NCBI GenBank assembly: GCA_963663385.2
Contig: CAXXXD010000003.1
Location: forward strand, 320,001-384,000
Origin: Oceanispirochaeta sp.
GTDB lineage: Bacteria; Spirochaetota; Spirochaetia; DSM-2461
Length of the DNA: 64,000 nucleotides
Reading direction: 5' to 3'
Part shown: piece by piece, positions 1 through 64,000 of the stretch
Layout of the letters: the number at the start of each line of letters is the position of its first letter
Numbering within the stretch: position 1 is the stretch's first letter
Position numbers and translations under genes: made by a program
Notes under the pieces: model-generated
What the model saw: only the letters and a program-made list of their open reading frames with translations
Database searches by the model: none
What the model was told of the DNA's origin: nothing

Positions 1-397
1 TCAGCGGGTCAATTTCTGCCATAACCCGGAGAAAATCAGGCTGATGGGTTTTATCGTAGGAAGCCGGGTCCAGCGGGAGGCAGGTACCGTCGGGGTTGGT
101 GAGGTACAGCCTGCGGATATAGTCGAAATCCATGTTTTCCAGTACCCGGTAGGAGCAGATGAATTTCGTTGCATGGGGCCTCCCGTCCTCATGGGGGCAG
201 AGTCCGTTCAGTACCTCGTCAATAGAGAAATAGGGATCCCGGAATGCAATATCAATTTCTGCGAATATTACCTTCCCGTCGTAGTGCCGGGCGGATCCCA
301 TGGTGTAGTGCCGGGCAAACTCATCGTAAGGGAGCTGAGAAGCCACAAGAGCCATATTCGGATAGAGAATAGCATAAAGATGTTTTTCGTAATTCAT
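1..397 (-). CDS. Hypothetical protein, 3'-truncated by the window edge ([49 protein letters not shown]...)
   Basis: Missed by the ORF track because it has no stop in the window. ATG at 397, 4 nt after the hppA stop, with a G-rich RBS; frame open to the edge (132 codons). Confidence 0.8.
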
Positions 398-401
398 TCG
401 A

Positions 402-2471
402 TTACCCCCAAAAGGATTTTAACATAGGTGCGATTACCAGCGACACCATGGACATAAGTTTAATCAGAATATTCAGGGACGGCCCCGCCGTATCCTTGAA
501 GGGATCTCCCACTGTATCACCGACGACAGCGGCCTTATGGGAATCGGACCCCTTACCGCCCAGTTCTCCTCCCTCGATGGATTTTTTGGCATTGTCCCAG
601 GCACCGCCGGAGTTGGACATGAAGATGGCCAGTACGACTCCGGATGAAGTGACTCCGGCCAACAGGCCTATCAGCATTCCCGGACCGCCCAGAAAGCCGA
701 CAAGAAGGGGCGTTGTAACCGCGATGATTCCCGGCAGCAGCATCTCCCTGAGTGCCGCTGCGGTGCTGATATCGATACACCGGTTGTAATCGGGTTCTTC
801 CGTTTCAGACAGAATCCCCGGTTTTTCCCTGAACTGGCGACGTACTTCCTCTATCATTTTAAAGGCGGCCCTGCCCACAGCTCCCATGGAAAGAGCCGAA
901 AAGAGATAGGGAATGACCGCACCGACAAACAGTCCTGTCAGAACCGGAACGCTGGTCAGGTCAATAACCGCGGCTCCCGAGGATTCCTTAAAGGATGTAA
1001 AGAGGATCAGCGCTGTCAGAGCCGCCGAACCTATGGCAAACCCCTTGCCAATAGCTGCCGTTGTATTTCCAACGGCATCCAGACTGTCCGTGATATCCCT
1101 GACTTGATGGGGCATTTCAGACATCTCGGCCAATCCCCCCGCGTTATCTGCAATCGGTCCGTAAGCATCAACGGCAAGCTGAATCCCGAGGGTTACCAGC
1201 ATGCCCATGGCGGCCATGGCGACACCGTACATTCCTCCCAGGGTGAAGCTTCCCAGAATGGCTGCGGCAATAAGGATCAGAATCGGAAAGGATGACATCA
1301 TACCGACGCCTATCCCGGTAATAATAGCAGTGGCGGCCCCTGTCTCGCAGCTCTTAACAATGGAATTCACCGGACGGGTTCCTGTCCCTGTATAGTATTC
1401 GGTTATCAGGCCGATCAAAGTACCGGCAGCAAGCCCCATACAGCTGGCCAGAAATACGGCCAGCCAGCCGGTACCGTTACCATACTGTTCATCTCCCAGG
1501 AAAAATCTGAACAGGATAAAGGCAAAGAGGGCAGCCAGCCCGGCCGCACCGAATGTTCCCGTATTCAGGGCCTTCTGGGGATCCTTTCCCGGTCCTGTTC
1601 TCACAAAAAACACGCCGATTATGGATGCCAGGATACCGACAGAGGCCAGCAGAAGCGGCAAAAGCAGAAGTTTCATTTTTACCGGAGTTGAAGCATCGGT
1701 TGTCAGGCCAAGGATCATGGCCCCGACCAGGGAACCCACATACGATTCAAAAAGGTCAGCCCCCATCCCGGCCACATCGCCTACATTATCTCCCACATTG
1801 TCGGCGATAGTGGCCGGATTACGGGGGTCGTCCTCGGGAATTCCGGCTTCGACCTTACCCACCAGGTCGGCTCCCACATCGGCCGCCTTGGTAAAGATTC
1901 CTCCGCCTACGCGGGAGAAAAGGGCAATGGATGAAGCCCCCAGGGAGAATCCTGTAATAATGGGCAATACCGTCTCTATCAGGATTTCTTCGGTGCTTCC
2001 CAGGAAATTTGTAAATATCCATAGTAAAAGAGACAGACCGGACAGGCCGAGGCCTACAACGCACATTCCCATTACGGTTCCTCCGGAAAAGGCTATCCTT
2101 AAGGCGCCGTTCATACCGCAATCCAGGGCGGACTGGGTTGTCCGTGAGTTGGATGCCGTCGCAATTTTCATCCCGATGTATCCCGACAGAGCGGACAATA
2201 CCGCGCCTACAATAAAAGACAGGGACTGAAATCTGAGAAATCCTTTATTAGCCAATGCCAGAAAAAGGGATACTATTGCAATGAAAGGAAGAAGAATCCT
2301 GTACTCCCTGTAGAGGAACGTCATGGCTCCTTCCGATACATATCCACCAATCTTCCGTAAAACCGGATTGTTAACAGGTTGTCTGTATATCCGGAAACTT
2401 GTAATTAAAGCAAAAATCAATGCACCCGTTCCAGCGGCAAAGCCTATGGGTATGAATTGATTCATATTCAT
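402..2471 (-). CDS. hppA: Membrane-bound K+-dependent, probably Na+-translocating pyrophosphatase
   Basis: Motifs [44 protein letters not shown] and [17 protein letters not shown] (Ala = K+-dependent); DLFES gate Glu as in Na+-PPases. Start moved to ATG 2471 behind AGGAG. Confidence 0.95.
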
Positions 2472-2483
2472 TTTTGATCTCCT

Positions 2484-2493
2484 ATAAAAAGTC
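2484..2493. repeat. IS110 subterminal inverted repeat (end downstream of the transposase)
   Basis: ATAAAAAGTC, exact reverse complement of 3845-3854; extends imperfectly to ~21 bp. Confidence 0.85.
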
Positions 2494-2531
2494 AATCATA
2501 AGCCTATTAACAAGCTTACAATTGAACCGGA

Positions 2532-3644
2532 TTACCCAGTTTTTACGGCATTGAATGCAGCCGCCTGCATCTTCAAGTACTTATCATCCGGAACCATCTT
2601 CAACGGATCAAAGGGTTCACGGGTTTTCAATATGGAGTACACTACCGTACTCATCTTTCTTGCAGAGGCGATAATACTCGTGCCGCTGCCCTTGTTCTTC
2701 TTCATCGCTCTGTACTTCGTCATGATACGGTAATTGCCAGTCGTTTTCCGAGTTCTAACCATTCCCATAACACACTGAACAAATGCCGTTCTCAGTTCTA
2801 CAGCCCCTCTCTTTGTTATATGCCCATGATGAATCGTCTCATTGGAGTTCTGCACCCATGGTACAAGACCGGCATAAGCCGAATACTTCTTGGCACTGGC
2901 GTACCGCTTGATATCATCCGTATAGGCCCTAATAGTCGATGCCGTTATCAATCCGACTCCCGGGATCGTCTGCAATAACTGTACATCCTCATCTTCCTTT
3001 ACAAGTTCCAGCAGGACTTTCTCTAACTGCTTGACCTGGTTCGAAACCTGATCTATCGTAGAAAGCAGCGGTTCTATCGCTTTGGCAGCGCTTCCGAAAC
3101 TCCTATGGTCCACGAGACCGATGAGGATGCGCTGCCTTTCTTTTTTACTCTGCAGCGCAGCTCTTTTTGTTTCAATTCCATACCCTAGAAGCAGTCCGTG
3201 AACCTGATTCTTCAAAGATACGACTGATTTAACAAGGATAGTTCTGGATTTAAGAACTCTACGGATATCCTCACTCTCCTGAGAACAAAGCTGTGATTCG
3301 GGAAGCATATCTTTTTCCAAGAACTCTGCTAGAGTTCTGGCATCATGCTTATCCGTCTTTTTCACTGATTCATTTACAACTTTGAATTTCAGTGTATTCA
3401 CAACCACCACCTCAATCCCTGCTAGCAATAGCTTGTTACGGAAGAACCGGGCATTTCCTGTTGATTCCACTGCAGCCCTAACATCAAGGCCCTCTTCTGT
3501 ATAGGACACTGCTTTCTCAAGAAATGCTCTGTAACCGTCCTCAGAGGTCGGATACATTCCTGATTCACAAATGCTTCTATCATCACTCAGGAAACAGACT
3601 GTTAACTGGGATTTGTGCAGATCCACTCCGATACTCATCTTCAT
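2532..3644 (-). CDS. IS110 family transposase/recombinase (DEDD RuvC-like + Tnp20 domain)
   Basis: IGVDLHK, AVESTG, KTDKHDA (D-E-D-D); LLQTIPGVGLITA, YAGLVPWVQNS, ITKRG. Start at ATG 3644 behind AGGAG. Confidence 0.95.
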   Translation of the reverse strand: MKMSIGVDLHKSQLTVCFLSDDRSICESGMYPTSEDGYRAFLEKAVSYTEEGLDVRAAVESTGNARFFRNKLLLAGIEVVVVNTLKFKVVNESVKKTDKHDARTLAEFLEKDMLPESQLCSQESEDIRRVLKSRTILVKSVVSLKNQVHGLLLGYGIETKRAALQSKKERQRILIGLVDHRSFGSAAKAIEPLLSTIDQVSNQVKQLEKVLLELVKEDEDVQLLQTIPGVGLITASTIRAYTDDIKRYASAKKYSAYAGLVPWVQNSNETIHHGHITKRGAVELRTAFVQCVMGMVRTRKTTGNYRIMTKYRAMKKNKGSGTSIIASARKMSTVVYSILKTREPFDPLKMVPDDKYLKMQAAAFNAVKTG

Positions 3645-3659
3645 ACCTTCGCTCCTATT

Positions 3660-3841
3660 GCCTAAAACAGCGCCTGTACGGTGAATTGATTCCATTCTCC
3701 TATCCGGTCTCGAAGACCATTGAATGTTTCGGTCACGGCTCTTCATTCTCCTGTACGGTCTCGGAGACCAGTAAAAATGGCGAACAGTAACCTGGCTGTT
3801 CTAAACGATGTTTAGAACATTGTATCAATCCACAAGCCTAT
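3660..3841 (-). ncRNA. Candidate IS110 bridge/seek guide RNA in the long upstream non-coding end
   Basis: Lies downstream of the predicted circle-junction promoter. 10-bp hairpin 3797-3819, then two homologous ~28-nt units (3744-3771, 3693-3720), each with a GGTCT-N3-AGACC hairpin and the AGGAG junction motif. Ends approximate. Confidence 0.65.
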
Positions 3842-3844
3842 GAA

Positions 3845-3854
3845 GACTTTTTAT
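3845..3854. repeat. IS110 subterminal inverted repeat (end upstream of the transposase)
   Basis: GACTTTTTAT, reverse complement of 2484-2493. Confidence 0.85.
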
Positions 3855-3913
3855 CATTCCTCCTTTACTATTCAAAAACGCAACTGAACTGGTGATTAGT
3901 CATATTCAGCGGA

Positions 3914-6900
3914 TTACCCCTTCAGGACTTTCAGCATCTCCTCCAGGGAAATCTTCCTCTCTTCAAAGGCGATAAACGCCTCATCTGTCACAGAGTGTCC
4001 CGCCTGGGGGCCGGGGATTAACCGGAACCGGTCATCCAGGTTCCCTTCTGTAATCGCTGCAGCTATCTGCCCGATTGCTTCGGATGCACCCTTCCTGACA
4101 CACTCCTCGCAGAGACAGACATGAATATGTTTCTTGCCTCCCGTCTTCAGGGTCGTGGGTTCGGCAACCTTCCTCATATTATTATAGGTTGTATGAAGCA
4201 GTTCTTTGGCTGTTTTGGAACGGATCTCACCCAGAAGGCGCCGGTACAGCCCCTGCACATCCGGGTTGTCCTGACTCTGCCGGATCTGCGCATCCGTATC
4301 CTGCTCATGGAGGAAGGTGGACCTTTTGGCCCAGTCGTCCTTGGTCCGGACACTGGGGGTTCCCGCTCCGGAGATACAGCCGCCGGGGCAGGCCATAATC
4401 TCTATCATGTCCAGTCCGGTATCTTCGCCGTTCTTGATCCTCTCCACAATGGGAACCGCATTGCTGATACCGCTGATAATCCCGATACGGACCGTGGCGT
4501 CTCCCAGTCTGGCCTGGCTGATCTTGACGCCCTCCATACCATGGGCTTCGGTATACTCCAGGGGTTTGTATTTATAGGCGGGGTCCAGTTTGGATGCCGC
4601 CATCCTGAGAGCCGCTTCGGACACCCCTCCGGATACACCGAAGATAATCCCCGCTCCCGTGCTCTGCCGGAAGGGGTTGTCAAACTCGGACGGTTTGACC
4701 TGATCTTTGGTAATTCTCAGGCAGTCTGCCATTTCAAATAGTTCGATGGAAGTCAGAACGGAATCCACATCCTGCAGACCGCCTGTGTACATCTCCGGGC
4801 GGTCTGCCTCTTTTTTCTTGGCCAGGCAGGGCACAATGGAAACCACATGGAGTTTTTCCCGGTCGATATCCCTGTAGAACTCGGGGAGATAGCGTTTGAC
4901 CACGGCTCCCATCATCTGCTGGGGAGATTTACAGGAAGAAAGGTGAGGAATCACTTCCGGATAGGATTTTTCCACAAAGTTCACCCATCCTGGGCAGCAG
5001 GAGGTCAGGTGAGGAAGGGGGGTTCCCTTACCCAGTCTTTCCAGAAATTCCGTGGTCTCTTCCACAATGGTCAGGTCCGCTGCAAAGGCGAAGTCATATA
5101 CATAGTCAAAGCCGATCTTTTTCAGAAGCCCGGCGATAAAACCGGAGGTTTCCGCCGAAGTCAGCCCGTAGCGTTCGGCGACCAGCGCTCTTACGGCGGG
5201 GGCAATAAAACCGACGGTCCTGCAGTCCTCTCCGCAGTTGATGGAACTGAAGACCCTGTCTGTCGCCCGGACAAAGTCCAGAGCGCCGCAGGGGCAGACA
5301 TTGACACAGTGACCGCAGGCAATACAGTTGGTTTCGGTCAGGGGCCTGCCTGTTTTGGTGGTAACCTTGAAGTTCCCGTCCAGTGAGGTCATGGCCAGAA
5401 CATCCACACCCATTACATTGGAGCAGGCGTTTACACAGGCACCGCAGCCGATACACTTGTTGTGGTTCCGGCGGATAAAAGGGTGATCCTTCTCAATGGG
5501 AAGGTAGTTGGCCACCTTGTTGACCTTTCTATATTCAATTCCGTATTCCGTGGCTGCTGCCCGGAGGGAGCAGTGCTTTTCCTGACTGCAGCCGCAGCTG
5601 AGACAGCGTTTTGACTCTTCCATGGCCTGTTCGGCTGCGATGGTGTATTCCACCTCGTCAAAAGTCTCCTTTCTTGCCTTCATCTCCGCATGACTCAGCT
5701 TAACCCGGGGAATTTCAGGTTTATCCGCAAACTCGTATTTGGGCAGGTCTTCAAAGGACTCCATGTAGCAGGTGTACTCTTTTCCCGGCAGCTGAGCATA
5801 GCCGTGAGTCAGAAAATGATCCATGGAATCTGCCGCCATCTTCCCGGCGTTGATCGCCTGAATAACCGTAGCGGGACCGGTGGTACAGTCCCCTCCCGAG
5901 AAGATCCCTCTGGCCGAGGTTTCCATGGTTTTCGGGTTAACATCAATGTCCCCCCACTTGTTCAGCTTAACCGGAAGGTCGTCCCACAGGTAGTCGGTGT
6001 TGGTCTTCTGTCCTACAGCGGAGATAATCATATCACAGGCAAGGACCGATTCCGAACCTTCCACGGGAACGGGACGGCGGCGTCCGGATTTGTCCGGCTC
6101 ACCCAGTTCCATCCTCTGAATGCCCAGACCGGCGATGTCGTTAGTTTCGTTCAGAACAATCCTGTTGGGAGCCGAAAGGAAAAGCATCTGGATTCCCTCT
6201 TCCAGGGCTTCTTCCACTTCATAAGGTTCGGCAGGCATCTGTTCCCGTGTCCTTCTATAGACCAGAGTTACCCTGGACGCGCCGTTTCTGAGGGCAGTAC
6301 GGGCACAGTCAATGGCGGTGTTTCCTCCTCCGACGACAGCCACATGACCCTCGTTGCGCTTCTCACGGCCTCTGGTAACCAGTTCCAGGTAGTGGATGCC
6401 CGGCCGTACACCGGCCACCTTTTCGCCGTCCACCCGCATGGAACTGGGTTCCCAGGATCCTACGGCCATATAAACCGCGTCAAAATCCTTCTGCAGGTCT
6501 TCCAGTCTCAGGTGCTGTCCCAGCGCTTTTCCGGTAACGATGGTCACTCCGGCTTTCTCAATACGGGCAATTTCCCTGTCCATAACATCTTCGGGCAGGC
6601 GGTAGGAGGGGATTCCGTACCGCATCATGCCTCCCGCTTTCTCCTGCCTCTCGAAGAGGGTGACATTGTGTCCCTTCAGGGCGGAATAGTAGGCTGCGGA
6701 CAGCCCCGAGGGGCCTCCGCCCACAATGGCAAGGCGTTTTCCGGTTTTTTCCACTTCAGGGAATACCGGTTGTTCCTGCTCAACCAGATCGGCCACAAAG
6801 CGTTTGACCGGGTTGATGGCTACGGGGGTGTCCACCAGGTTGCGACGGCAGGCAGCCTCGCAGGGGTGGGGGCAGACCCGGCCACAGATGGCGGGGAGAG

Positions 6901-7333
6901 GGTTGCTGTCCAGGATAATATCGTAGGCGGCTTTGAAGTTGCCCACAGCTACCTGTTTCAGGTACCCCTGAATATCCACACCGGCAGGGCAGGTTCTGTG
7001 GCAGGGGGCGGTGCAGTCCGCCTGATGGTCCTCCAGAAGTTCCTTGAGGCGGTACTTTCTGAAGTTTTCCAGATTTTCGCTTTTTGTGAATATGGTCATG
7101 CCATCGTCACAGAGGGTTATGCCGGGATGGACGAGGGAGCCGTCTCCCAGTTCGACCATACTCAGGCCGCTGTTGTCTTTCCAGTCCCGGAATTTGGGAT
7201 CGAATCCCAGAAGGGGAAGGGGAATGTCCTGATCCAGGATAACCTGGAGGATTGTCTGGTTCTGATGGATTTGGTAGTCTTTTTGGTCTACCGTAATGGA
7301 AATAGTACTGCTCCCGGTGGCGGGGGTGGACAT
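3914..7333 (-). CDS. [FeFe]-hydrogenase fused to an N-terminal GltD-like NAD(P)H/FAD oxidoreductase domain (glutamate-synthase-beta-linked type)
   Basis: GltD: APCHRTCP, CGRVCPHPCEAAC, GGGPSG, GGGNTAIDCAR. 2x[4Fe-4S]: CIGCGACVNAC, CIACGHCVNVCP. H-cluster: TSCCPGW, VPCLAKKKE, EIMACPGGCISGAG. Small-subunit motif LLHTTY. RBS AAGGAG. Confidence 0.93.
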   Translation of the reverse strand: MSTPATGSSTISITVDQKDYQIHQNQTILQVILDQDIPLPLLGFDPKFRDWKDNSGLSMVELGDGSLVHPGITLCDDGMTIFTKSENLENFRKYRLKELLEDHQADCTAPCHRTCPAGVDIQGYLKQVAVGNFKAAYDIILDSNPLPAICGRVCPHPCEAACRRNLVDTPVAINPVKRFVADLVEQEQPVFPEVEKTGKRLAIVGGGPSGLSAAYYSALKGHNVTLFERQEKAGGMMRYGIPSYRLPEDVMDREIARIEKAGVTIVTGKALGQHLRLEDLQKDFDAVYMAVGSWEPSSMRVDGEKVAGVRPGIHYLELVTRGREKRNEGHVAVVGGGNTAIDCARTALRNGASRVTLVYRRTREQMPAEPYEVEEALEEGIQMLFLSAPNRIVLNETNDIAGLGIQRMELGEPDKSGRRRPVPVEGSESVLACDMIISAVGQKTNTDYLWDDLPVKLNKWGDIDVNPKTMETSARGIFSGGDCTTGPATVIQAINAGKMAADSMDHFLTHGYAQLPGKEYTCYMESFEDLPKYEFADKPEIPRVKLSHAEMKARKETFDEVEYTIAAEQAMEESKRCLSCGCSQEKHCSLRAAATEYGIEYRKVNKVANYLPIEKDHPFIRRNHNKCIGCGACVNACSNVMGVDVLAMTSLDGNFKVTTKTGRPLTETNCIACGHCVNVCPCGALDFVRATDRVFSSINCGEDCRTVGFIAPAVRALVAERYGLTSAETSGFIAGLLKKIGFDYVYDFAFAADLTIVEETTEFLERLGKGTPLPHLTSCCPGWVNFVEKSYPEVIPHLSSCKSPQQMMGAVVKRYLPEFYRDIDREKLHVVSIVPCLAKKKEADRPEMYTGGLQDVDSVLTSIELFEMADCLRITKDQVKPSEFDNPFRQSTGAGIIFGVSGGVSEAALRMAASKLDPAYKYKPLEYTEAHGMEGVKISQARLGDATVRIGIISGISNAVPIVERIKNGEDTGLDMIEIMACPGGCISGAGTPSVRTKDDWAKRSTFLHEQDTDAQIRQSQDNPDVQGLYRRLLGEIRSKTAKELLHTTYNNMRKVAEPTTLKTGGKKHIHVCLCEECVRKGASEAIGQIAAAITEGNLDDRFRLIPGPQAGHSVTDEAFIAFEERKISLEEMLKVLKG

Positions 7334-7366
7334 GAGAAGCTCCTTTAAATATAAATTCCTCTATTG

Positions 7367-7388
7367 ATATGATCGTAAGAGATCATAT
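7367..7388. promoter_or_regulatory. Candidate operator upstream of the hydrogenase
   Basis: Perfect 8-6-8 inverted repeat ATATGATC-gtaaga-GATCATAT, 34 nt upstream of the start codon. Confidence 0.4.
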
Positions 7389-7586
7389 ATGAATTATATT
7401 GTAATGAAGTTCAGTTGTCTATGCTATATTGATGAATTAAAATGATCGAAAAAATATAAAATAAGAGCCTTTGTTTTTTTCAGTTTTTCCGGCTGGTTCA
7501 CCCAAAAAGCTGAAATCAGGATTAGTGCAGGTTGCCGGGGGAGGTAGTATTCAAATCGGCGGAAAGATCTGCCAGCTTTTTCTGTA

Positions 7587-7790
7587 TTAGATTCTACAGG
7601 CTGCTTTTGCCAATATTTTATGAGTTTCGGAGGAATCTTTCCCATGAAGATTCCCTATCAGTTTTTCTGATGTTTTGGAATCAATCATTTTGACAAGTTT
7701 TCGATCTTTATAAACCAGCATTCGTTTATCTTTCATGATCCTGTAGCTGTAAAGATCTTTTCTGTTTTCTTTATCTGCGCAGATGTTCAT
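7587..7790 (-). CDS. Small basic hypothetical protein (67 aa)
   Basis: ATG with AAGGA RBS; fills the gap between co-oriented genes. Confidence 0.6.
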   Translation of the reverse strand: MNICADKENRKDLYSYRIMKDKRMLVYKDRKLVKMIDSKTSEKLIGNLHGKDSSETHKILAKAACRI

Positions 7791-7909
7791 TTGTGAAGTC
7801 CTTTTGTAGAAAGGGAATAATTAATAAGCTGTGATTGTTTTAATATATACCAATGTTACCTTTAAATCCAGTTTCAATCAGTTCTTTTCTCAAGTTTAGC
7901 AAATTCGAG

Positions 7910-8590
7910 CTAATATCCGGGCTGGCCTATATGCAGAATGGTAATACCCTCTCCTATAATTCTTTCCTCTTTCCTGCCGGCAAAGAGTTTTTCAATATTC
8001 TGCTGTGATGAGGCATGAGGGCAGATTCCCAGCAGTGTTTCCCGATCGGCAAAAAAGCGAAAGGGATACTCAAGCCTTTCCCAAATGTTGTGAGGATAAT
8101 AAAAACTCATAAGTTCCGGCGGGTAAGGATCCGATTTGGTCAGGTTATCCATGAGAAGTTTATTTTCAATAAGTATCAACCAGCCGTTATCTTTTAGAAT
8201 CCGTCTGAACTCTCTGATAGCGGCATGTTCTTCACAGTCACTGATGCCGCTTCCGCAGGTGATCACGTCAACGGACTGTCTGCCGATCATTGTACAATTA
8301 GCTGTTCCGTTAATCTCTATGAAGTTCTTGTTTTTCCAGAACCTCTCGGCTGCTTCCTGTCTTTTTTCCCTGTCTGGTTCAATACAGTAGACAGTATTGG
8401 CCAGTTTCATAAAATGACGGGCAAGATTTCCCGTTCCGGAATTGATGTCTGCCAGAATCATTCCTTTGTTAAGACCAGTCCTTTTATGAATGTACTCAAT
8501 AGCATCCCTGGAATAGTCCCATTCAAGTATAACTTCCTCAGTAACCTGGCATTCTTCAAGAGTCAGATTGGTGTTCTCATGGATTAACAT
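7910..8590 (-). CDS. Class I SAM-dependent methyltransferase (possibly degenerate)
   Basis: ILADINSGTG motif I, VYCIEP, SVDVITCG, EFRRILKDNGWL. Confidence 0.8.
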   Translation of the reverse strand: MLIHENTNLTLEECQVTEEVILEWDYSRDAIEYIHKRTGLNKGMILADINSGTGNLARHFMKLANTVYCIEPDREKRQEAAERFWKNKNFIEINGTANCTMIGRQSVDVITCGSGISDCEEHAAIREFRRILKDNGWLILIENKLLMDNLTKSDPYPPELMSFYYPHNIWERLEYPFRFFADRETLLGICPHASSQQNIEKLFAGRKEERIIGEGITILHIGQPGY

Positions 8591-8637
8591 ACATTCAGTA
8601 TACCATGAGTTTTTTAATATAAGTAAAGGAAATGGTT

Positions 8638-9960
8638 TTAAAAAAAAGTTATATCTTCCAGAATCCCGGCCAGCTCTTTATTATTTTCCAGACAGGATAG
8701 CAGTTTGTCCGCTACTTTTCCCCGGGCCTGCTCAACCGTGAGTCCTCCGGATTTTTCCTCAGTACTCTGCCAGAGTACAGCTTCGCCCTCTTTCGAGATC
8801 TGAGCAATAAAGCATCTCCCGTAGGCAATAATGATGCCATAATCATTTTCCGGCGCTTCATGATAGGAAAAAGACAACTTGATCCGTTTGTCGGATGCAC
8901 CGTTTGTAAGCGAAAAAGGAGTCTGTCTGTTCAGGAGTTCCAGGGTTCTGTCGTAAAGGGCTTTATCGGTCCCTTCATTTTCCAGTACCAGCTGTACAAG
9001 GAGGGGATTAATCAGTACGGATGAAGAGACCCGAGGCAGGGCATAATCCAGTTGGGCTTTAAGAGCAGGATTTTCGAAGGGTGATGCCAGTACCAGGCTG
9101 TAGTTGACTTCCCCCGGTTCTTCACCAACCCTGTAAAGCCATTCGAAGCTTCCGTCGGGATTGGTGGGGATCTGTCCCAGAAGGTGGTTTTCGTCTTTGC
9201 TCAGGTTCAGAATCAGAGATCCCGCATTCCTGCCTTCTGCACTTTCAATCTCACCTTTAAAGGTGACCGACTGCATCTGTGTCATTTCAGAAGGAAAAGG
9301 AACTACGGGAATATTCAGTCCGTTAATAAGGTTTTCCGCGCGTATCAGCAGGAGCGTATCAATAGAACCTTTCTGTCCGAACAGTTCTATTTTTACCTTG
9401 CGGCCCGTGTAGTTATTCTTATAATCCGTATAGGCCCTGTCAATGGTTTTCAATTCGCTTAATGTATCACGGAAGATATCCGAAAACATTTCTTCTATTC
9501 TCTGGATCATATCCTGAGCCCTTTTTTCCTGTATGGATTCCCACTCCATCTTATTCAGCCTCAGATAATACCAGTAGCCGTCTTCTTCGGAGTACCAGGT
9601 TCCCATCGTTTCCAGGGCTTCCAGATCCTGTTCAACATTCTGTTTGATATTCTGTTCAATCAGATGGGATTCACCTTCTTCGGAACTGTCCGTAACATTA
9701 ATATCCAGGCTGCTTTCGACAGAGGCATAAATTTCGGAGGATATCTGAGCCAGAGCCCTGGCCCTGGCGAGTTCCTTGTCTTCCGCCTGATTACCCGTGT
9801 TGGATCCTCCGATCCCGATATAGTAGAGGGAACCCGACGGCTGACTTGTAATCCAGGCAGGCTTTTCAGCCTTTTCAGAACCCGGTGATCCTCCGGAAGC
9901 ACAGGATAATATTATCCCGGATAAAAGAATTGCAATACAAAATCCATAGACATTCTTCAT
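8638..9960 (-). CDS. LPP20-family lipoprotein
   Basis: Signal peptide with lipobox ILSC; KPAWI..., YYIGIG, ARARALAQISSEI typical of the LPP20 domain. Confidence 0.75.
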   Translation of the reverse strand: MKNVYGFCIAILLSGIILSCASGGSPGSEKAEKPAWITSQPSGSLYYIGIGGSNTGNQAEDKELARARALAQISSEIYASVESSLDINVTDSSEEGESHLIEQNIKQNVEQDLEALETMGTWYSEEDGYWYYLRLNKMEWESIQEKRAQDMIQRIEEMFSDIFRDTLSELKTIDRAYTDYKNNYTGRKVKIELFGQKGSIDTLLLIRAENLINGLNIPVVPFPSEMTQMQSVTFKGEIESAEGRNAGSLILNLSKDENHLLGQIPTNPDGSFEWLYRVGEEPGEVNYSLVLASPFENPALKAQLDYALPRVSSSVLINPLLVQLVLENEGTDKALYDRTLELLNRQTPFSLTNGASDKRIKLSFSYHEAPENDYGIIIAYGRCFIAQISKEGEAVLWQSTEEKSGGLTVEQARGKVADKLLSCLENNKELAGILEDITFF

Positions 9961-10205
9961 AATTTTTTCTGTGCTCCCTTTTCGGTCATTTCCTATGTAT
10001 CCCGACAGGATAAACAGTGCTATATTTAATATATGATAAACAGTTCAATTTTATTATAACAAGAAGAGATTGTTCCTGCAATTGAAATAAACAGGGGCGA
10101 TTGGTTTAAAAAAGTGAATATCGGTTTGAATTGTTGGGCAGGTGAATGTAAAATTTAAGCTGACTGGTAATAGCTTGTTATTATCATGACAATCGGAGGA
10201 CTCAT

Positions 10206-11426
10206 ATGTTGAAAAGAATACTGCTGCCTTTATTATTTATATTCATTTCCATCTCTCTGGCAGCTCAGCCCAAAATCGCTGTATTGGATGCCACTACCGG
10301 TCAGGGCGTTTCTCCCAATGCCAGTGCGATAGTAGCGGATACCATTAACGAGCAGTTTGTAAAAGCTCCCCAGTTTACAGCTATTGATCGTGCCTATATA
10401 TCCAAAATTCAGGAAGAGAAAAAATTCCAGCTTTCGGGTGATGTTAACGAAGCGGACATAAAGGAAATCGGTAGCACTTTCGGAGCGGACTATCTCTGCG
10501 TCGCCAATGTCAGTCTCCTGGGATCTACCTATACCGTTTCGGCCAGGCTTATAGAAGTCAGCACCGCCGAAGTCACTTCCCAGGAATCCCACTATGCCAA
10601 AGGGGAGATCGACATACTCTTTGAAATAGCCCAGATTGTCGGAGCTAAACTGGTAGGGGCAGATATTTCTGCATTTATCCATAGCGAGCCTGTTGCGGAA
10701 CCGGAGCCTGAGCCTGAACCTGCAGTAGAACCTGAGCCTGAAACCCGGGTAGAACCGGAACCCCGGTATGAACCTGTTCCGGAGCCCCGCAGGGAGAAAC
10801 CGAAGAAAGAGGTTAAAGGGCACTTCCTGGCTTCCTGGATGTTTCCCGCCTACAGCGGAGCGGAGGATTCGGTTACAGGGGGCTACTCTTTTTATACAAT
10901 GGATGAATTTCTTAATGATATTGATGATGATTATGATGCCTCCAATACTCATACCGGCATCGATGTTCATCTGCTTCAGCCGGTAGCCGGATTTGTTTAT
11001 ATGTCCGTAGGATTTACCTATACCCAGCAGGTTGTTGAATTTGATGACTCAGACGGGGATCTGTTTCAGTACGAAACTTTCTCTACCTATGAGCCGTATC
11101 TGGGACTGGGGGTTATTGTGGCCCCCACATCCTTCATGAATGTATACGGCGGTGTTCTGGGCGGTATCAATATCTTTGTCCTGGGTTCGGATTACGGGGG
11201 ATACGCCGATGGAGCTCTCTGGGAGGATGAGGGAGAAGCGGCGGTCGGCGCCACCCTGGGATTTGAGCTGGGATCAACCTTTTACTGGGGCCCCTTCGGT
11301 CTTGATATCCGCTACAAGTTTACAAGGAGCGGTAATATGACAGGAGACCTGATTTTTACCGAGGATTACGAAGATACCAGTTTCGGAACCCATGGTCTGA
11401 TGCTGGGAATCGGATTTGTGTTTTAA
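10206..11426 (+). CDS. Secreted protein: CsgG/TolB-N-like domain, Pro-Glu linker, C-terminal outer-membrane beta-barrel-like domain
   Basis: Signal peptide; IAVLD...IDR...IQEEKKFQLSG...IG...GADY...VSARLIEV; EP-rich linker; alternating aromatic strands ending GIGFVF. Confidence 0.7.
   Translation: MLKRILLPLLFIFISISLAAQPKIAVLDATTGQGVSPNASAIVADTINEQFVKAPQFTAIDRAYISKIQEEKKFQLSGDVNEADIKEIGSTFGADYLCVANVSLLGSTYTVSARLIEVSTAEVTSQESHYAKGEIDILFEIAQIVGAKLVGADISAFIHSEPVAEPEPEPEPAVEPEPETRVEPEPRYEPVPEPRREKPKKEVKGHFLASWMFPAYSGAEDSVTGGYSFYTMDEFLNDIDDDYDASNTHTGIDVHLLQPVAGFVYMSVGFTYTQQVVEFDDSDGDLFQYETFSTYEPYLGLGVIVAPTSFMNVYGGVLGGINIFVLGSDYGGYADGALWEDEGEAAVGATLGFELGSTFYWGPFGLDIRYKFTRSGNMTGDLIFTEDYEDTSFGTHGLMLGIGFVF
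10686..10787 (+). repeat. Coding low-complexity (Glu-Pro)n repeats
   Basis: Repeated GAGCCT/GAACCG/GAACCT hexamers encoding EPVAEPEPEPEPAVEPEPETRVEPEPRYEPVPEP. Confidence 0.8.
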
Positions 11427-11457
11427 CCGTTGACGTAACATATCAGGCAGTTGAAAC

Positions 11458-11497
11458 CGGATTGGAGATCTTTCCGGATCGTACAATCTGTTTTTTT
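11458..11497 (+). terminator. Rho-independent terminator
   Basis: CGGATTG-gaGATC...GATC-gta-CAATCTG followed by T7. Confidence 0.6.
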
Positions 11498-11550
11498 GTC
11501 CCTCCCTGAAGATTGCAGGAGATCTGTTATCTTTAGTATAATCCCAGTAC

Positions 11551-12291
11551 ATGAAGGGGAAACAAAACATTTACTCACGGAAAAAAGAGCTTCTGGAGGG
11601 GGCTGTTAAATCCCTGCCTCTGCTGCTGGGGGCATCGCCTTTCGGATTGATCTACGGCACCCTGGCTGTTACCGGCGGGCTATCTGTTCCGGCTGCTCTG
11701 GCCATGTCCGCCTTTGTTTTTGCAGGTTCATCCCAGTTTATAGCTGTGGGACTGGTTGCCGTTAAGGCTCCCGTTCTGATCATTATCCTGACCACTTTTG
11801 TGGTTAATCTGCGGCATATGCTCTATAGTGCTGCTTTACTTCCCTTTCTGAAGGTTCTTCCTCAGCGCTGGCGGATCCCGCTGGCCTTCTGGCTAACGGA
11901 TGAAACGTTTGCTGTAACCGTGGTTCGGTACAATGAAGAAGATCACTCCTCCTATAAACATTGGTTTCAGCTCGGGTCTTCACTGGCTATGTATCTGAAC
12001 TGGCAGTTCTGGTGTGGGTTGGGACTTTTTGTCGGTGGCAGAATACAGAATGCTCAGAACTGGGGACTGGATTTTGCCATGCCCGTTACATTTATCGGTA
12101 TAACCATACCTTTTGTCAAAAACAGGTCCGCCCTGAGCTGTGTAATGATAGCCGGGGCCTCGTCTCTTATAACGGGAGGGATGCCCTATAAACTGGGACT
12201 GATTGTTTCTGCCCTGGCCGGTATCCTGACCGGATTGGCTGTGGAGTATGCAGATAAAAAACGTCAGGAAATGAAGGGAGACTTGTCATGA
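11551..12291 (+). CDS. azlC: AzlC-family branched-chain amino acid exporter subunit
   Basis: [35 protein letters not shown]. Confidence 0.92.
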
Positions 12292-12617
12292 CATCCAGTG
12301 AAACTATTATGATAATTGGAATGACGGCCGTTACCTTTGGTATTCGTTATATACTGCTTGCTCTGGCCGACCGTTTTTCCCTGCCGCCCCTGATGGAACG
12401 GGCTCTGGGGTATGTCCCCCCTGCCGTATTGACGGCTATTACAGTGCCTGCGGTTCTTATGCCTCACGGGCAGATGGAACTAAGTGTCGGCAATGCTTAT
12501 CTTTTTGGTGCAATAGCTGCGGTTGCTGCGGGTTGCATCTTTAGAAAACACAGTCTGTTAGCCTCAATAGGTGGGGGATTACTTATTTTTTTTCTCTGGC
12601 GCTATGGGATTACATGA
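12288..12617 (+). CDS. azlD: AzlD-family exporter subunit
   Basis: [27 protein letters not shown] overlap with azlC. Confidence 0.9.
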
Positions 12618-12734
12618 TTATAGAGATAACATTGACAACGAACCTCAAAATTATAAAGCCAAACGTGAGTCCATTCGTGGTTTTACAGGACAGACTAGGC
12701 ATAGAAAATACTTTTCAGGTTTAATCCTTGAAAC

Positions 12735-13859
12735 TCAAATATCTATAAAATCCAAATTAACTTTAGAAGAAACGACTTCACCTGAGATTGATATAATTTT
12801 CATAGAATCCGACGAAAATTGTACTTTCTCAACTTTTGTAAAATTAGAAGATATTGGTAATGCTCCTTCTATATAAGGAAAAGAGGACACAGTACTAGAA
12901 GTAAAAGACCAAACAGTCTTATAACCTTTTTCACTCATAGGATTCGAATTACGACAATCTACGACAGGAGAGGCAAATAAACTGCATGTATCTTCCAGTC
13001 CCAAAACTCTGGTTCTCCCATTCCAGGGAGTTTGATGTCTGCCTTTATCTTCCATCCATAAAAGAGATGTTCCGAATAATTTCTGGTTTTTTAATGAAAA
13101 ATATAGAAATCCTTCATCAGGATACGCTGCAATGCTCCATGCTATACCGGGTACTGGGGCACGATACCCTGCTATTATATCTACAAACCCTTCAAGCCTG
13201 GGAAAAACCAGACAATCTGAAGATTCTCCATTAATCATGGGCACTTTACTCATATCAGTAAAATATGCATTGGGTTTCAGAGAAAAATACTCACCACCTT
13301 TGTATTGAGAGACAGACTGTCCATCTGTTTTTCCTGTCTCAAAAGGACTATTTGATACATACATACGCCCGGATTCTGGCATTCTGAGGTTTGGATGATA
13401 ACCTACAGGGTAGCAGCCATCCACCCCTTTCACAGAACTTAATGTGTAAATAATATTATTCTTTATAGTAATCTTTTTGCTGACAGATCCACCTATATCT
13501 TCTGGATTAATACTTAATGTGAGAGTATCTCCTAATTCTGTAGACTCAATACCTGCCAGATCCCACCGACCGGAAGCCACGTCTCCGTGTGTATTAAAGA
13601 ACTGGTCTTTACCGTCAAACCCTCCAGCTCCAAATGGCAGGCAGAAAAAGTTCCCCCTTAGTGAGTTTAAGACGGGATCATTACTATGATCCAGGTTTTC
13701 ATTTCGCCATGGATTAATAAAGTAAGGAGCAAAACCTCCTCTCTCTTTTTGAAAAACCACTGGAGCACAATGAGCCCCCAGACGGGTAATAAATACATCT
13801 GTTGAGTTACTATTATAGCTAAAACCGTTCTCTTCTTCATTCCATGTATTTAAACTCAT
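12735..13859 (-). CDS. Hypothetical protein, probable galactose-mutarotase-like (aldose epimerase) fold
   Basis: RGNFFCLPFG, THG...W, GYHPNL, LGLED pattern of His/His/Glu; last gene of the sugar ABC operon; RBS GGGAG. Confidence 0.55.
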   Translation of the reverse strand: MSLNTWNEEENGFSYNSNSTDVFITRLGAHCAPVVFQKERGGFAPYFINPWRNENLDHSNDPVLNSLRGNFFCLPFGAGGFDGKDQFFNTHGDVASGRWDLAGIESTELGDTLTLSINPEDIGGSVSKKITIKNNIIYTLSSVKGVDGCYPVGYHPNLRMPESGRMYVSNSPFETGKTDGQSVSQYKGGEYFSLKPNAYFTDMSKVPMINGESSDCLVFPRLEGFVDIIAGYRAPVPGIAWSIAAYPDEGFLYFSLKNQKLFGTSLLWMEDKGRHQTPWNGRTRVLGLEDTCSLFASPVVDCRNSNPMSEKGYKTVWSFTSSTVSSFPYIEGALPISSNFTKVEKVQFSSDSMKIISISGEVVSSKVNLDFIDI

Positions 13860-13883
13860 TCTTACTCACTCCCTTTCATTTTT

Positions 13884-14852
13884 TTATTTAATAATTATAT
13901 TTTTCCCAATTCGGTCTGTATTGATAAAGACAGCGAATAAAACCAAAACACCAAATGCTATTCTTTGCCAGTAAGGATCAAGCTGAACAACATTAAATCC
14001 ACTTTGTATTGCTAATACAATCAGAACACCCGGAAATGTTTTTAATACATTTCCTTTACCACCGGTTAATGCTGTACCTCCAAGTATAACAGCAGCAATA
14101 GCCGGGAGAGTCATGGGATCTCCAATCCTTGGAAGACTACTAAACATTTTGACAGATAAAAAGAAACCACTGAATGCGCTGCAAATACCACTGATAACAA
14201 AAACTGAAATCCTCACACTATCAACTTTAATTCCTGCGACACGGGCTACACGCTGATTAGCTCCTACAGCCAGAATGGATCTTCCAGTCGCTGTCTTGAT
14301 CTGAAAAAAATAAAGAACACCGAGAATTATCAAACCAGAAATAAAAACAAGAGGAAAAGGTCCTATGGTAATGGAGTTCCAACTAAGTCTTGAAGTTAAT
14401 TCCGGAGGCATTGCTTTTGATCTTCCTGATGAAATTATAAGAGCAATACATGCCCATATGTTGGCTGTACACAACGTTATTATAAATGAAGGTATTTTGA
14501 ATTTAACAAGTAGAAAACCGTTTATAAAACCGGCTAAAAGGCCAAAAAGAAAAATAACAGGTATAATCCCATACCCAATCCCAGGCATCCATAAACCTGT
14601 CATGACACAGGCAAGAGAAGTCATACTGCCAACAGATAAGTCTATCGATCCAATCAGCAAAACAAAAGTCACTCCAAGAGCCATAAAAAGCAAAGGAGTA
14701 ATGTCAAAAAGTATATTTTTAATATTCTGAAAATTTATAAAATTTGGATTAGTTATTGTAAATAACCCTATTATTGCAATAAGCATAATAAGGCCTCCAA
14801 GATCATTGACAACCGTTCTCATATTTATTTTTTTTATTGTTATGGAATTCAT
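13884..14852 (-). CDS. Monosaccharide ABC transporter permease (RbsC-like)
   Basis: GSIDLSVGS, GRSILAVGAN, IAAVILGGTALTGGKG; start moved to ATG 14852 behind AGGAG. Confidence 0.92.
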   Translation of the reverse strand: MNSITIKKINMRTVVNDLGGLIMLIAIIGLFTITNPNFINFQNIKNILFDITPLLFMALGVTFVLLIGSIDLSVGSMTSLACVMTGLWMPGIGYGIIPVIFLFGLLAGFINGFLLVKFKIPSFIITLCTANIWACIALIISSGRSKAMPPELTSRLSWNSITIGPFPLVFISGLIILGVLYFFQIKTATGRSILAVGANQRVARVAGIKVDSVRISVFVISGICSAFSGFFLSVKMFSSLPRIGDPMTLPAIAAVILGGTALTGGKGNVLKTFPGVLIVLAIQSGFNVVQLDPYWQRIAFGVLVLFAVFINTDRIGKNIIIK

Positions 14853-14865
14853 ATCAAATCTCCTG

Positions 14866-16395
14866 TTACAGCATATATTTAACAATATCAACTTGAGATG
14901 GTTTATTATCAACCGAGGCATCATATTCCTTCTGGAATAAACCATCTTTCATTACAATTATTCTGCTTGATATTCCAATACTTTCATCTAATGTATCACC
15001 CAAAAGAATGACCGCTATTCCATTTGATGACAGTTCTCTTATTAAAGAATAAATATCTTCCTTGGCACCTACATCAACACCACGGGTCGGGTGATTTAGA
15101 ATCACGATATCGGCATCACTGGATACAACACGGGAAAAAACAACTTTCTGAGCATTTCCACCACTCAGCAATTCGGCGTGTTCATTAATGGACGCACACT
15201 TAATCTCTAGGTCTTGAACCCATTTCATAGCAAGTTCCCTTTGCTTTACAGAAGATATGAAGCCATTTCTCTTTACCATTTCATAGTTTGACATACAGAT
15301 ATTTTCTGTTACATCAAGAATACCGACAATACCTTCATCCCGGCGTTCTTTTGGTACTGATAAAATCCCGCATTTCAAAGCATCATGAGGTGAGGAAAAC
15401 TTTTGTAAAGACCCTTTTACATATAGCTCTCCCCGTTCAGCAATTTCGTCTCCGGACAGGACAGCACATAACCTTTCTTTCCCAGATCCTACGACCCCGC
15501 AGATACCCAGTATCTCACCTTTATGCAGGTCAAAACTCACATTCTTAAAGCTACCAAGCTGTCCCAGGTCTTTTGCAGATAGTACAATATCATCCTGAGG
15601 TTTTACTTGTTTATCAGTTTTATAATAGGTTCCGGAAGTAGCACGACCAACCATTTTATCATAAAGAATACTCTCATCTGCATCTTCCGTTTTAAAAAAT
15701 CCGGCATTTCTACCATCTTTAAAAATAAAAATACTGTCACATAATGAGAGAATCTCATCCAGCCGGTGAGAAACGAAAAGAACAGAATTCCCTTTGTCTC
15801 TGACTTTACGTAATTCTGAAAAGAGCTGTGCAATATCTCTGTCACTCAAAACTGAAGTAGGTTCATCCATAAGAACCAGAGAACTGGAACCGGAAGTGCC
15901 TCCCGTAATATCAATAACCTTGGCAATTTCAACCATCTGACGGGTCGCAAAATCAAGATCTATTATTTTTTTTTCAACTTGAATATTATTTATTCCAATG
16001 GAGCTTAATACTTTTCTGGCATCACTATTCATAGCTTTCCAGTTTATTAATCCTAATCTGGAATATCTGGCTTCTCTTCCGAGAAATATATTTTGACTGA
16101 CTGTCAGATTTTTAATGAGTGATTGTTCCTGAAAAACCATACCAACGCCCAACTTATTAGCATGAACAGTATTTGAAACACTAAAGGGTTTACCATTCAT
16201 TTCCATTGTACCGGATGTGGGCATTTCAACACCGGTAATTATTTTCTGCAGTGTTGATTTACCAGCGCCATTCTCACCTATCAAGCCAACAATTTCACCC
16301 CGGTGTATTTCCATATTTATATTCTGAAGGACTGTATTATCTCCGTATTGTTTTTCAATATCTTTTATCTTAAAAAAAACTTCGCCATCATTCAT
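14866..16395 (-). CDS. Monosaccharide ABC transporter ATP-binding protein (RbsA-like, duplicated ATPase)
   Basis: GENGAGKST, MDEPTS, LSGGNAQK, PTRGVDVGAK. Confidence 0.93.
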   Translation of the reverse strand: MNDGEVFFKIKDIEKQYGDNTVLQNINMEIHRGEIVGLIGENGAGKSTLQKIITGVEMPTSGTMEMNGKPFSVSNTVHANKLGVGMVFQEQSLIKNLTVSQNIFLGREARYSRLGLINWKAMNSDARKVLSSIGINNIQVEKKIIDLDFATRQMVEIAKVIDITGGTSGSSSLVLMDEPTSVLSDRDIAQLFSELRKVRDKGNSVLFVSHRLDEILSLCDSIFIFKDGRNAGFFKTEDADESILYDKMVGRATSGTYYKTDKQVKPQDDIVLSAKDLGQLGSFKNVSFDLHKGEILGICGVVGSGKERLCAVLSGDEIAERGELYVKGSLQKFSSPHDALKCGILSVPKERRDEGIVGILDVTENICMSNYEMVKRNGFISSVKQRELAMKWVQDLEIKCASINEHAELLSGGNAQKVVFSRVVSSDADIVILNHPTRGVDVGAKEDIYSLIRELSSNGIAVILLGDTLDESIGISSRIIVMKDGLFQKEYDASVDNKPSQVDIVKYML

Positions 16396-16407
16396 AATCA
16401 CTCCTCA

Positions 16408-17442
16408 CTACTTCACTATCAGTTTTCGACCGCGGGTAACAGTAAGCGATACAACAAGAATGATTATCAAACCTTGAACAGCAGGTTGAATATAGGGATT
16501 AACACCTAAAAGAATCATTGCATTACGAATCAAGGATACTATAACAACACCCACCAATGTCTGAAGAAGTCCTCCTTTTCCCCCAGAGAGAGAAGTTCCT
16601 CCAAGTACAACTGCAGTAATGGCAGTAAATAACATTCCGGTGCCCAGAGTGGCATCGCCCCTATTCAGTCTCATAGCTCCAAAGATTCCTGCGAAACTTG
16701 CACAAAATCCACAAAACATAAAAACCTTTATTTTAACATTTTGAACATTAATTCCTATTGAGGATAAAATGCTTTCATTTTCTCCGATAGCAAATATATA
16801 TTGTCCAAAAGCTGTAAATTTCTGCAAAATAAGACCAATGAGAAAAATTAGAATGGCAATAACTGTTATAAAAGGAAAACCAAGAAAATAACCCTGAACA
16901 ATTCTGTCAAAAGCAGGTTCCATAATTCCCGGAGGTGCTCCACTATAGCTTAAAACAGCCAACCCCAGGGTAATGCTGAACATTCCAAATGTAACCATAA
17001 AAGAAGGAATCCTCAGCTTAACATGAAGCAGCCCGTTTAAAAAACCTATAAAAAGGCCGATGGTAATAACAAAAAAAATAGACCAAAGTCCAAAATTATT
17101 TGAGTTTTTCGTATTAACAACCAAAAGAGCCACAACTGATCCTGCTAGCCCCATAACACCTTCTACCGAGAGATCAATACTACCGATAATAATAACGAAA
17201 GTGAGCCCTGTAGCTAAAACAAGTGGCCCGGCTATCTGATTTAATAATCCTTTGATATTATCCTGGGTAAAAAAACCCTGAATAAAAAAGGACATAATTA
17301 AAAAAATAATGCCTAATGTTATGAGTGGTGCAACATCTATAATTCTGGATTTAATTCGCTCTTTATTAACTTTTTCCGAGAACTCCCTGGCTATTGTCAT
17401 TTCATCAGTTACAGTTTTCTTAAATTTAACTTTTTCTTCCAT
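16408..17442 (-). CDS. Monosaccharide ABC transporter permease (RbsC-like)
   Basis: GSIDLSVEG, FGQYIFAIGEN, ITAVVLGGTSLSGGKG. Confidence 0.92.
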   Translation of the reverse strand: MEEKVKFKKTVTDEMTIAREFSEKVNKERIKSRIIDVAPLITLGIIFLIMSFFIQGFFTQDNIKGLLNQIAGPLVLATGLTFVIIIGSIDLSVEGVMGLAGSVVALLVVNTKNSNNFGLWSIFFVITIGLFIGFLNGLLHVKLRIPSFMVTFGMFSITLGLAVLSYSGAPPGIMEPAFDRIVQGYFLGFPFITVIAILIFLIGLILQKFTAFGQYIFAIGENESILSSIGINVQNVKIKVFMFCGFCASFAGIFGAMRLNRGDATLGTGMLFTAITAVVLGGTSLSGGKGGLLQTLVGVVIVSLIRNAMILLGVNPYIQPAVQGLIIILVVSLTVTRGRKLIVK

Positions 17443-17480
17443 ATACACCCCCTCTTAAACAGAAGTAAATTAGACAGGTT

Positions 17481-17518
17481 AAAAAACAAAGTCTGTGACT
17501 GTAAGCACACAGACTTTG
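17481..17518 (-). terminator. Intra-operon stem-loop/terminator after the binding-protein gene
   Basis: CAAAGTCTGTG...CACAGACTTTG 11-bp stem followed on the minus strand by T6. Confidence 0.65.
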
Positions 17519-17534
17519 CCTTATTAAATAAATA

Positions 17535-18668
17535 TTATTTATTAGCGAATTCTTTATGCTGCTCAACAAGTCTGGTAAACGGACCAGCACTGGCAACAGT
17601 CAGATCATCAAAGTTAAAGGTAGGCAAAGCTCCCCCGCCGTAACCAAACATGGAAGCAGGATATTTATCAAGATTATCTTGAGTCAGTACTTCTGAAGAC
17701 ATATTCCAGTAGCGGTTTTCAAGAGCTAAATCTGCTACATTTAATTGGCCAGATTTAGCCTCATAGGCATAAGCAATGGTATAGGCTGCCATTTTAACAC
17801 CGTTCATAAAAGCGGACGCTGTAAGATCGCCATCCTGAATAGCTTTATATGATAATGAACCCCCATCTACACCAACAACTTTTACCTTATTATTCAGCCC
17901 TTTGGCTTTTAAAGCCTGAATAGCAGCAAGAGCCATAGTATCATTGGCACACCAAATGCCATCAATATTATCATACTTTGCAAGCCAGGTTTCTACAATT
18001 TCAAGAGATTTTGGTCCGCTCCAGTCACCAACTTGTCTGTCAACAAGTGTTACACCGGGGAATTCTGCAAGAGCCATATCGAGACCTTTATCACGTTCAT
18101 TAGCTGAATCCTGTCCCAAAACACCCTGAAGGGCAAGAATATTTCCCTTATTGGGAGTGTCAAAACGTTTAAACATCTTCTTGGCAATCTCATACCCCTG
18201 AGGAACACCATTAACAGAGGCAAAACTGACAAAATACTTATATTTGGTAGGATTAAATTCAGGAGGACAATGCCATGTGGCAGACCAGTAACATTCAGCT
18301 TCTTCCAGAATCTCTGCAAGAGGGATCAAATTGGCAGCATTGGCGGGTTCAATGTAAAAGACAATATTGCCTTTACCTTTGGCTGCAATGAGAGCTTTTA
18401 CCCCATTTATCTGTTTTACTTCATCTCCATCATTTGTAAGCAAAGCAAGTTCATAAGAGTCAGCAGGAAGATTGGCTTTAGCAAATACTTCCCCTCCCTT
18501 TGTTAAGGCAGCCCAGAACTCATTATCATAATTTACAAATGTAGTAGCAATGGTAAGTTTTTTACCTTGATCTTCTGTCTGACCATTTGCCAAAACCGGT
18601 GCAGTTACCATTAATATGGATATTCCTGCAAACAGAATACTTTTTAAAGTTTTTGAATTCAATTTCAT
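17535..18668 (-). CDS. Monosaccharide ABC transporter substrate-binding protein (RbsB-like)
   Basis: Signal peptide then ANGQTE; NEFW, NERDKG, IWCANDTMALAA, VVGVDG. Confidence 0.92.
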   Translation of the reverse strand: MKLNSKTLKSILFAGISILMVTAPVLANGQTEDQGKKLTIATTFVNYDNEFWAALTKGGEVFAKANLPADSYELALLTNDGDEVKQINGVKALIAAKGKGNIVFYIEPANAANLIPLAEILEEAECYWSATWHCPPEFNPTKYKYFVSFASVNGVPQGYEIAKKMFKRFDTPNKGNILALQGVLGQDSANERDKGLDMALAEFPGVTLVDRQVGDWSGPKSLEIVETWLAKYDNIDGIWCANDTMALAAIQALKAKGLNNKVKVVGVDGGSLSYKAIQDGDLTASAFMNGVKMAAYTIAYAYEAKSGQLNVADLALENRYWNMSSEVLTQDNLDKYPASMFGYGGGALPTFNFDDLTVASAGPFTRLVEQHKEFANK

Positions 18669-18874
18669 TAAGAAACTCTCCTTTTTTTATTGAACAATAT
18701 TAAACTGTTAAGATTTTTATCTTCTTATTTATTAAGAAGTTAAACTGGCGAAGAACTACAGTATTCCAAAACTGGATGTAGTTCTAAACAATTCTGATAG
18801 ATACTTATAATATTAAAACCTCCCTCTGTTGAGTTAATGTAAAATACCATATTCAATTTACTTGATTGTAAAAT

Positions 18875-18903
18875 ATGTTACGCTCGTATATTTGATTTGT
18901 CAA
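18875..18903 (-). promoter_or_regulatory. sigma70-type promoter of the sugar ABC operon
   Basis: TTGACA (18903-18898) - 17 nt - TAACAT (18880-18875). Confidence 0.55.
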
Positions 18904-19227
18904 TACCAATATTTTATTAATGTAAATAAATATGTTGCATATAAAGATAATTGGTAATACAATGGCATTGCCATTTGATCTAGGTAATAACTGAGAATAT
19001 AATATTTATGTCTTTTACTTAGAGAAATGCAGTTTCCGGTTTTTATTATAGTCCTGGATTTTACTTAATATCCTGTTCACAGGGGAATCCAGACTTTTAA
19101 TAATGATCAAATTATTTTAGTTTTAGGAGATATACTCCTTATAGACTTGAGATAGAATGCTGTATATTTAGTACACACAACAAAATCAACTTCTTATTGA
19201 AGTGCACGGGACAGGGAGTCAACAGTT

Positions 19228-20304
19228 ATGCGGTATGACGAAATATATTCTGACTTAATTCAGCAAATAAAAGCAGGAAAATGGAAAAACGGTGATAAAT
19301 TACCAACAGAGAGAGAATTTTCAGAATACTACGGAGTATCCAGGCCTACTATTAGCCGAGTTATGAATCAACTCAGGGATGCAGGTTTACTTCGCCGTGT
19401 AATTGGAGCTGGCACTTATCTTACTGAAAATACTGAACAATCTGAAAGTCATAAAACTTTTGGTCTTTTTGTACCCGGGCTGGGCTTGGGAGAGATATTT
19501 GAACCAATCTGTACCAGAATTGCAGAATTATCAGATGAATACAAATTCAATCTGATATGGGGAAGCATACCCAATGTTCATTCACCGCAAATTGAGGAAA
19601 GACTTAAGCAGACAGCACAAAGGTTTATAGACCATGATGTAGATGGTGTGTTTTTCCAGCCTATAGAAAGGGAATCTGTTCAGGAACCAATAAACCAGCA
19701 AATCATTGATATGTTCACTGACTCCAATATACCAATCATATTAATCGATAGTGATTTTTTAAATTATCCCGAGAGAAGTCCCCATGACCTGATAGGTATT
19801 GATAATGTACAAGCCGGTCTTATATTATGTGAACATTTTCTTTCTAAAAAATCAGAAAGAGTTGATTTTCTATGCCAACCTAATACCGCTGGTACATACC
19901 GACTTAGATTAATAGGTTACAGGGAGGCATTAAACAGAGCCGGAATTTGTCCTGACAGTAATTATGAGCATGAAGGAAATCCCCGTGACAAATCTTTTGT
20001 ACAGGCACTAATAAAAAGCGGTGCAAAAAATATTATATGCGCAAATGATGAAACGGCAGTGCTCTTGATGCTTGAAATTGAAAATTTGGGTCTATCCATT
20101 CCTAGTGATATACGTATTGCTGGTTTTGATAATCTGAAATATGCCAGTATGGCACATGTTCCTCTAACTACAATGAGTCAGCCATGCAGTACAATCGGAG
20201 AAATGGCTGTTAATGCTATGCTCAATAGAATAAAAAATCCTACACACCCACCTTATACAATCATGACATCCGGAAAACTAATAATAAGAGAGTCCACAAA
20301 CTGA
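19228..20304 (+). CDS. GntR-family regulator with LacI-type sugar-binding domain (AraR-like architecture)
   Basis: KLPTERE...YGVSRPTI wHTH; C-terminal IICANDETA, IAGFDN, PLTTMSQP. Divergent from the ABC operon. Confidence 0.9.
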   Translation: MRYDEIYSDLIQQIKAGKWKNGDKLPTEREFSEYYGVSRPTISRVMNQLRDAGLLRRVIGAGTYLTENTEQSESHKTFGLFVPGLGLGEIFEPICTRIAELSDEYKFNLIWGSIPNVHSPQIEERLKQTAQRFIDHDVDGVFFQPIERESVQEPINQQIIDMFTDSNIPIILIDSDFLNYPERSPHDLIGIDNVQAGLILCEHFLSKKSERVDFLCQPNTAGTYRLRLIGYREALNRAGICPDSNYEHEGNPRDKSFVQALIKSGAKNIICANDETAVLLMLEIENLGLSIPSDIRIAGFDNLKYASMAHVPLTTMSQPCSTIGEMAVNAMLNRIKNPTHPPYTIMTSGKLIIRESTN

Positions 20305-20833
20305 GAGTTTTTAATAAAATGCAGCTATAGTCCTGTGAAATCTATTAATCATCAATTATTATAGTGATAAATATCTAAGTCCAGCTACATCTGTAACGTA
20401 TCATAACATAGATAAGTAAAGCTATTATTAGAAGAGTTGTTTTTTTATAGGATAAATCACCCTTTATATAGAATTCCCAGTGTGGATTTACAGAAAACCA
20501 TTTGGATATTTCAACAGTTAAATGATTGATAATCTGGCGTCTTAGCCAAAGTAGCGCAATAGGATGTTTTTCTTTGTCTGCATGAACCCGACTACTACTC
20601 ACGTTGGTGATTTTTTTTAATTTACTCGATGGAAATGTCTATTACCGAGAGCTTTTCTCTTCCTGGATATTTTTTTATTTATTCTTTCTCAAAGTCCTTT
20701 ATATATTCCTATTTTTAGAATATTATACCGGAACAATTTATAAGCTATTGTCATAAAGCATTACCATAACAGGTTTTTTCTACACCTCTAATAAAACCAG
20801 ATAATGGAATGACTCATCACGCAAGGAGTGAAA

Positions 20834-21526
20834 ATGGAATACTCTGTAGAAGTAAAAGAAATGTGTCCCATTTCCAGAGGACCCAAGCATGAATCTGCTC
20901 CCATCCCCATGGAAGGGCAGTTCAGAGTTGCAAAAGACGTAAAAGACATCTCCGGATTTACACATGGAGCCGGATGGTGTGCCCCTCAGCAGGGGGTATG
21001 TAAACTTTCTTTGAACATCAAGGAAGGTATTATTGAAGAGTGTCTGATTGAAACAATCGGATGTTCCGGTATGACCCATTCAGCTGCCATGGCATCTGAA
21101 ATCCTGACAGGAAAAACCATTCTGGAAGCCCTTAACACCGACCTGGTTTGTGATGCTATCAATGTGGCTATGCGGGAACTGTTCCTGCAGATTGCCTATG
21201 GTCGTTCTCAGACAGCATTCTCTGAAGGCGGACTGCCCATCGGAGCCGGACTGGAAGATCTTGGAAAGGGGCTTGTTTCCCAGGTAGGTACCACTTATGG
21301 AACCAGGGAAAAAGGTGCCCGTTACCTCAACCTGGCCGAAGGCTATATCACCAAAATCGCTTTGGATAAAAACAATGAAATCATCGGTTACGAATACGTT
21401 AAAACCGGACCCATGATGGATATGATAGCCAAGGGTACTGACGCTAACGAAGCTGTTAAAGCCAATACAAACAGCTACGGTCGTTTCGCCGACGGTGTTA
21501 AATTTGTTAACCCGAGACACGAGTAG
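20834..21526 (+). CDS. IscU/NifU_N-like protein associated with the GGGtGRT protein
   Basis: GWCAPQQGVC, ETIGCSGMTHSAAMASEIL, DLVCDAI; RBS AAGGAG. Confidence 0.85.
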   Translation: MEYSVEVKEMCPISRGPKHESAPIPMEGQFRVAKDVKDISGFTHGAGWCAPQQGVCKLSLNIKEGIIEECLIETIGCSGMTHSAAMASEILTGKTILEALNTDLVCDAINVAMRELFLQIAYGRSQTAFSEGGLPIGAGLEDLGKGLVSQVGTTYGTREKGARYLNLAEGYITKIALDKNNEIIGYEYVKTGPMMDMIAKGTDANEAVKANTNSYGRFADGVKFVNPRHE

Positions 21527-21543
21527 GGAGGAGCTGAATATTT

Positions 21544-22542
21544 ATGGCACTGTTTGAAAGTTATGAAAGAAGAATTAAACAGATTGAAGTTGTTCTGAAC
21601 GAGAATGGGATTGCGTCTCTTGAAGAAGCCAGGGAAATCTGTAAAGAGAAAGGCTTTGATCCTTATGACATTGTTAAAGAAACTCAGCCTATTGCCTTTG
21701 AAAATGCCTGTTGGGCTTATATCCTCGGTGCGGCAATTGCGATAAAAAGAGGCGTTACCAAAGCCTCCAAAGCGGCCGAAGTACTGGGCGAGGGACTGCA
21801 GGCTTTCTGTATCCCCGGTTCTGTTGCAGATCAGAGAAAAGTAGGTATTGGCCATGGAAACCTGGCAGCCCGTCTGCTCAGTGATGAATCCAGCTGTTTT
21901 GCTTTTCTGGCAGGACATGAATCTTTTGCTGCGGCAGAGGGTGCAATCAAAATCGCCCAGAACGCCAATACCGTAAGAAAAGCTCCCCTGAGAGTAATCC
22001 TGAACGGTCTGGGCAAAGATGCGGCATACCTGATTGCCAGAATCAACGGTTTTAACTATGTGGAAACCAAATACAACTACGAAACAGGTGAACTCTCTGT
22101 TGTAAATGAAACCAGATTCTCCGAAGGAGACAGAGGTTCCATTAACTGCTACGGTGTGGATGATGTTTCCGAAGGTGTTGCTGTTATGCATAAAGAGGGT
22201 GTTGATGTATCCATTACCGGAAACTCAACCAATCCCACAAGATTCCAGCATCCCACTGCCGGTATCTACAAAAAAGAGTGTAACGAGCAGGGGAAAAATT
22301 ACTTTTCCGTTGCCTCCGGTGGAGGAACCGGCAGAACCCTTCATCCCGATAATATGGCCGCCGGTCCCGCCTCTTACGGTATGACCGACACCATGGGAAG
22401 AATGCACTCCAGCGCTCAGTTCGCAGGCTCTTCCTCCGTTCCCGCTCACGTGGAAATGATGGGACTTATCGGTATGGGAAATAACCCCATGGTCGGTGCT
22501 TCCGTTGCTGTGGCGGTAGCTGTTGAAAAAGCAATGGCTTAA
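21544..22542 (+). CDS. GGGtGRT family protein
   Basis: Signature SVASGGGTGRTLHPDN; MALFESYERRI N-terminus. Confidence 0.93.
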   Translation: MALFESYERRIKQIEVVLNENGIASLEEAREICKEKGFDPYDIVKETQPIAFENACWAYILGAAIAIKRGVTKASKAAEVLGEGLQAFCIPGSVADQRKVGIGHGNLAARLLSDESSCFAFLAGHESFAAAEGAIKIAQNANTVRKAPLRVILNGLGKDAAYLIARINGFNYVETKYNYETGELSVVNETRFSEGDRGSINCYGVDDVSEGVAVMHKEGVDVSITGNSTNPTRFQHPTAGIYKKECNEQGKNYFSVASGGGTGRTLHPDNMAAGPASYGMTDTMGRMHSSAQFAGSSSVPAHVEMMGLIGMGNNPMVGASVAVAVAVEKAMA

Positions 22543-22566
22543 TCCCGGTTAGAAAATCTAATCCTG

Positions 22567-22606
22567 AAAAAGGCGTTTCTCCAAAAGCGGGAATCGCCTT
22601 TTTTTT
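22567..22606 (+). terminator. Rho-independent terminator
   Basis: AAAAAGGCG...CGCC followed by T8. Confidence 0.8.
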
Positions 22607-22669
22607 GTATTTGCGGGGAATATCAATTAAATTCTATTATATCTGAAAACAGAAAAGGATTGTTCCCGG

Positions 22670-25600
22670 ATGAAAAAAAAGGTAAACGAATTTGCACCTC
22701 TTACTCTTCTGCTTCTACTGATTATTCCGGGGAATCTCTTTCCCCTTCATCTCTTTTTTGGAGTGGACTTCATCTTCGGGAATATCCCGGTTTTTCTGAT
22801 CGCCTTTATTTATGGTCCTCTATGGGCCCTGTTTGCGGGGATCCTCTCCTCGGGAGTGTCCTATTTCCTCTGGGGTCATCTAATGGTTTCTCCCGTGTTT
22901 ATAAGTGAAGCATTGATGATCGCTCTTTTATTCAAAAAGCGGAAGAAGGGGAATCCCATTGATTATGTTATTGTTTATTGGTTTACCCTGGGGATTCCTG
23001 TCAGTTTCCTTGCCTATAGACTGGGGATGGGGCAGAGTATGACTATATACTTAATGACTGTGTCAAAACAGTTTATTAATTCTGTGTTCAGTGCTTCCAT
23101 CTGCGGACTCCTGTTATACTGTCCTCTTTCTTTTCTGAAACTTCGAAAAGAACATCCATCCCGTCGGCTGGTTCCGGCCTACAATCTTTTCAGTTCTGTT
23201 TTCGTGATTTTTATGGTCAGTACTGTTATATTGATCCTTGTTGTGGAAAACAGGGATTTTGAGAAACGTTCTGTTAACGACGTCAAATCAAGACTCATTA
23301 CAATAAATAACAGCCTGATAACTCATTTAAACAGCTGGAAAGAAAGGAATCAGTTCGTTCACTTTAGAATGTCCTATGAAGTGGGGCAGATTTTAAGCGG
23401 ATCCCATACGGCTGAACTTCAGGGGTTTCTTGAAAAGATACATAGTATTACTCCGGATCATGAGAACCTTTATGTGGGAAACAGGGAAGGGATTGCTATT
23501 GCCTTTTCTCCGAAACTCAGTCTGCAGGGAGAGTTCAACATTGGAAAAGATCTGTCTGACAGGGCTTACTATAAACAGGTTCTGCACAGTCAGGCTCCTG
23601 TTTTTTCTCATTTGCTTATTTCCCGGGACTCTTCAGAACCGATTGTAGGAATAGCTTCTCCCGTTCTGATTGACGGTGACTTTAAGGGATACCTTTTCGG
23701 GGGACTGAAACTGGATGGAATCGAGAGCTCATTGCGGGAATTTCAGAATAGCGGGGAACAAACCCTGACCCTCATTGATCCCGATGGAAAAGTGATTGTT
23801 TCAACCGGTAAATTTAAAACAATGGATCTCTTCCGAACTGAAGAGAAGGGGACGCGCAAGGCCCTTGGTGAAGGAGTGATTCACTGGTTTCCCGAAGATG
23901 CTCCGTCGGCTATGCAGAGTTACAAAGAATCATTCCTTTATTATAAATCGGCGGTACCCGATCTGAACTGGACAATCTATATCGAGGAATCCTTCAAAAA
24001 ACAGGCGGATATTTTCCTGAATATAAGCCTGCGCAATAACCTTATAGCCATCTTGCTTATCCTGATCCTGCTTCCATTAATGAAAATCTCCTTAAGAGGT
24101 TTTCGAAGGATCCTGGAACATCTTATCGAAGTAAGTATGAGGCAGGCAAATGATCCTCTGCCGGACTCGGAATGGCCGAAAACCTCAATTCTGGAACTTC
24201 ATAATCTGATAAAACGGATCAGGAATATTGTGGAGGATCAGAGAACCAGTTCCTACCTTATGCAGGAGCAGAATAATAAATTATCCGGAATGAATGCCGC
24301 TCTTGTAAGAAGTGAAGAGAACCTGCGTATTACAATGGCTTCTATTGGAGACGGTGTTCTTGTGACCGATGCAAAGGGCAAAATTGTAAATCTTAACCCG
24401 GTTGCTTCCAGTTTAAGCGGCTGGTCACTGGAAGATGCCTTACATCACAATATCGAGGATATTCTGAATCTGAAAGAGGAATTTTCAGGTATCACTCCTT
24501 CCGGCTTTCTGGATCGTGTTCTAAACCGCGGGACGTCTCTGGTGTCAGGGAAAGTCTATATTTTGAAGGATCTGGATGGGAATGTCAGAAATATTACTTT
24601 GGGAGCTGAACCGATCCGAATCAGCCAGGAGTCGGAAATCAGAGGTGCTGTTATTGTAATAAGGGATATTTCAGAGAGTCGAAGGTTGGAGGAGCAGCTC
24701 CGTCAGGCTCAGAAAATGGAAGTCATCGGACAGCTGGCCGGCGGAATTGCCCATGATTTTAATAATCTTATGGCGGGTATTATCGGGTTGAATGAGATGA
24801 TATTGTCCGATCTGCCGGAAGACTCTCCCGCTTGTGAATCTTCCCAGGGAATCTCTACTCTTGTAGGTAAGGCGGCCGATCTGACACGCAAACTCCTGGC
24901 TTTCTCAAGAAAAGGGAAAATGACCTCAAAGGTTTTTGATGTTCATGAGGTGATAGATATTACAGTTGATATTCTTGAACGGACTATTAATAAATCCATA
25001 CATATTGAGAAAAATCTGGATGCAAAATCCTTTAATATTGCAGGGGATCCGACTCAGATTCAGAGTGTATTTATGAATATTGCCCTTAATGCGAGAGATG
25101 CCATGCCCGAAGGGGGAACTTTAAGTTTTATTACCGATTTAACCCGGGGGCTTCAAAGTGTGGAAACTTCCACAGGGATCAAGATGATAACCGGACCGCA
25201 TATCTGTATCACTATCCGGGATACGGGTGAAGGTATCGACAAGGAATCCTTTCCGCATATTTTCGAACCTTTTTTTACAACAAAAGGGGTCGGTCAGGGA
25301 TCGGGAATGGGTCTTCCGGCTGTTTTCGGAGCTGTTTCTGAGCACAATGGTATGATTGAAGTAAAGTCGGAAGTCGGGAAAGGTACGACTTTTAATCTTT
25401 ATTTTCCTATAGCCCAATCCAGAAAAATCCTTTATGAGCCGGATGAACTGGCTATTATGAGGGGAGAGGAAACCATCCTGGTGATTGATGATGAAGAAAT
25501 TATACGGAATTCTCTGAGAGCTATTCTTTCCGAGCTCGGATACAATGTGTATATAGCCTCCGGCGGCCTGGACGGATTGGAGATGTACAAAGCCAGGGAG

Positions 25601-25831
25601 AGTGAAATCTCTCTGATCATACTTGATGCTGTAATGGCGGATATGTCCGGCCTTGATGTTCTCAATGCATTGAAAGAGATTGATCCCCTGGTAAGAGTCA
25701 TTATTGCCACCGGGTATTCCAGTGAATCCAGGAGTGACCAGTTCCGGGATGCCGGCGCATTGGATTTTATTCCCAAGCCATTTACAATCGATGATCTTAA
25801 TAACAGGATACGCCGGGTGCTTAACAGTTGA
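22670..25831 (+). CDS. Hybrid sensor histidine kinase (multi-TM N-terminus, dCache, PAS, HisKA, HATPase, REC)
   Basis: DLSDRAYY (Cache); SIGDGVLVTD (PAS); GGIAHDFNNL; FEPFFTTKG..GSGMGL; ILVIDDE...IPKPF. Confidence 0.93.
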   Translation: MKKKVNEFAPLTLLLLLIIPGNLFPLHLFFGVDFIFGNIPVFLIAFIYGPLWALFAGILSSGVSYFLWGHLMVSPVFISEALMIALLFKKRKKGNPIDYVIVYWFTLGIPVSFLAYRLGMGQSMTIYLMTVSKQFINSVFSASICGLLLYCPLSFLKLRKEHPSRRLVPAYNLFSSVFVIFMVSTVILILVVENRDFEKRSVNDVKSRLITINNSLITHLNSWKERNQFVHFRMSYEVGQILSGSHTAELQGFLEKIHSITPDHENLYVGNREGIAIAFSPKLSLQGEFNIGKDLSDRAYYKQVLHSQAPVFSHLLISRDSSEPIVGIASPVLIDGDFKGYLFGGLKLDGIESSLREFQNSGEQTLTLIDPDGKVIVSTGKFKTMDLFRTEEKGTRKALGEGVIHWFPEDAPSAMQSYKESFLYYKSAVPDLNWTIYIEESFKKQADIFLNISLRNNLIAILLILILLPLMKISLRGFRRILEHLIEVSMRQANDPLPDSEWPKTSILELHNLIKRIRNIVEDQRTSSYLMQEQNNKLSGMNAALVRSEENLRITMASIGDGVLVTDAKGKIVNLNPVASSLSGWSLEDALHHNIEDILNLKEEFSGITPSGFLDRVLNRGTSLVSGKVYILKDLDGNVRNITLGAEPIRISQESEIRGAVIVIRDISESRRLEEQLRQAQKMEVIGQLAGGIAHDFNNLMAGIIGLNEMILSDLPEDSPACESSQGISTLVGKAADLTRKLLAFSRKGKMTSKVFDVHEVIDITVDILERTINKSIHIEKNLDAKSFNIAGDPTQIQSVFMNIALNARDAMPEGGTLSFITDLTRGLQSVETSTGIKMITGPHICITIRDTGEGIDKESFPHIFEPFFTTKGVGQGSGMGLPAVFGAVSEHNGMIEVKSEVGKGTTFNLYFPIAQSRKILYEPDELAIMRGEETILVIDDEEIIRNSLRAILSELGYNVYIASGGLDGLEMYKARESEISLIILDAVMADMSGLDVLNALKEIDPLVRVIIATGYSSESRSDQFRDAGALDFIPKPFTIDDLNNRIRRVLNS

Positions 25832-25854
25832 GATAGGTTGTCCTCTGCCGTCAA

Positions 25855-25912
25855 CCCTCTCCCGGTCTCCCCTTGCCCCCCTACTTTGGAGATTGAGTGG
25901 GGCTGGGGAGGG
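25855..25912. repeat. Pyrimidine/purine-skewed palindromic element between convergent genes
   Basis: CCCTCTCCCGGTCTCCCC...GGGGCTGGGGAGGG; resembles 43265-43301. Confidence 0.45.
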
Positions 25913-25920
25913 CGTTTATA

Positions 25921-27525
25921 TTAAATGAGGTTTTCAACGGCTGAACGTTCAATGGCAAGGCCCTTGTGGTAACGTTCAAAGAAAGCCTGGAATCCCTCTG
26001 CATCGGCCGGATCCGGCTTAACAGCTTCTCCCATGCTCTCTTTAAAAACTGTACTGATAAAATCCGGAAAACTGAGATCTTCCCCTTTGTTGACCATGTA
26101 GGAAGCCAGCAGGGCGATTCCCCAGGCGCCGCCTTCTCCGGCTGTTTCCAGTATGGAGATGGGTGTGTTGGTAGCCGCTGCCATGATCCGGCATCCCACT
26201 TCTGCCGCTTTGAAGAACCCCCCATGACCGCGAATCTCATCAACTTCAACGCCCTCTTCCTCAAAGAGAATGTTCAATCCCGTACGCATGGCGCACAGGG
26301 CTGTGAAAAGGTGGGAGCGCATAAAATTCGGCAGGGTAAATTTCCCCTCGGGGGGGCGGACAAACAGGGGTCTTCCTTCCGAAAACCCGGTCATATGCTC
26401 TCCTGAAACGTAACCGATACTCAGCAGGCCGCCGCAGTCGGGATCTGCTTTCAGGGACTGTCCCAGAAGGGTATCATATAATTGGGGAGTGGATACTTCA
26501 AATCCGAGGGCTTTTACCGCTTCTCCCAGCAGATTGATCCAGGCATCATAATCGGAACTGCAGTTATTGGAATGAGCCATGGCAACCAGATGCCCGTCGG
26601 GTGTTGTTACAAGATCAAGTTCATGATGAACCTTTGACAGCTCCTTTTCCAGAACAATCATGGCAAATACGGATGTTCCTGCCGAGACGTTTCCGGTTCT
26701 TACGGCAACACTGTTGGTGGCGACCATCCCGGTACCGGCATCTCCCTCGGGGGGACAGACAGGAATGCCGGCCTGCAGTGTTCCGCTGGGATCAAGCAGT
26801 TTGGCTCCTTCTTCGGTAAGATACCCGGCATTCTGCCCTGCTACCAGAACTTCCGGCAGAATATTTTTCAACTTCCAGTCAAATCCCCTGCTGGAAATCC
26901 TTTTATCAAATTTATCACACATATCGGTGTTGAAGTCGCTTGTTTTAAGATCAATGGGGAACATTCCGGATGCTTCTCCGATTCCCATAACTTTTCTGTC
27001 TGTCAGTTTCCAGTGAACATATCCGGCCAGAGTGCTTAGATAGTCGATATCTTTTACATGATCTTCCCCATTGAGGATGGCCTGATAAAGATGGGCCACA
27101 CTCCACCGCTGGGGTATAGGGTACTGAAAGAGTTCTGCCAGTTCCTTTGAAGCCTGTCCGGTAAAATTGTTCCGCCATGTTCTGAAGGGAACCAGCTGTT
27201 TCTCACTTTTGTCAACAACGATATAGCCGTGCATCATACCGCTGAAACCCAGGGCTTTCAGTTTTGTAATTGTCACGCCATATTCGGACTGAACATTTTT
27301 CACAAGATCCGCATAGCTGGACTGCAGTCCTTCCCAGACCTCATCCAGAGGGTAGGTCCATATGCCGTCTACCTGGGAATTCTCCCAGCCGTGACCTCCC
27401 GAGGCCAGAGGGTTGTTATCAGGACCTATCAATACGGATTTGATTCGGGTGGATCCCATTTCAATTCCAACAACAGCTTCGCCGTTTTTAATAATTGCGG
27501 TGACTTCAGATTTTTCAATACTCAT
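25921..27525 (-). CDS. araB: FGGY-family pentulose kinase, probable L-ribulokinase (alternative AraB/AraK type)
   Basis: [39 protein letters not shown]; shares an operator with the lacI-araD-araA operon. Confidence 0.8.
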
Positions 27526-27544
27526 TATTTATCTTCCCCTTTTT

Positions 27545-27592
27545 TGTGCGTGGTCGATAACGCATTGTAATAGCGCTTCCGGGATCTGTCAA
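27545..27592 (-). promoter_or_regulatory. sigma70 promoter with overlapping LacI-type operator
   Basis: TTGACA (27592-27587) - 17 nt - TACAAT (27569-27564); operator AATGCGTTATCGACCACGCACA (27566-27545). Confidence 0.8.
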
Positions 27593-27655
27593 TCGCTTTG
27601 TATGGTTCCGGAAACCTCAAAACAGTGACTAAATCCTTTATCTTCCTAAAATTAG

Positions 27656-27686
27656 GCCTGAAACCATCATAATAGAGGGTTTCAGG
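27656..27686. repeat. Palindromic element, copy 1 (GCCTGAAA...GAGGGTTTCAGG)
   Basis: Same two blocks recur in the same orientation at 47656-47679. Confidence 0.5.
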
Positions 27687-27826
27687 GGATATCGTATATA
27701 TAATAATATGAAAAATAATTTTGTAAAATGCATTTTTGTAATTATTGTGAAAGAAAAAATCGGATGTTCCATCCAACTTCCATACAGTCCGGGATTCCGG
27801 TTTTTCTCACGGCTCAGACTGTACCA

Positions 27827-28516
27827 TTACATTTGTCCATAATAGGCGTTCTCGCCATGTTTTCTCAGAAAATGCTTTTTTAACAGCTGCTCCGGCATAT
27901 GCGGTACAGAAGGGCTGCCGGTTTCGAGAACCCAGGCCATAAACGCCACCTCTTCGAGCACGACAGAGTGGTAAACAGAGTCATGAGCATTCTTTCCCCA
28001 TGTAAAGGGACCATGGTTGCTTACCAGAACCGCGGGGATTTTCATAGGGTCCTTAGTACAGAATCGTTCGACTATAACTTTGCCCGTATTTTTTTCATAC
28101 CCGGATTGGATTTCTGCACTTGTGAGATCTCTTGTGCAGGGAACAGGTCCGAAGAAATAGTCGGCATGAGTCGTCCCGTACGGAGGAATCTCCTCTTTAG
28201 CCTGAGAAAAAATGGTTGCCCATCTGGAATGTGTATGGCAGACGCCGCCTATGTTTTCAAAAGCTTTATAAAGTTCCAGATGGGTCGGCGCATCTGAGGA
28301 TGGTTTGAGGTTCCCTTCCACCACGTTGCCTTCCATATCCAGAATTACAATATCTGACGGGACCATCCGATTATACTCCACTCCGCTTGGTTTTATGGCA
28401 ACCAGTTTCTTCTCCCGGTCAATGGCGCTGACATTGCCCCAGGTATAAATGACAAGATTCTTTTTTTGCAATTCCAGGTTTGCCTGAAATACTTCTTCCT
28501 TTAATTCTTCCAGCAC
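27827..28516 (-). CDS. araD: L-ribulose-5-phosphate 4-epimerase (AraD/UlaF/SgbE family)
   Basis: TWGNVS, IKPSGV, PSSDAPTH, HTHS, GTTHADYF, HGPFTWG, RKHGENAYYGQ; GTG start 28516 with GGAG. Confidence 0.92.
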   Translation of the reverse strand: MLEELKEEVFQANLELQKKNLVIYTWGNVSAIDREKKLVAIKPSGVEYNRMVPSDIVILDMEGNVVEGNLKPSSDAPTHLELYKAFENIGGVCHTHSRWATIFSQAKEEIPPYGTTHADYFFGPVPCTRDLTSAEIQSGYEKNTGKVIVERFCTKDPMKIPAVLVSNHGPFTWGKNAHDSVYHSVVLEEVAFMAWVLETGSPSVPHMPEQLLKKHFLRKHGENAYYGQM

Positions 28517-28520
28517 TGTT

Positions 28521-30035
28521 CTACTCCATTCCTTTCCATAGTCCGTCCAGGGAGTCCGAAATCTTTCTGTAAATGGTATATTTCCTGGAATAGACTTCTG
28601 TTCTTGATTTGTCAGGTTGAATTTTCTTTCTGATTTTAACCATTTCCAGGGCTGCTGCATTCAGACTGTCGTATTCACCTTCTGCAACAGATGCCGCCAT
28701 GGCACAGCCTAGAGCCCCGAGCTCTTCCGTCTCAATGGTTTCGACAGGTAAATCAGAAATATCCGCAAACATCTGGGCCCATACGGACGATTTGGCTGCC
28801 CCTCCGGCCAGCCGGATTGCCCGGGTTTCCTCCCTGTTCTGCAGGAGCTTTTCGATATGCACCATATGACAGAAAACAATCCCCTCAAATACAGCTCTGA
28901 TCATATCGGCTCTTGTGTGGGATCTGTCCAGTCCGATAAAGCAGGATCTGGCGTTGGGATTATAGTTGGAACCGAACAGGAATGGGAGATAATACAGGGA
29001 ATGATCTTCCGGATTTATTGAATTAACCAGTTTGTCACAGTACTGATAAATATTTATTCCCAATATGTCCGCCTCCCTTTTCTCTCTGTCCAGAAAGGTT
29101 TCTACAAACCATTCAAGATTGCCTGCTGATGTGGGGCTGCACTCTTCAATCAGGTAATAACCATCCAGACAATAGAGGGAATTCATCATGACGCTATGAT
29201 TTGTTACAGGTCCTTTAGATATGTATTCATTGATACTCCAGGTTCCTGCAATAACACAGATATTTTTCTCATCCGTTATGTCCATGGCAATTGAACAGGC
29301 ATCTATATCAAACATCCCTCCTGCAACAGGTGTTCCCTGGACAAGACCCGTCTGTTCTGCTGCTTCCCGGGTTATGTATCCGCATATATCCGTAGACTTT
29401 CTGATTGGCGGCAGTTTTTCATACAGGTCCTCCAGGTCAAAGAGTTTTAACAGTTCTCTGTCAAAATCACAGGTTTTCAGGTTCATCATACCGGAGCCGG
29501 AATAGTCTGTTCTTTCTGAATAAGCCTCGCCGGTGAGCCGGAACCGCATATAATCCTTGACTTCAAAAATCCATTGTATCTGTTCTATAACTTCCGGGCT
29601 ATTATCTTTGAACCAGTTTAAAAGGGAAACAGGCTGACAGGCGAGAATCTTCTGGAATGTTTTTTCAAACGCCTTCAGGGCTGTTCCGTCTTTCTCCCAT
29701 TTTACTGGATACTCCCAGGCTCTCGTATCGGTTGATACAATGCCGTTGTAGCAGGGGGTATTGTTCTTTCCCCAGAGGTAAAGCCCTTTTCCATGGCCGC
29801 TGCAGGCTACACCCCTGATCATTTCCGGAGATATTTCAGCCCGGTCCAAGGCATTGCGTATAGCTTTTGCATTGCTGTTCCAGAGGTCCGTCATATTCCT
29901 TTCTGTATAGCCGGAATGGGGCGTATGCAGTTCCAGTTTGCAGGATGAAGACGAGATCTCTTCTCCCTTTGAGTTGAAAATAACAGCTTTGCACAAAGTT
30001 CCTCCGTTATCAATTCCCATATAATATTTGGTCAT
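28521..30035 (-). CDS. lyxK: L-xylulose/3-keto-L-gulonate kinase (FGGY family)
   Basis: GIDNGGT, SGHGKGLY, GIVSTDTRA, GMFDIDAC, AGTWSIN, PTSAGNLEWF. Confidence 0.85.
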   Translation of the reverse strand: MTKYYMGIDNGGTLCKAVIFNSKGEEISSSSCKLELHTPHSGYTERNMTDLWNSNAKAIRNALDRAEISPEMIRGVACSGHGKGLYLWGKNNTPCYNGIVSTDTRAWEYPVKWEKDGTALKAFEKTFQKILACQPVSLLNWFKDNSPEVIEQIQWIFEVKDYMRFRLTGEAYSERTDYSGSGMMNLKTCDFDRELLKLFDLEDLYEKLPPIRKSTDICGYITREAAEQTGLVQGTPVAGGMFDIDACSIAMDITDEKNICVIAGTWSINEYISKGPVTNHSVMMNSLYCLDGYYLIEECSPTSAGNLEWFVETFLDREKREADILGINIYQYCDKLVNSINPEDHSLYYLPFLFGSNYNPNARSCFIGLDRSHTRADMIRAVFEGIVFCHMVHIEKLLQNREETRAIRLAGGAAKSSVWAQMFADISDLPVETIETEELGALGCAMAASVAEGEYDSLNAAALEMVKIRKKIQPDKSRTEVYSRKYTIYRKISDSLDGLWKGME

Positions 30036-30895
30036 ATTACTTCTCCTGTTGAATTCCTGATGGCTGTACGGAGGAAATCGGCTGCCCTGGATAAATCTTC
30101 CCGCCAGTTTGAACTGCCTGTATACCAGAATTCCCCAACAAAAAGGGAAACCCCCAGTTCCCTGACAATTCCTACGGTTTTCTGAAAGTTTACATGCCCT
30201 GTTCCATAGGGAATCTCTCTGTACCTGCCCGGAAGGGTTTCTTTAAGATGCATGGCTGCCATATGCCCCCTGCCGGCGGCAATATCCAGAGTCAGACTGT
30301 GCCCGTCTGCCAGGGCTGCATTACTTATGTTTCCGATATCCGGATAAATCTGCAGATAGGGAGAGTCAATCCTGTGAATATGCTCCATGGCTTTGGATAC
30401 GGTATTAAGAAAATCCGTTTCCATTGTTTCAAAGGCAAGGATGACTCCTTCCCTGGATGCCAGCTCGACAGCTTCTTTAAGATTCTTTTCAAAATTGGTA
30501 CGGGTTGTACTATTGGACGGTGCGTAATATTCATCATACCCGGCAATCTGTATAATCCTGATGCCCAGGTCGCCGGCCAGCTGAATGGCATCTTCCATAA
30601 TTTCCATCCCTCTCTTCCGTACGGCAGGGGATTCACTGCCCAGCGGATACTTTCTGTTTCCGCTGAGGCAAAGGGTTTTTATGGGAACTCCACTCTCCCA
30701 GATAGCATGAGATACTTTACGCCGCTCTTCCCGATCCCATTTTAACCGGGCCAGCTTCTCGTCCGTTTCATCAATGCTCAGTTCCATAAAATCAAAACCG
30801 GCTTTCCGGGTCTCCTTAAGTTTTTCATGGATGCCTATTTCCGGCGGCATGGATTTTTCGTATAATCCAAGTTTGTATTTGAAGGTTGTATTCAT
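30032..30895 (-). CDS. ulaE: L-xylulose-5-phosphate 3-epimerase (UlaE/SgbU)
   Basis: LGLYEKSMP, ELSIDETDEKLARL, IQIAGYD, ETMET, YPDIGN, HLKET, EFW. Confidence 0.92.
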   Translation of the reverse strand: MNTTFKYKLGLYEKSMPPEIGIHEKLKETRKAGFDFMELSIDETDEKLARLKWDREERRKVSHAIWESGVPIKTLCLSGNRKYPLGSESPAVRKRGMEIMEDAIQLAGDLGIRIIQIAGYDEYYAPSNSTTRTNFEKNLKEAVELASREGVILAFETMETDFLNTVSKAMEHIHRIDSPYLQIYPDIGNISNAALADGHSLTLDIAAGRGHMAAMHLKETLPGRYREIPYGTGHVNFQKTVGIVRELGVSLFVGEFWYTGSSNWREDLSRAADFLRTAIRNSTGEVI

Positions 30896-31076
30896 GATTG
30901 TTCAATTATATTTTCCTGAGTTCCGAAAGCAATATAATATCTTTAACCGGTTGTATCGATTTCATATAATATTTTAAGCTTCCCTGAAAAATATTTAACA
31001 CTGTCTTGATTAGAACCGGACTGTCCGGTAAAAATTGGGGCAGATAAAAATGCATTTTGTTACGGGAGAACAGGGT

Positions 31077-31742
31077 ATGATCAGTACTGTCATCTTTGAC
31101 ATGGACGGGGTTTTAATTGATAGCGAGCCGATACATCAAAGGGTAAACCAGTCATTTTTTTCCAGGATTGGCACTGAAGTCGGCAGTGAGTTTTATAACA
31201 GTAACTTTGTAGGATTGCCCGTGGAACAGATGATGGTCTATCTAAAAGAGAAACACAATCTTAAAGCCGGTGTTCCGGAGCTGATGGCCGAATGCGGCGC
31301 TCTGCTATATAAAGAATTTGAACAGTCGGAACTGGTTCCCGTTTCGGGAGTAAAAGAGCTTCTCGGATTATTCAGGGAAGAACAGTTTAATCTGGCTGTA
31401 GGTTCCTCTTCATCACCGGAATTGATTCGTTTGATAATCGGCAAACTGGGGCTTGATCATTTTTTTCATCACCTTGTCAGCGGGTATGAAGTGAAAAAGG
31501 GTAAACCCGAACCGGATCTCTTTTTGAAAATAGCCGGGATATTCAATGAATCTCCGGAGAATTGCGCCGTTATTGAAGACTCTGCTCTGGGATTGAAAGC
31601 TGCCTCTCTGGCGGGGATGCCTTCTATCGGGGTAAGGAATCCCTCATCAGGAGATCAGGATCTGAGTCTGGCGGAGCTTATTGTTCCGGGATTTGGCAAA
31701 GAGGAGAGAGGGGAGATATTGAAGGCTCTTCAGAGCTGGTAA
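31077..31742 (+). CDS. HAD-superfamily phosphatase (beta-PGM/Gph-like)
   Basis: [31 protein letters not shown]. Confidence 0.9.
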
Positions 31743-33605
31743 TATTCTTCTGCCGGGAGGTTTTAAACCAGTTTATATGATCATTTAAAAGGATGGTCGC
31801 TTTGTGGATCCTTCTGGTAAGACGGGTCATCTTTTTCATCTGATAGTCTATCTGACTGAATTCCCGGGTAAAGAGTACAATCTTTTCCAGAACACTGGAT
31901 GAAATTGTATTAATCTGGTTCATGCTGCTTGATGTTTCACCCGTGGATACGGCTATGATATCGCTATTATCCAGAACTCTCAGAGATACTGTATTCAGCT
32001 CTTCCATATCTTTTCGGATCTGTTTGTTTATCCTGGAGAAATCTGTAATTTTCCTATGGATTTCGTGAAAGGACTGGTTTGATTCCAGGATCTCTCTGTT
32101 TATGCTTTCAAAAGCCTGCTGGGTGTTCTGTCCGGATTTTTGACTTTTTTCAATCCTTTCGATAATCTTATCCAGGGCACTGGTTATCTGATTGGTATTT
32201 TCGGCTGAAATTTCAGCCAGTTGCCGTATTTCATCTGCCACGACAGAAAACCCCTTTCCGTATTCACCGGCATGGGCCGCCTCGATTGCGGCATTCATGG
32301 CAAGCAGATTCGTCTGGGATGCTATTCCCTTAATCGTTTCGGCTACCTTTTCAATAATCCCGATACTGTCATAGACTTCGGACATGATGGCGCGTGTTGT
32401 GCCCAGGCTTTCACCCCCGATACGGGCCGTCTGAATCAGGTTTTCCGATGAAATGGTCTGGGTTTCTGCAACCTGCTTTATAAAATCCGCCGAATCCGAC
32501 ATTTCAATTATGGAACTGTCCGCCGTTTCAATAATCCGTATCTGTTTCTGTATAACTTCGTTTAATTCTGCTGTATTGCTGTTAATGGTGGAGAATTGTT
32601 TGTCCGCATCGCTTAGATGATTGTTCAGGGTTTGTATCTGACTATTGATATTTTCAACATTTTTATTAAGCAGGCCGGTGCTGTTTGATATCTGATCGAT
32701 TGCTTCATCCAATTCGTTTTTTATCAGAACATTCTCCACCGAACCTTTTTTTATTTTGTTTATTGTATTCAGAAGGGCATTCCGGAAGGATTCCATTGAA
32801 GTGCTTAGCTGCATCAGTTCATCTTTTGTATTTATAAGAACCGAACGATTAAGATGACCGTCTTTCATATAATCTAATCCCTTATGAATCTTCATAATCC
32901 CCCTGTTCATTCCGGTGGTGAGATAGAGCAGCAGAAAAAGACTTGTCAGAATAAAAAATGCAACAATTCCAATTGAAAGAATAGACCCGTTTCTGGTTAT
33001 GCGTCGGGTTTCACTGCGTATAATCAAACTGTTGCTTTCCAGGGTTTCTATGGATGTGGAAAGGCTGTAATCCAGGTTTATCAGATTGACGGAGATATCT
33101 CTTGTCAGCTGTAAAATAGTTTTCAACTGTTCAGGATCCTGTATCTGCCCTTTACTGATATTTTCAGAATAGAGGGTAAACAGGTAAAATAGTTAATATC
33201 GATACCGGTTTTACCAATGAGTCTGTCAAAACGAGTGAGAAGATCTTCCAGGGTGCTCTGTTTTTCCTGTGATATCTGTCTCAGGGTCCCGATGGTTTCC
33301 AGTGCTTCCCGCACAGAAGGGCTGATGGAGGGAAGCAGCGTAATGGATGATAATTTTGAAAAGGACTGATAGGTTGCTTCCACTGAATCGTAATAGGATG
33401 TTACGGATTGAGAGTAGGGATTGTTGCTTATTTTACATAAAGTCAGCAGTTCATTCTGAAGTGAGACTTTTACATCCTCCAGCAGGCTTTCCTCCATTTT
33501 TATATGACTGACTTTGAGACTCTGATACGAAAAGAGTCCTATGGAGAGGAGAATCGAAAAAACGAGTCCGCCGAATAAACCGAACATTTTGCCTTTTATT
33601 GTCAT
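31678..33605 (-). pseudogene. Methyl-accepting chemotaxis protein split by a frameshift (or a sequencing error)
   Basis: 33123-33605 holds TM1 and the sensor start; 31678-33126 holds TM2, HAMP and [34 protein letters not shown]. One extra A in the run at 33186-33189 fuses them. Confidence 0.8.
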
Positions 33606-33933
33606 ATCTGTACCCCTGAAAGTTTTTTTTCATAGTAAAGGCATTTCACAGGAACACAAGTGTATTAGTAATATCTTGTATTATTTAGAAATATGATAAA
33701 GATTTGATGTTTTTCGTTGTTTCAGTTGATCCGGGAGGAGATTATGATTAAGAAAATCGTAATATTTTATATTATTATTGATTTGACATATTAAATATCC
33801 CATGGTAATTCAGGTACAGAAAACATAAAAAAAATACGAATACGATATTCCAGATTTTAGAAATATCCTCCATTTTGTTCTGACAGGGGCTGAAATATAA
33901 TGCGGATAAATTAATATTTTAAAGGAGTTCTAA

Positions 33934-35361
33934 ATGAAAAGACACAAATTGTTTACAGCAGTGGCTCTATTGCTGATTTGTGCTTTGGGTTCAGTGTCCG
34001 CTAATGGTCAGCATGACGGTGCCGGATCGGGAGATACCGTAGACACCGTAAAAAGCGAGGCTGCCAAGACAGGTTTCAGCTGGAAAATGGCGGAAGGAGA
34101 ATCAATCAAGGTTCTTTTTAATCAGCATCCATATGCTGAATCTATTATTAAGAAGATTCCCGAGTTTGAAGCAGCCACAGGTATTAAGGTAACATACGCC
34201 ATTACACCTGAAGAAAACTACTTCGACAAGGTAACCACTTCCCTTAACAGCCGTTCCGGTGATCCCGACCTCTTTATGAGCGGTGCCTATCAGATCTGGG
34301 AATATGCAGTCCCCGGGTATGTTCAGGAACTGGACCAGTTTGTCAATGATCCCAATCTGGTTTCTCCCGACTACGATTTTGCCGATTTCTACCCTGGTGT
34401 TATTTCTTCTCTGAAATGGGACCTGACTCCAGGTCATAAAGTCGGAACAGGTAGCCTCTGGGCTCTTCCCCTGGGCTTTGAAACGAATATTCTTGCCTAT
34501 AACAAGAGAATCTTTGATGAAAGAGGTCTGAAACCTCCCAAAACCATGAAGGAACTGGCGGCTCTCTGTGAAGAACTTCAGGAATTCGATGGTCCGGGTA
34601 CATATGCTCTGGCAATCCGCGGTTCCAGAAACTGGGGTACCATTCATGCCGGTTATATGACAACCTACTCTAATTACGGTGCCGTAGATTTTGAAATTGA
34701 AGATGGTAAACTGATTTCCAAAGTTAACTCTTCTGCGGCTATTGAAATGACCGAGGACTGGGTAAATCTGATTAAAACCGGTGGATCCCCCACCTGGGCA
34801 AGCTATACCTGGTATCAGGCTGGTGCTGACCTGGGTGCCGGAAAAGCCGCCATGCTCTTTGATGCAGACTGTAACGGTTATTTTCAGAACCCCGCCGGGG
34901 CTTCGAAAGAAGCCGGAAACCTTGCTTATGTTCATGCTCCTCTCCCCTCAGGACAGGACAAGGTTAATGCCAACCTCTGGACATGGGCAATGGCAATCAA
35001 TAAGGCTTCCAAGCATAAAACAGCTTCCTGGCTCTTTCTGCAGTATTTTACCGGAAAAGAGTTCAATCAGTGGGCTTCCACAGTTGGTAAAACTGTAGAC
35101 CCCGCCAGAAAATCTGTTTTTGAAAGTTCCGACTTCCAGCAGGTACTGTCCAAATCCGAAGGTTACGGACAGGCTTTCCAGGACTCAGTTGCCGGAACCA
35201 CGATTCAGTTTACTCCCCAGCCCCACTTTTTTGAAACAACAACCGAGTGGGCTGCAACCCTCCAGGATATCGTATCCGGAGAATACGACTCTGTCGAAGA
35301 GGGGCTTAATGCTCTCAAGAAGAAGATGGACCGTATTGTCGAAGACATTGAAGTCGAATAA
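33934..35361 (+). CDS. Carbohydrate/polyol ABC transporter substrate-binding protein (CUT1)
   Basis: Signal peptide then ANGQHD; FEAATGIKV, LAYNKRIF, WTWAMAINKAS; RBS AAGGAG. Confidence 0.92.
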   Translation: MKRHKLFTAVALLLICALGSVSANGQHDGAGSGDTVDTVKSEAAKTGFSWKMAEGESIKVLFNQHPYAESIIKKIPEFEAATGIKVTYAITPEENYFDKVTTSLNSRSGDPDLFMSGAYQIWEYAVPGYVQELDQFVNDPNLVSPDYDFADFYPGVISSLKWDLTPGHKVGTGSLWALPLGFETNILAYNKRIFDERGLKPPKTMKELAALCEELQEFDGPGTYALAIRGSRNWGTIHAGYMTTYSNYGAVDFEIEDGKLISKVNSSAAIEMTEDWVNLIKTGGSPTWASYTWYQAGADLGAGKAAMLFDADCNGYFQNPAGASKEAGNLAYVHAPLPSGQDKVNANLWTWAMAINKASKHKTASWLFLQYFTGKEFNQWASTVGKTVDPARKSVFESSDFQQVLSKSEGYGQAFQDSVAGTTIQFTPQPHFFETTTEWAATLQDIVSGEYDSVEEGLNALKKKMDRIVEDIEVE

Positions 35362-35380
35362 TTAAAAAAATGAGATAAAC

Positions 35381-35409
35381 TATCGGGCTGCCTCTGCAGC
35401 AGTCCGATA
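35381..35409 (+). other. Stem-loop after the binding-protein gene (probable mRNA stabiliser)
   Basis: TATCGGGCTGC...GCAGTCCGATA, no U-tract. Confidence 0.55.
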
Positions 35410-35458
35410 CCGATTATTCGGCTATTTACAATAAATATAAATAAACAGGAGTTCTGTT

Positions 35459-36412
35459 TTGTCTGAAAATATAAATGAAAATAGCCTTAAGACTGGTATG
35501 ACAGGTACAGAAACCAGCTTAACAAAGGTTCACTGGACAGTTAAGGCTCGTCCATATTTTATCATGGCGCCCTGTCTGCTTATCACAATCGGTATTCTAT
35601 ACCCATTTGCAAGCGCCATATTCTATTCTTTAACCAATTATTCCTTCAGGAATCCCACCTGGAAATTTATTGGACTTCGAAACTGGAAATATCTGTCTAC
35701 CGATGTGGATTTCTGGCATGCTCTATTGGTAACATTCAAATATGCAGCGGCTACAACCATTCCGCAAATACTTCTGGGACTGGGAATTGCCCTTTTGCTT
35801 AACAAAGAAAACTGGTTTACCAGAATACTGAAAGTCGTTCTGGTATTTCCCCTGATGATTGCTCCTGTAATCGCCACATTGATATGGCAGCTTATGACCA
35901 ATACGTCAGTAGGTATTCTGGAAAAGTTTCTGAACCTGTTCGGTGTATATGGTTTTCCCTGGGCTGCATCATCACATACCGCATTGTTTACGGCGGCCCT
36001 GATCGATACCTGGGTTTATGCTCCCTTTGTTATCGTTCTGGTCTCAGCAGGTATTCAGTCTCTGCCCAAATCTCCTTTCGAGGCGGCAAAGGTTGATGGC
36101 GGATCGGCATGGTTTACCTTTAAAAATCTGACACTTCCCATGCTGAAACCATTCATGTATATCGCCCTGATATTCCGCCTTATGGCGGCTCTCCAGGAGT
36201 TTGCCATTATCTTCGCCCTTTCCAAGGGAGGTCCGGGAAATACTCTAATGAACCTCTCCCTGTCTGGTTACAACAAAGGTTTTGCTTTTCTTAAGTTCGG
36301 TGAATCACTGCCGTATGTACTGGTTTTATGGGTGGTTATTTACTTTATCAGTAAAAAACTGGTAGGCGATTATCTTCTGACGCAGAAAAAAGCCTCCGGT
36401 GAAGCGAATTAA
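35459..36412 (+). CDS. Carbohydrate ABC transporter permease (MalF-like)
   Basis: FIGLRNW, EAAKVDGGS loop; TTG start with AGGAG. Confidence 0.92.
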   Translation: MSENINENSLKTGMTGTETSLTKVHWTVKARPYFIMAPCLLITIGILYPFASAIFYSLTNYSFRNPTWKFIGLRNWKYLSTDVDFWHALLVTFKYAAATTIPQILLGLGIALLLNKENWFTRILKVVLVFPLMIAPVIATLIWQLMTNTSVGILEKFLNLFGVYGFPWAASSHTALFTAALIDTWVYAPFVIVLVSAGIQSLPKSPFEAAKVDGGSAWFTFKNLTLPMLKPFMYIALIFRLMAALQEFAIIFALSKGGPGNTLMNLSLSGYNKGFAFLKFGESLPYVLVLWVVIYFISKKLVGDYLLTQKKASGEAN

Positions 36413-36422
36413 GGAGAGATTG

Positions 36423-37250
36423 ATGACTATTGAAAAAATGCACCATACAGGTAAAGTCGCAAGGAACTTACTCCTCGCCCTCTGGGCCATCTTTGCTCTG
36501 TTCCCTATATTCTGGATGGTTTTGATTACTTTTAAAAGTGATGCGGAAATGTTTACAACTACTTTCTTCTTTACTCCTACATTGGAAAACTATACACAGG
36601 TTCTATTCCGTACCGACTATTTCAGTGCCTTTCTGGATAATATAATCGTCAGTGCCGGAGCTGTTATTGTATCGGTTATAGCCGGTGTGCCTGCGGCATA
36701 TGCTTTGGCCCGGTTTAATTTTAAAGGGAAAGAGGATCTGGCTTTTACCATTCTTTCTTTCAAATTCGCACCGGAAATCCTGGTTATTCTGCCCCTGTTT
36801 ATGATTTATCAGAAACTGGGGATCTATGATACCCATTTCGGTCTTATCTGGGTTTATCAGCTGATTACCATGCCCCTTCTTGTATGGGTAGTCAGGGGAT
36901 ATTTTGAAGATATCTCTGTAGAGATAGAGCAGGCTGCCCGACTTGACGGATACCGCTGGTGGGAGATCTTCTATAAGATGCTTCTGCCCCTGATCAAACC
37001 GGGACTGGTTTCATCTGCTCTTCTGGCATTTATCTTTGCCTGGAACAGTTTTACCTTTCCCCTGCTGCTGACCAGCTTCAATGTGGAAACTGTAACTGTC
37101 GCATCCCTGAAATATATAGCGTCCGATACCGTTCACTACGGCCAGATGGCTGTAGCGGCAACTGTAGCAGCTACCCCGGAAGTTATTCTGGCGCTTCTGA
37201 TTCAGAAACACCTGGTACGGGGACTCAGTTTCGGTGCTGTAAAAGGTTAA
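36423..37250 (+). CDS. Carbohydrate ABC transporter permease (MalG-like)
   Basis: AAYALARF, EQAARLDG, FIFAWN, GAVKG end. Confidence 0.92.
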   Translation: MTIEKMHHTGKVARNLLLALWAIFALFPIFWMVLITFKSDAEMFTTTFFFTPTLENYTQVLFRTDYFSAFLDNIIVSAGAVIVSVIAGVPAAYALARFNFKGKEDLAFTILSFKFAPEILVILPLFMIYQKLGIYDTHFGLIWVYQLITMPLLVWVVRGYFEDISVEIEQAARLDGYRWWEIFYKMLLPLIKPGLVSSALLAFIFAWNSFTFPLLLTSFNVETVTVASLKYIASDTVHYGQMAVAATVAATPEVILALLIQKHLVRGLSFGAVKG

Positions 37251-37263
37251 ATTGGAGGAAATT

Positions 37264-38409
37264 GTGGCTCAGATTGAATTAAACGAATTAACAAAAAACT
37301 ATAAAGAGCATTCGGCTCTGAAAAATGTGGACCTGACCGTTCATGATAAGGAATTCCTTGTACTTTTCGGTCCGGCTGGGGCGGGGAAGACAACAACACT
37401 CAAGATGATCGCCGGTCTGGAATTCCCGGACGAAGGGTTGGTTAAAATTAACGGGGAAATCGTTAATGTTGTTCCTCCGGCCAATAGAAATGTATCTATG
37501 GTATTTGAGAACTATGCCCTTTATCCCCATCTTTCGGTTTATGACAACATTGCTTCCCCCATGAGGAGTTCCCTCTACAGGGAGGATGAAAAGTATATTC
37601 ATGATGCGATCCTTGATGTAACCAAAAAGATGAAGATTGACCACCTGTGGGACAGGCTGCCTTCCCAGCTCAGTAACGGTCAGCGTCAGAGGGTTGCCCT
37701 GGGGCGTTGTCTTGTAAGAAAACCGAATGTCTTTCTTATGGATGAACCCCTGGCTCACCTTGATGCCAAACTGCGGCACTTTATGAGGGCCGAACTGAAA
37801 GAAATGCAGGCTTCCTTTGATACAACAACCATCTATGTAACTCATGACTACATGGAAGCTCTGAGTCTGGGAGACCGGATCGCTATCATTAATGAAGGTG
37901 AAATCATACAGATAGGTACGGGAGAGGAGCTGTTCTATACCCCCTGTAACCAGTTCGTTGCCGGTCTTATGGGAGAACCTGAGATTAATATTATCCCGGC
38001 GGAAATTATCCGGGATAACAGTTCAGTCAAGGTAAAACTGTCTCATCAGAATCACCTTTTTGATCTGCCGGAAGATGTGGCCAATTTTTTTAGAGAAAAT
38101 ACCATTGAAAGCGTAAATCTTGGAGTTCGGGGAAACGATGTTACCTGTTCCAGGACATCCGGGAATGACAAATCTATTAAAGGATCGGTATATGTTCTTG
38201 AACCGATCGGCAACCGCTCTATTCTGACTGCCGATGTGGAAGGACAGAAAATACGGATTATTGTTTCCAACAGCTACGATGTGGAAATGGATTCTGATAC
38301 TTATATCGATCTTGATTTTACGGATATTATTTTTTTCAACAGTGAAAATGAAGAGTATCTGATACGGCACAATCAGGAAAAACTGGTTAAGGAGGGCACA
38401 CATGCCTGA
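37264..38409 (+). CDS. ABC transporter ATP-binding protein (MalK-like) 1
   Basis: GPAGAGKTT, YALYPHL, LSNGQRQR, LMDEPL; GTG start with GGAGG. Confidence 0.92.
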   Translation: MAQIELNELTKNYKEHSALKNVDLTVHDKEFLVLFGPAGAGKTTTLKMIAGLEFPDEGLVKINGEIVNVVPPANRNVSMVFENYALYPHLSVYDNIASPMRSSLYREDEKYIHDAILDVTKKMKIDHLWDRLPSQLSNGQRQRVALGRCLVRKPNVFLMDEPLAHLDAKLRHFMRAELKEMQASFDTTTIYVTHDYMEALSLGDRIAIINEGEIIQIGTGEELFYTPCNQFVAGLMGEPEINIIPAEIIRDNSSVKVKLSHQNHLFDLPEDVANFFRENTIESVNLGVRGNDVTCSRTSGNDKSIKGSVYVLEPIGNRSILTADVEGQKIRIIVSNSYDVEMDSDTYIDLDFTDIIFFNSENEEYLIRHNQEKLVKEGTHA

Positions 38410-39514
38410 TCTCATTCTGGAAAATGTATTTAAACGATATGTAAATAAGAAAAATACCAAAGTGCTCAATGACTTTGCGGTAAATGATCTCTCTCTTCAC
38501 TGTAATGAAGGGGAGTTTATAGGAATCCTGGGACCTTCCGGCTGTGGGAAAACCACTACATTGAGAATGATTGCCGGGTTGGAAGAGATTACTGACGGAA
38601 ACATCTATATCGGCGATATGAAGCTTAATAATCTTGAGCCGAAAGACCGTCATATCGGTTTGGCTTTTGAGGATTATGCCCTGTATCCTCCTCTGAATGT
38701 GTATGACAATATTGCCTTCAATCTGAGAGCGAAGAAAGTTTCGGAAGAGGCCATTAAGGAAAGGATAAATAAGATTGCTCCTTTGCTTAAAGTGGATGAT
38801 CTGCTCAAAGAAAAGCCCATCAGTTTGTCTGGTGGGCAGAAGCAGCGGGTCAATATTGCCCGAGCGATTGTAAGGGAACCGAAACTCCTTCTACTGGATG
38901 AACCACTCTCTCATCTGGATGGAAAAATGCGGCAGGTGCTCAGGGACGAGATCAAACGTCTTCACAGGCAGATCAACAGTACAACGATTATTGTGACTCA
39001 TGATCAGCTGGAAGCCATGTCTCTTTCCGACAGAATGGCCATAATGAAGGACGGTCTGCTTCAGCAGTTCGGAACCCCTCTGGAAATCTACGATGATCCG
39101 GCCAATGAATTTGTTGCCGGATTTATCGGGGAACCCCCCATGAACCTTTTGACCGTTACAATTAAACAGACCGGAAATGATTATCTGTTTGTTTTTGCAG
39201 ATAATAACCTGCAGGTACCTGTTCCCGTCAGGTATAACAAGGTTTTAAAGGACGGTATGAAAGTTCGTCTGGGCGTTCGTCCCACGGATGTTCTGATAGG
39301 CCGGGAAAACAGCAAAGGTACGGATGTGGAAATAACCGTATTTGAGGGACTGGGAGAAGAGAGACGGCTTCATTTCAGAGTCGGTGAGGAGTTCCTGACC
39401 CTGATTACAACAGAGAAAATATTCTATCGTCCCGGCGATACCATTAAACTAGAGTTCCTTTCGGAGAAAACCCATCTGTTTGATCTGAAAACGGGCGATA
39501 AAATCCGCGCATAA
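38402..39514 (+). CDS. ABC transporter ATP-binding protein (MalK-like) 2
   Basis: GPSGCGKTT, LSGGQKQR, LLDEPL. Confidence 0.92.
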   Translation: MPDLILENVFKRYVNKKNTKVLNDFAVNDLSLHCNEGEFIGILGPSGCGKTTTLRMIAGLEEITDGNIYIGDMKLNNLEPKDRHIGLAFEDYALYPPLNVYDNIAFNLRAKKVSEEAIKERINKIAPLLKVDDLLKEKPISLSGGQKQRVNIARAIVREPKLLLLDEPLSHLDGKMRQVLRDEIKRLHRQINSTTIIVTHDQLEAMSLSDRMAIMKDGLLQQFGTPLEIYDDPANEFVAGFIGEPPMNLLTVTIKQTGNDYLFVFADNNLQVPVPVRYNKVLKDGMKVRLGVRPTDVLIGRENSKGTDVEITVFEGLGEERRLHFRVGEEFLTLITTEKIFYRPGDTIKLEFLSEKTHLFDLKTGDKIRA

Positions 39515-39541
39515 ATTTTAACAAAGGATAAGGAGAAAAGA

Positions 39542-40618
39542 ATGAGTGATTTACCAAAAACAATGAAAGCAATTGTAGCCTATGCCCCCGGAGACTACCG
39601 GTATGAAGATGCTCCCGTTCCCAGAGCAGGAGAGGGAGAGATTGTGATAAAAGTGGAAGCCTGCGGTGTATGTGCGGGGGATGTTAAAGCCGAACATGGT
39701 GCGTCCCGGTTCTGGGGAGGGGACGGTACTCCGCCCTATATAAAAGCTCCTGTTATTCCCGGTCATGAGTTTCTTGGAGAAATTGTTGAAATGGGGGAAA
39801 ATGTTAAAGGAGATTTTAAACTGGGAGACCGGGTCATTTCCGAACAGATCGTTCCCTGCTGGGAGTGTAAATTCTGTAAAACAGGACGTCACTGGATGTG
39901 TGAAAAACACGATGTGTACGGGTTCCAGTACAATGTAAACGGCGGAATGGCCGAATATATGAAATTCCCCAAAGAAGCCCTTGTATACAATGTTCCAAAG
40001 GATATTCCCATGGAAAAGGCTATTCTGGTTGAACCTTTCGCCTGCTCAAAACATGCTGTAGACCGGGGTAATATCGGGAATGAGGATGTGGTTGTCCTTT
40101 CCGGAGCCGGAACCCTTGGACTGGGTATGGTGGGAGCCATCAAACTGAAAAATCCCAAGACCCTTGTTGTTCTGGATATGAAGGATGAAAGACTGGAGCT
40201 GGCAAAAAAATTCGGGGCAGATGTAGTAATGAACCCCGCCAAGGAGGATGTTGTCAGCAAGATCAGGGAGATGACAGAGGGATACGGTTGTGATATTTAC
40301 ATTGAGGCGACGGGGCATCCCTCCAGTGTTCAGCAGGGATTGGAAGCTATCAGAAAAATGGGGACTTTTGTTGAATTCAGCGTGTTTGGTCAGCTTACCA
40401 CGGTTGACTGGAGCATTATCAGTGATACCAAAGAACTGGATCTTTTCGGAGCTCATCTCAGTCCGTTCTGTTATGAACCGGTTATTGAGTGGATTGGAAA
40501 CGGAAAACTTCCAACCGATGGAGTTGTGACTCACACCTTACCCCTCAAGGAGTACAGGAAAGCTTTTGAACTGGCAGGAAAAGGAGAAGGATCACTCAAG
40601 GTTGTTTTAGTGCCTTGA
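39542..40618 (+). CDS. Zn-dependent polyol dehydrogenase (erythritol/L-threitol dehydrogenase EltD-like)
   Basis: CGVCAGD, PGHEF, CWECKFCKTGRHWMC, GAGTLG, VEFSVF, DWSIISD. Confidence 0.85.
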   Translation: MSDLPKTMKAIVAYAPGDYRYEDAPVPRAGEGEIVIKVEACGVCAGDVKAEHGASRFWGGDGTPPYIKAPVIPGHEFLGEIVEMGENVKGDFKLGDRVISEQIVPCWECKFCKTGRHWMCEKHDVYGFQYNVNGGMAEYMKFPKEALVYNVPKDIPMEKAILVEPFACSKHAVDRGNIGNEDVVVLSGAGTLGLGMVGAIKLKNPKTLVVLDMKDERLELAKKFGADVVMNPAKEDVVSKIREMTEGYGCDIYIEATGHPSSVQQGLEAIRKMGTFVEFSVFGQLTTVDWSIISDTKELDLFGAHLSPFCYEPVIEWIGNGKLPTDGVVTHTLPLKEYRKAFELAGKGEGSLKVVLVP

Positions 40619-40705
40619 TAATACAAATAAGTGTAATGAAAGATTCGTCAATAAGTTATACGAAACTTTAAAATCTCGAGTAGATTCATGAAATAGGAAA
40701 CTGAA

Positions 40706-41692
40706 ATGAGAGAAGATAGAAAATCCCCCCCCAAAATGAAGGTGGCAAGTCTGGGACTGCATATCTGCGATATCCTGGGGCGGCCTGTAACAGGTATTCC
40801 TGAAGGACAGAATCTGGATATTCTGGAAGAAACCAGAATGACAGTTGCAGGAACGGCTGCAGGAACGAGTGTCGATATGGCTAAACTCGGTTTGGATGTA
40901 TACGCCTTTGGTGCGGTGGGGACGGATACAATAGGTGATTTTGTTATGAGTACCATGAACAGTTATGGAATTGATACCGCAGGACTTGTCAGAACATCAC
41001 TTGCGCAGACTTCTACTTCCATGTTGATGATCCGTCCTAACGGAGACAGACCGGCACTTCATGTACCGGGAGCAAATGCTGTTTATTCACGGGAAAATGT
41101 AAACTTTACCCTTCTGGCAGAAATGGATTTTCTTCACTTTGGAGGAACAGGGCTCATGCCGGGACTGGACGGGGAAGCCAGCCGGGACATTCTGGCGTTT
41201 GCAAAAAAACATAATGTTACGACGACCTTTGATCTGATCGCTTTGGAATCGGTTGAATTAAACTCATTAATAGAACCCTGTTTACCTTTTGTGGATTATT
41301 TTATGCCCGGGCTGGAAGAAGCCGCCATGATTTGCGGTTTGGATAGAAGAGAGGATATCCACAGATATTTTCTGGAAAGGGGCGCCGGGCATACGGTATT
41401 CAAAAACGGTGAAAACGGGACTTTTATAGCATGGCTGGACAGCGGAGTGTTGAGAGAAATCCATATTCCATGTTTTGAAACCAGTGTGGTTGATTCAACC
41501 GGATGCGGTGATTCGTTCTGTGCTGGATTTATCAAGGCTCTGTCCTGTGGATTCCCTCTGGAAATTTGTGGCGAAATGGGCAGTGCCTGCGGAGCTCTTG
41601 TTATTTCAGGTCTTGGTTCGGACGCCGGAATAGTAAGCTGGGAGCATCTTCAGGAATTTGCCAGAACCACACCGGTTTGTCTTTCTGTATAA
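40706..41692 (+). CDS. PfkB-family carbohydrate kinase
   Basis: AGTAAGT, GAVGTDTIG, DSTGCGDSFCAG. Confidence 0.9.
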   Translation: MREDRKSPPKMKVASLGLHICDILGRPVTGIPEGQNLDILEETRMTVAGTAAGTSVDMAKLGLDVYAFGAVGTDTIGDFVMSTMNSYGIDTAGLVRTSLAQTSTSMLMIRPNGDRPALHVPGANAVYSRENVNFTLLAEMDFLHFGGTGLMPGLDGEASRDILAFAKKHNVTTTFDLIALESVELNSLIEPCLPFVDYFMPGLEEAAMICGLDRREDIHRYFLERGAGHTVFKNGENGTFIAWLDSGVLREIHIPCFETSVVDSTGCGDSFCAGFIKALSCGFPLEICGEMGSACGALVISGLGSDAGIVSWEHLQEFARTTPVCLSV

Positions 41693-41739
41693 CGCTGAAG
41701 AGATCTTGGCAGCGTATTAAATGTGTAATAGGAGCTTTT

Positions 41740-42198
41740 ATGAGAATAGCAATAGGTTGTGATGAAGCCGCCATTGATATGAAGAATTGTATAAAACAGC
41801 ATCTGGAGGAGATGGGGCACGCGGTTCAGGATTTTGGTGTAAACAATACCGACCCTGTACTATACCCCGATATCGCCGTGGCCGTGGGGACCTCAGTGGC
41901 CAGCGGAGATAATGAACGGGGAATCCTGATGTGCGGTACCGGCCTGGGAATGGCTATCGCAGCGAATAAGGTTCCGGGAATTCGGGCCGCTACCTGCCAT
42001 GATTCCTTTTCGGCCCAGAGGGCCCGGAAAAGCAACAATGCCCAGATTATGACCATGGGGGCCCGTGTTATCGGCCTGGAACTGGCCAAGAACCTGGTGG
42101 ATATCTGGATGGAATCGGAATTTCAGGGAGGCGGTTCAGCACCCAAGGTAGATAAAATCATGGAGTGGGAGAAAGAACTCCATAAAAAGGCCAATTGA
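41740..42198 (+). CDS. rpiB: RpiB/LacAB-family sugar-phosphate isomerase (possibly DerI-like)
   Basis: IAIGCDEA, CGTGLGM, NKVPGIRA, SNNAQI..GARVIG; ATG 41740 with AGGAG. Confidence 0.85.
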   Translation: MRIAIGCDEAAIDMKNCIKQHLEEMGHAVQDFGVNNTDPVLYPDIAVAVGTSVASGDNERGILMCGTGLGMAIAANKVPGIRAATCHDSFSAQRARKSNNAQIMTMGARVIGLELAKNLVDIWMESEFQGGGSAPKVDKIMEWEKELHKKAN

Positions 42199-42218
42199 AA
42201 AAGATAGGAGTACGAATC

Positions 42219-43220
42219 ATGCAGAGAATTATCAATGATCCCAACATGGTTGTTGAAGATATGCTAAAAGGCTTTCTTAAAACCCATAAGGATATTGTCT
42301 CCTCCACGGAGCACGAAAGGGTTATCAAATATAAAGAAGCTCCCGTAGACGGTAAAGTCGGTGTGGTAACGGGGGGAGGCTCCGGTCATAAGCCGGCCTT
42401 TGTCGGGTATGCAGGAAAGAACATGGTTGATGCAGTTGCGGTTGGAGAGGTTTTTGCCTCTCCAACTGCCAAAGCCTTCTTTCAGGCCATGAAAGAGGCG
42501 GATTCAGGTCAGGGGGTAGCCTGTCTGTATGGAAACTATGCCGGGGATAATATGAATGTCAAAATGGCCGTGAGGATGGCGGAAAAAGCCGGTATAAAGG
42601 TTAAAACCGTTGTAGCCAATGATGATGCCGCTTCAGCGCCAAAGACCGAGCTGGAAAAAAGACGCGGTGTGGCCGGTGAAATCCTGATGTGGAAGGCCGG
42701 GGGAGCCAAAGCCTCTCAGGGGGGGACACTGGATGAAGTTATTGCCGCAGCGCAGAAAGCCATCGACAATACCCGGAGTGTCGGGATTGGTCTCACCTCC
42801 TGTACCATCCCGGCTGTGGGACACCCCAATTTCTCTATTGAAGACGGCAAGATGGAAGTGGGGATCGGGCATCACGGCGAACCCGGAATTAAAGTGGAGG
42901 ATCTGAAATCCGCAGATGATATGGCAAAAGAGATGGTGGATGTGATTCTGCCGGATCTGCCCTTTGAAAAAGGAAATGAAGTGGTTGTGCTTCTCTCCGG
43001 TCTGGGAGCTACCCCTGTAATGGAGCTGTACATTCTATATAACAAGGTGGAAGAGCTTCTGGCGGAAAAAGGGATTACCGTATACAGGTCCTATGTGGGA
43101 AATCTTTTTACCTCACTGGAAATGATGGGAGCGACCCTGACGGTTATGAAGCTTGATGACGAGCTGAAACCGCTGATGGATATGGAAATCAACACCATGG
43201 GCCTCAAACAATTTTCATAA
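42219..43220 (+). CDS. dhaK: Dihydroxyacetone kinase subunit K family
   Basis: GGGSGHKP, NYAGD, RRGVAG, GIGHHGEPG. Confidence 0.9.
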   Translation: MQRIINDPNMVVEDMLKGFLKTHKDIVSSTEHERVIKYKEAPVDGKVGVVTGGGSGHKPAFVGYAGKNMVDAVAVGEVFASPTAKAFFQAMKEADSGQGVACLYGNYAGDNMNVKMAVRMAEKAGIKVKTVVANDDAASAPKTELEKRRGVAGEILMWKAGGAKASQGGTLDEVIAAAQKAIDNTRSVGIGLTSCTIPAVGHPNFSIEDGKMEVGIGHHGEPGIKVEDLKSADDMAKEMVDVILPDLPFEKGNEVVVLLSGLGATPVMELYILYNKVEELLAEKGITVYRSYVGNLFTSLEMMGATLTVMKLDDELKPLMDMEINTMGLKQFS

Positions 43221-43264
43221 ATAATGAAGTGGTTGGAAGAAGAGTCTTCGGGATTTCCAGCCAA

Positions 43265-43301
43265 CCCTCACCCCGACTCCTCTCCCAGAGGGCGAGGGGA
43301 G
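43265..43301. repeat. BoxC-like palindromic intergenic element
   Basis: CCCTCACCCCGACTCCTCTCCCAGAGGGCGAGGGGAG between dhaK and dhaL. Confidence 0.55.
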
Positions 43302-43326
43302 TTTATATATTTTTAGGAGCTGAATT

Positions 43327-43971
43327 ATGGCTGAAACATTTAAGAACAGTTCTGCTCAGGTAGTAGTGGACAACCTGGTGGTCTGTATAAAAAGCAATGT
43401 CGATTATTTGAGTGAAGTGGATGGGAAGATCGCAGATGGAGACCATGGGATCAATATGCAGAAGGGATTTACTATTACCGGTCAGAGGATCGAAGGAAAA
43501 TCTCTCAGTTATACGGAAGCGTTGAATGTTCTGGGAGATGTACTGGTTTCGGAGATAGGCGGTTCCATGGGGCCCATCTACGGCAGTTATTTTATTGAGC
43601 TGGGAGACGGCTGTCAGGGGAAGGAAGAGGTTGATAAAGTCGCTTTTCTGAAGTCCTACGAAACAGCCCTTGAGGTTGTCCTCTCTCTGGGATCGGCACA
43701 GCTGGGCGATAAAACCATGCTGGATACCATGATTCCCGGAATCAATGCACTGAAAGCGGCTGTAGATGCTGATAAGCCCTTCGGGAAATGCCTGGATGAG
43801 ATGACGTCTGCCGCGAAGGCTGGAATGGAATCCACAAAAGATATGATTGCCAAAGTAGGCCGGTCGGCCCGTTTGGGAGAACGTTCCCGGGGGGTTCTGG
43901 ATGCCGGTGCTGTTTCCTGTTTTCTGATTATAGAGGATATGGCTAAAACCATTAAGAAACTGCTGGGATAA
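43327..43971 (+). CDS. dhaL: Dihydroxyacetone kinase subunit L family
   Basis: DGDHGINM, GGSMGPIYG, GDKTMLD, GRSARLGERS, DAGA. Confidence 0.92.
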   Translation: MAETFKNSSAQVVVDNLVVCIKSNVDYLSEVDGKIADGDHGINMQKGFTITGQRIEGKSLSYTEALNVLGDVLVSEIGGSMGPIYGSYFIELGDGCQGKEEVDKVAFLKSYETALEVVLSLGSAQLGDKTMLDTMIPGINALKAAVDADKPFGKCLDEMTSAAKAGMESTKDMIAKVGRSARLGERSRGVLDAGAVSCFLIIEDMAKTIKKLLG

Positions 43972-43981
43972 AATCTTTTCT

Positions 43982-44014
43982 ACCGGAGTTCCGGCTTTTT
44001 TCCGGAACTCCGGT
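43982..44014. terminator. Perfect 13-bp stem-loop after dhaL
   Basis: ACCGGAGTTCCGG-CTTTTTT-CCGGAACTCCGGT; no U-tail, so the terminator role is uncertain. Confidence 0.5.
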
Positions 44015-44195
44015 CCTCCCGGCACGGATCCGGTATTCCCCGGCGAGGAAAGACCGGGATAATCTGGATATTGATCCTGCTTTATCAGAGGAAACAGAGC
44101 ATCGGATCTACGGAACAGTTTTATTTGCCAGATCAGATATTTACTGCTATCATAATCGCCTGAAGGAATATATATAAAAATTATGGAATACTGCA

Positions 44196-45815
44196 TTGAT
44201 TAAGATACTCATTGTTGATGATGAGCTTCTTGTTCGAATCGGGCTTAAATCAACACTCAGATGGGAAGAACATGGTTATACTCTGGTGGGGGAAGCTAAA
44301 AATGCCAAGGAAGCAATTGAGCTCTTCGAACGTTATAATCCGGAAATCCTTCTGACTGATATCTCCATGCCCGGATTGACCGGGCTTGAACTGATCCGGA
44401 TGCTCAGGGAAAGAAATCCTTTTCTGCAATCCATTATTCTGACCCATTATGAAGACTTTCATTATGCCAGGGAAGCTGTATCCCTTGGTGTAAGGGATTA
44501 CATTGTCAAATCTAATCTAACGCCCGAACGCCTGCTGAAGGTTCTGAAGGAGTCGGAAGGGGCCCTGTCCAGGATGCGGGGCCGTTCGGTTCCTCTGGAT
44601 ATCCATCCCGTATCACCGGAGCTCTCTCCGGATTCTGCTGAACTGGAAAAAGGACTGAATTCCATCCTGTTTCAAACAGAAACGGATGTCCCGGCTGATG
44701 ACAGGGCGGGAATATTGGCGGAGGTATTGCCTTATAAAGGGTATCAAGTCGCGGTTATTTCCATCAATCTGAATATAAAGGTCAATGAAAACTCTCAATT
44801 GGACAGAAAACAACGGTCTGTTATTGAAGATGTGTCCCTTCAGGTCCTGTCGGATAATCCCTTTCCTTTGGTAAGGACCGTACACAGAAATGAGATAATT
44901 TATCTCTTCAATTATGATTCGGAAAAGCATCCAGACGGTATTGATGAAAGAATATCCCGGTATATGCTGCTTCTTAAATCAAATCTTAAAAAATACCTGA
45001 ATTATTATCTGCTCACAGGGCTGAGTTCTTCGTCATCCGATATTAGAAAAATAAATACATTGTATGAACAGGCCAGGATTGCCGGAAAGCGGGCTTTTTT
45101 CGAAACCGATCATATCTCCCTGTTCAAGGAATCTCAGTTTGAAAGGCAGGGTGAGAAGATTTTTCCGGATGATCAGTTTATGTTGAACTGCCTGAATTCC
45201 GGAAATACGGAGGATCTTTTTCCCTATATTGAAAATATCTTTGCCCATGCCTCCAGACTGAAAGACTACGACTATGTGAAAACACTCTTCTATAGTTTTA
45301 TGGATACGGTAGAAAATTATCTTACGGGGTTAGATACGGGGAATGATGGGGATGATCTGAAGGAATACGGAATAGATAAGTTGCATTTTTACAGTTTGTA
45401 CGATATGGATGCTGTAAAAATGCATGTTTTGAATCTTATAAACTCTCTTCAAAAAGTATCTGATACCAGCCAGACCCAGACCAATTTTTCCTATATCATC
45501 AGAAAATCGATTACGTATATAGATTCTCACTATAATGAGAATATATCCCTGAACAACCTGGCTACAAATGCGGATGTAAGCAGAAGTTATTTAAGTTTTC
45601 TTTTCAAACAGGAGCTGGGTGTGAATTTCAGTTTCTACCTGACTCAAACGAGAATCCGGAATGCCAAGGATATGCTGACTTCCACAAATCTTAAAATATA
45701 TGAAATTGCCGATAAAGTGGGGTTTGACAGCCCCTATTATTTCAGTAAGGTTTTTAAGGAAACAACTGGTATTACATGCAAGGAATTCCGGAACAAGTAC
45801 TATGGAACAATGTAA
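44196..45815 (+). CDS. YesN-like response regulator (REC + AraC HTH)
   Basis: KILIVDDE, TDISMP; YLSFLFKQE, YEIADKVGF..YYFSKVFK. Confidence 0.93.
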   Translation: MIKILIVDDELLVRIGLKSTLRWEEHGYTLVGEAKNAKEAIELFERYNPEILLTDISMPGLTGLELIRMLRERNPFLQSIILTHYEDFHYAREAVSLGVRDYIVKSNLTPERLLKVLKESEGALSRMRGRSVPLDIHPVSPELSPDSAELEKGLNSILFQTETDVPADDRAGILAEVLPYKGYQVAVISINLNIKVNENSQLDRKQRSVIEDVSLQVLSDNPFPLVRTVHRNEIIYLFNYDSEKHPDGIDERISRYMLLLKSNLKKYLNYYLLTGLSSSSSDIRKINTLYEQARIAGKRAFFETDHISLFKESQFERQGEKIFPDDQFMLNCLNSGNTEDLFPYIENIFAHASRLKDYDYVKTLFYSFMDTVENYLTGLDTGNDGDDLKEYGIDKLHFYSLYDMDAVKMHVLNLINSLQKVSDTSQTQTNFSYIIRKSITYIDSHYNENISLNNLATNADVSRSYLSFLFKQELGVNFSFYLTQTRIRNAKDMLTSTNLKIYEIADKVGFDSPYYFSKVFKETTGITCKEFRNKYYGTM

Positions 45816-47646
45816 ACTTTTTAAAAGGATCCTTCCTTATGTACGTCTGGGCAAGCATAGCCTGCAAAAAAGGATATTCATCTATTTTCTTATATTTTCA
45901 TTGAGTTTCACTTTTACAGGATTTCTTATTATATCAAAAATACTGATGGAGGAATATGTAACTTCATTAACGGAACATGCCGTAAACAGTTCCGACAGGG
46001 CAAAACAGAGTATCGAGTTTCTTCTTAATATGACAGATAACACGGCATCTCTGCTGGCTAATCAGCAGTCACTGCTTGATGCCCTGCGTTTGACAACTAT
46101 TACCGAAGACCGGGATTATGTTTTTTCAAAATATAGTATTGATATAATGCTCAAAAGCATTATCAGCGTGCATGAATATATTGATAATATCTATATTCTG
46201 GGCAGCGATGGTGAATTCTATTCCAGTTACTGGGGGGCCGATCAGAAGGAGATTGAATCCCGTTTTGATGATCTGATAAAAAATCAGAAGAAGCATCAGG
46301 AATATATCAATGGGGAGCCTATTGTTACGTATCTGCCTTTTTTCGATTTGAATGTCATTTCCTATACCAGACCGATATTCCTTTATCCGGAGGATCTGGG
46401 GCTCGGGTTGATTATCATTGATCTGAACTATACCTACCTGCGCGAGATGTTTACATTTTCTTCCCTTCAGCAGGATGTTGAGAAGACAATGGTCATGAAT
46501 AAAAACGGAGAAACCATATTTACCTTTCCTTTCAACACATCCATGGAACATATCGTCGATAAATACCCGGAACTTCTGGAGGATAATCATACGGTTCACG
46601 GAAAGGCTTTCGGAGCAGAGAGCATTATACTGTCTAACCGGGTGGATTACAGCGACTGGATGATTATCCGTATAATTTCAAAGGATAAGATCTATAACAA
46701 CGTTTACTACCTGACGAGGATCGGGGCATTGATCTGGATTATATTCATCATCCTGTCATTCGGAATTTCCTATGCCCTTTCCATCTCCATCACCAACCCT
46801 ATTATAAATCTGAATAATACAATTCAAAAGGTAGAGATGGGGAACCTCGGAGTGAGGGCCCAGGGGGAGGGGCCTGATGAAATTGGACAGCTTGCCACAT
46901 CCTTCAATCATATGGTTCAGAGGATATCCGACCTGATGGGGAAAACCCTGGAGGAGCAGAAAATGAAATCGGACCTTGAATTTCAGATTCTTCAGAGCCA
47001 GATTAATCCTCATTTTCTTTATAATACCCTGGATTCCATTAAATGGCTGGCTGTGTTTCAGAATGTTGAAAATATCAGTGATATGGCCACGTCTCTGATT
47101 AACCTGCTTAAATATAATATCTCCAAGAAAACCAAGCTTGTTACTCTGAGCGATGAGATTAACAGTATCCGGGATTATCTGGAAATTCAGAAATTCCGCT
47201 TTGGGGATGCTTTCGACACAATTTATGAAATTGGAGAGGCAACCGAAAAATTATATATTCTGAAATTTATCCTTCAGCCTCTGATTGAAAATGCCATCTT
47301 CCATGGTTTTGATAACATAGATTACCAGGGAATTATCAGAATAAGATCGCTTATACAGGAGGAAAAACTTGTTCTGGAGGTCATGGATAACGGCATCGGG
47401 CTTGATGAAGAAAAGGACTATCTTAATCAGATAAGCTCCTACGATCATAAGAAAATGCACAACAGTATCGGGATTCGGAATGTAACGGACCGGATTAAAC
47501 TCTATTTTGGCGGGAATGCGTCATTTTCCCTCCGGAATCTGGATGAAGGCGGGGTTATTGTTACAATTATACTGCCCTTGATTCAAACCACCGACCAGCT
47601 GCCGGAAGATGTCGATAATATTATCAGGCGTATTGGTAAAGACTGA
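45802..47646 (+). CDS. YesM-like sensor histidine kinase (Cache, HAMP, His_kinase)
   Basis: QSQINPHFLYNTL, LQPLIENAIFHG, DNGIG, IGIRNV. Confidence 0.92.
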   Translation: MEQCKLFKRILPYVRLGKHSLQKRIFIYFLIFSLSFTFTGFLIISKILMEEYVTSLTEHAVNSSDRAKQSIEFLLNMTDNTASLLANQQSLLDALRLTTITEDRDYVFSKYSIDIMLKSIISVHEYIDNIYILGSDGEFYSSYWGADQKEIESRFDDLIKNQKKHQEYINGEPIVTYLPFFDLNVISYTRPIFLYPEDLGLGLIIIDLNYTYLREMFTFSSLQQDVEKTMVMNKNGETIFTFPFNTSMEHIVDKYPELLEDNHTVHGKAFGAESIILSNRVDYSDWMIIRIISKDKIYNNVYYLTRIGALIWIIFIILSFGISYALSISITNPIINLNNTIQKVEMGNLGVRAQGEGPDEIGQLATSFNHMVQRISDLMGKTLEEQKMKSDLEFQILQSQINPHFLYNTLDSIKWLAVFQNVENISDMATSLINLLKYNISKKTKLVTLSDEINSIRDYLEIQKFRFGDAFDTIYEIGEATEKLYILKFILQPLIENAIFHGFDNIDYQGIIRIRSLIQEEKLVLEVMDNGIGLDEEKDYLNQISSYDHKKMHNSIGIRNVTDRIKLYFGGNASFSLRNLDEGGVIVTIILPLIQTTDQLPEDVDNIIRRIGKD

Positions 47647-47655
47647 ATCCTGTTT

Positions 47656-47679
47656 GCCTGAAAACAGGAGGGTTTCAGG
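47656..47679. repeat. Palindromic element, copy 2 (GCCTGAAA...GAGGGTTTCAGG)
   Basis: Matches 27656-27686; may also serve as the kinase-gene terminator. Confidence 0.5.
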
Positions 47680-47706
47680 ATTAAAAAGCTGGATGGAATA
47701 TGCTGT

Positions 47707-47754
47707 TTGACAAAACTTCATTTCCATACTAAAATGCGTTATCGTTAACGCATT
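47707..47754 (+). promoter_or_regulatory. sigma70 promoter with overlapping LacI-type operator
   Basis: TTGACA (47707-47712) - 17 nt - TAAAAT (47730-47735); palindrome AATGCGTTATCGTTAACGCATT (47733-47754). Confidence 0.85.
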
Positions 47755-47766
47755 CTGTGAGGGATT

Positions 47767-48846
47767 ATGGCGACAATAAAGGATATTGCAGAAGCAGTCG
47801 GCGTATCAATTGGAACGGTTGACCGCATACTGCATGAACGGGGTCGGTACTCCGAAAAAACAGCCGAAAAAGTTCGTAACGCCATGAAGGAGTTGAACTA
47901 TACTCCCAATATTCATGCCAGAGGTCTCAAGCAGACTAAAAAATATACATTTGCAGCTCTTATTCCTCGACAGGATCAGGATGGCGGGTATTGGGAACTG
48001 GTTCAGGAAGGGATCGAACGGGCGGCCCAGACACTGGAATCCTACGGTAGTCGTGTATGTATTTTCAGTTTTGATCGTTACTCGCAGAAGTCATTCAGGG
48101 ATGCATTTTGCAGGGCCGTGAATTCCGAGGCTGAGGGGCTGCTTATTGCTCCTGTCCGCCCGGATGACACAAGGAATATGCTGGGAACCGTGTCTTTACC
48201 GTACCTTTTTATTGATTCCGACATCCCCGGAATGACCGGGCAGATTGCCTATATCGGGCAGGATTCCCTCCAGAGCGGTATCCTTTCGGGGAGGCTGATG
48301 AACTTACTGTTGAGCAGCCGGACCCTCTCTTCTGATCAACCGGACGTTCTGGTGGTGGATCCTCCCGGAAGCAATAGTCATCTGAAAAGCAGAATGGAAG
48401 GATTCAGACAGTCCCTGAAGGCGGCATGGCCTCAGGCTGAACTATTTCAGATTAAGGAGGAGAGTGATAATGAGGAGGATTTTCATCGTTATCTCGGGGA
48501 GTACTTTGAAAACTTCTCTCCAGAAAAAGCCTGGAAACCGGACGGCATCTTTGTTGCCAATTCAAGTGTCTACTATGTGGCTTCTTTTCTGGAGAAAAGA
48601 GGCGCTGAATATACAGATATTCCCCTGATCGGTTATGATCTGCTGCCCGGACGGGAGGGGATGATTACCAATGGGGTTATTGATTTTATCCTGACCCAGC
48701 AGCCGGAAGAGCAGGGATATAGGGGAATCATTATGCTCTATGACAATCTGATATTGAAACAGGATGTGGCTGAAGAGGTCATTACTCCCCTCAACATTAT
48801 TACCAGGGAGAATCTTCCCACTTTTATGAATTACAGGAGGTATTAA
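47767..48846 (+). CDS. LacI-family repressor, probable arabinose regulator
   Basis: TIKDIAEAVGVSIGTVDRILH, YTPNIHAR; first gene of the araD-araA operon. Confidence 0.9.
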   Translation: MATIKDIAEAVGVSIGTVDRILHERGRYSEKTAEKVRNAMKELNYTPNIHARGLKQTKKYTFAALIPRQDQDGGYWELVQEGIERAAQTLESYGSRVCIFSFDRYSQKSFRDAFCRAVNSEAEGLLIAPVRPDDTRNMLGTVSLPYLFIDSDIPGMTGQIAYIGQDSLQSGILSGRLMNLLLSSRTLSSDQPDVLVVDPPGSNSHLKSRMEGFRQSLKAAWPQAELFQIKEESDNEEDFHRYLGEYFENFSPEKAWKPDGIFVANSSVYYVASFLEKRGAEYTDIPLIGYDLLPGREGMITNGVIDFILTQQPEEQGYRGIIMLYDNLILKQDVAEEVITPLNIITRENLPTFMNYRRY

Positions 48847-48849
48847 GTC

Positions 48850-49551
48850 ATGAACGGCAGAATGAAAGAGCTGAAGGAGCGCTGTTACGAATCCAATATG
48901 GAGATTCCCCGGCAGAAGCTGGCCATTCATACCTGGGGAAATGTAAGTGCCTACGATCCGGACGAGGGGATTTTTGCCATCAAACCCAGCGGTGTTTCCT
49001 ATAATGAGCTGAAGGCGGATGATATTGTTCTGGTAAATCTGAAGGGCGAAAAAGTAGAGGGGAGGATGAATCCCTCCTCGGATACCATGACTCATGCCGT
49101 ATTGTACCGGTCTTTTTCCGGCATTTGCGGTATCGTACACACACACTCCCCCTATGCTGTCGGGTGGGCGCAGGCCAGAAGGGAAATCCCCCTTTACGGA
49201 ACAACCCATGCTGATCATCAGACCTGTAATGTTCCCGTTACAGCGGTCATGAGCGATGAGATGATCCGGGGAAATTACGAAGAGCAGACCGGCTATCAGA
49301 TTCTGAATGCATTGAAGGATCAGAATCTTTCCTATAAGGATATTCAGATGATTCTGGTGGCCTGTCACGGCCCTTTTGCCTGGGGAGAAACACCGGAAAA
49401 AGCTGTATATCATGCTGTGGTTCTGGAAGAGATTGCAAAAATGGCAGTTATTACGGAGCAGGTCTGCCCTACTGTGGGCAGGATCAAAACATCACTTATT
49501 AATAAACACTATCAGAGAAAGCATGGAAATAACGCCTATTACGGACAGTAA
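48850..49551 (+). CDS. araD: L-ribulose-5-phosphate 4-epimerase
   Basis: TWGNVS, IKPSGV, PSSDTMTH, HTHS, GTTHAD, RKHGNNAYYGQ. Confidence 0.93.
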   Translation: MNGRMKELKERCYESNMEIPRQKLAIHTWGNVSAYDPDEGIFAIKPSGVSYNELKADDIVLVNLKGEKVEGRMNPSSDTMTHAVLYRSFSGICGIVHTHSPYAVGWAQARREIPLYGTTHADHQTCNVPVTAVMSDEMIRGNYEEQTGYQILNALKDQNLSYKDIQMILVACHGPFAWGETPEKAVYHAVVLEEIAKMAVITEQVCPTVGRIKTSLINKHYQRKHGNNAYYGQ

Positions 49552-49579
49552 CAAGGGCTTAATAAAAAAGGAGTGACCT

Positions 49580-51097
49580 ATGAAAGTATATGAAGAGATG
49601 AAAATCTGGATGGTTTCGGGGAGTCAGCACCTTTATGGTGAAGAGACATTGAAACAGGTTCGTTCCCATACCCGGGAGATCGCAGAATACCTCTCTGCCA
49701 GAGATAATATTCCCGCTGCCATCGAGTATAAGGGGATTCTGACCACACCCCGGGAAATTACGGATTTCTGTATGGAAGCCAGTGCTCATAAGAGCTGCGG
49801 CGGTGTTATACTCTGGATGCATACTTTTTCTCCCTCCAAAATGTGGATAAACGGTTTGAATGTGATGACCAAACCGGTACTGCATCTTCATACCCAGTAC
49901 AATCGTGAAATCCCCTGGGATAGAATCGATATGGATTTTATGAACCTGAACCAGTCGGCTCATGGCGGACGGGAGCATGGTTACATTAATACCCGGATGA
50001 GAATTGAACGCAAAGTTGTCGTCGGTTACTGGAAGGATGAGGCTGTTATCAGTCATATTGATGCCTGGATGCGGGCTGCAGCTGCCGTAAAAGACCTGAC
50101 AGGAGGGAAGGTTGCCCGTTTCGGGGATAATATGCGGGATGTCGCTGTTACCGAAGGAGACAAGGTCGCCGCACAGATAGCCCTCGGGTTTGATGTTTAC
50201 GGCTTTGGTGTGAGTGATCTTGTTCAGAAAATCAACGCCGTTGGGGATGAACAGATCAGCTCACTGATTTCGGAATATTCCGATTTATACGAAATTGACC
50301 CTATACTGCTGCCCGGCGGAGAGAAACATGAATCCCTTATAGAAGCGGCCCGGCTTGAAGCAGGTATGGAAGCCTTTCTGGTGGAAGGGGACTTTATTGC
50401 TTTTACCACAACTTTTGAAGATCTGGCTGGAATGGCTCAGCTGCCGGGATTAGCCTGCCAGCGGCTTATGGAAAAGGGCTATGGATTTGGAGGGGAGGGG
50501 GACTGGAAAACGGCGGTTCTAGTCCGTGCCCTGAAGACCATGGGAAAAGGAATGCCCGGCGGAACATCCTTTATGGAAGACTACACATATCACCTGGATC
50601 CTGAAAATCCCCTTGTGCTTGGCGCCCATATGCTGGAAGTCTGTCCCACCATTGCGGGAAAACATCGAGTCAAACTGGAGGTTCACCCTCTGGGGATTGG
50701 TGGAAAGGCGGATCCTGTCCGTATGGTATTCAATACGGAAGCCGGTTCTTCCCTGAATGCCTCCCTGATTGATATGGGAAACCGTTTCAGATTGATTGTG
50801 AATGAGGTAGATACGGTGGAACCGGAACATGAGATGCCGAATCTGCCGGTTGCAGGCTGTCTCTGGGAGGCTCAGCCTGATCTGCCTACTGCTGCTGCCG
50901 CCTGGATTCTGGGGGGCGGAGCGCATCATACGGCATACAGTAAGGATGTCTCTGTTGAAATGCTGATAGATTATGCCGAGATGTGCGGACTGGAAATTCT
51001 TGTTATTGACAGGGATACAAAAATCCGGGATTTCAAGCGGGAACTGAGATGGAATGACCTCTATTTTACCATGAAGGCATTTTCCGGAGGTGTCTGA
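49580..51097 (+). CDS. araA: L-arabinose isomerase
   Basis: GSQHLYG, WMHTFSP, MNLNQSAHGGRE, RFGDNMR, EGDWKT, SFMEDY, AHMLEV, GGAHH. Confidence 0.96.
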   Translation: MKVYEEMKIWMVSGSQHLYGEETLKQVRSHTREIAEYLSARDNIPAAIEYKGILTTPREITDFCMEASAHKSCGGVILWMHTFSPSKMWINGLNVMTKPVLHLHTQYNREIPWDRIDMDFMNLNQSAHGGREHGYINTRMRIERKVVVGYWKDEAVISHIDAWMRAAAAVKDLTGGKVARFGDNMRDVAVTEGDKVAAQIALGFDVYGFGVSDLVQKINAVGDEQISSLISEYSDLYEIDPILLPGGEKHESLIEAARLEAGMEAFLVEGDFIAFTTTFEDLAGMAQLPGLACQRLMEKGYGFGGEGDWKTAVLVRALKTMGKGMPGGTSFMEDYTYHLDPENPLVLGAHMLEVCPTIAGKHRVKLEVHPLGIGGKADPVRMVFNTEAGSSLNASLIDMGNRFRLIVNEVDTVEPEHEMPNLPVAGCLWEAQPDLPTAAAAWILGGGAHHTAYSKDVSVEMLIDYAEMCGLEILVIDRDTKIRDFKRELRWNDLYFTMKAFSGGV

Positions 51098-51099
51098 TA

Positions 51100-51930
51100 T
51101 CAAGTGGGCAGAGGCGTAATTTCTTCAATATCCTGTTCGTCTTCCTCTTTGGAATGGAACCGTTCCAGCATTTTGCTGTAACGGTTCTTCAGAGAAAAAT
51201 AGGAACGTTTGTAGAGTTTATTCTGGTAGTCCATAAGGGATACTTTGTTATGGAGCCGGGAATTCTCCTTTTCCAGGTCCTGGATACGGCCCTGCGCCAG
51301 TTCCAGGGCATATCTGATATCAATCTGATTGCGTTTGTCCCCGATTTTCTGATTCAGTTCGATAAAGTTTTTTAAAAAAGCATGCCTGATGTTCTTATCC
51401 AGCTGCATCAGATCGGTAAATTCCATCTTATCCATATGGGAGATCAGCCGGTTATAGAGGTACTGCTGGGGGATGGCAATCGTCAGTCTGGACTGATTCT
51501 CCTCTTTTCGGGCAAAACTGATGCTGTTTTCCTTGCCGCTTATATGTATCTGAAATGTTTCGCTATTACTGTATCGGGTGGTTTCACTGGTCCTCAGCTG
51601 TATCTTTTTTTCAATGATCTCGGAGGATCGGGAGAATTTTCTCAGAAAAAGGAGAGTCCTGTTCTCCTCATCATGTATGTTTACGTCATCCAGGCGGATC
51701 TTATCAAACATCTCCGCAATATAATCAAACAGCTCCGATAAAAGGGTATAAAGGAGCTCGCCTCCGATATAAAACATCCCCTGATTCCGGATCTGCTTCT
51801 GATAATTCATGGATTTTATATACTCGTCATTGATAATAATACTGATATCGGCGTTTTTATTATTAATATCCTTCAACACATCGCCGCTGAAAATCCGGAC
51901 GCCTGAAGAATTTATGGCATTTATATTCAT
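51100..51930 (-). CDS. Hypothetical protein with C-terminal coiled coil
   Basis: 276-aa ORF; LELAQGRIQDLEKENSRLHNKV heptads, acidic tail. Confidence 0.7.
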   Translation of the reverse strand: MNINAINSSGVRIFSGDVLKDINNKNADISIIINDEYIKSMNYQKQIRNQGMFYIGGELLYTLLSELFDYIAEMFDKIRLDDVNIHDEENRTLLFLRKFSRSSEIIEKKIQLRTSETTRYSNSETFQIHISGKENSISFARKEENQSRLTIAIPQQYLYNRLISHMDKMEFTDLMQLDKNIRHAFLKNFIELNQKIGDKRNQIDIRYALELAQGRIQDLEKENSRLHNKVSLMDYQNKLYKRSYFSLKNRYSKMLERFHSKEEDEQDIEEITPLPT

Positions 51931-52072
51931 TACACTTCATTTTAAGTGATGAACGTGGCCTCTGTATATTCAAATTTCCCTTTGCAGGACTTTTTTTATA
52001 TAGATAATACTATCTCCCTGATTGACGGAGAGGTTAGGTGGTATATACAGGGTTCCCTTTTCTCTCCTGAAT

Positions 52073-53254
52073 TCACCCCCGGGAGCCCATCCTTTCCAGA
52101 AGAAAACAGGTTTTCAGAAGAAACAGAGGCAGGTGATAGGTTCCTTTAGCAGAGTTTCCTTTCAGATCCATCTGCACCGATCCGTCCCGTCTTAAAAAGC
52201 CGAACCACTCTTTCTTCTTTTTATCCGGAAACACCTCCCATGTATATTCCTGAACTGTTTCGAACCAGGTTTCATAAAGAGGATTTCCGGTCAGGTAAAA
52301 GGCAAGAAGCAGAGCGTATGTCCCGTGGCAGTGAACCTTCCAGATCTTCATATCCCAATCCAGCCTGTCCGGCTGACAGCCTCTGCTATCAACAAAGGAG
52401 TAAAATCCCTTTTCCTCGCTATCCCAGCCCAGCTGTAAGGCCGTGTCAAGCAGCGGAAGGAGGCGGTCCATCAATGCGTGATCATTGTTCCGTTCAGCTT
52501 CTTCCATAAGTATCCATATTATCTCGAAAGTTAAGGCCAGATTAATACAGTGGTCATTGGGGCCTTCCTGGATCTCTCCGGACAGGCTGACCCTGTTCAG
52601 GATGATACGACCCTCTTCTTTGACAAAATCCCGGAAGAGTTCCTCTACCAGTTCATCAAGCTGTTTCTCATAGTGTTCCCGGTTGTCCGTATCATACTTT
52701 CTGAGCACAAAGCAGAGATTCAGAAAGCCGCATAGGTGCGACAGGGTTTTTACATGACGATAATCCTCAAAGGAGGAATCAGGCTGTTCTTCTGATGAAC
52801 GGAGAACCAATGCGTAGAGCTCCCTTGCTTCTTCCAGGGCTTTGTGATCTCCCGAAACGGCGGAATAAGCGGCCATCCCCATGGCAGCTGAACACAGGGC
52901 TTTCCCGCTGCTTTTCTGTCTCAGGGCTTTTCCCGCTCTGCTGGTTTCTGCATACAGTTTCCCATCTCCGGGGCGCCGGAAATGCTCTCTGATAAAATCT
53001 ACAGCCGAACCGGCTCCCTGGAGCCACTCTTTTCTCTCTTCCAGCTCTCCGGTTAATATCGAAAAGAGCCAGGCAGCTTTCCCCTGAGACTCTCCCCTTT
53101 TATCATCAGAGAGAGGGGTGCCGGTTCTGGACAGGTAGGTATAAAAACCGCCTTCCTCAGCGTCCATTCCGTGAGAAAGCCAGAAAGGAACGATGTCCGT
53201 CAGCAGCTCATTGCAGTAAAAATTCTTCAGTTCCCGCACTCTGTATGGATTCAT
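52073..53254 (-). CDS. N-acylglucosamine 2-epimerase (AGE) superfamily protein, apparently degenerate active site
   Basis: DIVPFWL..D...GGF, GWD...GF, DWDMKIW, EWFGFLRRDG, KG...YHLP. Confidence 0.85.
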   Translation of the reverse strand: MNPYRVRELKNFYCNELLTDIVPFWLSHGMDAEEGGFYTYLSRTGTPLSDDKRGESQGKAAWLFSILTGELEERKEWLQGAGSAVDFIREHFRRPGDGKLYAETSRAGKALRQKSSGKALCSAAMGMAAYSAVSGDHKALEEARELYALVLRSSEEQPDSSFEDYRHVKTLSHLCGFLNLCFVLRKYDTDNREHYEKQLDELVEELFRDFVKEEGRIILNRVSLSGEIQEGPNDHCINLALTFEIIWILMEEAERNNDHALMDRLLPLLDTALQLGWDSEEKGFYSFVDSRGCQPDRLDWDMKIWKVHCHGTYALLLAFYLTGNPLYETWFETVQEYTWEVFPDKKKKEWFGFLRRDGSVQMDLKGNSAKGTYHLPLFLLKTCFLLERMGSRG

Positions 53255-53269
53255 GGAATATATCCTGTC

Positions 53270-53935
53270 CTAATCAATATCTTCGATGGTAATTTCCGTA
53301 TACTGATACTCCAGTTCCGGATCCAGGGTCAGGCTGAAGGAATAGGTATCCCCCTCCGTATCAACGCCCTGAATATCATAATCCACTTCCGCATTGGACC
53401 GGAAGAGGAGTACCGAAAGGGACTCATCCTCAAGCAGTGTTGTTTCGCTGTCCATAAAATCGATTCCGTATATCTGTGAATCCGAGGGCGAAATAAACAT
53501 ATAGTAGAGTTCAAATCCCGTATGGTTGCTGATTTCCAGGGAGATCAGGCTGGATTCCAGTTCGTCCAGGTCCCAGAAGTCGGTAATATAGGAATCATTG
53601 ATTACAATGCGGGCTTCCTCATCATCATTGATTTCCATATCATACAGTTCATACATATTTCCATCCTCGTCTACAGCCATAAAGTCAAAGGTAGCCGAGT
53701 ATTCGGGGTAGGAAATGAAAAACTCAACTGATTCACCGGCATAAAGGGTTCTGGTATCTCCCAGAACATCCGGTCCCCAGTATTCACTGTCTCCGGGCGA
53801 GAAGAAGAGGTAGCAGATCTCTTTGCCTGTCTTGTTCCTGAATTCTATCAGATTGTAACGGGACTCCTGAGCGCACAGAATGGAGGACACTGTAAAAAAC
53901 AGAAACAGCAGAAGGGCTTTCTTTTTCATCATCAT
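53270..53935 (-). CDS. Secreted acidic protein with two tandem ~90-aa repeats
   Basis: Signal peptide; NKTGKEICYLFFSPGDSEYWGPDVLG vs NHTGFELYYMFISPSDSQIYGIDFMD. Confidence 0.75.
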   Translation of the reverse strand: MMMKKKALLLFLFFTVSSILCAQESRYNLIEFRNKTGKEICYLFFSPGDSEYWGPDVLGDTRTLYAGESVEFFISYPEYSATFDFMAVDEDGNMYELYDMEINDDEEARIVINDSYITDFWDLDELESSLISLEISNHTGFELYYMFISPSDSQIYGIDFMDSETTLLEDESLSVLLFRSNAEVDYDIQGVDTEGDTYSFSLTLDPELEYQYTEITIEDID

Positions 53936-54930
53936 TCACCTTTATCGAGTATCCGGTCTATCTCCTTCAGTTCTTCTCCGGTAAAATTCAGGTTATTCAG
54001 GGCTTTCACACTGTCTTCCAGCTGGCTGACCCTGCTGGCTCCCACCAGAACGGATGTTACCTCGGGAATCCGCAGGTTCCAGGCTATAGCCATCTGCGCA
54101 AGAGACTGGTCCCTTTTTTCGGCCAGTGCATCCAGGTCGTTGAGCATTTTTACAAGCTTGACCGTAATGGTCTCTTTTTGCAGAAAACCGTGTTCCTTGG
54201 CCGCACGTGAGTCTTCGGGAATCTCTTTCAGGTATTTGTCGGTCAGAAGCCCCTGTGCCAGGGGAGAGAAGACGATACTGCCGATCTTTTCTTCCCGCAG
54301 GACATCAGTCAGTCCCTCTTCGGGTGTTCGGTTCAGCATGGAATACTTCGGCTGATGGATCAGGCAGGGGGTCCCCAGAGATTTCAAAATGGCGGCCGCC
54401 TGTCTAGTCTGCTCCGGGTTGTAGTTGGATAGGCCCGCATAGAGAGCTTTTCCGCTGCGAACAGCCGTATCAAGAGCACCCATTGTTTCTTCCATCGGAG
54501 TTTCCGGATCGGGCCTGTGGGAGTAGAAAATATCCACATACTCAAGTCCCATGCGCTTCAGGCTCTGATTCAGACTGCTAATCATATATTTACGGCTTCC
54601 GAAATCCCCATAGGGACCGGGCCACATGGTGTATCCTGCTTTAGAGGATATGATCATTTCATCCCGGTAGGGAACAAAGTGCTTTTTCAGAATTTTACCA
54701 AAGTTCTCTTCTGCAGATCCCGGAGGAGGACCGTAGTTGTTGGCCAGATCAAAATGGGTTATTCCAAGGTCGAAAGCCCGGATTATGAGGCTTTCCATTA
54801 TTTCAAAACTGTCTACATTCCCAAAGTTGTGCCACAAACCCAGGGATAAGGCCGGCAGTTTAAGACCGCTGGCGCCGCATCTGTTGTATATCATGTTTTG
54901 ATAACGGGAATCGGAAGGTTTAAAATGCAT
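53932..54930 (-). CDS. gpr: Aldo/keto reductase, L-glyceraldehyde-3-phosphate reductase (Gpr/YghZ-like)
   Basis: LSLGLWHNFG, THFDLANNYGPPPGSAE, SKAGY.MWPGPYG, HQPKYSM; ATG 54930 with GGAGG. Confidence 0.9.
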   Translation of the reverse strand: MHFKPSDSRYQNMIYNRCGASGLKLPALSLGLWHNFGNVDSFEIMESLIIRAFDLGITHFDLANNYGPPPGSAEENFGKILKKHFVPYRDEMIISSKAGYTMWPGPYGDFGSRKYMISSLNQSLKRMGLEYVDIFYSHRPDPETPMEETMGALDTAVRSGKALYAGLSNYNPEQTRQAAAILKSLGTPCLIHQPKYSMLNRTPEEGLTDVLREEKIGSIVFSPLAQGLLTDKYLKEIPEDSRAAKEHGFLQKETITVKLVKMLNDLDALAEKRDQSLAQMAIAWNLRIPEVTSVLVGASRVSQLEDSVKALNNLNFTGEELKEIDRILDKGE

Positions 54931-55021
54931 AAGCTTTCCTCCATTTTTACAATTCATACTAAGGGTTTTTATCTCAAATAGCAAATCATTGATTTTGGAA
55001 GAGGCCAGCCCGGGAGGTGGA

Positions 55022-55579
55022 TTATCCCTGAAACAGTATCCGGATACCTATTAGAACCAGAACGGCTCCCCCGACCGTTTCCATCCTTTCCCCGAAGATA
55101 TGACTCAGCTTATGTCCTGTCCTTACGCCCGCATAGGATATGACAAAGGTTGTTAAACCGATAACAGCCGCGGATGACAGGATAGGGTAGTTTAAAAAGG
55201 AGAAGCTGATCCCTACTGCCAGGGCGTCAATACTGGTAGCAACAGCCAGGATAAGCAGGTTTTTAATATGGAACACATCTTCAGGATCCCTGCACTCTCT
55301 ATCGGGGTGGAAACTCTCCCATATCATTTTGATACCGATAAAGCCAAGAAGGATAAAGGCGATCCAGTGGTTCAGGGATTCAATCCAGTCAGCCTGAAGG
55401 AAGCTGACCCCGAACCAGCCGATAAGGGGCATGGCAGCCTGAAATATACCGAAAAGGGCTGCTGTCAGCAGACAGTGGGAGTGTACAAAATCATCCATGG
55501 TACAGCCGCAGGAGAGGGATGCGGCAAAAGCATCCATGGAAAGGGCAACAGCGATCACTAAAAGGGTTGGGAAATCCAT
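55022..55579 (-). CDS. mntP: Manganese efflux pump MntP family
   Basis: ALSMDAFA, FQAAMPLIGW, ATSIDALAVG. Confidence 0.92.
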   Translation of the reverse strand: MDFPTLLVIAVALSMDAFAASLSCGCTMDDFVHSHCLLTAALFGIFQAAMPLIGWFGVSFLQADWIESLNHWIAFILLGFIGIKMIWESFHPDRECRDPEDVFHIKNLLILAVATSIDALAVGISFSFLNYPILSSAAVIGLTTFVISYAGVRTGHKLSHIFGERMETVGGAVLVLIGIRILFQG

Positions 55580-55659
55580 CAGTCCTCCTTGGGATAACCA
55601 GTATAAAGTCTGTTAAAATCCTTGGCAACTCGGCTTCCGGGGTGATTCTTCAATTATGA

Positions 55660-55709
55660 TTGACAGAGAGGAAAATCAGTTATAGTATTTATTCATTCAA
55701 TGAATTAAA
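55660..55709 (+). promoter_or_regulatory. Promoter and palindromic operator of the ABC-cutC-ROK-M81 operon
   Basis: TTGACA (55660-55665) - 17 nt - TAGTAT (55683-55688); perfect 7-1-7 IR ATTCATT-C-AATGAAT (55691-55705). Confidence 0.65.
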
Positions 55710-55722
55710 TAAGGAGAAAGAG

Positions 55723-57027
55723 ATGAAACGAGTAGCTCTTTTATGTTTGAGTGTCTGCTTAATGGGAGTACCGGTTTTCGCCGGAGGATCACAGGAAGCA
55801 GTGGAAGACAATGGTCCTGTTACTTTAACTACCTATTTTCAGGTCGATCCCGCCAACCCCCAGTCGGAAGGGTACAATCAGACGATGGCCGCTTTCGAAG
55901 AAGCCAACCCCGACATCAAAATGGATTATGAGTATGCCACAGGAGAAGCTTTTCACCAGAAATTCCAGGCCATGGCAGCCTCCCGTCAGATGCCGGATGT
56001 ATTTACCACATATGTTGGAAAGAGAACTGCTTATATCACCGAAACCGGTATGGTTCTTGATCTGAGATCCTACCTGACAGACGACTTTAAATCTTCCTTC
56101 AATCCCGCTGCATGGGAAGCTCAGGGAGCTGATGGTGAGATCTATACAATTCCGCCCTCAATGGCAGTCTGTCATGTTTTCTACGGAAACAGTCTGATCC
56201 TTGACGAATTGGGACTGGACTTCGCCTCCACTTATGAAGAACTTCTGGCTCAGGCCGATAAAATCCGCAATGCCGGTTACTATCCCGTTTCCATGGGAAA
56301 CAAAGACCAGTGGGTTGTAAACTCCTGGCTTCTCAGTGCCCTCGTAGACCGTACTGGCGGAAAAGAGTGGTTCCGAAAAGCCATGACCGGAAAGGCTTCC
56401 TTTACGGATGCTCCGTTTGTCAAAGCTCTTGATATTGTTGATGAGATGACTAAAAAGAACATTTTCTCTCCCGGTGTAAATCAGATGTCCAACACCGAAG
56501 CGGACCAGGAATTCTATCAGCAGAAATCTGCCTATCTGATCGATGCCGGATGGAGAACTTCCGCCATGATCAGCATTCTGACTCCCGAGCAGCAGGATGC
56601 TGTGGAAATGGGCGTTTTTCCCGCCATTAACGGTGAGGTTTCTCCGGGTTCCAGCGCTGCTGTACCGTCAGAAGGTTTCGGAATCAGCGCCAAACTGGAA
56701 GGAACAGCCAAAGCGGATGCCGCATGGGCACTGCTGAAGTTCTATAATGGCGCCGAAGGCGCTGCCATCAGACTGAAATACGGTGAAATCCCCACATATA
56801 AACTCAATTATGCCGACTTTGATATGCCCGGTCTGCAGAAAAAGTATGCCGAGTTCTCAACATCAAAACCCATGGGTTACATCATCGATGCCAAGATGGA
56901 CGGTGAAGGGATGGGACTCCTCAACCCCGAAATCCAGGCTATGATGTTCGGTCAATTGACTCCTGCGGAAGTCGCCGCCCACTATGAAGAATGGGTAGCC
57001 GCTAACGATTCCAACAGAGGAAATTAA
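55723..57027 (+). CDS. Carbohydrate ABC transporter substrate-binding protein
   Basis: Signal peptide then FAGGSQE; FEEANPDIK, PDVF, DGEIYTIP; ATG 55723 with AAGGAG. Confidence 0.92.
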   Translation: MKRVALLCLSVCLMGVPVFAGGSQEAVEDNGPVTLTTYFQVDPANPQSEGYNQTMAAFEEANPDIKMDYEYATGEAFHQKFQAMAASRQMPDVFTTYVGKRTAYITETGMVLDLRSYLTDDFKSSFNPAAWEAQGADGEIYTIPPSMAVCHVFYGNSLILDELGLDFASTYEELLAQADKIRNAGYYPVSMGNKDQWVVNSWLLSALVDRTGGKEWFRKAMTGKASFTDAPFVKALDIVDEMTKKNIFSPGVNQMSNTEADQEFYQQKSAYLIDAGWRTSAMISILTPEQQDAVEMGVFPAINGEVSPGSSAAVPSEGFGISAKLEGTAKADAAWALLKFYNGAEGAAIRLKYGEIPTYKLNYADFDMPGLQKKYAEFSTSKPMGYIIDAKMDGEGMGLLNPEIQAMMFGQLTPAEVAAHYEEWVAANDSNRGN

Positions 57028-57037
57028 AAAATTACAG

Positions 57038-57073
57038 TTTCCGGCTCCGTTCCTTCAGGGATGGCGCCGGAAA
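57038..57073 (+). other. Stem-loop after the binding-protein gene
   Basis: TTTCCGGC-TCCGTTCC-ttca-GGGATGGC-GCCGGAAA. Confidence 0.55.
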
Positions 57074-57084
57074 AGGATACTATC

Positions 57085-57972
57085 GTGATTGAATCAAGAC
57101 ATAAGAAAATCAGTTATTACATCCTGCTCTATCCGGCGTTTCTGGTTTTTGTTTCTGTAATCCTGTTTCCGATTGTTGTCAGTTTCGGACTTGGTTTTAC
57201 AAAATGGAAACACTTTCGCCTGGTAGGATTCGTCGGACTGGATAACTATCTGAATATTTTCAAAGATCCTGTTTTTCTGCAGGCCCTGTGGCACAATGTG
57301 GAAATAATGCTTATCTCTGTGCTGGGGCAGATCCCTCTGGGAATCATCCTGGCCTATATTCTGTATCGCAAACTGGTTAAGGGAACGAAGTTCTTCGAAA
57401 TGATGATCTTCCTGCCCATTACCATCTCATCAGTTGTCGTAGCGCTCCTCTGGAACAGGATCTTCTCTCCTGTAGGAATCTATACAAGTCTTGTCCGTTC
57501 CCTGACTGCCAATCCGGATTATGTTGTACGGATTTTTGAGGATCCCGATCTGGCCATGATACCCATTCTGTTTGTGCTCCTCTGGATGCATACCAGTTTG
57601 TATATGGTCATGTTTCTGGCCAATATGCAGAGGCTGCCGAAATCCATGATGGAAGCGGCTGTTATTGACGGGGCGGGAGAGCTGAAAATATTTTTCCGGC
57701 TGGTAGTGCCTGCTCTTGCCAGTGTTATCTTTACCAGTTCGATCTTTGCCATATCGGGCAGTTTGAAGAGTTTCGATCTGGTGTATGCCATGACAGGAGG
57801 CGGTCCGGTCCACTATACATCGGTTATGTCCATTTACCTGTATAAACATACTTTTACCTACAATAATTACGGATACGGCAGTGCTGTTTCCGTTATCATA
57901 GTAGCCCTGAGTGTCGGGCTGATTCTACTTACCCGTTCCGCATACGAACGGTATCAGAGGAACCATGAATAA
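57085..57972 (+). CDS. Carbohydrate ABC transporter permease
   Basis: FVGLDNY, EAAVIDGA, MTGGGP, YGYGSA; start GTG 57085 (or ATG 57061). Confidence 0.9.
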   Translation: MIESRHKKISYYILLYPAFLVFVSVILFPIVVSFGLGFTKWKHFRLVGFVGLDNYLNIFKDPVFLQALWHNVEIMLISVLGQIPLGIILAYILYRKLVKGTKFFEMMIFLPITISSVVVALLWNRIFSPVGIYTSLVRSLTANPDYVVRIFEDPDLAMIPILFVLLWMHTSLYMVMFLANMQRLPKSMMEAAVIDGAGELKIFFRLVVPALASVIFTSSIFAISGSLKSFDLVYAMTGGGPVHYTSVMSIYLYKHTFTYNNYGYGSAVSVIIVALSVGLILLTRSAYERYQRNHE

Positions 57973-58819
57973 GATATTTCAACTGGATGAAAACAGAATA
58001 TCCCCGGGAACGAAAATCGGTGCTTACACCTTCCTGCTGGCGTTTACTTTTATCACCCTGATGCCGCTGGTTTGGCTGATATACTCTTCTTTCAAGCTGC
58101 AGGGTGAGATTATGCTGTTTCCTCTTGGACTCCCGAAAGATCCGACTGTTCAGAACTACAGGGATGCCTGGGGCCTGGGAAATATGGGAATGGCCGGCAT
58201 AAACAGTATCTATTATACCTCTGTTGCCACATTCCTCACCATTATGCTTTCACTGGCAGCCGGTTTTTCACTGACGAAGTTCGGGTATAAGTCTGCAAAG
58301 GTGTACTATTCTATTTTTACACTGGGGCTGCTTATAACGGTAAACTCCGTAATTGCGCCCCTGTTTATACTGGAAACCAATCTGGGGCTGTATAACACCC
58401 GTTGGGGAGTCATTCTGCCCTATATCGCGTTCGGTCTGCCCATGGCTATTCTGCTTGCTGCTTCCTATATCAGGGGGGTCCCCGATTCCCTTATTGAAGC
58501 GGCTGTAATTGACGGCGCTACCTATATGCAGATCTTTCAGCGGATAATCATCATTATAAGCTCTCCCGTACTGGCAACCATTGCCGTACTGACTTTTCTG
58601 CGGAACTGGAACGAGTTCATCCTTGTGTTCATCCTTACTTCCGGTGAAAATATGAGAAGCCTTCCCGTGTCGATCAATGCCTTTGCGGGCCGTTTGAATG
58701 TAAATTACGGCATGCAGTTTGCCGCGCTTGTAATCGGTACGCTGCCAATGATCCTCTTTTATATAATGGCCCACAATTTACTGATTAAAGGATTTGGAGA
58801 AGGGGCGCTGAAAGAGTAA
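57965..58819 (+). CDS. Carbohydrate ABC transporter permease
   Basis: EAAVIDGA, WNEF, GALKE end. Confidence 0.92.
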   Translation: MNKIFQLDENRISPGTKIGAYTFLLAFTFITLMPLVWLIYSSFKLQGEIMLFPLGLPKDPTVQNYRDAWGLGNMGMAGINSIYYTSVATFLTIMLSLAAGFSLTKFGYKSAKVYYSIFTLGLLITVNSVIAPLFILETNLGLYNTRWGVILPYIAFGLPMAILLAASYIRGVPDSLIEAAVIDGATYMQIFQRIIIIISSPVLATIAVLTFLRNWNEFILVFILTSGENMRSLPVSINAFAGRLNVNYGMQFAALVIGTLPMILFYIMAHNLLIKGFGEGALKE

Positions 58820-58840
58820 CCCTTTATAGGAGTATAAAAT

Positions 58841-59590
58841 ATGAATAAAAAACCGATTTTTGAAGTTTGTCTTGATTCTGTGGAATCCGCTCTGGAAGCC
58901 CAGGCCGGAGGAGCAGACAGGGTCGAGCTTTGCGATAATCTCTTTGAAGGAGGAACAACTCCCAGTGCCGGAACAATACGGCTGGCCCGGGAAAAGCTCA
59001 GCATCGGCCTTCAGGTTATCATTCGCCCCCGGGGAGGGGACTTCTGCTACAGCGATGTGGAAATGGAAGTAATGAAACAGGATGTTGTCACCGCACGGGA
59101 ACTGGGCGCCGATGGAGTCGTTATCGGAATCCTTCAACCTGACGGACGTGTGGATAAGGAACGCTGCGCCGAGCTGATCGAGCTGGCTGGAGATATGAAT
59201 GTTACCTTTCACAGGGCTTTTGACATGACCAGGGATCCTTTCGAGGCTCTGGAAGATATTATTACTCTCGGCTGCAGCAGGATCCTCACATCCGGTCAGG
59301 AAGCTACGGTGCCGGAAGGACTGGATCTTTTAAAAAAGCTGGTGCAGAAAGCGGGAGATCGTATTATTATAATGCCCGGGAACGGTATCAGCGAACGGAA
59401 TCTGGAAAAGGTTATCCGGGAAACAGGGGCATCCGAATATCATATCTATATTCATTCCCCCCGGGCAAGCGCCATGGAATTCCGGCCGGACCATATTTAT
59501 ATGGGCGGATTGCTCAGGCAGCCTGAGTTCTTTAACCAGTATACAGACCGGTCCCGGATGAACCAGATGAAAAGGATAGGTCAGCAATAA
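58841..59590 (+). CDS. cutC: CutC-family TIM-barrel protein ('copper homeostasis protein')
   Basis: EVCLDS, GADRVELC, GGTTPS, IRPRGGDFCY, TFHRAFD, RILTSG. Confidence 0.93.
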   Translation: MNKKPIFEVCLDSVESALEAQAGGADRVELCDNLFEGGTTPSAGTIRLAREKLSIGLQVIIRPRGGDFCYSDVEMEVMKQDVVTARELGADGVVIGILQPDGRVDKERCAELIELAGDMNVTFHRAFDMTRDPFEALEDIITLGCSRILTSGQEATVPEGLDLLKKLVQKAGDRIIIMPGNGISERNLEKVIRETGASEYHIYIHSPRASAMEFRPDHIYMGGLLRQPEFFNQYTDRSRMNQMKRIGQQ

Positions 59591-60748
59591 GTGAAAGTCG
59601 TCGGGAACAACCGGTTCCAGAAAGCAGCCAATACAATTCTGATTCTGAATTATCTCAGGAGCCGGGGAAACTGTTCCCGTGCCCTCCTCTCCAGAAACCT
59701 GGGACTGCAGCCCTCAACGGTAACCTATATCGTCAACCGGCTGCAGGATCTGGGGCTGGTTTATGAAACCAAGGAAGCTGAGAAGTCCGGAAGCGGACGC
59801 AAACCCATTCTCCTGGCTTTAAACAGAGGGTATGGCTACAGCATCGGGTTGGACCTGCAGGCGGACTATTACAATTTCGTTGTGAGCGATCTGGGGGGGA
59901 TTACTGTCCTGACAGGATGGCGGGAACATACCGGAAGGAGTCTGTCTTTTTCTGATCTGGTTATATCCGTAATTGATGAAATTCTGGAACAGATCGACGG
60001 AAAGGTTCTTGGATTGGGACTGGCCCTGCCGGGTGTGGTTGATGCCCTTAATTCCGAAGTCGTGGACTGCTGGACCCATTCTCTGACAAACTACTCTTTT
60101 CCCGAGGAAATATCGGAACGATATGACTTTCCGATTCATCTGGAAAACGATGCCAACTGCTGTTCCTGGCACAAGCTGTGGGACGACGGAGACGACAGGG
60201 ACGACTCATTCCTATATCTGCTGACCCGTTTTCATAGAGCTGAACTGGTTCCGGAGGATATGCCTCCCGTGGGAGTCGGTCTCGGTCTTGTTCTGGAGGG
60301 GGAAGTATTCAGAGGATTCCGGCATATGGCCGGTGAATTCCGCAGTATATTCTACAGAGAACCCGGTACCGGCCAATTGTCTCTTTCCAAACAGGAACTG
60401 CAACGTGTACTTGCGGACAAAGAGGTCTTACGCCGGCTGATTGTTGAAATACTCCGGAACATTTTCTTTCTTATCCCTGTTCTCAATCCGAGAGTCATCT
60501 ATATCGGAGGGGATTTGGGGAGCCATAAGGATCTTATCCTTGATATTCTGGATAAGGAACTGAAAAACGAAGACTCCTTCAGGAAAAAGATGCTCTGCGG
60601 TCTGGAAGTTTCCGAAGACTGCGCTTTTGACAGTGCCAAAGGGGCGGCTGTTCTCTCTCAGAAACAGCTGTTTTCCATGCCCCATGTGGGAGATTCAAAG
60701 AAATCCTCCTCCTGGTACGATTTTCTGATGGGGAAAGCTGGAGAATAA
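59591..60748 (+). CDS. ROK-family transcriptional regulator
   Basis: SRALLSRNLGLQPSTVT HTH, GRKP, GLALPG, LENDAN, AGEF. Confidence 0.9.
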   Translation: MKVVGNNRFQKAANTILILNYLRSRGNCSRALLSRNLGLQPSTVTYIVNRLQDLGLVYETKEAEKSGSGRKPILLALNRGYGYSIGLDLQADYYNFVVSDLGGITVLTGWREHTGRSLSFSDLVISVIDEILEQIDGKVLGLGLALPGVVDALNSEVVDCWTHSLTNYSFPEEISERYDFPIHLENDANCCSWHKLWDDGDDRDDSFLYLLTRFHRAELVPEDMPPVGVGLGLVLEGEVFRGFRHMAGEFRSIFYREPGTGQLSLSKQELQRVLADKEVLRRLIVEILRNIFFLIPVLNPRVIYIGGDLGSHKDLILDILDKELKNEDSFRKKMLCGLEVSEDCAFDSAKGAAVLSQKQLFSMPHVGDSKKSSSWYDFLMGKAGE

Positions 60749-60751
60749 AAT

Positions 60752-62206
60752 ATGCGAATAGTTACAGCGGGATTTCATCATGAATCCAATACATTCAATC
60801 CTATTATTACCGACAGGTTCGATTTCAATATCTACCGTGGAAAAGAGATCTATAATGCCATAAAAACCTATGAAAGTGTCCGCGGTGTTGTGGAAACCCT
60901 TGAAAGCTATGAGGGGTATGAAGTCATTCCCACCATTTTTGCCAGGGCTGTTCCAAACGGGGTAATCAATCCGGATCTTTATTATGAACTGAAAAACGAG
61001 ATGATTGCACGAATGGTTTCTGTAGAGGGAGCTGATGGGGTAACCCTGGCTCTTCACGGATCCATGCGGGTTAAAGGGCTGGGAGAAGCGGAAGGAGATC
61101 TACTGGAGGCAATTCGTCAAATTTTTCCGGATATTCCTATCGTAGTCGCATTGGATATGCATGCCACTGTCTCTGAAAAAATGCTGAAACATGCTGATGC
61201 TTTCTGCGGGTATAAACAGGCTCCCCATACGGACTGTTTTGAAACAGGCGCCCTTGCTGCGAAGATGACCAGGATAACCCTGGAAAGCGGGAAGCCCCTC
61301 CGGATGGCCTGCCGCCGGATTCCCATGCTGATCGCCGGTGAAAAATCCGAAACCAATACTCAACCCATGAAGCAGCTGATAGAGGAACTGCGCAGGGAAG
61401 AGGCTGTTGACGGTGTTCTGGCTGCTTCCTACCTGCTGGGATTTCCCTGGGCGGACTGCGAGGGGAATTCGGTTACATCTCTGGTGGTAACCCTGGATGA
61501 TCAGGAACTGGCCGATAAAAAGGCTGATGATCTGGCCCTCCGGTTTTGGGAGGAGCGGGAGAATTTCCAGTTTCATACGGAAAGCTATCCCCCTGCTGAA
61601 GCTCTGAATATGGCTCTGGCCGCGCCGGAGCAGCCGGTTTATCTGTCTGATTCGGGAGATAATCCCACGGCAGGCTCTTCCGGGGATTGCACGGAGCTGC
61701 TGGACATCATTCTGGGGAGTCCGGAAGTCCTGAAGCTGGAACAGCCCCTTCTTTACGGGGGAATTTATGATCCAGAGGCAGTTAAAACCTGTCTTGATGC
61801 GGAGGAGGGAACGCTTTTCAAGCTGACTTTCGGTGCATCCTTTGATAAAGTGACAACAAAACCCCTGACAGCTGAGGGACGGGTAGAAGCAAAAGCTCTC
61901 GGGTGGGGAGACTATAAGACGGATATGGTTCTTTTCAGAACAGGGAATACGGATGTTATTCTTGTTTCGAAACATATAGGGTTTATCAGCCCCGATATGT
62001 TCCATGCTTTAGGCGTAAATCCTCTTGAAAGGAAGATCATTGCGGTAAAACTGGGATATCTGACAGCCATGCATAAGAAAGTCGCAGCCCGGGCTATTAT
62101 GGCGCTTTCATCCGGCAGCAGCAATGAAATCCTGGAATCTCTTCCGTATCAAAAGGTTACGCGGCCGCTCTATCCCCTGGACCGGGATACTGAATTCTCA
62201 ATCTGA
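60752..62206 (+). CDS. M81 (MlrC-like) metallopeptidase/amidohydrolase
   Basis: HESNTF, LHGSM, EGDLL, LDMHA, PHTD, DSGDNPTAG, VKLGY. Confidence 0.9.
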   Translation: MRIVTAGFHHESNTFNPIITDRFDFNIYRGKEIYNAIKTYESVRGVVETLESYEGYEVIPTIFARAVPNGVINPDLYYELKNEMIARMVSVEGADGVTLALHGSMRVKGLGEAEGDLLEAIRQIFPDIPIVVALDMHATVSEKMLKHADAFCGYKQAPHTDCFETGALAAKMTRITLESGKPLRMACRRIPMLIAGEKSETNTQPMKQLIEELRREEAVDGVLAASYLLGFPWADCEGNSVTSLVVTLDDQELADKKADDLALRFWEERENFQFHTESYPPAEALNMALAAPEQPVYLSDSGDNPTAGSSGDCTELLDIILGSPEVLKLEQPLLYGGIYDPEAVKTCLDAEEGTLFKLTFGASFDKVTTKPLTAEGRVEAKALGWGDYKTDMVLFRTGNTDVILVSKHIGFISPDMFHALGVNPLERKIIAVKLGYLTAMHKKVAARAIMALSSGSSNEILESLPYQKVTRPLYPLDRDTEFSI

Positions 62207-62227
62207 GCTTAGTTTTCTCAAGCTGAT

Positions 62228-62264
62228 AAAAAAGGAGCTGCCCCATTCCAGATGGAGCAGCTCC
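62228..62264 (-). terminator. Rho-independent terminator of the nucleotidase gene
   Basis: GGAGCTGC...GCAGCTCC stem with A6 at 62228-62233 (U-tract on the minus strand), between convergent genes. Confidence 0.75.
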
Positions 62265-62290
62265 CTGTTATTATCCAATCCTTTCGAATA

Positions 62291-64000
62291 TCAGTATCTG
62301 ATTCTCATATCACTATTGCGGTCGGTTTCGGCAACCGCATAAGCCTTGTCCATGGTCGGATGGAATTCCATCAGGAACTCAGCCAGGGCATCCTGCTCAC
62401 CGCCGGTATAGCTGAAGCTGTTGTTTTTACCGGGGTCCTTGGCCAGCTCTACATCGGGGTAATCCATATCTTCACCGTATGCAGTACCTTCGTACATGTT
62501 ATAGCGGTCGGGATTGCTTAGATCGCCGAAGGGGTAGGCATCTCCACCGTTATACAGGAAGTTAAGGGTTACCATTCGGAATACTCTGGAGGGATCTCCC
62601 TGAATAGCTCCGCCCGCTACAACCGTATCTTTCACGGATCCGTCCGCATTCAGAACATCCAGGGAAGTAATGCGGCTGCCTGCTGGTTTGGATGCATTGA
62701 AAACCATTTTCATACCGGCCAGCTGGGGGAACTTGCCTGGGGTTGCTCCTTCGGCAGTTTCGGAAACACCATGTTCCAGCAAACCTTTCAGTTCGGCAGC
62801 TGTAACATTCAATGTAACCAGCCCGTTGTCAAAACGGAGTGTGGCCCTCAGGTGTCCTTCTGTTACGGCGCCCTCTTCTGTTCCGGCTTCCATATTGGGA
62901 GCGGGAGCAGAGTAGACAGCCTGACTGTAGTCGGTTGATCCGGGAGGAACAACCGCCGATCCGATCTCTGTTCTGAGACCGCCTCCGTTTTTGAGTGATA
63001 CATCAACGGGTACCTGGGAGAGCAGATTGGCATACCAGAGGTTGGCATCGGCAGTCAGATCTCCCAGATTGGTTTCCTGGGTTCTAACCTGGGACCGTCT
63101 TCCGTCCAGGTATACGCTGGTGTAACCCAGTACATTTCCATACTGTGCTGTAATGACATTCTGTACCGCATCCCTTACAGCTATGATGTCGGCATTGGGT
63201 GTACCGCCTGCAGCGGCTACGTTTTCCGCAGTAGCGGCCCAGGCACCGTTAATTTCTTTATTTTTTTTCAGTTCATCTGTAATCAGGTATCCATCCGCAT
63301 CAAAAGACACAACCAGACGGCCCAGGTATTTGTAGTCCCCATCCACGTTGACTACAAGGGTCGGCATGCCGTTGGCATCCATTGTTTCGTAGGGATAGTC
63401 CATTTCAAATCCATCGTCAGTACCGAACAGGCTGTCTGTGCTGTCTCCCATTCTGGTATTGGAACCTCCGGCTACAATAATATCCACATCTGTCAGAAGA
63501 TTGGCCAGGGCCATTTCGATCTGGATCTGCTGCATATGAGCCAAAAGTATAATCTTGTTAACACCGGAGGCCTTCAAAGCATCGATGGAGGGCTGAATGA
63601 CTGCCGCCAGAGCTTCTGTTGATTTATCGGAAACGGGATTAACCGTTATCCCGCCGACACTCGTTATGGTATCAAGGAGCGGAGTGGATGCACCCACCAG
63701 ACCGATTTTCTCACCGTTAACCACGGTTACCGCATAGGATGCCACTTTTCCTTTAAGATCAGCAACATTGGCGCCGTTTTCGCCCATATGTTTGGCCATC
63801 TCACCGTCCGTGCTCCAGTCCAGGTTGGAAGAAAGATAGGGGAACTGGGATCCGGGGAACTCAACTCCGTTCTTTTCCTCAATCTGGATGGCATCGGCAA
63901 ATTCGTCGGGACCGGCATCGAGGTCGTGGTTACCCATGGCAGAAGCCTGTACGCCCAGGTAGTTCATGAACGCAATATCCACATGTCCGGGTTCGTCGCT
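62291..64000 (-). CDS. Bifunctional metallophosphatase/5'-nucleotidase, 5'-truncated by the window edge
   Basis: GNHDLD, FPYLSSN, LLAH, VDIIVAGGS, ETNLGDLTADA, NGGGLR, GGDAYPF; frame open to 64000. Confidence 0.9.
   Translation of the reverse strand, partial: SDEPGHVDIAFMNYLGVQASAMGNHDLDAGPDEFADAIQIEEKNGVEFPGSQFPYLSSNLDWSTDGEMAKHMGENGANVADLKGKVASYAVTVVNGEKIGLVGASTPLLDTITSVGGITVNPVSDKSTEALAAVIQPSIDALKASGVNKIILLAHMQQIQIEMALANLLTDVDIIVAGGSNTRMGDSTDSLFGTDDGFEMDYPYETMDANGMPTLVVNVDGDYKYLGRLVVSFDADGYLITDELKKNKEINGAWAATAENVAAAGGTPNADIIAVRDAVQNVITAQYGNVLGYTSVYLDGRRSQVRTQETNLGDLTADANLWYANLLSQVPVDVSLKNGGGLRTEIGSAVVPPGSTDYSQAVYSAPAPNMEAGTEEGAVTEGHLRATLRFDNGLVTLNVTAAELKGLLEHGVSETAEGATPGKFPQLAGMKMVFNASKPAGSRITSLDVLNADGSVKDTVVAGGAIQGDPSRVFRMVTLNFLYNGGDAYPFGDLSNPDRYNMYEGTAYGEDMDYPDVELAKDPGKNNSFSYTGGEQDALAEFLMEFHPTMDKAYAVAETDRNSDMRIRY

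Follow-up and report, generated by a model that had tools for sequence, protein, structure and literature searches.

Guide loops carrying AGGAG in an IS110-family element found at translation-initiation regions of an Oceanispirochaeta genome

In the genome of Oceanispirochaeta sp., an insertion sequence of the IS110 family lies directly in front of hppA, with its boundary falling inside the Shine-Dalgarno sequence of that gene. The position raises the questions of how such a site is chosen and what becomes of the ribosome-binding site once it is occupied. We addressed both using the window (a 64,000-nucleotide stretch, positions 320,001 to 384,000 of contig CAXXXD010000003.1), the remainder of the genome and related elements elsewhere. 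The features concerned, in window coordinates, are as follows.

402..2471, minus strand: hppA (H+-translocating pyrophosphatase), the target gene, with its ATG at 2471-2469; the ORF, 402..2471/2495, gives 894.6 bits on PF03030
2479..2483, minus strand: AGGAG at the right junction, the present hppA Shine-Dalgarno, 7 nt before the ATG (from sequence)
2484..2531, minus strand: right end (RE), 48 nt, non-coding (from sequence)
2484-2493: subterminal inverted repeat arm in RE, 10 nt, 100% match to the LE arm
2495-2490, minus strand: -35-like TTGACT in RE, read from sequence
2525-2492: terminator-like hairpin and T run in RE, 15-pair stem with 3 GC pairs, tail CTTTTTAT
2532..3644, minus strand: IS110-family DEDD transposase/recombinase, 370 aa (MKMSIGVDLH...), from the ORF and profile matches
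3645..3859, minus strand: left end (LE), non-coding, 215 nt, source of the bridge RNA
3697..3726, minus strand: donor-binding loop, from covariation
3748..3779, minus strand: target-binding loop, from covariation in an alignment of relatives
3845..3859, minus strand: LE terminus, GAATG (right donor, 3859-3855) followed by the inverted repeat arm ATAAAAAGTC (3854-3845)
3860..3864, minus strand: left-junction AGGAG, the Shine-Dalgarno that the target had originally, after the left target ..TAGTAA
3914..7333, minus strand: gene upstream of the element, a 1139-aa fusion of Fe-only hydrogenase and GltD-like oxidoreductase, from the ORF and profiles

The pentamer CTCCT on the plus strand (AGGAG on the minus strand) stands once at each junction, at 2479-2483 and 3860-3864, with the 1376-bp element between the two copies and its transposase encoded on the minus strand. 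Profile matches of the transposase to PF01548 and PF02371 (74.4 and 68.8 bits; cut-offs 29 and 21.3) and to NF033542 (228 bits; cut-off 140) assign 2479-3864 to the IS110 family, with a DEDD/serine IS110-type recombinase. The transposase start was picked by alignment of relatives, and the gene has a ribosome-binding site of its own, AGGAG-N7-ATG. RE and LE are unlike each other, the inverted repeat being only subterminal. Deleting 2484-3864 leaves the minus strand as ..GAATAGTAA-AGGAG-ATCAAAA-ATG AAT ATG AAT CAA.., with 7 nt between AGGAG and the hppA start, and the present right junction reads ..GACTTTTTAT-AGGAG-ATCAAAA-ATG, the spacing to the ATG being the same as before insertion. The initial annotation had described the two pentamers, a reconstructed TAGTAA-AGGAG-ATCAAAA-ATG with an intact ribosome-binding site and the resupply of AGGAG at unchanged spacing by the element end, all of which we confirmed in the sequence. 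No empty hppA allele was found among 30 relatives, in which hppA had at most 82% nucleotide identity, the 5' end was never reached and no intergenic DNA could be aligned; four sequencing runs, with 1900-2400 uncovered, gave no contig across the empty site and no joints. In several relatives the hppA ATG is preceded, at 5-6 nt, by an unbroken (A)GGAG, an observation of weak relevance, their upstream regions being unalignable.

The genome holds ten full copies of the element, eight identical and two with one mismatch. All ten lie at NN-AGGAG-[IS]-AGGAG-N6-8-ATG and are co-directional with a downstream ORF of 98-689 aa. By comparison, 888 of the 15,331 AGGAG sites in the genome (~6%) are start-like, that is, followed at 5-8 nt by an ATG opening an ORF of at least 80 aa, an enrichment that upholds the earlier proposal of a preference for ribosome-binding sites. 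Long ORFs make up 87-88% of the genome and contain 12,841 of the 15,331 AGGAG sites; outside them, 464 of 2,066 sites are start-like, and occupancy is 10/474 for start-like against 0/1,602 for non-start sites. Among sites outside long ORFs that match the guide described below (TAC-AGGAG with at least three A in +1..+6), five of eight start-like sites are occupied compared with none of 18 others (Fisher's exact P ~9e-4, worked by hand from the counts). Left flanks end in AC in eight copies, the other two ending in ..AA and ..GC and mismatching the guide AC; AC precedes AGGAG at 87 of 878 free start-like sites. AGGAG alone, AC-AGGAG and AC-AGGAG with an A-rich spacer were each considered as the cause of the start-codon link and rejected, only 8-20% of such sites being start-like. 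A collapsed repeat contig from the sequencing runs covers 2478-3864, with loose ends running into other flanks; two of these flanks belong to known copies and one to a further CAT-N-CTCCT site.

The same habit extends to relatives. A relative at 75% protein identity lies at AGGAG-N5-7-ATG in all seven of its copies in two other genomes (6/6 in G013, 1/1 in G009), most of 76 further loci show AGGAG followed by ATG, and a clade at 32-39% transposase identity occupies sites of the same kind. Right flanks of relatives present ATG, not GTG or TTG, at 3-8 nt in 52 of 53 cases, 32 of them at 6 nt; in L074 the ATG is at 14 nt. Under a strict ORF test, 61 of 70 right junctions in relatives pass and nine fail, six of the nine with an ATG but a short ORF. 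The pentamer is constant over sites and genomes, apart from two relatives in which the left-junction copy deviates from AGGAG at positions 1-2 (AGAG in L095, AAGAG in L119). L095, with AGGAG at its right junction, is also the only relative lacking CAU in the target loop, and its site has no nearby ATG. Records with such elements (genomes and MAGs) are labelled Spirochaetia, Desulfobacterales, Gracilibacteria, WWE3, Dehalococcoidales, Dysgonamonadaceae, Lentisphaeria and Clostridia.

The LE RNA folds with an outer stem (3833-3827 with 3687-3681) enclosing two internal loops (z = -3.6), and an alignment of 24 sequences supports 28 consensus pairs, ten of them with compensatory changes. An Rfam scan of 2400-3950 with E up to 10 returned no bridge-RNA family, its three matches (snoRNA, viral pseudoknot) being at chance level. 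The target loop comprises a 5' strand CAUUUUUACU (3779-3770), a hairpin GGUCUCCGAGACC (3769-3757) and a 3' strand GUAC-AGGAG (3756-3748); the last is the left target guide, of the form NN-AGGAG (here AC-AGGAG) and the same as the left flank and Shine-Dalgarno pentamer on the top strand. Across relatives, guide and flank match at position -1 with frequency 0.93 (cross-family 0.62, z = 5.8) and at position -2 with frequency 0.87 (cross-family 0.32, z = 4.8). In OY776510 (15 copies), ten flanks have A at position -2 and the guide has U; the idea that its left flanks are leftovers of earlier right ends was rejected, these being a paralogous leader hairpin and T run. The donor loop comprises a 5' strand CAUUC (3726-3722), a hairpin (3718-3706) and a 3' strand GGAU-AGGAG (3705-3697). 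CAUUC complements GAATG at the start of LE (3859-3855), with 118 of 120 cells paired (98.3%), nine of them with both sides changed; none of 500 shuffles reached this value, and slid controls were 17-42% paired. The 3' strand AU-AGGAG matches the RE end ..TAT-AGGAG, the left donor, by identity only, this end being invariant.

The side of the target facing the start codon is less sharply read. Both loop strands were compared position by position with the right flank, and no covariation was found for the target-loop 5' strand: anchored on AGGAG, the best z was ~3 among 288 tests, within multiple-testing expectation, and anchored on ATG, z was <=1.4. As a candidate right target guide, CAUUUUUACU predicts AG-TAAAAA, and occupied spacers agree with TAAAAA at 3.8 of 6 positions compared with 2.09 in the background (resampling P = 2e-5); plain A count separates them comparably (3.8 A versus 2.2, P = 1.4e-4), so that enrichment for the prediction equals that for A content and the register is not fixable. 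All 24 aligned target loops carry CAU at the base of the 5' strand, no conserved partner within the molecule exists for the U, and the equivalent CAU/CGU of the donor loop pairs with donor ATG/ACG. We give even odds to this CAU reading the start codon; contiguous CAU:ATG pairing predicts a 5-nt spacer and the observed mode is 6.

We therefore read 2479-3864 as one of ten near-identical copies of a bridge-RNA-guided IS110-family element with the translation-initiation region of genes as its natural target, and consider this about 80% probable. In the proposed mechanism, the target-loop 3' strand NN-AGGAG would pair with the left flank and Shine-Dalgarno, on their bottom strand, as a left target guide, while the donor loop would read RE (AU-AGGAG) and the start of LE (CAUUC:GAATG). 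A circular donor, RE-AGGAG-LE, would then recombine with a target NN-AGGAG-spacer-ATG. Because both guide loops contain AGGAG, the donor has a copy of its own, and the unequal junction pentamers of L095 and L119 place exchange in the final 2-3 nt of AGGAG. At the left junction the target's AGG would thus be retained, and the right junction would receive that of the element, as these two relatives suggest for 2479..2483, where the final AG would be the crossover core. The gene would regain AGGAG at its original distance from the ATG, its Shine-Dalgarno being resupplied by RE. The base-pairing itself and AG as the exact core are what we infer from these matches. Orientation is fixed, with the transposase co-directional with the target gene.

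Three alternatives bear on this reading. The strongest, which we hold unlikely, attributes site choice to the state of the DNA rather than to pairing with ATG: only sense-transcribed, AT-rich, easily melted 5'UTR DNA would allow the RNA to invade both strands. The A-rich occupied spacers, their variable length (5 to 8 nt), the co-direction of every copy with its gene and the absence of ATG-anchored covariation all agree with it, but the asymmetric guide already fixes orientation, so orientation is uninformative on transcription, and A-rich matched sites outside ORFs are unused (0/18). The invariant CAU with its unpartnered U, the pairing of its donor-loop counterpart and the lack of an ATG at the site of L095, the sole relative without CAU, also speak against it. 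Less probable again, by about half, is recognition of NN-AGGAG only, with a loose A-rich preference, the start-codon link arising later through loss of cells with disrupted genes. Since most AGGAG sites lie in long ORFs, most mis-insertions would break genes, and the missing guide-flank covariation on the ATG side also agrees with this account; insertions outside ORFs should be tolerated, yet only start-like sites there are occupied, also at equal guide match (5/8 versus 0/18), and copies differing by no more than one mismatch leave little time for purging non-lethal insertions. Nor does it sit well with ATG in 52 of 53 flanks of relatives; GTG or TTG make up ~23% of this genome's candidate starts preceded by AGGAG (ATG in 1,034 of 1,344 by a crude count). 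That the two AGGAG are a 5-bp target-site duplication of the DDE-transposase kind, made by an element without its own AGGAG, is very improbable: identical pentamers do flank all ten copies, but the enzyme is a DEDD/serine IS110-type recombinase, the donor-loop AU-AGGAG and CAUUC span RE-AGGAG-LE and require AGGAG in the donor, the same pentamer recurs at every site and genome, unlike a duplication of variable targets, and the unequal junctions of L095 exclude a simple duplication. The 5-bp identity is thus core plus donor/target likeness, as the initial annotation had supposed.

The fusion gene at 3914..7333 stops 45 nt before the original Shine-Dalgarno of hppA, so hppA was probably once co-transcribed with it, and that transcription would now enter the element; more generally, host transcription from a 5'UTR or operon would drive the bridge RNA and transposase of an integrated copy. 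No minus-strand promoter-like site was seen in 2300-4100. In a putative circle, TTGACT in RE would stand 17 nt from a -10-like TAAAAA contained in the LE inverted repeat arm, and the two could form a promoter across the RE-LE junction. An outward RE promoter serving the target gene was rejected, TTGACT placing its -10 on the start codon. Judging by its sequence, the RE hairpin and T run may end transcription before the regenerated Shine-Dalgarno and could silence the target gene. The earlier suggestion that insertion need not destroy translation initiation accordingly holds for the sequence of the site and is left in doubt by this hairpin for the activity of the gene. In annotation, the genes 3' of copies (hppA and nine others) should be presumed neither intact nor silenced until transcription is measured.

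Tentatively, and at somewhat less than even odds, we propose a deep bridge-RNA clade hard-wired for translation-initiation regions, in which both guide loops have a fixed AGGAG, programming is confined to two adjacent bases and a CAU that does not vary reads the start codon over an A-rich spacer of flexible length. Co-directional insertion would let host 5'UTR or operon transcription drive an otherwise promoter-less bridge RNA and transposase, and RE would return the Shine-Dalgarno. The result would be a third layout combining RNA in LE, as in IS110, with the long subterminal repeat and the reversed guide order of IS1111, and could explain the 1997 observation on IS900. Such a habit would amount to a natural 'safe-harbour' strategy, with 878 free start-like AGGAG sites in this genome (87 with the preferred AC) and a target that always lies in sense-transcribed DNA and is rebuilt on insertion, at least at the sequence level. 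For engineering, such a bridge RNA would be a useful natural extreme, with only about two freely programmable left-flank bases beside a 5-base common block, and the reversed guide order with RNA in LE broadens the known architectures.

Insertion between the Shine-Dalgarno and the start codon has already been published for IS900 and IS901 of Mycobacterium avium, IS110-family elements that target translation-initiation signals, the IS900 motif being CATGNNNNNNTCTCCTT (PMC8141618). They share with the present element a single orientation and the absence of both terminal inverted repeats and a target duplication; read in element orientation, the IS900 motif puts the start codon, as CATG, on its left, with a target gene running away from the transposase side (PMC8141618). 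Here the target gene is on the right and runs in the direction of the transposase, and orientation, compared by the published motif only, appears opposite to that of IS900. Unlike what is described for IS900 and IS901, RE here gives AGGAG back to the gene. The complementary-strand hed ORF of IS900 is reported to be aligned with host signals (Doran 1997); unlike IS900 with hed, the element here has no long antisense ORF in the ORF list. The insertion habit is therefore not new, and what is new is a readable guide RNA, in a variant form. The old, unexplained habit is thereby tied to the bridge-RNA mechanism of 2024, with a guide strand spelling NN-AGGAG. In our literature search, no paper connected ribosome-binding-site targeting with bridge-RNA guides, although the supplementary tables of Durrant 2024 may list such targets.

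The framework for that mechanism is Durrant 2024 (PMC11208160). As described there and in Hiraizumi 2024 (PMC11208158), the IS621/IS110 group resembles the present element in its DEDD and Tnp domains, a bridge RNA with target and donor loops from a long LE upstream of the transposase gene, a guide with the same sequence as the left flank and core, guides in the donor loop that match the two ends of the element, a short core common to donor and target, and a -35 in RE facing a -10 in LE, these two being putative here and read from sequence alone. The subterminal inverted repeat is 10 bp here versus 2-3 bp in the IS621 group, and 7-17 bp in the IS1111 subgroup (PMC11208160). Target and donor guides here have five bases in common (AGGAG) where IS621, as described there, has a CT dinucleotide, and the target is a ribosome-binding site where that of IS621 is REP elements. 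In IS621, the guide pairing with the bottom strand lies on the 5' side of the loop hairpin; the covarying bottom-strand guide here, unlike that of IS621, lies on the 3' side. The IS621 guide order is consistent with ISEc21 (PMC11187229). Like the IS1111-group seekRNA elements (ISEc11, ISKpn4, ISPa11; Siddiquee 2024, PMC11187229), the present element has long subterminal inverted repeats (10 nt) and an RNA in which the bottom-strand match follows the other strand on its 3' side; unlike them, its RNA lies upstream, in a 215-nt LE, and its RE is 48 nt.

The plus-strand pentamer CTCCT at 2479-2483 recurs at 3860-3864, with 1376 bp and a minus-strand ORF between the two. The ORF contains the PF01548 and PF02371 domains and scores 228 bits (cut-off 140) against NCBIfam NF033542, ‘IS110 family RNA-guided transposase’; from an alignment of relatives, its true start was set at 3644 (MKMSIGVDLH), giving a transposase of 370 aa. 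Downstream on the minus strand lies hppA, encoding an H+-translocating pyrophosphatase (PF03030, 894.6 bits), with its ATG at 2471, 7 nt past AGGAG. The element and its upstream neighbour are:

2484-3859, minus strand: IS110-family element
3914-7333, minus strand: 1139-aa protein in which a GltD-like NAD(P)H oxidoreductase (Fer4_20, Pyr_redox_2) is fused to an Fe-only hydrogenase large and small subunit

Excision of 2484-3864 yields TAGTAA-AGGAG-ATCAAAA-ATG, identical to the empty site reconstructed in the initial annotation, which had placed the insertion in the hppA Shine-Dalgarno (SD) sequence and proposed that the element targets ribosome-binding sites.

The genome (5.31 Mb in four contigs, 46.5% G+C) holds ten full-length copies, eight identical and two with one mismatch, and no partial copies. 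The flanks of other copies had been suggested as a check on the proposed targeting, and all ten lie at AGGAG before an ATG with the same anatomy, reading in transposase orientation left flank-AGGAG-[GAATGATAAAAAGTC ... TTGACTTTTTAT]-AGGAG-6-8 nt-ATG. The spacer is 6 nt in five copies, 7 nt in three and 8 nt in two, and in every case the ATG begins a reading frame of 98-689 aa. Left flanks end in AC in eight copies, six of these in TAC. We defined start-like sites as AGGAG with an ATG at 5-8 nt and an ORF of 80 aa or more, and counted them genome-wide.

AGGAG sites in the genome, with the start-like subset
Whole genome: 15,331 in total, 888 start-like
Outside long ORFs: 2,066 in total, 464 start-like

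Selection against gene disruption alone would thus leave about 22% start-like sites, and the calculated chance of ten out of ten at that background is 0.22^10, or ~3e-7. With guide match held equal (TAC-AGGAG with at least three A in +1..+6), occupied sites outside long ORFs were 5/8 of the start-like and 0/18 of the others (Fisher's exact P ~9e-4, worked by hand from the counts). Among start-like sites, AC preceded AGGAG in 8/10 occupied and 87/878 free sites. Occupied spacers matched TAAAAA at 3.8 of 6 positions versus 2.09 (resampling P = 2e-5), and plain A content separated them nearly as well (P = 1.4e-4).

Ribosome-binding-site targeting is supported, and the observation behind it confirmed; the 215-nt left end (LE) adds a mechanism, a guide strand spelling NN-AGGAG. 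The LE folds better than 200/200 shuffles (z = -3.6), and 24 aligned LEs give a consensus of 28 pairs with compensatory changes in 10. The modelled structure spans 3833-3681, and within its outer stem lie two modules of similar build, in each of which a 13-nt hairpin (GGUCNNNGAGACC) is flanked by a 5′ and a 3′ strand. The target module's 3′ strand reads G-N-N-N-AGGAG-A-N-UG, with AC as the target-guide dinucleotide in the window element, AA in relative G013 and UC in relative G009. Family-weighted over 21 families, the guide bases before AGGAG matched flank positions -1 and -2 at 0.93 and 0.87, against 0.62 and 0.32 with other families' guides (permutation z = 5.8 and 4.8); the same comparison gave no signal at -3 and -4. 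In the Spirochaetia MAG OY776510, flank position -2 is A in 10/15 copies despite U in the guide. The donor module 3′ strand, G-R-AU-AGGAG, matches the invariant ..TAT-AGGAG of the right end (RE). Its 5′ strand, CAUUC, is complementary to the first five LE bases and covaries with them (GAATG, GCACG, GCATG, GTATG): 118/120 cells are paired, with nine double-sided changes, a level reached in 0/500 shuffles, and slid controls gave 17-42%. The available text of Durrant et al. 2024 (PMC11208160) has left guides pairing with the bottom strand (left flank plus core) and right guides with the top strand, and the element's guide scheme follows this bridge-RNA logic.

The transposase gene itself offers two observations. 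Its own ribosome-binding site (3645-3662, minus strand), AAT-AGGAG-N7-ATG, belongs to the targeted site class, carries a donor-like AT in place of AC ahead of AGGAG, and is free of insertion in all ten copies. Each bridge-RNA module, at 3698-3720 and 3749-3770, is complementary across its hairpin plus guide to the coding stretch 3105-3127 (..ILIGLVDH..), at 77-78% over 22-23 nt. On the plus strand this coding stretch resembles a third degenerate module, which could reflect chance or pairing of the mRNA with the RNA loops.

Among 30 relatives searched, elements at 75% protein identity occurred in G013 (six copies) and G009 (one copy), with the same termini as the window element and 7/7 copies at AGGAG-N5-7-ATG. 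Scanning species-representative genomes yielded 76 loci. Those at 51-79% identity came from records labelled Spirochaetia, Marispirochaeta, Alkalispirochaeta, Treponema, Leptospira, Desulfobacterales, Gracilibacteria, WWE3, Dehalococcoidales and Dysgonamonadaceae, and those at 32-39% from Lentisphaeria, Victivallales and one Clostridia MAG. In the distant clade the target is unchanged and the termini differ (AGGAG-ATGGTATGATAAAT ... TTTATCAT-AGGAG). A recognisable target module was present in 69 elements, forming 29 distinct guide families. Across all clades, a strict test (ATG at 2-11 nt beginning a reading frame that has at least 50 aa or stays open to the locus end) was passed by 61/70 right junctions; the nine failures were six with an ATG and a short ORF, L074 with its ATG at 14 nt, L095 with no ATG and L100 with an unreliable match. 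The empty hppA allele was not found among the 30 relatives or in four public sequencing runs from four studies (X6, X8, X9, X11). The runs also yielded no circle junction. In them the element is a collapsed repeat contig over 2478-3864, ending at the element boundaries; its loose ends enter other flanks, and one site, absent from the window's genome, again reads CAT-N-CTCCT.

As to how the start codon is sensed, we give direct reading of the ATG by the guide about an even chance. For it, all 24 of 24 target loops carry CAU, whose U faces a variable base, the donor loop CAU/CGU pairs with donor ATG/ACG, and L095, the sole relative without CAU, sits where an ATG is absent. Moreover, 52/53 right flanks (mis-parsed L075 and L100 left out) have ATG, not GTG or TTG, 3-8 nt past AGGAG. 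Against it, contiguous pairing predicts a 5-nt spacer, whereas the observed mode is 6 (32 flanks). The target-loop 5′ strand (CAU, six nt and U, varying by family) did not covary with the right flank in any of the registers examined; in the window's genome this strand is U-rich and occupied spacers are A-rich.

L095, from a Leptospira MAG (52% identity), has ..UUG-AGAG in its target loop and lies behind a terminator-like hairpin and T run; it looks like a natural reprogramming away from start codons. In L073 (Spirochaeta MAG), the RE terminus is doubled in tandem downstream of the transposase gene (..GACTTTTTATAGGAG-19 nt-GACTTTTTATAGGAG), as expected if a regenerated site had been struck again and most of one copy lost afterwards. 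Five of the 15 OY776510 copies (L049, L050, L055, L056, L063) sit behind paralogous leaders, 60 nt to the left, whose terminal hairpin, CC(C/T)GCATCCATGC(G/A)GG, precedes a T run and AGGAG, L055 being more diverged; these form a repeated 5′UTR element, possibly an attenuator or riboswitch terminator.

Since the pentamer is complete in the 3′ strands of both modules, the donor has its own AGGAG between RE and LE. L095 reads AGAG at its left junction and AGGAG at its right, and the left junction of another locus, L119, reads AAGAG; these differences at pentamer positions 1-2 place the crossover within the last 2-3 nt. The initial annotation's view that the repeated pentamer stems from the core together with likeness of donor and target, rather than from a duplication, is thus upheld. 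Judged from sequence, left-guide pairing (..AGGAG) and candidate right-guide pairing (CU opposite AG) would overlap in AG, which points to this dinucleotide as the core. The present hppA SD would then be the element's AGG plus the core. Immediately before it, at 2492-2525 (minus strand), the RE forms a terminator-like, AT-rich hairpin of 15 pairs (three GC) with the tail CTTTTTAT; a hairpin also precedes TTGACTTTTTAT in relatives whose RE sequences differ. No promoter-like site was found on the hppA strand in 2300-4100, and hppA may depend on read-through or be silenced. The same genome has a second hppA-like gene (G000:C3:1346761-1346937, 76% nucleotide identity over 177 nt), so lost expression of the window hppA might be tolerated.

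The target preference is not new, and the element is a member of the IS110 family; translation-initiation signals are reportedly a target class known since 1997. The IS900 insertion motif, in the accessible part of PMC8141618, is CATGNNNNNNTCTCCTT. Unlike IS900, the element inserts co-directionally with its target gene, its RE restores AGGAG, and it lacks a long antisense ORF. It shares with the IS110 group an RNA located upstream of the transposase gene, and with the IS1111 group a subterminal inverted repeat, here of 10 bp (group definitions as far as given in the available text of PMC11208160). With the bottom-strand match lying 3′ in the loop, it follows the strand order of IS1111 seekRNAs, unlike the IS110-type ISEc21, as described in the available portion of PMC11187229. 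The RNA layout is a hybrid between the two groups. A literature search found no paper linking bridge-RNA guides to ribosome-binding-site targeting; supplementary tables may bear on the point. What is new is that the guide can be read explicitly, how widely the clade is spread, the SD-restoring orientation, this mixed RNA layout and the apparent dependence on a nearby ATG.

Follow-up and report, generated by a model that had tools for sequence, protein, structure and literature searches.

An active-looking IS110-family insertion sequence of Oceanispirochaeta sp. probably encodes a bispecific bridge/seek RNA aimed at the Shine-Dalgarno sequence and start codon of host genes

The window (the whole 64,000-nucleotide stretch of DNA that was analysed) carries an IS110-type element that is present in 10 copies in the Oceanispirochaeta sp. 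genome, all 100% identical to one another. The ends of the element were set at the point where identity among the 10 genomic copies stops, which gives a left end of 215 nt and a right end of about 53 nt. A copy of the element with 75% identity is borne by a plasmid of Thiospirochaeta perfilievii. The features of the window copy are listed below; those of the RNA are predicted.

3860..3864, minus strand: AGGAG at the left junction, host Shine-Dalgarno (SD)
3859-2479, minus strand: IS110-family insertion sequence, ends from 10 copies
3855..3859, minus strand: GAATG, the 5 nt with which the left end begins, called the 'right donor' (RD); its top strand would pair with CAUUC of unit A
3845..3854, minus strand: left arm of the 10-bp subterminal inverted repeat, ATAAAAAGTC
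3824..3833, minus strand: outer closing stem, 5' strand GUGGAUUGAU, pairing with 3690-3681
3797..3819, minus strand: 5' stem-loop of 10 bp with the 3-nt loop AUC
3782..3792, minus strand: basal stem of the target loop, 5' strand, pairing with 3741-3731
3744..3779, minus strand: unit B, candidate target-binding loop
3779-3773, minus strand: unit B 5' guide CAUUUUU, for the top strand (right target), its CAU facing the host ATG
3772-3770, minus strand: unit B linker ACU
3769-3757, minus strand: unit B hairpin
3754-3748, minus strand: unit B 3' guide ACAGGAG, for the bottom strand (left target)
3747-3744, minus strand: unit B tail AAUG
3693..3726, minus strand: unit A, candidate donor-binding loop
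3726-3722, minus strand: unit A 5' guide CAUUC, for the left-end start GAATG
3721-3719, minus strand: unit A linker AAU
3718-3706, minus strand: unit A hairpin
3703-3697, minus strand: unit A 3' guide AUAGGAG, identical to the right-end terminus
3696-3693, minus strand: unit A tail AAUG
3681..3690, minus strand: outer closing stem, 3' strand (RNAalifold and window MFE)
2532..3644, minus strand: recombinase gene, 370 aa, preceded by an AGGAG of its own (3656-3652)
2479..2525, minus strand: right end, between the recombinase gene and the right target
2525-2492, minus strand: terminator-like hairpin of the right end, 15 pairs
2495-2490, minus strand: TTGACT of the right end, -35-like
2493-2484, minus strand: right arm of the subterminal inverted repeat
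2485-2479, minus strand: ATAGGAG, the 'left donor', also SD for the host gene
2469..2478, minus strand: right target of the window copy, a 7-nt spacer ATCAAAA followed by ATG
2471-402, minus strand: host H+-pyrophosphatase gene (Pfam H_PPase, E 5.4e-269)

The recombinase contains PF01548 (DEDD_Tnp_IS110; residues 5-155, E 8.7e-21) and PF02371 (Transposase_20; residues 222-302, E 4.6e-19), the N-terminal DEDD (RuvC-like) domain and C-terminal Tnp domain with a catalytic Ser that mark the IS110 family. A phmmer comparison with the IS621 transposase 8wt6 gave E 9.2e-16, with similarity mainly in the Tnp domain. In this alignment the E (IEATG), both D (KTDTVDA) and the Ser (YESGS) of the recombinase are identical residues in 8wt6, and by manual counting they were equated with IS621 E60, D102, D105 and S241.

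Ten out of ten copies share the same junctions: on the left NNAGGAG followed by GAATGATAAAAAG, and on the right TTTTTATAGGAG (its terminal ATAGGAG at 2485-2479) followed by N5-8 and ATG. Since AGGAG is common to target and donor, the crossover would lie within these 5 nt or on their border. The arms of the subterminal inverted repeat (2484-2493 and 3845-3854) are 100% complementary over 10 bp and stand 5 nt from either end. Across 29 aligned relatives GATAAAAA in the left-arm region shows no variation, and GGTTGACTTTTTATAGGAG of the right end is retained in relatives as distant as 51% protein identity. Long ORFs (98-507 aa) lie downstream of all 10 copies, each co-oriented with the recombinase; the H+-pyrophosphatase ORF next to the window copy runs for 507 aa, up to the end of the locus.

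A preliminary description of this DNA had placed, upstream of what it called an IS110 recombinase, a guide RNA ordered as 5' stem-loop, target loop (unit B) and donor loop (unit A). The domains given above confirm the recombinase. The hairpin at 3819-3797 (10 bp, 3-nt loop), unit B at 3779-3744 and unit A at 3726-3693 were all found on the minus strand at these positions, and the proposed near-duplication holds, the two units forming a 32-nt direct repeat that is 84% identical and spaced at 51 nt. The identity and order of the RNA agree with its structure and with the covariation of flanks and ends described below. The pattern of a hairpin, G, NNN and AGGAGAATG occurs twice in the 64-kb window and not once in 100 dinucleotide shuffles. 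A third module-like sequence sits within the recombinase coding region. The unit hairpins are near-palindromic and read similarly on either strand. As we picture it, the guide RNA would occupy the first ~180 nt of the left end (about 3846-3681, minus strand), with an outer stem that would enclose the 5' hairpin, the target loop on its own basal stem, and the donor loop. Both loops would be internal loops, each capped by a conserved hairpin of the GGUCUnCGAGACC type.

Structural covariation was counted in an alignment of 29 relatives. The outer stem (RNAalifold columns 38-42/209-213), which is also present in the MFE fold of the window sequence, changes on both sides in three of five pairs, for example GC in 13 and AU in 11 relatives. 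A hairpin of at least 6 bp, differing in sequence, is found at the position of the 5' stem-loop in 28/29. In the basal stem of the target loop (columns 89-99/152-162) 96.2% of cells are paired and three pairs show compensatory changes. Columns 97/154 of this stem read UG in 15, CG in 10 and UA in 4 relatives, and because U-G is frequent here, and would be A-C on the opposite strand, the stem fits the recombinase-sense strand only. Over all helices, 96.8% of cells are paired, as against 88.5% in shuffled and 20-42% in slid alignments, and both-side changes occur in 13 of 28 pairs. The noncoding end beside the recombinase gene thus holds a covarying structured RNA gene. After the outer stem, a small hairpin and a U-run can be read from the sequence at 3678-3662. 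A scan of 2300-4100 against Rfam 15, with E up to 10, returned chance-level matches only; Rfam may hold no bridge RNA model. Left ends of relatives 85-95% alike are covered by contigs from 4 metatranscriptome runs in 4 studies, these being contigs of relatives that carry no ends, strand or level and for which DNA carry-over is possible. No recorded run from this organism is an RNA run, and RNA-library rows (n=15) contained just 0.04 of the query words.

To relate the loops to the DNA at which the elements stand, ~125 related insertions were parsed; the parser read 130/166 loci, and the 36 that it left were mostly outgroup copies at 32-39% or truncated and decayed ones. The preliminary description had asked for unit B to covary with insertion-site flanks and unit A with the element's own ends, and both do. 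Positions -7 and -6 of the left flank equal the unit B guide in 83/104 and 97/104 insertions, respectively, with 25 guide variants; 0/5000 permutations did as well, and these tests (n=5000 throughout) ignore element relatedness and host base composition, for part of which the slid-register controls account. In that control the match is 0.87 in the true register and at most 0.58 in slid ones. An earlier subset gave 115/159 matches against 55.6 +/- 11.4 expected. Position -8 was considered as guide-matched and dropped, as T stands there in 6/10 copies here but a match is seen in 37/104 insertions family-wide, which is not significant; at -9 family-wide covariation is absent. Within the genome itself, the left flank is ACAGGAG in 8 copies, GCAGGAG in 1 and AAAGGAG in the window copy, which is an outlier among the 10. 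The claimed match of GTACAGGAGA in unit B to the empty site (left flank ending in GTAAAGGAG plus the first right-flank base, A) was reproduced at 9/10, this site being reconstructed from the ten copies only because no unoccupied site was found in 30 related genomes searched via the right-flank gene, where similarity was at most 80% over short pieces.

Occupied sites stand out from those that were free. Among 1427 free NNAGGAG-N5-8-ATG sites of the same genome, AC is found at -7/-6 in 9.8%, compared with 8/10 occupied sites (p 3e-7), and at least three A in the four positions before ATG in 10.8%, compared with 7/10 (p 1.5e-5). Likewise, 11.6% of 1462 ACAGGAG sites in the genome have ATG 5-9 nt downstream, as opposed to 10/10 occupied ones. 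Across the family, ATG lies 3-11 nt past AGGAG in 97/101 right flanks, most often after a 6-nt spacer (57/101). A sister element with 79% identity has left flanks that are mostly TATAGGAG whereas its guide is UUUAGGAG. Tandem IS copies were considered as the cause of these right-end-like flanks and rejected, the upstream DNA being a host repeat with its own hairpin and not an IS.

The 5' side of unit B is complementary, less strongly, to the 3-4 nt that precede the host ATG, plus the ATG itself. Each of the three bases before ATG pairs with it in 50-57/101 rows (15, 1 and 2 of 5000 permutations). Taken together, the four positions that precede ATG (-1 to -4) reach z 5.8 (0/5000), and do so in no register but the correct one. 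This pairing is weak, with about half of the four variable positions paired (0.54, against 0.31-0.48 in slid registers). A register anchored on the core was tried for this side and dropped: its best offset reached z 2.9, other offsets were not significant, no single position pair came to z 4, and the ATG-anchored register fits better. Target covariation is therefore strong on the left side and significant but weak on the right. The paired stretch does not stand at one fixed distance from AGGAG (spacer 5-8), which is awkward for a rigid IS621-like synapse.

On the donor side, CAUUC of unit A is exactly complementary to RD in 110/122 parsed rows with 10 guide variants (permutation 0/5000), and some of the exceptions are G-T or U-G wobbles. 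Seven variant pairs match exactly, with RD reading GAATG, GTATG, GAACG, GCACG, GCATG, GTACG and GGATG/GAGTG. In the alignment, columns 1-5/167-171 are 97.9% paired and two of these pairs vary on both sides. ATAGGAG of unit A had been equated with the donor junction, and it is indeed the last 7 nt of the right end in 10/10 copies. In 29 relatives ATAGGAGA of unit A and of the right end shows no variation in RNA or DNA, an invariance that is uninformative for covariation and that is partly built into the counts because the parser required AGGAGA-type motifs. The second loop thus covaries with the left-end start and matches the right-end terminus.

These data bear on how the units are to be read. 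The guides had previously been assigned to the 3' sides of the units; the 3' sides are borne out and the restriction to them is not, for the 5' sides, CAUUC and CAU+NNNN, also behave as guides. CAUU and AAUG are therefore not simply a closing stem. The suggestion that CAUU and GAAUG pair as closing stems stands for the outer C-G and A-U pairs, which are constant, and falls for the full stem: position 4 of CAUUC tracks the DNA and not the 3' side of the unit. A 4-5-bp CAUU/AAUG stem was also rejected on the ground that all four bases (A/G/U/C) occur at the third position from the end of the 3' tail, facing a constant U. The guide pairings of one loop do not overlap, as CAUUC stops at +1 and the AAU that follows is unable to pair with GAG; in unit B the last bases of the 5' side vary (ACU 36, AAU 30, UUU 17 and others) and AGGAG is constant. 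Two outgroups at 33% and 30% protein identity have the same architecture with two modules whose hairpins are dissimilar, so the near-identity of units A and B is specific to this family. It may be kept by shared constraints, the AGGAG being the same and the donor mimicking the target; the origin that the preliminary description suggested for the two loops, a tandem duplication of one module, would be conjecture.

Altogether, we estimate a probability of about 90% that 3859-2479 is an active-looking IS110-family insertion sequence whose left end encodes a bispecific bridge/seek RNA aimed at an SD and a start codon. Such an RNA would tell the DEDD recombinase which two DNAs to join. In each loop, the 3' side would carry top-strand sequence, NN-AGGAG of the target in unit B and AUAGGAG of the right-end terminus in unit A, and would thus pair with the bottom strand. 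The 5' sides would pair with the top strand, CAUUC of unit A with GAATG and CAU+NNNN of unit B with NNNN-ATG. The natural target would be a translation start region, with an SD, about 6 nt and ATG, entered in the orientation of the host gene. The right end would supply the gene anew with an identical SD, spaced as before, and host transcription would run into the guide RNA and the recombinase gene. The RNA is probably made, processed and bound by the recombinase, and strand exchange would, by analogy, proceed as in IS621. A circular intermediate would unite TTGACT of the right end with TAAAAA of the left end, 17 nt apart, as a promoter. TAAAAA (3853-3848, in the left arm) would be a weak -10-like element, as it is without the usual final T; a promoter scan of the window flagged none on the minus strand.

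We weighed this reading against three others. The one that we regard as the most serious, and still as improbable, is a seekRNA that reads the target only: unit B would be the guide, unit A and the subterminal repeats would be recombinase-binding sites, and the donor ends would be read by protein. A strongly conserved 10-bp subterminal inverted repeat does flank the donor junction, neither the donor 3' guide nor the right end varies, so that they yield no covariation, and the parts of Siddiquee et al. (PMC11187229) drawn on here describe short seekRNAs with matches to the target only. Against this, where the left end differs in its first 5 nt, the 5' side of unit A differs to match (110/122 exact, 0/5000), which is the signature of base pairing and not of a protein site. 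It is more improbable again that the modules act as DNA, as direct-repeat binding sites for the recombinase or as cruciform hairpins with no RNA product. Their location is an IS end, a place in which repeats that bind protein are frequent, and their near-palindromic hairpins read alike on both strands; yet pairing is maintained by way of U-G steps (columns 97/154), where the other strand would have A-C, the long-range outer and basal stems covary, and the variable positions track the host flank of each element, unlike a fixed protein site.

Least probable, in our view, is a role as a cis-acting leader within the recombinase mRNA, such as an attenuator or a ribosome-sequestering SD mimic, with the likeness to the flanks a by-product of insertion at an SD. 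It would account for the position in the 5' UTR of the recombinase, for the three AGGAG motifs there, for the small hairpin and U-run after the outer stem (3678-3662) and for the module-like sequence within the coding region. A leader, however, has no need to copy its own left flank at -7/-6 or to complement the start of its own left end, and the architecture is like that of experimentally proven guide RNAs.

Known elements differ in the sites they enter. IS621 targets REP-type sites, and the present target, an SD plus a start codon, is unlike the one ascribed to it. The IS900 transposase is antisense to the target gene, which leads to expression of the opposite-strand hed ORF; the recombinase described here, co-oriented with the host gene in 10/10 copies, is unlike it in this respect. 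In being inserted at translation initiation signals of host genes, the present element is like the IS900 group of the IS110 family (Doran et al.).

The bridge RNA of IS621 (IS110 group) has been described by Durrant et al. 2024 (PMC11208160) and Hiraizumi et al. 2024 (PMC11208158), and our comparison is with the parts of these papers drawn on here. Both RNAs are encoded ahead of a DEDD/Ser recombinase, in the left end, and both have a 5' stem-loop, a target-binding loop and a donor-binding loop, with internal loops capped by hairpins. They are also alike in having the bottom-strand guide for the left and the top-strand guide for the right, guide 3' ends that face the crossover, a variable target loop and a conserved donor loop, and pseudo-symmetric loops. 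An IS621 loop, however, has its bottom-strand guide (LTG/LDG) 5' and its top-strand guide 3', the reverse of the order in the present RNA. The IS621 guides overlap on the CT core, whereas the paired stretches here abut (donor) or are ~2-3 nt apart (target). Its subterminal repeat is 2-3 bp, compared with 10 bp here, and the similarity of its protein to our recombinase is low (E 9e-16).

The seekRNAs of the IS1111 family (ISEc11, ISPa11 and ISKpn4; Siddiquee et al. 2024, PMC11187229), as presented in the parts of that paper drawn on here, have the order found in our RNA, the top-strand complement preceding the bottom-strand match; their group has subterminal inverted repeats of 7-17 bp, a range that takes in the 10 bp of the present element. 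Their RNA region follows the transposase gene, in elements with a long right and a short left end, whereas ours is upstream of the gene, and many IS1111 RNAs have donor-binding nucleotides predicted in a multi-loop, where the donor loop here is an internal-loop twin of the target loop. According to the same source, the seekRNA of ISEc21, which is of the IS110 type, resembles ours in its upstream noncoding region and its matches to both target strands; it differs in having the top-strand match 3' of the bottom-strand match, which here is 5', and in a target inside IS3-family transposase genes, unlike an SD/start target. The nearest catalogued relative that we saw is ISLin1 of Leptospira interrogans (the name is from a plasmid annotation), with 30% protein identity to the recombinase. 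Its left end too is long (about 250 nt) and its right end short, and it has two hairpin modules in which the left flank CCGTAGA and the right-end terminus ATAGGAG recur on the 3' sides. The single copy inspected has the same swapped guide order and the same donor heptamer; it differs in that its target is not an SD and its two module hairpins are unlike each other. In the portion of the supplement of Siddiquee et al. (PMC11187229) that we used, ISLin1 stands in the IS110-type part of the matrix, beside archaeal IS.

The end that bears the RNA and the order of guides in the loops, which are said to separate IS110 from IS1111, are thus combined otherwise here, and the layout of the loops is not fixed by the position of the RNA in the element. 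With this combination, the proposed evolutionary link between IS110 and IS1111 becomes testable. We offer, as a tentative idea that we hold to be rather doubtful, a third architectural class of IS110-family guide RNAs, to which ISLin1 and a Lentisphaeria relative, at 30-33% identity, would also belong: an RNA in the left end, guides in the IS1111-type order, long subterminal repeats and non-overlapping guides and, in the present family, a two-part target of SD and start codon across a variable spacer. If this were true, the geometry of the synapse would be unlike that of IS621, and the class would represent a surviving intermediate stage in the transfer of the RNA from one element end to the other that has been proposed. 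Every single feature has a precedent and the large published surveys may already contain the present family, so that the gain is moderate.

To our knowledge, no natural guide other than a bridge/seek RNA specifies both of the DNAs that recombine with each other, and such RNAs are under engineering as genome-writing tools. The weak, ATG-anchored pairing on the right across a variable gap, together with the non-overlapping guides, hints at a more tolerant reading of the right half-site. The guide would be aimed at a near-universal signal, an SD plus a start codon, and the right end would restore the SD, which may explain why ten copies stand ahead of intact genes. This aim also suggests a natural system for landing at the front of genes.

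The ten copies of the IS110-type element in the genome are 100% identical. Identity between copies starts at AGGAG|GAATGATAAAAAG and stops at ...GATTGACTTTTTATAGGAG, which places the element at 3859-2479 when one AGGAG is counted as part of it. Subterminal direct repeats are found at 2497-2510 and 3831-3844 (IS-sense TTAATAGGCTTATG and TTCATAGGCTTGTG), each followed by (G)ATTGA. All ten copies are inserted between a Shine-Dalgarno (SD) AGGAG and an ATG located 6-8 nt further on, co-oriented with the gene, and the ORFs starting at these ATGs are 98 to >507 aa long; the gene behind the right end of the window copy encodes an H+-pyrophosphatase. The upstream neighbour of the window copy (3914-7333, minus strand) encodes a 1139-aa protein in which Fe-only hydrogenase, pyridine-nucleotide oxidoreductase and 4Fe-4S domains are fused. 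Eight copies have ACAGGAG as their left flank; the window copy has AAAGGAG and the remaining one GCAGGAG. Compared to 1427 free NNAGGAG-N5-8-ATG sites in the source genome, occupied sites are enriched in AC at -7/-6 (8/10 versus 9.8%, p 3e-7) and in at least three A among the four bases before ATG (7/10 versus 10.8%, p 1.5e-5); only 10 free sites satisfy all conditions. An ATG lies 5-9 nt downstream of 11.6% of 1462 ACAGGAG sites, versus 10/10 occupied ones. Because so few ACAGGAG sites precede an ATG, pairing of the type made by the left target guide (LTG, the bottom-strand guide of the target loop) does not by itself explain the choice of gene starts. IS900 is said, in work attributed to Doran and colleagues, to insert at translation initiation signals.

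The candidate guide region is read on the minus strand; the left junction and the recombinase start codon (3644) flank it. The hairpin and the two units reported there in the preliminary description were recovered in place, and a repeat search confirmed the 51-nt spacing of the units.

Features of the proposed guide-RNA region (A1, alignment of 29 left ends)
3833-3824 with 3690-3681, minus strand: outer stem (A1)
3819-3797, minus strand: 5' hairpin, 10 bp (repeat search)
3792-3782 with 3741-3731, minus strand: basal stem under unit B (A1)
3779-3744, minus strand: unit B, candidate target-binding loop, CATTTTTACT-GGTCTCCGAGACC-GTACAGGAGAATG (5' side, hairpin, 3' side; from sequence)
3726-3693, minus strand: unit A, candidate donor-binding loop, CATTCAAT-GGTCTTCGAGACC-GGATAGGAGAATG (same order; from sequence)

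Units A and B form a 32-nt direct repeat of 84% identity; two places in the window show the joint pattern, and none of 100 shuffles does. The 3' side of unit B (ACAGGAG) equals the consensus left target, while that of unit A (AUAGGAG), earlier proposed to match the donor junction, is indeed identical to the right-end terminus. The two 3' sides are a single base apart, the one telling target from donor; across the family the target-loop 3' side has 26 variants and the donor-loop side four. The 10-mer ACCGTACAGG is present twice, at 3750-3759 (unit B 3' side) and at 3673-3682 (directly after the outer stem). This identity looks coincidental, since the second site is kept as CCGnAnAGG in relatives whatever their guide. 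The downstream gene encodes a 370-aa product with DEDD_Tnp_IS110 and Transposase_20 domains, matching the IS621 transposase (PDB 8wt6) at E 9.2e-16. A 404-aa ORF starting within unit B was rejected as an in-frame chance extension: relatives begin MKMSIGVD, and AGGAG precedes 3644.

To compare relatives, we combined a genome-collection scan (76 loci, 79-32% identity, mostly Spirochaetia and Desulfobacterales-type MAGs) with the best 80 of 259 relatives from a metagenome scan. A Thiospirochaeta perfilievii plasmid carries one 75%-identical copy, and the terminus GGTTGACTTTTTATAGGAG and start G...GATAAAAAG are retained to about 51% protein identity. On A1, RNAalifold and a pair count supported four helices: the outer stem, the basal stem and two capping hairpins. 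Paired cells amounted to 96.8%, with both-sided changes in 13 of 28 pairs; shuffles gave 88.5% and slid controls 20-42%. The 5' hairpin is present in 28/29 relatives, with unrelated sequences. U-G pairs are frequent (e.g. 15/29 at one pair), which argues that the RNA strand is the recombinase-sense strand.

Of 166 loci, a script could read 130, which gave 125 unique insertions and 83 distinct module sets; those it missed were chiefly decayed copies and the distant outgroup. Unit B was found to covary with the insertion-site flanks. On the left, its 3' side (25 guide variants) is identical to the target at -7 in 83/104 rows and at -6 in 97/104, a level reached by 0/5000 permutations of guides among elements; positions -8 and -9 gave no match signal in these 104 rows. 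The register scored 0.87 in place versus <=0.58 when slid. Right flanks carry ATG 3-11 nt after AGGAG in 97/101; the spacer is most often 6 nt long (57 cases), followed by 5 nt (17), 7 nt (11) and 8 nt (8). If the constant CAU of the unit B 5' side is placed opposite ATG, the guide is complementary at -1, -2 and -3 in 50, 56 and 57 of 101 (15, 1 and 2 of 5000 permutations) and at -4 in 50/101 (527/5000). Jointly these positions give z 5.8, a modest match (0.54 versus 0.31-0.48 slid); AGGAG-anchored registers fitted more poorly. The unit A 5' side covaries with the left-end start, being exactly complementary in 110/122 rows with ten guide variants (0/5000); G-T or U-G wobbles account for part of the remainder. 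On A1 this pairing reaches 97.9%, with compensatory changes at two positions. The right-end terminus and the unit A 3' side are both invariant, hence consistent but uninformative for covariation. Helix and guide-DNA covariation together support the bridge-RNA reading, to which we give a probability of roughly nine in ten.

In the genome of the 79%-identical sister element (L011-L024, L029; left flanks at about locus positions 700-787), 10/15 left flanks read TATAGGAG although the guide reads UUUAGGAG. Several flanks (L016, L022, L015, L029) belong to a host repeat that has a hairpin of its own and terminates like the IS right end, ACTTTTTATAGGAG; it may be a decoy, a relic or a favoured landing site. 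In L039 (about 2098-2160) the final ~29 nt of the right end are tandemly duplicated, and a 12-nt duplication within unit B gives L064 two copies of GUGAAGGAG. Five relatives (L041, L043, L062, L065, L071) are decayed, the guide-RNA region being deleted, interrupted or replaced with the recombinase gene still there.

IS621 loops place the bottom-strand guide 5' and the top-strand guide 3', all four guides contain the CT core (PMC11208160, PMC11208158), and ISEc21 has an upstream non-coding region with guides ordered as in IS621 (PMC11187229). Guide order within the loops of our element is the reverse of both; polarity is kept as in IS621, both guides' 3' ends facing the crossover. The reverse order is reported for seekRNAs of the IS1111 family, in which the non-coding region lies downstream (Siddiquee et al., PMC11187229). 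According to Durrant et al. (PMC11208160), long subterminal repeats are typical of IS1111 and those of IS110 measure 2-3 bp; the subterminal inverted repeat of the element is 10 bp. The element therefore fits neither published type in full. The arrangement extends beyond the element's own family. A Lentisphaeria element (33% identity; 11 copies, left end 284 nt, right end 42 nt) also occupies SD-ATG sites, and the 3' sides of its modules repeat its left flank and right end. ISLin1 (30%) likewise carries CCGTAGA (left flank) and ATAGGAG (right-end terminus) there; the matrix in the Siddiquee supplement places it with the IS110-type elements, beside archaeal IS (PMC11187229). Many of 86 bridge RNA models in a 2026 preprint (bioRxiv 10.64898/2026.10.21.760802) deviate from IS621. 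Our searches of the IS110/IS1111 bridge RNA and seekRNA literature, as text, turned up neither an SD/start-codon-directed bridge RNA nor a reversed-order left-end RNA.

Modules A and B are strikingly alike in the element, from which a tandem duplication had been proposed. In both outgroups, the Lentisphaeria element and ISLin1, the two hairpins are dissimilar, and within the family their first four stem bases agree in only 28/83 module sets. We therefore favour shared constraints as the cause of this similarity (the same AGGAG, a donor whose AGGAG-GA-ATG resembles a start region, a common protein-binding hairpin), and a recent duplication appears less likely. Pseudo-symmetry of the loops is noted for IS621 (PMC11208160, PMC11208158), and an ancient duplication possibly lies behind it. 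A third module-like sequence, GGTCTCGTGGACC then ATAGGAG, occurs within the recombinase gene (3105-3127, minus strand; codons for GLVDHRS). Its DNA, including third codon positions, is GGTCTCGnGGACCA in 68-79%-identity relatives and is not kept in more distant ones; the sequence may act in the recombinase mRNA as a hairpin that the recombinase itself binds, or be a chance occurrence.

We propose that unit B grips the target, that unit A grips the element ends brought together in the excised circle, and that the recombinase would exchange strands within the AGGAG common to target and donor. Circle formation would leave 17 nt between TTGACT (2495-2490) and TAAAAA (3853-3848), giving a putative junction promoter with a weak -10; such promoters are shown for IS621 (PMC11208160, PMC11208158) and ISEc21 (PMC11187229). 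A conserved TGnTAnAnT (3827-3819), directly upstream of the 5' hairpin and within the outer stem region (A1, by eye), may be a second, internal promoter. The left junction product would be the host SD followed by GAATG.... At 3856-3824 this SD precedes a 10-codon mini-ORF (ATG ATA AAA AGT ... TGA) starting in GAATG, which is probably incidental, as its ATG is missing in relatives whose left ends begin GCACG or GAACG. At the right end, a 15-pair terminator-like hairpin and T-run (2492-2525) directly ahead of the restored SD might keep transcription from running on into the host gene. Because the element lies co-oriented in a 5' UTR, host transcription should read into the guide RNA and recombinase. 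The right junction product would be ...TATAGGAG followed by the original spacer and ATG, so that the gene would keep an SD at the same distance.
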